This document shows, in pieces, positions 1-6,026 of a stretch of 6,026 bases of DNA. The translations under genes were made by a program, and so were the position numbers. The DNA comes from Paramicrosporidium saccamoebae KSL3. Taxonomy: Eukaryota > Fungi > Cryptomycota. Position 1 is the stretch's first letter. Every line of letters begins with the position of its first letter. The notes under the pieces are model-generated. The model searched no databases and was not told the DNA's origin. It saw only the letters and a program-made list of their open reading frames with translations. The stretch is from contig MTSL01000022.1 in the NCBI GenBank assembly GCA_002794465.1, positions 12,093-18,118 of the forward strand. Direction: 5' to 3'.

Positions 1-30
1 ACTACGTCACAATATGGCCCGGGGGTGGCA

Positions 31-1251
31 ATGTTAATATGGATGACAATATGTCTGCTCACTATAATAGCACTAGCTGCTACCTCGCAGCCCATATCCA
101 AGCTCGACTACTTTAAACTGCTACGACAAGCGAATGAAGGGCTTGAGAATGATACGGGCTGTTATCAACCACTTTTTCATGTGCCACCCTTTTCAGAATA
201 TAGTGACAAATCATGTACTCGCCGAGACTTTAAGTATTTCAAGACAATCACCCAAAGTGAAGAGTCCCATATATACTTTGCACAACACAGTGCCGTAAAC
301 AAGATGGTAGTCATCAAAAGCGTCCAAAAAGCTTTTTTCGATTCGATCAGGATGGAAGAGATAGCTCTCTATGTGCTCAAGCACAAAAATATCCCGGATG
401 GTATTTGCACCTTTTCCGATATAGAGGGGGAAATGGTGGATTTGGTTATGAAATTTGATACCATTAAGACTCTCGAAATGTGGAAAGATGGTCCTGAGGC
501 TGCCAAAACCGACTTTCTTCGAAATGTGGCTCGCCAGATGGTGGAGGTGATGATTTATCTGCACGACCATTACATCGTCCATAACGACATTAAGCCCTCC
601 AATATTTTGGTATCCGACGAAGGAGTGGTCAAGCTGATTGATTACGGTCTGGCCACTATGTGTGCCCTCGATGGCACCACGGACGGAACCGGCACTCCGT
701 TATACAACTCCCCAGAGAAATTATCCGGACCTTACAATAATGGGGCAGACTGGTATGCACTTGGACTAACACTACTTGAAGTCAAGATGGGAGGACACCC
801 GTTTTATCATATCCGGGACTTGGATTATCTAGAAAAAGCTGCCAAAAAAGGAATAGTTGTAAACACGGGCGATTGCTTGTTTGATGACTTTGTCAAAATG
901 ATTATCCATGTAGATCCCGACCAGCGTTGGAGTCATGCGAATGGGAATGTGCCCAATATTCTAAACCATCCATTTCTCGCGGATCCAGACAATTTGACAG
1001 AGCCAAAGGCCCAGGTCGAGCCTGGCACACCACCGAATCTCAAGACAACGGAAAGGGCGCCTATTTCGGGTGGTGCAGTAACAAGTCATCACAACCGTGG
1101 TGTGCGACGGGCAGATGCACGCCAGATTGTTTATCGGTCGATAGTCCTGCTTACATATCTATTGTGGCTCGTGGTGGACCCAATCCACCATGTTCAAGGA
1201 ACAATGGCCCTCATATGGAACATTGATCAGTTAGAGGAATCCGTTTTATAA
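31..1251 (+). CDS. Predicted secreted or membrane-anchored Ser/Thr protein kinase (ePK fold, non-RD, glycine-free P-loop), 406 aa
   Basis: Kinase motifs occur in order: VVIK Lys (316-318), alphaC Glu (355-357; E-x8-H in EEIALYVLKHKNI), HNDIKPSN (580-603), DYG (640-648), GTPLYNSPE (691-717), DWYALG, DPDQR and HPF. ATG at 31 gives a hydrophobic N-terminus (MLIWMTICLLTIIALAATS). The ORF track's GTG at 25 is not a likely start. The frame is open to the window edge, so a more upstream start cannot be excluded. Confidence 0.9.
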   Translation: MLIWMTICLLTIIALAATSQPISKLDYFKLLRQANEGLENDTGCYQPLFHVPPFSEYSDKSCTRRDFKYFKTITQSEESHIYFAQHSAVNKMVVIKSVQKAFFDSIRMEEIALYVLKHKNIPDGICTFSDIEGEMVDLVMKFDTIKTLEMWKDGPEAAKTDFLRNVARQMVEVMIYLHDHYIVHNDIKPSNILVSDEGVVKLIDYGLATMCALDGTTDGTGTPLYNSPEKLSGPYNNGADWYALGLTLLEVKMGGHPFYHIRDLDYLEKAAKKGIVVNTGDCLFDDFVKMIIHVDPDQRWSHANGNVPNILNHPFLADPDNLTEPKAQVEPGTPPNLKTTERAPISGGAVTSHHNRGVRRADARQIVYRSIVLLTYLLWLVVDPIHHVQGTMALIWNIDQLEESVL

Positions 1252-1353
1252 AAACCGAACTATAACCATTACAACCAGCTCTCGTTTGGCGTGTGCAAAA
1301 AGATTTCTCTATATAGATTGTAGTGATACCAAGGACACTGTTATCCGTGCCAA

Positions 1354-1374
1354 CCAATGAGGACAATTGTTTAC
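1354..1374 (+). promoter_or_regulatory. CCAAT-N9-TGTTTAC module upstream of gene A
   Basis: CCAAT 1354-1358 (-60 from ATG) and TGTTTAC 1368-1374. The same arrangement recurs upstream of C and D. Confidence 0.65.
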
Positions 1375-1413
1375 TAAACAGTTACATTCCATCGGTGTGG
1401 GCAGTTGAGCAGC

Positions 1414-2331
1414 ATGAGGCTCCTCGTCGCCGCAATACTGACGCTAACTTCCATTCATGCATCCAAACAAGGGAAAATTAATACAATAGAAAGGGAGCTT
1501 GATGAAAGCTACTATGACGTCGATGCAGCCGTTGTTCCCAGCCTGAGACGGAACGTGCGCATCACTATTCCTCAGGAAAGTAAACATCAGTCCAAGAAAC
1601 AGAGCCAACAGCCCAAGAAAAGTGGCAAGGCCAAGAAATATGAGTACTATTCTGAAGAGTATACCACTGAAAGCTATGATTCTGAGGGATCTACCTATGA
1701 AGTATCAGATCCAGGTTCGGAATATATTCCCGAAGTATCAGAGTCAGATTCGGAATACATTTCTGAAGTATCAGAGTCAGATTCGGAATACATTTCCGAA
1801 GTATCAGCGTCAGATTCGGAATATCTTCCCGGAGTATCAGCGTCAGATTCGGAATATATTTCCGAAGTATCAGAGTCGGATCCGGATTATAGTCCCAAAG
1901 TATCGGATTCAGGTTCGGAATCTATTTCTGAGGTATCAGAGTCAAGTCCGGATTCATCTAGCGCCCCTACTGAGAGTGAATATTGGAGCACTTCGGACAT
2001 TGAAGACTTTACAGACGGCGCCGATGATCCTATGGAGGTGATAGAGACTGTTCTGAAAGATCCCACAGCATATACCGAGGAGGTGACAGACGTAATGCAG
2101 CAGCTTATTGATGCCGACGAAATTATAGTGGCGGCTGATTTGGCAAAAGTGCTCTGCGAAAAAGTCTACAGGAAGAAAGCAATTAATATACGGCTACCAA
2201 GCCGCAAACTAGATTCACAGGACACGCAGGATTTCCACGCCATCTGTGAGGCATGTCCCAACAAGACATCAAATTTCATGCAATTCTGCAGTTCAATCCA
2301 ACCCAGACAAATGAGAAATAAGCGGAACTAA
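1414..2331 (+). CDS. Putative secreted protein A (305 aa): signal peptide, basic patch, acidic Ser/Glu 11-aa repeats, C-terminal 4-Cys domain
   Basis: First ATG at 1414 (the track starts at TTG 1405) gives MRLLVAAILTLTSIHA. The in-frame 33-nt repeat preserves the frame. The C-terminal domain aligns with proteins B and C. Confidence 0.88.
   Translation: MRLLVAAILTLTSIHASKQGKINTIERELDESYYDVDAAVVPSLRRNVRITIPQESKHQSKKQSQQPKKSGKAKKYEYYSEEYTTESYDSEGSTYEVSDPGSEYIPEVSESDSEYISEVSESDSEYISEVSASDSEYLPGVSASDSEYISEVSESDPDYSPKVSDSGSESISEVSESSPDSSSAPTESEYWSTSDIEDFTDGADDPMEVIETVLKDPTAYTEEVTDVMQQLIDADEIIVAADLAKVLCEKVYRKKAINIRLPSRKLDSQDTQDFHAICEACPNKTSNFMQFCSSIQPRQMRNKRN
1717..1947 (+). repeat. Coding tandem repeat, 7 x 33 nt (11 aa, consensus SEYISEVSESD)
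   Basis: Units start at 1717, 1750, 1783, 1816, 1849, 1882 and 1915: SEYIPEVSESD / SEYISEVSESD / SEYISEVSASD / SEYLPGVSASD / SEYISEVSESD / PDYSPKVSDSG / SESISEVSESS. Confidence 0.95.
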
Positions 2332-2598
2332 ACTGTGACTCATTGACATTTTAGTCCGTAAGCATTGCCACAGTAAGCCTGCCCTTATAGCAATAACGTG
2401 TTGGATGTGGAAAACTATCGCCAGTCTGTTCATTAATGGAGATAATCTACTGTCATCGTGTTGGGACGTAGGATGTTCACATATTCAACTACCCACCCTC
2501 TTATCTTATGATCATACAGGGAATAAATAAGCTAGAAAATTCCGGTTATGGATGTAGACTTTTTATGCCCTGGTCCGGTATACTAACACTACGGACAT

Positions 2599-2618
2599 TG
2601 TTTACTTGTCGGTCCAAT
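2599..2618 (+). promoter_or_regulatory. TGTTTAC-N8-CCAAT module (swapped order) upstream of gene B
   Basis: TGTTTAC 2599-2605 and CCAAT 2614-2618 (-62 from ATG). The flank GGACATTGTTTACT nearly equals GGACAATTGTTTACT at gene A. Confidence 0.55.
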
Positions 2619-2675
2619 AAGCTGTAAGCGACTATTTAATCGTTGGATCGTCCGCTGGAGGGACAACAACACTCG

Positions 2676-3887
2676 ATGAAGATTCAACTGCTTGTAGCCT
2701 CTCTCCTTGCCTTGGGTACTGCCGGCCAGCTGGGCCAACGCCACCCCCAACGGATGAATTTCTGGCAAGACCTCGAACGCCAGCAGCAGCAGCCTCAACA
2801 GTACCAGCCCGGTCCAGCTCGACGCCGGGAACCCAATCCAAACCTTCAGAGTCGCCTCGACTTTTTCCAACAACAAGAACAGCCGATGCAGTACCAACGC
2901 GAGACCCCATATGCACGCGTCGGGGCGGGCATTAGAGAGCGTATGGGTGCATTCATGCAGCAACCGCAGCAAACAGTACGTGAACCAATGCGCTCGACAG
3001 GTGTGAGCCAAGGCGTTCAGGATCGGATGAGAGCGTTTGCACAACCGATGAATCAGCAGACATTGGGGCCGCAAAGAGGAAGCCGACTTAATATGGATAG
3101 TTATTCAGCGTTCAATCAGTCGGCACCCGCCCCAATGGAATCGAGACCGAGATATGAATATGCCAGTCGGACGCAGCATCAGCAATCCCCCCAGCAATAT
3201 TCTCCTCCCGAACCGACACCCTATGAAGCCCCGATACAATCTTATGAAAATGCTCCTCGGGAATACTCAGAGCCGTCCTTTGCTTATGAGCTTCAAAATG
3301 CACCGAAGGCTATGTATGATCATTCTCCCATAATGTCCACAGAACCGGCTTATTTGTACAATGAACCATTATTAGAGCGGGAGGGAGCGCAGCCTGCAAT
3401 GCCGACGGAGGAATACTCCTACCAGCCCGAACCCTCACCTGTACAATACCGTGAATCTGGCAGCAACGTTGCCGAGATGGCAAATCTCATGAACAGTAGA
3501 GCAAATTCATTCCACGCCCCGCCTGAATACAGTCCGCCAAACCCATACAATCCCGGTATGGAAGGTGATCTGGACCAGGCTATCGAAGATTTAAAGAATA
3601 TTAGAATCAAAGGTGCGGGCCTGAAGTCGGCTTTGGGAGTAATCGCAAATTCTCAAGACGCATCTGAAAGATTTATGGAGATTAAGAGCGCTCTGCAGAG
3701 ACGTACTAACAATAATCTCGTCGACGATGTTATATTGGCAGCAAAGACTCCGGGATTCTGTCAGAATGTTTTTGGAGAAAGATCTATTCCATTAACCATG
3801 CCACAGGGCAATCCACCGAAAGCTGCCCAGCTGTCCAAGACCCTGTGTGACTACTGTCGAAACTTGGTTAGAACTTGTAGAGCATGA
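2676..3887 (+). CDS. Putative secreted protein B (403 aa): signal peptide, Q/P/Y/R-rich disordered region with repeated amphipathic motifs, C-terminal 4-Cys domain
   Basis: First ATG at 2676 (the track starts at TTG 2643) gives MKIQLLVASLLALGTAG. Long ORF, AATAAA directly after the TGA, and C-terminal similarity to proteins A and C. Confidence 0.9.
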   Translation: MKIQLLVASLLALGTAGQLGQRHPQRMNFWQDLERQQQQPQQYQPGPARRREPNPNLQSRLDFFQQQEQPMQYQRETPYARVGAGIRERMGAFMQQPQQTVREPMRSTGVSQGVQDRMRAFAQPMNQQTLGPQRGSRLNMDSYSAFNQSAPAPMESRPRYEYASRTQHQQSPQQYSPPEPTPYEAPIQSYENAPREYSEPSFAYELQNAPKAMYDHSPIMSTEPAYLYNEPLLEREGAQPAMPTEEYSYQPEPSPVQYRESGSNVAEMANLMNSRANSFHAPPEYSPPNPYNPGMEGDLDQAIEDLKNIRIKGAGLKSALGVIANSQDASERFMEIKSALQRRTNNNLVDDVILAAKTPGFCQNVFGERSIPLTMPQGNPPKAAQLSKTLCDYCRNLVRTCRA

Positions 3888-3893
3888 AATAAA
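3888..3893 (+). terminator. Putative polyadenylation signal AATAAA of gene B
   Basis: Canonical hexamer immediately after the TGA (3885-3887). Confidence 0.55.
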
Positions 3894-4062
3894 ACCGTGA
3901 TTCGCATAGACTTGAAAAAATTGGCAGTAACTAGTGATCCAATTGCGTGTAGGGGCAACAGTCATCGTATAGCAGACACTCTAACGGAAGTAACTTTTAT
4001 CTAATCCCATATTAATTGTTCACTAGGGAACAAAAACGTCTGCGTACACCCTACGATAAACC

Positions 4063-4102
4063 CACCTACTCACCTACTCACCTACTCACACATCCACCTA
4101 CC
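4063..4102. repeat. 8-bp tandem repeat (CACCTACT) x3 plus 2 degenerate units
   Basis: CACCTACT at 4063, 4071 and 4079; CACACATC at 4087; CACCTACC at 4095. Confidence 0.85.
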
Positions 4103-4108
4103 AGTCAG

Positions 4109-4129
4109 CCAATTAGAAAAGTTGTTTAT
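4109..4129 (+). promoter_or_regulatory. CCAAT-N9-TGTTTAT module upstream of gene C
   Basis: CCAAT 4109-4113 (-62 from ATG) and TGTTTAT 4123-4129, followed by an AT-rich TATCTATATAT at about 4136-4146. Confidence 0.65.
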
Positions 4130-4170
4130 TCAACTATCTATATATTGATCCCCACGACGTTGAAACTTTA

Positions 4171-4893
4171 ATGAAGCTTTCAAGTCAGGTCCTCATTTCC
4201 TTACTGTTTTCTTCTGCTATTGCTGGTGGGTATCAGCAATCCGCCAGGTATAGAGACTTTGGCATCCCCCAAAGGGACCAGCCGAGCAAAAGAAATGTCC
4301 AGGCGGCACGAGCCCAGTTCGAAACCCAACCCGTTGCACCCGCAAGAGCCCCGTATTCACAACCAGCTCGACGTAAGCTGGATCCCTCAAGATATCCACA
4401 ACAGACATCGGCCGGATACACCAGAAGCTCAGTGGCACCGGTGCAGGCAAATTTGGTGCAACAACGGCGTGCAGCATTTGAGAGTGCGCCCGAACCTGTA
4501 GTGAGATCTACGCCACGACCAGTGCAACGTGCCATGTGGTCGCAGGCAGTCCAGCAGGAACCTGAAGAACCGCAAAACTATCAAAATATACAATTTGATG
4601 AGAAACCGGATGATCTTTTAAAGACTCTCTCGGATTACAATGTGTCGGGCAGAGAGCTATCTTTCGTGCTGGACATATTGGTGAGGACACCAAATGCATC
4701 CGATTATGCTTTGCCTATCCAAAGAGCCATACAGAATAAAATCTGGAAAGGACAGTTTGGAGATGCGGCTTTTATAGTCTCTTATCCAGGCTTCTGCAGA
4801 AAAGTGTTTGAGAGTTCCCATCCAATCTTTTACTTGCCCGATTCTAGCGAAGCTGATGAGTTGGATAATGCGATAAATCTTTATTGCTCATGA
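4171..4893 (+). CDS. Putative secreted protein C (240 aa): signal peptide, Q/P/R-rich region, C-terminal 2-Cys domain
   Basis: ATG at 4171 gives MKLSSQVLISLLFSSAIAGG. Ungapped 69-aa alignment to protein B (17 identities including PGFC..VF). N-terminus is similar to protein D. Confidence 0.9.
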   Translation: MKLSSQVLISLLFSSAIAGGYQQSARYRDFGIPQRDQPSKRNVQAARAQFETQPVAPARAPYSQPARRKLDPSRYPQQTSAGYTRSSVAPVQANLVQQRRAAFESAPEPVVRSTPRPVQRAMWSQAVQQEPEEPQNYQNIQFDEKPDDLLKTLSDYNVSGRELSFVLDILVRTPNASDYALPIQRAIQNKIWKGQFGDAAFIVSYPGFCRKVFESSHPIFYLPDSSEADELDNAINLYCS

Positions 4894-5117
4894 GGGAGTG
4901 GTGGAAACTCTGGATAAAGAATGTGATTGAATAGGACGTCCTTGCTACACAGAGTCACCCTACCAAGACTAATTCAACTGCCAGCCAAATTAAGATCAGA
5001 CCACACATTATAAGCAGGTGCAATTCATAAAAAGCTTGCTTTCCTACTAAATTGATAGAAACTAGAAGACTATATGATTATAGGATTTTACTATTACAGG
5101 GCTATATGGGCACTTGG

Positions 5118-5138
5118 CCAATAGCCGCAATTGTTTAC
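5118..5138 (+). promoter_or_regulatory. CCAAT-N9-TGTTTAC module upstream of gene D
   Basis: CCAAT 5118-5122 (-62 from ATG) and TGTTTAC 5132-5138. Confidence 0.65.
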
Positions 5139-5179
5139 CAAACATCTTACTTATTGGAGGGCTATGCAGGCGTCACTCT

Positions 5180-5635
5180 ATGAAGCTTTCAATCGTTTTC
5201 ATTGCTCCCGCCCTCTTCCTCACAGCTGAAGCAGGTGGTCGTTTCCCTCGATCCGAATACAGAAACCTCCATGCCGGTTACAATCAAACGAACGTAGGTG
5301 CTTTGAGAAATAGATACGAACAGGAAGCGCAACCGCAACAAAGTAGTTACGGCGGACAAAATGTCAGACGACTCGACAATTCGAGATACGACTTTTTAAA
5401 CAAGCCGTATGAGGGAACGCCCTCATATCGGGCCCCACCATCGAGATATCCGCCCCCACAACGACAGGCACCGGTGGAGGAGTACTATGACACTGACTTG
5501 TCCTATGTCCCCAACTCGTATTCAGTCCCCGGTAGAAACTACGAAAACCCCGACGGCAGTTACAATCTCTATGCACCACTCACCGTCACCAATACAGAAG
5601 AGTCACATCGACGCCGGCATGCTCCCTACTACTAA
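5180..5635 (+). CDS. Putative secreted protein D (151 aa): Tyr/Pro/Arg-rich, Cys-free, lacks the C-terminal domain
   Basis: First ATG at 5180 (the track starts at TTG 5114) gives MKLSIVFIAPALFLTAEAGG, 10/20 identical to the protein C N-terminus. AATAAA lies 17 nt after the stop. Confidence 0.85.
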   Translation: MKLSIVFIAPALFLTAEAGGRFPRSEYRNLHAGYNQTNVGALRNRYEQEAQPQQSSYGGQNVRRLDNSRYDFLNKPYEGTPSYRAPPSRYPPPQRQAPVEEYYDTDLSYVPNSYSVPGRNYENPDGSYNLYAPLTVTNTEESHRRRHAPYY

Positions 5636-5652
5636 CGACCATGTCAATTAGA

Positions 5653-5658
5653 AATAAA
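5653..5658 (+). terminator. Putative polyadenylation signal AATAAA of gene D
   Basis: Canonical hexamer 17 nt after the TAA. Confidence 0.5.
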
Positions 5659-5720
5659 AGGGATCTTGTAAGAATCAATCCATAGCAGCCAGGAAAGCCC
5701 GTTCAAGCCGACATTAAATC

Positions 5721-5876
5721 CCACCGGCTCATGGTAACATTCGATTCCACCGGCCCATGGTAACATTCAATTCCACCGGTCCGTGGTAACATCCAATTCC
5801 ACTGATTCATGGTAACATCCGATTCCACTGATTCATGGTAACATCCGATTCCACTGATTCATGGTAACATTTAATC
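5721..5876. repeat. 26-bp minisatellite, 6 units, invariant core TGGTAACAT
   Basis: Units start at 5721, 5747, 5773 (CCACCGG type) and 5799, 5825, 5851 (CCACTGATTC type). Units 4 and 5 are identical; the last is degenerate at its end. Confidence 0.95.
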
Positions 5877-5916
5877 AGTCTGGTCCAATTTATCACTCAG
5901 CCCGTCCGATTAAATT

Positions 5917-6012
5917 TACCACCTAACCATCCAGTCCCTCAACCACCTAACCACCCAGTCTCTCAACCACCCAGTCTCTCAACCACCCAGTCTCTCAACC
6001 ACCCAATCTCTA
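5917..6012. repeat. C-rich 16-bp tandem array (AACCACCCAGTCTCTC) with a 24-bp higher-order start
   Basis: Perfect 16-mers at 5949, 5965 and 5981; two-mismatch copies at 5925 and 5997; 8-bp [T/A]ACCACCT inserts at 5917 and 5941. Confidence 0.92.
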
Positions 6013-6016
6013 TTTA

Positions 6017-6026
6017 CCCCCCCCCC
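6017..6026. repeat. Poly-C run at the window end (at least C10)
   Basis: Ten consecutive C residues terminate the sequence. Confidence 0.9.

Follow-up and report, generated by a model that had tools for sequence, protein, structure and literature searches.

The final 6,026 nt of the Paramicrosporidium saccamoebae contig MTSL01000022.1, referred to here as the window, carry a leader-bearing protein kinase gene (K2) followed by four genes (A, B, C and D) whose predicted proteins are one modular family built from two modules. The genes A–D have promoters of one design, conserved in position and sequence in a second species. Our overall account is a secreted cassette with shared CCAAT/forkhead control of A–D, the products being perhaps extracellular structural material, and we put it forward tentatively, as somewhat short of an even chance.

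P. saccamoebae is a microsporidia-like organism which inhabits amoeba nuclei and forms spores with a polar filament (PMC5701793). This fits an earlier note on the same DNA, in which a spore wall or an invasion apparatus had been named among the structures that the products might build.

Gene layout and the deposited annotation

The window is nuclear DNA of P. saccamoebae (Rozellomycota), bounded by an N10 scaffold gap and the contig end. Five co-oriented genes with ATG starts, 162–344 nt apart, had been described on the + strand, and both coordinates and spacers were confirmed (K2-A, A-B, B-C and C-D spacers of 162, 344, 283 and 286 nt, respectively). All − strand ORFs in the window are short and lie antisense within these five genes. 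ORFs A–D are intron-less and separate, each with its own short promoter. The features, with the basis of each in brackets, are as follows.

31..1251, + strand: K2, leader-bearing protein kinase, 406 aa (Pfam Pkinase match, AF2 core)
31..87, + strand: K2 leader MLIWMTICLLTIIALAATS, with an 18-aa apolar run (mean Kyte-Doolittle hydropathy 2.18)
1117..1176, + strand: K2 C-terminal hydrophobic helix, residues about 363-382 (AF2 helix)
1354..1374, + strand: A promoter composite, CCAAT (-60), N6, AATTGTTTAC, forkhead core at -46 (motif and conservation)
1414..2331, + strand: gene A, 305 aa, acidic and Ser-rich, pI about 4.3, with a C-terminal helical 4-Cys domain (ORF and orthologue)
1699..1944, + strand: tandem repeat in A, 33 nt x 7.5, 11-aa units SESDSEYISEV (TRF score 324, 83% matches)
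2026..2328, + strand: C-terminal helical 4-Cys domain of A (hhalign against a profile of B, C and relatives)
2598..2618, + strand: B promoter in reversed order, TTGTTTAC (-77), N8, CCAAT (-62) (motif and conservation)
2676..3887, + strand: gene B, 403 aa, Gln/Pro-rich, with three RxxxF..P motifs and a C-terminal domain (ORF and orthologue B′)
3528..3884, + strand: C-terminal helical 4-Cys domain of B (AF2 model)
4109..4129, + strand: C promoter composite, CCAAT (-62), N6, AGTTGTTTAT (-48) (motif)
4171..4893, + strand: gene C, 240 aa, N-terminal part resembling that of D, C-terminal domain resembling that of B and keeping 2 of the 4 Cys (pairwise matches)
5118..5138, + strand: D promoter composite, CCAAT (-62), N6, AATTGTTTAC (-48) (motif and conservation)
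5180..5635, + strand: gene D, small, Tyr/Pro/Arg-rich, 0 Cys, 151 aa, a hypothetical protein in the record (ORF, record)

Housekeeping genes (RPB1-like and RPS7e) lie upstream and are followed by the array K1 (outside the window), K2, A, B, C and D at the repeat-rich contig end. The array is lineage-specific and tandem, with two paralogous leader-bearing kinases and then the four A–D genes.

In GenBank, A, B and C are fused into PSACC_00230 (PJF19954.1, a 950-aa hypothetical protein), which covers the same DNA and takes 292, 382 and 238 residues from them, respectively, whereas neither K1 nor K2 has a gene call in the record. The splice spans of this model are 2290-2699, 3846-4027 and 4121-4176; 7-aa and 31-aa exons are invented from promoter and spacer DNA, and conserved termini are dropped. 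If the deposited annotation were correct, A, B and C would be exons of one protein and the kinase ORFs would be non-genes. A Trinity transcript assembly did inform the MAKER annotation (PMC5701793), and the introns of PSACC_00230 can be drawn with GT..AG ends. However, the fusion costs A and B their final conserved Cys motif, deletes start codons and cuts away the leaders of B and C in whole or in part; it runs through the 7-aa mini-exon, and its last intron opens at the conserved promoter element GTTGTTTAT and closes with the AG of ATGAAG. Moreover, in a metagenomic relative, in which two contigs overlapping by 91 nt at 100% identity gave the gene order A′-B′-D′, the three are separate ORFs with conserved termini, A′ and B′ lie 1.6 kb apart, and C is missing between B′ and D′. 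The kinase ORFs are also intact and conserved, with a strong Pfam match, and are under constraint. We consider the fused model to be very improbable, and A, B, C and D are, as judged from sequence, real and separate genes. The supplements of the genome paper make no mention of PSACC_00230 or PSACC_00231.

The A–D family, its promoters and its leaders

It had been noted earlier that the four proteins share modules pairwise, and the matches bear this out: the C-terminal B-C match had an E value of 3e-9, the N-terminal C-D match 3.6e-6, the B-D match 7.5e-4 and the C-terminal A-B match 0.004, the last link reaching a hhalign probability of 97.3% (E=2.5e-11) with independent profiles. The first module is N-terminal, compositionally biased and of low complexity: in A it contains acidic Ser-rich repeats, and in B, C and D it is Gln/Pro/Arg/Tyr-rich and carries short RxxxF..P motifs (3 copies in B vs 0.42 expected). 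The A repeat is replaced in the relative by another acidic Ser-rich repeat at the equivalent site. The earlier description of the proteins as Ser/Thr/Tyr-rich suits A (27.5% S+T+Y) and D (23.8%, with 11.3% Tyr) but not B and C (about 16-17.5%), which are Gln/Pro/Arg-rich.

The second module, found in A, B and C, is a C-terminal helical domain of about 110 aa with four conserved Cys. Its signature (..EIKxAxQRR.., GFC, IC-x-AC and a last C) is present in all three, minus two Cys in C; the four Cys are kept in A, B and all relatives, while D has none. The B domain was modelled by AF2 with seven helices (pLDDT 81.4, pTM 0.74). No known family or fold matched the domain in Pfam, PDB sequences, PDB folds (Foldseek) or BFVD, and Pfam-A scans of A–D and seven domain copies (E<=1) gave no polar-tube or spore-wall family. 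A HMMER search of 1.84 billion representatives returned 6 proteins, namely the fused model, the A and B orthologues, and three small secreted proteins. The family was found only in the Paramicrosporidium clade, and not in Microsporidia proper or Rozella. This predicted helical 4-Cys domain is a new domain family.

The orthologues have their own leaders and matching stop positions (P0123, the orthologue of A, begins with a separate leader and ends in an A-like C-terminus). The dN/dS values, 0.17-0.32 for A′, B′ and D′ and 0.17-0.38 overall, are rough, since dS is about 1 and near saturation. A and A′ share 45% identity at dS about 1 (dN/dS 0.32) and B and B′ 54% (dN/dS 0.30), while D, the best conserved gene in the cluster and more strongly conserved than the kinase, shares 74% amino acid identity with D′ (dN/dS 0.17). 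Clear purifying selection was seen on D and on the 4-Cys domain. One more distant relative has a domain-only homologue adjoining RPS7e, like the P. saccamoebae arrangement, and another relative has a tandem pair of a B-like gene and then a domain-only gene, which suggests that the locus may be ancient. Neither housekeeping hits nor lost synteny, which the earlier note had named as grounds for abandoning the cassette, was found; the order A-B-D is syntenic in the relative and the leaders are conserved.

A common promoter design had also been claimed for the four genes, and 7 of 7 A–D-type promoters from the two species have CCAAT at -58 to -64 together with a forkhead-type core TRTTTAY, both assigned as consensus matches. 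The core lies about 46 or 77 nt and CCAAT about 60 nt before the ATG, at positions conserved in the second species. CCAAT-N6-ARTTGTTTAY precedes each of A, C and D, with 3 occurrences vs 0.00 expected from 200 shuffles. In the relative, the A promoter block is near-invariant, with no alignment in the distal spacer, and TTGTTTACTTGT..TCCAATAAGCT in the B promoter and GGCCAAT..ATTGTTTAYCAAACAT.CTTACTTATTGG in the D promoter are conserved. The Mei4/FLEX regulon of fission yeast comprises middle meiotic and spore-formation genes that are activated by the forkhead factor Mei4 via the core (G/A)TAAA(C/T)A, the reverse complement of which is the TRTTTAY element before A–D (PMC4795683 for the yeast core). 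The element stands at a fixed distance before A–D. Its core is here paired with CCAAT 6-8 nt away, within 80 nt of the ATG, and the likeness to the yeast regulon is one of consensus match only.

The CCAAT/forkhead promoter was not found before K1, K2 or three related kinases. The idea of a co-expressed cassette is supported for A–D, with their common promoter conserved in two species, and not for the kinases. The A–D gene family together with its conserved promoter lends support to a cassette of co-regulated genes for secreted proteins, and there is good indirect evidence, at the sequence level, that A–D are co-regulated.

Each of the five proteins starts with M(K/R), then an 11-18-residue apolar run with small residues at -3/-1. 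This pattern (leaders of 16-20 aa) was found in 15 of 15 cluster-family proteins from four organisms and in 0 of 5 housekeeping neighbours. The signal-peptide-like N-termini reported earlier were therefore recovered and are conserved across relatives, these calls being a heuristic on N-terminal pattern and hydropathy, and the products of the five genes are supported as putative secreted proteins.

The kinases K1 and K2

K2 matched Pfam Pkinase (PF00069) with E=3.9e-34 and 118.7 bits, against a cut-off of 31.7, over profile positions 10-263 of 263, and its core has a canonical fold in AF2 (pLDDT about 90). The best Foldseek matches were MEK1/PAK/ASK1/Aurora/PKA (target-normalised TM-score 0.76-0.85 vs solved kinases), and the nearest kinases in both sequence and structure are ordinary STE/AGC-type kinases at 20-30% identity; no 100% match to K2 was found in the protein database. 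The catalytic set K96 (beta3 Lys), E109 (alphaC Glu), H184-N-D186, N191 and D204 (DYG) is invariant in alignments, with catalytic residues aligning to PKA D166/N171/D184. With these residues intact, K2 may be an active kinase. The GxGxxG Gly-rich loop is absent from K2, at which the beta1-beta2 turn reads TQSEESH (FQDEETR in K1), about 7 residues shorter in K1/K2 than in one relative keeping GYGRG.

K1, just upstream of the window, is a paralogue of K2 (69% identical, dN/dS 0.61), and the kinase shares 49% identity with the metagenomic relative at dS about 1. The K2 leader is conserved in K1 and in three kinases of the relative. At the C-terminus, a disordered linker (residues 323-362 in AF2) precedes the hydrophobic helix, which is borderline as a membrane segment because its best 19-aa Kyte-Doolittle mean, about 1.59 by hand calculation, falls just under the 1.6 scan cut-off. 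The helix may be a membrane anchor; this segment is kept in K1 and missing from the relative's kinases.

Toxoplasma WNG1, ROP kinases, Plasmodium FIKK and the expanded signal-peptide kinase families of two microsporidia resemble K2 in kinase fold, leader, tandem paralogues and fast evolution (PMC6442604; PMC5423893), and WNG1 likewise has no Gly-rich loop and keeps the catalytic Lys/Glu/Asp/Asn (PMC6442604). However, K2, which comes from a fungal-lineage parasite of amoebae, appears not to be homologous to WNG1/ROP/FIKK at the family level. The FIKK motif was not found in subdomain II, where 5 of 5 kinase-family members have VVIK, and no WNG/ROP entries were among the best 60 PDB sequence matches or the best 50 structural matches, all canonical kinases, the WNG comparison being made through these match lists rather than by direct alignment to WNG1. 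The ROP/FIKK analogy drawn earlier is thus retained as a functional one only, as the closest kinases are of STE/AGC type.

Leader-bearing kinases might phosphorylate A–D in the secretory pathway or after export and so steer assembly, which would be compatible with either a structural or an effector role. Known pairs of this kind are the Golgi casein kinase Fam20C with S-rich secreted proteins, and WNG1 with dense-granule proteins. Kinase and A–D genes are physically adjacent in P. saccamoebae, leaders are present on the kinase and on the putative substrates, and the 7.5 acidic Ser-rich repeats of A offer many S-x-x-E/D sites. The catalytic residues are intact, and a kinase without the Gly-rich loop can still be active, as WNG1 is (PMC6442604). 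Against this, the kinase and A–D promoters differ, and the relative has its kinases in their own tandem array on a contig other than that of A′-B′-D′ (the contigs may or may not adjoin), with no kinase within 467 nt upstream of A′ or in the A′-B′ gap. No kinase adjoins the domain-only homologues of more distant relatives, and in one relative's kinase Arg replaces the catalytic-loop Lys. We regard a kinase-substrate cassette as improbable.

Possible roles of the products

In the structural account, a CCAAT-factor and a forkhead-type activator would turn on the four A–D genes jointly at one life-cycle stage. Guided by their leaders, the products would enter the ER and become disulfide-bonded in the Cys domain before export, and they would then be deposited during spore formation in the spore wall or the polar-filament/invasion apparatus. 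Perhaps the helical Cys domain is a folded assembly module, with the Tyr/Pro/Gln-rich and acidic repeat regions forming an extended matrix, possibly cross-linked or modified. The neighbouring kinases would share the secretory route, with the C-terminal helix possibly anchoring those of P. saccamoebae; they may phosphorylate cargo or host proteins and would be regulated separately from A–D.

PTP1 and PTP2 of microsporidia are encoded in a tandem cluster. A–D resemble microsporidian SWPs and PTP1/PTP2 in their short leaders, conserved Cys (four in many SWPs), Ser/Pro/repeat-rich bias, fast divergence and tandem genes (PMC5697631, PMC5701793). Typical spore-wall proteins have 15-20-aa leaders and four conserved Cys, and are Ser/Gly-rich and very divergent (PMC5697631); measured against these descriptors, which are non-specific, A–D agree in leader length and, for A and B, in Cys number, and only A is Ser-rich. 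On the other hand, Pfam and Foldseek scans detected no sequence or fold likeness of A–D to known polar-tube or spore-wall proteins, and the helical 4-Cys domain is not described there. The polar-filament proteins of P. saccamoebae could not be found by homology, with no PFP hits in the proteome (PMC5701793). That A–D are extracellular spore or invasion-apparatus material is the reading which we favour, if with some doubt.

The same array could instead be a host-directed effector cassette of the ROP/FIKK type, with kinases and A–D released in the amoeba nucleus to act on host nuclear proteins or chromatin. Its lineage-restricted, tandem-duplicated arrangement at a repeat-rich contig end fits effectors equally well, and the fast evolution of the kinases and of A also speaks for them. 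Other intracellular parasites, two microsporidia among them, have known or predicted families of secreted kinases (PMC5423893; WNG1, PMC6442604), and since the parasite is intranuclear (PMC5701793), its exported proteins would meet host nuclear proteins directly. However, D and the Cys domain are under purifying selection, the homologue beside RPS7e in the distant relative suggests a conserved parasite-intrinsic role, the kinases are without the A–D promoter, and no host-targeting motif was identified. An effector role comes second to the structural one and appears rather unlikely, if less so than the kinase-substrate cassette; both the kinase-substrate link and the choice of a structural over an effector role are what we infer.

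Returning to the structural account, its most specific form, in which A–D (the helical 4-Cys family and its Tyr/Pro/Gln-rich partners) would be the hitherto unidentified polar-filament/spore-wall proteins of the rozellid lineage, turned on jointly by a forkhead/CCAAT sporogony programme and with a nearby pair of dedicated Gly-loop-less secretory kinases, is a long shot. If A–D do prove to be polar-filament/spore-wall proteins, the invasion apparatus would for the first time become accessible at the molecular level outside canonical Microsporidia, and a single origin of the polar filament would become testable.

A tandem array of leader-bearing genes at a contig end

Five long ORFs, each starting with an ATG, were mapped on the + strand of the window: K2, a kinase gene with a secretory leader, and four genes for putatively secreted proteins, here named A, B, C and D.

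31-1251, + strand: K2, long ORF, ATG start
1414-2331, + strand: A, long ORF, ATG start
2676-3887, + strand: B, long ORF, ATG start
4171-4893, + strand: C, long ORF, ATG start
5180-5635, + strand: D, long ORF, ATG start

The spacers between them (162, 344, 283 and 286 nt) agree with the earlier note, which had described five + strand genes 162-344 nt apart. Its count of five genes held inside the window and not for the whole array, which has six, since a paralogue of K2, referred to as K1, is present upstream. L004 below is the record of contig MTSL01000022.1 (18,118 nt, assembly GCA_002794465.1), in which the L004 position minus 8587 gives the window position.

L004 7014-8192: K1, intact ORF of 392 aa, given as lying 1.4-2.6 kb before the window begins
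L004 8578-8587: N10 scaffold gap, immediately before window position 1

The window starts directly after this gap and ends with the contig, and the K1-K2 spacing is uncertain because the gap lies between the two genes. Further upstream, an RPB1-like gene (+) and RPS7e (-) are followed by 3.5 kb with no gene call in the GenBank record, and this stretch contains K1 and, after it, K2. The - strand ORFs of the window were all short and antisense within the five genes, no RNA family was matched by Rfam on the window, and its G+C content was 42-54%. A bacterial, phage or giant-virus origin was rejected, with no Shine-Dalgarno sequences detected and with RPB1 and RPS7e on the same fungal-lineage contig. 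Before the contig stops, its final 300 nt are filled by tandem repeats with units of 26/52 nt (window 5711-5875, about 6 copies) and of 16/24 nt (window 5918-6011, about 4 copies), and the terminus itself is a C8 run (window 6019-6026). The terminal repeats are probably the reason that the assembly stops at this point; no canonical telomere repeat was seen in this repeat-filled end.

Scored by a heuristic rather than by SignalP, a leader composed of M(K/R), 11-18 consecutive apolar residues (mean hydropathy 1.8 or higher) and then small residues was found in all 15 proteins of two families from four organisms, and in none of five housekeeping neighbours. Orthologues keep their leaders, and this, together with the paired cysteines, adds weight to the assignment; judged by these features, A-D and the kinases would be exported. 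P. saccamoebae is placed at the transition from free-living-like rozellids to Microsporidia, and the cluster is of a familiar kind, namely lineage-specific tandem secreted-protein genes of an intracellular parasite.

Four separate genes and their common promoter

In GenBank, A, B and C are fused into a single model, PSACC_00230, with the following exons.

Window 1414-2289; a 7-aa mini-exon; 2700-3845; 4028-4120; 4177-4890

This model drops the last conserved Cys motif of both A and B. In it, B and C also lose their start codons and, wholly or partly, their leaders, and its last intron runs from the GTTGTTTAT promoter element to the AG within ATGAAG, where C starts. The B-C spacer contains an 8-nt repeat, CACCTACT (3.4 copies, window 4060-4101), and this spacer with its repeat is translated within a 31-aa 'exon' of the deposited model.

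The A-B-D part of the cluster is syntenic in a relative known from metagenomes. There, the orthologue of A (A', P0123) carries a leader of its own and the same end as A, B' forms a separate ORF of 426 aa with the terminus ...CPNLARNCRA as in B, and D' directly follows B', with C absent between them. The contigs carrying A' and B'-D' overlap by 91 nt at 100% identity, which gives the gene order A'-B'-D'. Although rough (dS about 1), the dN/dS values of 0.32 for A, 0.30 for B, 0.17 for D, 0.37-0.38 between K2 and the kinases of the relative, and 0.61 between K1 and K2 indicate that the genes are real and under constraint. Conservation is highest in D, with 74% identity versus 49% for the kinase. 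AATAAA was found 1-20 nt after the stops of B (window 3888-3900), B' (L005, a contig of the relative, 2862-2870) and D (window 5648-5656), positions consistent with separate polyadenylated transcripts that would have very short 3' UTRs. A-D are separate transcription units, and the corrected gene map differs from the deposited one by two overlooked kinases and one false three-gene fusion. The locus tags of the cluster are not mentioned in the supplements of the P. saccamoebae genome paper.

The common promoter design that had been proposed for the four genes was also recovered, as CCAAT-N6-ARTTGTTTAY occurs three times in the window (0.00 expected), directly before A, C and D, and TTGTTTAY six times (0.53 expected); in the B promoter, CCAAT and the forkhead-type core stand in reversed order. 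Promoter alignment across species was confined to the last 70-90 nt before each ATG, with the composite block nearly invariant. CCAAT lies at -58 to -64 in 7/7 promoters (A, B, C, D, A', B' and D') and the forkhead-type core at -44 to -50, or at -77/-78 in B and B'. The promoter is common to A-D and conserved between species. The four kinase promoters that are intact lack this layout, and so do those of RPS7e and RPB1; the K2 promoter was left out of the comparison because the scaffold gap cuts it 30 nt upstream of the ATG. By consensus match only, the reverse complement of the A-D core equals (G/A)TAAA(C/T)A; in fission yeast, Mei4 uses this forkhead/FLEX core to drive spore-formation genes (PMC4795683). 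The shared promoter suggests that A-D are co-expressed and, being compact and position-conserved in two species, it could serve to identify the other members of a stage-specific regulon. Several spacers of the relative's cluster contain a short repeated element (L012 1-81 and L005 380-459), which precedes A', recurs in the A'-B' spacer and is also present close to the kinases; similar GGCCGGCCACCCGATTT-type units were seen in the spacers of contig L001.

The two kinases

K1 and K2 are 69% identical and have the same leader. No 100% match for either was present among 5.8 billion database proteins, so both are unannotated, and an exact look-up of the K2 sequence gave no match. K2 matched Pfam Pkinase (E=3.9e-34), and its C-lobe alignment to PKA showed the catalytic Asp, the Asn and the DFG-equivalent (DYG) all to be present. 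In our alignments, K96, E109, H184-N-D186, N191 and D204 were invariant within the kinase family and in more distant kinases; K2 is a non-RD kinase (HND), and K1 has SRE at the SPE (APE-equivalent) motif of K2. The AF2 model of K2, with pLDDT of about 90 in the kinase core, best resembled MEK1, PAKs, ASK1, Aurora and PKA in structure comparison, at 19-25% identity.

K2 belongs to the protein-kinase superfamily but is missing a canonical element, the glycine-rich loop; its beta1-beta2 turn reads TQSEESH and is about 7 residues shorter than in one relative that keeps GYGRG. The loop-less state is common to K2 and WNG1, a likeness in the loop only that does not imply kinship, and K2 does not belong to the FIKK kinases. 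After a disordered linker, a hydrophobic helix (residues 363-382; best 19-aa Kyte-Doolittle mean about 1.59 by hand, which is borderline) is kept in K1 and absent from the relative's kinases; it is a possible membrane anchor.

Close relatives of K2 (47-49% identity) were found only in three JGI metagenomes, one 4.1-kb contig of which holds at least three tandem kinase copies with the same leader. In a search for related loci with the kinase alignment, the only matches were three generic kinases (28-29% identity). A fourth copy in the relative (P0003, 259 aa, L002 480-1525) ends early, about 175 nt beyond its stop are homologous to the other copies, and a second ORF overlaps its end; a frameshift in a pseudogene or an error in sequencing is the probable cause. 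That the leader-bearing kinase acts on A-D as its substrates would be compatible with either a structural or an effector role for them, and we consider it improbable; the promoter and synteny evidence adds nothing in its favour.

A new cysteine domain, its probable history and the possible role of the cluster

As the earlier note had claimed from pairwise sharing of modules, BLASTP linked the C-termini of B and C (3e-9), the N-termini of C and D (3.6e-6) and B with D (7.5e-4), with a weak link between the C-termini of A and B (0.004). Independent profiles of the A/A' domain and of the domain in B, C and relatives matched at an hhalign probability of 97.3% (E=2.5e-11). This C-terminal domain, of about 110 aa, has four conserved cysteines (GFC ... 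IC-x-AC ... C), two of which are kept in C; D is without it. From a three-sequence alignment, AF2 modelled it as a seven-helix bundle (pLDDT 81.4, pTM 0.74). No match was found in Pfam, the PDB sequence profile, the PDB fold or the viral fold (BFVD) searches, where nothing was significant (best Foldseek TM-score below 0.5, E above 0.4). A domain-profile HMMER search of 1.84 billion representative proteins led to the 950-aa PJF19954.1, which is PSACC_00230 itself; a word-index search with an 8-sequence domain profile found P0124 alone, and exact look-up and word-index search with C found no match. The domain family is new, folds confidently in prediction and is clade-restricted, and by sequence A-D appear to lie outside every described family.

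The N-terminal parts of the A-D family are strongly hydrophilic (GRAVY -0.7 to -1.5). A is acidic (Ser 16.7%) with a 33-nt repeat of 7.5 copies, B and C are rich in Gln/Pro/Arg, and D has Tyr 11.3%, Pro 10.6%, Arg 9.9% and no Cys. An RxxxF/Y..P motif was significant in B only (3 versus 0.42 expected), so that it is a weak descriptor and the N-terminal relationship rests on BLASTP. A 139-aa alternative-frame ORF (window 1622-2041, +) was rejected as a gene, being a by-product of the 33-nt repeat in A (33 = 3 x 11).

Three small proteins of 147-163 aa from other assemblies consist of leader and domain only. One such gene adjoins RPS7e and is encoded on the other strand, an arrangement also seen for the P. 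saccamoebae array, and this RPS7e is by eye highly similar to that of P. saccamoebae; in another assembly, a B-like gene (low-complexity N-terminal part and domain) is followed by a tandem domain-only gene. No kinase was adjacent to the domain-only genes on those contigs. In the simplest history, an old secreted domain gene beside RPS7e expanded and gained extensions in the Paramicrosporidium lineage, and the kinases joined later or independently. A MAPEG-family gene lies 3' of the domain-only gene in two more distant relatives (L007 2327-3193, L008 1135-1869); the P. saccamoebae contig ends before any such position. By co-linear protein similarity, the head of C resembles D and its tail resembles B. 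A tandem duplication of [B tail-spacer-D head] would yield just such a gene, and C may have arisen in this way. At the nucleotide level the two putative units have only the 13-nt promoter core in common, and the absence of C from the relative may equally well reflect a loss there.

P. saccamoebae is an intranuclear parasite of Saccamoeba with a polar filament in its spores; its genome paper did not find polar-filament proteins by HMM/homology search and left it open whether the filament arose once (PMC5701793). We tentatively rank first, at somewhat less than even probability, the reading in which A-D would be structural proteins deposited outside the cell, in the spore or the invasion apparatus, on account of this biology and the features that characterise microsporidian spore-wall proteins as a class (PMC5697631), the strong constraint on D and the domain, and the conserved locus with its forkhead-type developmental promoter. 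Ranked second, and rather unlikely in our view, A-D would be host-directed effectors, to which lineage restriction, tandem duplication, the repeat-rich contig end and the precedents for secreted kinases (PMC5423893; PMC6442604) point. If the proteins are ordinary lineage-specific effectors, the result is a useful annotation fix and no surprise. The locus offers a short, concrete list of candidates for spore or host-interface proteins.

Follow-up and report, generated by a model that had tools for sequence, protein, structure and literature searches.

Three tandem genes of Paramicrosporidium saccamoebae (Rozellomycota; parasite of amoebae), designated A, B, and C, were predicted to encode secreted proteins ending in a common, undescribed six-helix domain with conserved cysteines. 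The overall explanation that we favor, at somewhat better than an even chance, is that these are three separate genes whose shared domain forms disulfides and serves as an extracellular module. The window (the whole 6,026-nt stretch of DNA analyzed) was the end of contig MTSL01000022.1 (GCA_002794465.1) and additionally contained gene D and the kinase gene K2 (Table 1).

Table 1. Coordinates of features within the window
Feature	Position	Strand	Characteristics
K2 kinase gene	31..1251	+	Pfam Pkinase E 3.9e-34; HND and DYG motifs
ATTGTTTAC motif before A	1366..1374	+	48 nt upstream of ATG; forkhead-site-like
Gene A	1414..2331	+	signal peptide, acidic Ser/Glu/Asp-rich region with 11-aa repeats, C-terminal domain; ORF and Cys positions
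33-nt tandem repeat in A	1699..1944	+	7.5 copies; Tandem Repeats Finder score 324
Domain copy in A	2032..2331	+	four Cys (2155, 2245, 2254, 2287); profile alignments cover A residues ~207-300
ATTGTTTAC motif before B	2597..2605	+	79 nt upstream of ATG
Gene B	2676..3887	+	signal peptide, Gln/Pro/Tyr-rich low-complexity region, C-terminal domain
Domain copy in B	3555..3887	+	four Cys (3759, 3846, 3855, 3876); AlphaFold2 model
GTTGTTTAT motif before C	4121..4129	+	50 nt upstream of ATG
Gene C	4171..4893	+	signal peptide, disordered region (first 75 aa resemble D), C-terminal domain
Domain copy in C	4606..4893	+	two Cys (4795, 4885); protein ends one residue past 4885
ATTGTTTAC motif before D	5130..5138	+	50 nt upstream of ATG
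Gene D	5180..5635	+	secreted Tyr/Pro/Arg-rich protein; no domain, no mature Cys

Locus structure and gene models

A, B, C, and D formed a head-to-tail array on a single strand, all within 4.2 kb, and the cluster lay beside the gene for ribosomal protein S7e. In GenBank, A, B, and C were fused into a single 950-aa model (PSACC_00230/PJF19954.1), which joined A residues 1-292, B residues 9-390, and C residues 2-240 via translated intergenic DNA. As judged from sequence, A, B, and C are three genes in their own right, lying in tandem on the same strand, rather than one, because each of them displayed its own hydrophobic, signal-peptide-like N-terminus, their orthologues in metagenomes were called as separate proteins or separate ORFs, and an upstream motif was conserved in position before them. 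A correct GenBank model would mean a spliced single 950-aa protein with three domain copies; the existing annotation speaks for it, but it appears scarcely credible, since every segment starts with a hydrophobic signal sequence and stops at its own stop codon, A and B are both truncated before their last Cys, intergenic DNA is translated, the orthologues are separate ORFs, and the conserved motif precedes each ORF.

The upstream element had the consensus [AG]TTGTTTA[CT] (seven matches versus 1.5 expected). It was also conserved ahead of orthologous genes: in L004 it preceded the A orthologue by 46 nt, and in L002 it stood before the B orthologue, with its spacing unchanged, and before the D orthologue. 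Exact-sequence look-ups at NCBI found D alone on record; those of A, B, C, and K2 were empty because the annotation was fused or missing: the database copy of C was presented solely inside the 950-aa fused model, and K2 was missing from the called genes on record. A literature search on the locus tags and the sample accessions gave no match, and PSACC_00230 went unmentioned. The gene models given here correct PSACC_00230 and add two kinase genes to the gene calls on record.

The individual genes displayed the following characteristics: (i) mature A had a pI of 4.3 and 17% Ser, its 33-nt repeat encoded the 11-aa acidic repeats, and its orthologue was P0004 from a JGI metagenome; (ii) B contained 11.2% Pro and 11.5% Gln, and its orthologue at L002:1581-2861 shared 51% identity by tblastn and 54% over MAFFT-aligned codons; (iii) in L002, the orthologues of B and D had no C orthologue between them; (iv) D, 74% identical to its orthologue, lacked the domain and was paralogous to the N-terminal portion of C, with 35% identity over 75 aa (E 4e-6); and (v) K2 carried a signal-peptide-like N-terminus (hydropathy 2.6) and, at its C-terminal end, a hydrophobic stretch of 19 residues, had PKA as its nearest solved structure (1e-19), and was accompanied just upstream by its paralogue K1 (L001:3248-4426). 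The dN/dS values of 0.17-0.33 for domains and low-complexity regions were rough (dS ~1-2.7, near saturation), and they roughly point to purifying selection acting on both kinds of region. The disordered regions were also scanned by regular expression for a recurring [VL]..R..[FY]...P motif, which was rejected since significance was reached for C only, with nothing in B.

The shared domain and its family

A preliminary description of this DNA, made from its letters alone, had proposed that A, B, and C end in one unrecognized, mostly helical domain, and the sequence observations behind that proposal were reproduced. All ten Cys codons were present at the claimed coordinates, with no other Cys in A, B, or C; C-x2-V-[FY]-x8-[LM]-P started at 2155, 3759, and 4795, and CxxC-x-N at 2245 and 3846. 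B (from 3567) and C (from 4603) aligned without gaps over 69 aa with exactly 17 identities, a number reached by 0 of 20,000 shuffles. The pairwise similarities were of three grades: solid for B-C (BLASTP E 8e-10, shuffle z 16.5), marginal for A-B (BLASTP E 0.002, z 4.0), and not significant for A-C alone (BLASTP E 0.2, z 0.5). An HMM built solely from stand-alone relatives in other organisms scored 29 bits against A, 26 bits against B, and 33 bits against C, with no match to D or the kinase, and a profile from which A and its orthologue were both left out still matched A at 28 bits. A was assigned to the domain family because these independent profiles matched it, and the pairwise and profile comparisons together bore out one domain common to A, B, and C.

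With high confidence, the domain was predicted to be a compact six-helix unit of ~100 aa. The AlphaFold2 model of the B domain (pLDDT 93.3, pTM 0.87) contained six helices; for C, domain residues 146-240 were modeled at pLDDT 92-97 in the same six-helix register as B, with residues 1-140 at pLDDT 41-73. The input alignments were shallow (7-8 sequences), and the regions N-terminal to the domain were low-confidence or disordered. The all-helical models thus agree with the mostly helical fold that had been expected. The domain also stayed unrecognized: it displayed no Pfam family above threshold, no PDB sequence match (chance matches only, E >= 0.05, with 3- and 8-sequence profiles), and no Foldseek match (best E 0.59 in PDB with TM <= 0.45, and 0.68 in BFVD). 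Two sub-threshold Pfam hits were rejected as chance Cys-spacing matches: zf-AD (PF07776; E 0.13 for A and 0.024; 12.9 bits versus a cut-off of 28) and the TB domain (PF00683; E 0.053; 13.7 bits versus a cut-off of 22.2).

A profile search of 1.84 billion representative proteins yielded six matches at E<1e-3, and a word-seeded profile search added a single further cluster; a word-seeded search with full-length C had no match. The matches comprised PSACC_00230, orthologues of A and of B from metagenomes, and a few stand-alone proteins of 147-163 aa, each consisting of a signal peptide and the domain with nothing else. Outside P. saccamoebae A, B, and C, the members were P0003 and P0004 (JGI hypothetical proteins) and P0005-P0010 (Logan metagenome); the latter six had no disordered N-terminal extension, and no family relative carried any annotation. 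In L005, a stand-alone domain gene likewise adjoined the gene for ribosomal protein S7e, which was 82% identical. Family membership was assessed by alignments, leave-one-out profiles, and AlphaFold2 models, and the members shared a signal peptide, a six-helix domain of ~100 aa, [FL]C in helix 5, and, past helix 6, C-x2-C and a distal C, with protein C as a two-Cys variant.

By these comparisons, the domain is an undescribed family that appears confined to P. saccamoebae and close relatives. The stand-alone secreted protein is best read as the ancestral form of the domain, and the disordered regions, as far as sequence tells, are lineage-specific additions to it. The earlier idea of a possible polymerization, targeting, or translocation module carrying variable disordered cargo is modified accordingly: such cargo is not intrinsic to a domain whose relatives are stand-alone secreted proteins of ~150 aa. 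A small new family of proteins is thereby defined, its ancestral form being clearly a stand-alone one. The stand-alone relatives do without a disordered segment, and the ancestral role therefore need not be structural.

Number and pairing of the cysteines

Every relative had four Cys, with GFC ... C-x2-C-P ... C invariant, and C alone was down by two. When C was aligned by hmmalign to a profile built without it, its last 13 residues, including the last Cys, remained unaligned. The last Cys of C was equated with Cys3 because of the B-C pairwise match and the predicted helix register: in the models, helix 6 of C stops one residue short of the last Cys, just as helix 6 of B does relative to Cys3. 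With this equivalence, C1-C3/C2-C4 pairing is favored. The preliminary description had argued for exactly this pairing and for disulfides over a zinc site. Disulfides were supported inferentially by the signal-peptide-like N-termini, the even Cys count (four), and the loss of exactly two in C; the specific pairing drew its support from the end of helix 6 in C, with C1-C2/C3-C4 as a less probable alternative. Two disulfides, C1-C3 and C2-C4, are thus the most likely arrangement suggested by the models. In the oxidizing secretory pathway, the four Cys would form these two bonds. Helix 5 would thereby be fastened to the end of helix 6, and the C-terminal tail would be held back against helix 6; C would have dispensed with the tail staple.

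Two other uses of the four Cys have to be weighed. A structural Cys4 zinc site (C ... CxxC ... C) in place of disulfides would account for the spacing, which is like that of a Cys4 knuckle, and the zf-AD matches could be cited in its support; however, those matches lay far under the gathering score, all family members carried secretion signals, and the domain of C, two of the four ligands down, was still modeled at pLDDT 92-97, all of which makes such a site very improbable. We give as little credence to a redox-active CxxC, by which the ancestral stand-alone protein would be a small secreted thiol-disulfide oxidoreductase or sensor: C-x2-C-P is indeed invariant in every four-Cys member, but no thioredoxin-like or Erv-like match was found in Pfam or Foldseek, in the all-helical model CxxC lies at the C-terminus of helix 6, not at a helix N-terminus, and C has been retained although it has no CxxC.

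Putative function and comparison with known systems

The domain may be a putative extracellular anchoring or protein-binding module, an assignment that we make tentatively and at less than an even chance. As such, it would tether the disordered segments, Pro/Gln/Tyr-rich in B and C and acidic Ser-rich in A, into some extracellular structure of the parasite, for which the spore wall, the polar filament, and the parasite surface are candidates. The neighboring kinases are possible modifiers, and a signal peptide together with a C-terminal hydrophobic segment would put the kinase domain in the lumen. A lack of similarity to microsporidian polar tube and spore wall families in Pfam was noted as counting against a structural role. 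A more specific proposal is decidedly improbable at present: the S7e-linked cluster (two kinases with secretion signals plus A to D) would encode the structural proteins from which Paramicrosporidium makes its polar filament or spore wall, with the four-Cys helical domain as a disulfide-dependent assembly unit. The invasion apparatus of these short-branch relatives would then consist of proteins that have no sequence relationship to canonical microsporidian PTPs.

A to D might instead be secreted host-directed effectors of this intranuclear parasite, the helical Cys domain binding a host target or mediating uptake and short linear motifs in the disordered regions acting in the amoeba. This is unlikely taken by itself, yet nearly as likely as the structural reading. 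Signal peptides fit it, as do a lineage-restricted orphan family with members gained and lost (C being absent in L002), low-complexity regions that evolve fast (orthologues share 42-49% identity there), the basic tails in which A and its orthologue end, and the adjoining kinases with secretion signals; kinases of this kind beside such genes are typical of effector arsenals in other intracellular parasites. Against it stand dN/dS values (0.17-0.33) at whose resolution diversifying selection was not seen, Tyr/Pro/Gln-rich and acidic repeat compositions of a kind more usual in matrix or structural proteins, and a Pfam search that found no host-mimicking domain. Whichever role applies, the locus offers testable candidates: a putatively co-regulated set of low-complexity, Cys-capped proteins, predicted to be secreted and centered on an orphan domain.

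Saposin-like, CFEM, elicitin, and nsLTP proteins are classes of small secreted disulfide-stapled helical domains. The domain of A, B, and C resembles them as an extracellular all-helical unit of ~100 aa with few conserved cystines (putative in A to C), but it differs in Cys number and pattern (C ... CxxC ... C), and no significant member of these classes was found in Foldseek against PDB or in Pfam.

The conserved Cys of PTP2 are more numerous than the two of C, which is also Arg-rich rather than Lys-rich. A to C share no detectable sequence similarity with PTP1/PTP2, the Cys of A to C are restricted to the C-terminal helical domain, and Pfam-A at E<=1 assigned no PTP or spore-wall family to A to D plus eight family members. 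Microsporidian PTP1 is Pro-rich, with a repeat core that varies and conserved Cys at its termini, the microsporidian polar tube dissolves with reducing agents, and ptp1 and ptp2 are located at one locus (PMC7040029). P. saccamoebae spores carry a polar filament, but in the genome paper the authors' own PTP HMMs matched nothing in the proteome, and that paper left open a shared origin of the rozellid and microsporidian filaments (PMC5701793). Disulfide-dependent assembly is a feature of PTP1/PTP2, for which the predicted disulfides would be the counterpart in A to C, and the adjacency of the family genes, with A to D in tandem, is an analogy and not ptp1/ptp2 synteny. The likeness is at most one of composition: A to C would be secreted proteins with Pro- or repeat-rich, fast-evolving cores and Cys near the terminus, as in PTP1/PTP2.

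Gene content of the locus and the fused gene model

The window contained five ORFs on the same strand, K2 (a protein kinase gene) and the tandem ORFs A, B, C, and D (see the table). Exact look-up of these five products retrieved a protein record for D only; its contig, of which the window formed the final 6026 nt, was MTSL01000022.1 of assembly GCA_002794465.1. MTSL00000000 is the genome accession of Paramicrosporidium saccamoebae, a rozellid and intranuclear parasite of Saccamoeba with a polar filament in its spores (PMC5701793). A literature search found the locus mentioned in no paper. The window showed no resemblance to viral, human, or toxin sequences.

Features of the locus and related contigs (window positions unless prefixed; L001, longer stretch of the same contig; L002 and L004, metagenome contigs carrying orthologues)
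Feature	Position	Strand	Remark
K2 protein kinase ORF	25/31-1251	+	Pfam Pkinase 3.9e-34
K1 (K2 paralogue)	L001:3248-4426		
A ORF	1414-2331	+	ORF scan
B ORF	2676-3887	+	ORF scan
C ORF	4171-4893	+	ORF scan
D ORF	5180-5635	+	ORF scan
[AG]TTGTTTA[CT]	1366-1374	+	upstream of A
[AG]TTGTTTA[CT]	2597-2605	+	upstream of B
[AG]TTGTTTA[CT]	4121-4129	+	upstream of C
[AG]TTGTTTA[CT]	5130-5138	+	upstream of D
[AG]TTGTTTA[CT]	L001:3145-3152		about 100 nt upstream of K1
[AG]TTGTTTA[CT]	L002:1502-1517 and L002:3133-3140		upstream of B, D orthologues
[AG]TTGTTTA[CT]	L004:423-430		upstream of A orthologue
8/16-nt CACCTACT-type repeat	4060-4101		upstream of C
Non-coding tandem repeats	5711-5875 and 5918-6011		26/52-nt and 16/24-nt units

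GenBank presented a single 950-aa gene over 1414-4893 (L001:6235-9714; PSACC_00230 / PJF19954.1), in which short translated intergenic pieces linked A residues 1-292 to B residues 9-390 and these to C residues 2-240. This model omitted the final 13 residues of both A and B, among them Cys4 in A and Cys2-4 in B (domain cysteines numbered in order), and included translated intergenic DNA between B and C. The following features argue for A, B, and C as three genes and for the fusion as an artefact of annotation: (i) each had a hydrophobic signal-peptide-like start (12-residue hydropathy 2.2-2.6), (ii) each was closed by its own stop codon, (iii) each had its own upstream [AG]TTGTTTA[CT], and (iv) the A and B orthologues were separate ORFs on metagenome contigs. 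A, B, and C were thereby shown to be three separate proteins, each with predicted secretion.

The element [AG]TTGTTTA[CT] lay 48-79 nt ahead of each ORF start in the cluster, with seven matches versus 1.5 expected (about five-fold enrichment, reached in 0/200 shuffles), and its spacing was kept before the A, B, and D orthologues (46-79 nt over cluster genes and orthologues). As a putative forkhead-like site, it matches the core sequence for forkhead factors (reverse complement GTAAACA). The final 300 nt of the contig were filled with the non-coding tandem repeats, the probable cause of the assembly break.

K1 and K2 were tandem paralogous protein kinases with HND and DYG motifs in place, and both were absent from the called genes on record. 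Each had a signal-peptide-like N-terminus and, towards its C-terminus, a hydrophobic segment, a topology that would place the kinase domain in the lumen beside the secreted Ser/Glu/Asp-rich A, and thus K1 and K2 may phosphorylate products of the cluster.

The common domain of A, B, and C

The preliminary description placed an unrecognised, mostly helical Cys domain at the C-termini of A, B, and C. All cysteines it located were Cys codons, and A, B, and C had no further Cys; C-x2-V-[FY]-x8-[LM]-P began at 2155, 3759, and 4795, and CxxC-x-N at 2245 (A) and 3846 (B). B (from 3567) and C (from 4603) indeed shared 17/69 identities without gaps, equalled in 0/20,000 shuffles. Pairwise support was uneven: (i) BLASTP E 8e-10 and shuffle z 16.5 for B-C, (ii) E 0.002 and z 4.0 for A-B, and (iii) E 0.2 and z 0.5 for A-C. 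Common descent of the domain was settled by a profile built solely from the relatives in other organisms (A 29, B 26, and C 33 bits; D and the kinase gave no match) together with leave-one-out profiles (without A, B, or C in turn), which recovered the left-out protein each time.

AlphaFold2 with an eight-sequence alignment modelled the B domain at mean pLDDT 93.3 and pTM 0.87, with helices at 3-14, 20-32, 36-52, 56-64, 68-73, and 87-100 of a 110-aa stretch. Full-length C had pLDDT 41-73 and just two short helices in residues 1-140, and pLDDT 92-97 and six helices in the register of B in residues 146-240; the helical prediction was supported by confident models of both B and C. The domain also stayed unrecognised: no Pfam family reached threshold (best zf-AD, 12.9 bits against a cut-off of 28, and TB, 13.7 against 22.2), PDB sequences gave no match (best E 0.05-0.1), and Foldseek returned nothing significant from PDB (best E 0.59, TM <= 0.45, top matches mostly designed helical repeats) or BFVD (best E 0.68), novelty of the predicted fold holding for these two libraries only. 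A, B, and C were shown to share an orphan domain that is confidently modelled as six helices and has a conserved pattern of Cys.

Searching 1.84 billion cluster representatives with a HMMER profile of the three domains recovered six proteins at E<1e-3: PSACC_00230 with three matched stretches, P0003 (B orthologue) and P0004 (A orthologue), both belonging to a close relative sampled in JGI metagenomes, and P0005-P0007 of 147-163 aa. The P0003/P0004 contigs had ~70% nucleotide identity to the window where aligned, and protein identity over aligned codons was 45% for A and 54% for B. A word-seeded search with the eight-sequence profile added a single cluster, P0010. The short relatives consisted of a signal peptide and the domain and nothing else, their four Cys following the A/B pattern. 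On one contig (L005), the stand-alone gene adjoined the gene for ribosomal protein S7e, which ran on the opposite strand; S7e also neighboured the P. saccamoebae cluster, and the two S7e were 82% identical, which places the short proteins in close relatives at an equivalent locus. A stand-alone form was shown to exist in relatives and is likely the ancestral state; as far as databases show, the family is confined to the Paramicrosporidium clade.

In the high-GC relatives (L005:652-6250 and L006:501-3153; 59-61% GC), genes for a MAPEG-family protein and alanyl-tRNA synthetase came after the stand-alone gene; the contig of the window stopped before any equivalent could show. The A orthologue was absent from L002:1-1500, the 1.5 kb preceding its B counterpart, and lay on a short contig of its own (L004), so that the order of the genes may not match the window.

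Cysteine arrangement and pairing

Cys1 lay within helix 5, Cys2 at the end of helix 6 but still in the helix, Cys3 just beyond that end, and Cys4 in the tail, 7 residues (B) or 11-12 residues (A and stand-alone proteins) past Cys3; all four were kept in all relatives. The preliminary description has C losing Cys2 and Cys4 jointly. The Cys4 loss is certain, since C stopped one residue after its second Cys, while the identity of this last Cys hinges on a 2-3-residue gap in the helix 5-6 loop: ungapped, it lay at +30 from Cys1, same as Cys2 in A, and profile alignment left Cys2 versus Cys3 undecided. In the B-C pairwise alignment, Leu, Leu/Ile, Tyr, and Cys were matched in helical register, and helix 6 of the C model stopped at residue 238, right before Cys239, as that of B did right before Cys3. 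Register and helix end favour Cys3, and with it the Cys2 loss.

Because Cys3 is the likelier identity, the proposed C1-C3 / C2-C4 pairing is the most economical reading; C1-C2 / C3-C4 is a possible alternative, and C1-C4 / C2-C3 is disfavoured if C retains a disulfide. Disulfides, as proposed, are favoured over a 4-Cys zinc site because all members had a secretion signal, each member had an even number of Cys, and the C domain gave a confident model even with two Cys.

Regions ahead of the domain and proposed role

A was acidic (mature pI 4.3, Ser 17%, Glu 12%), with 7.5 copies of an 11-aa acidic repeat whose coding sequence was a 33-nt tandem repeat at 1699-1944; B was Gln- and Pro-rich; C was Ala-, Gln-, Pro-, and Arg-rich; and D had Tyr 13%, Pro 11.5%, and Arg 11.5%. 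The repeat region of P0004 differed from that of A, being Ser/Asp/Gln-rich, which suggests fast repeat turnover. D was without the Cys domain and was the best-conserved cluster gene (74% identical to its orthologue). The first 75 residues of C (4171-4395) were homologous to D (5180-5389; 35% identity, E 4e-6), and C thus joined a start resembling D to a domain resembling that of B. On L002, the D orthologue directly followed the B orthologue without a counterpart of the ~1.2 kb holding C; C was either gained in P. saccamoebae or lost in the relative. When window about 3900-5103 was set against L002:2873-3107, the whole C gene plus flanks was missing from L002. dN/dS in the orthologue comparison, where dS was near saturation, was 0.17-0.33 for domains and low-complexity regions alike, and purifying selection seems to act on every part.

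The domain, presumably with two structural disulfides, may act outside the cell as a module for binding or anchoring. A role as host-directed effectors is only slightly less likely than a structural one; the structural role, in spore wall, polar filament, or parasite surface is proposed tentatively, based on the Tyr/Pro/Gln-rich and acidic repeat compositions, the terminal Cys, the genome authors' finding of no PTP homologue though a polar filament was visible (PMC5701793), and a likeness to microsporidian PTP1/PTP2. This likeness is an analogy: the cores of PTP1/PTP2 are variable and Pro-rich, their terminal Cys are conserved, their solubility depends on reduction, and their genes are adjacent (PMC7040029).
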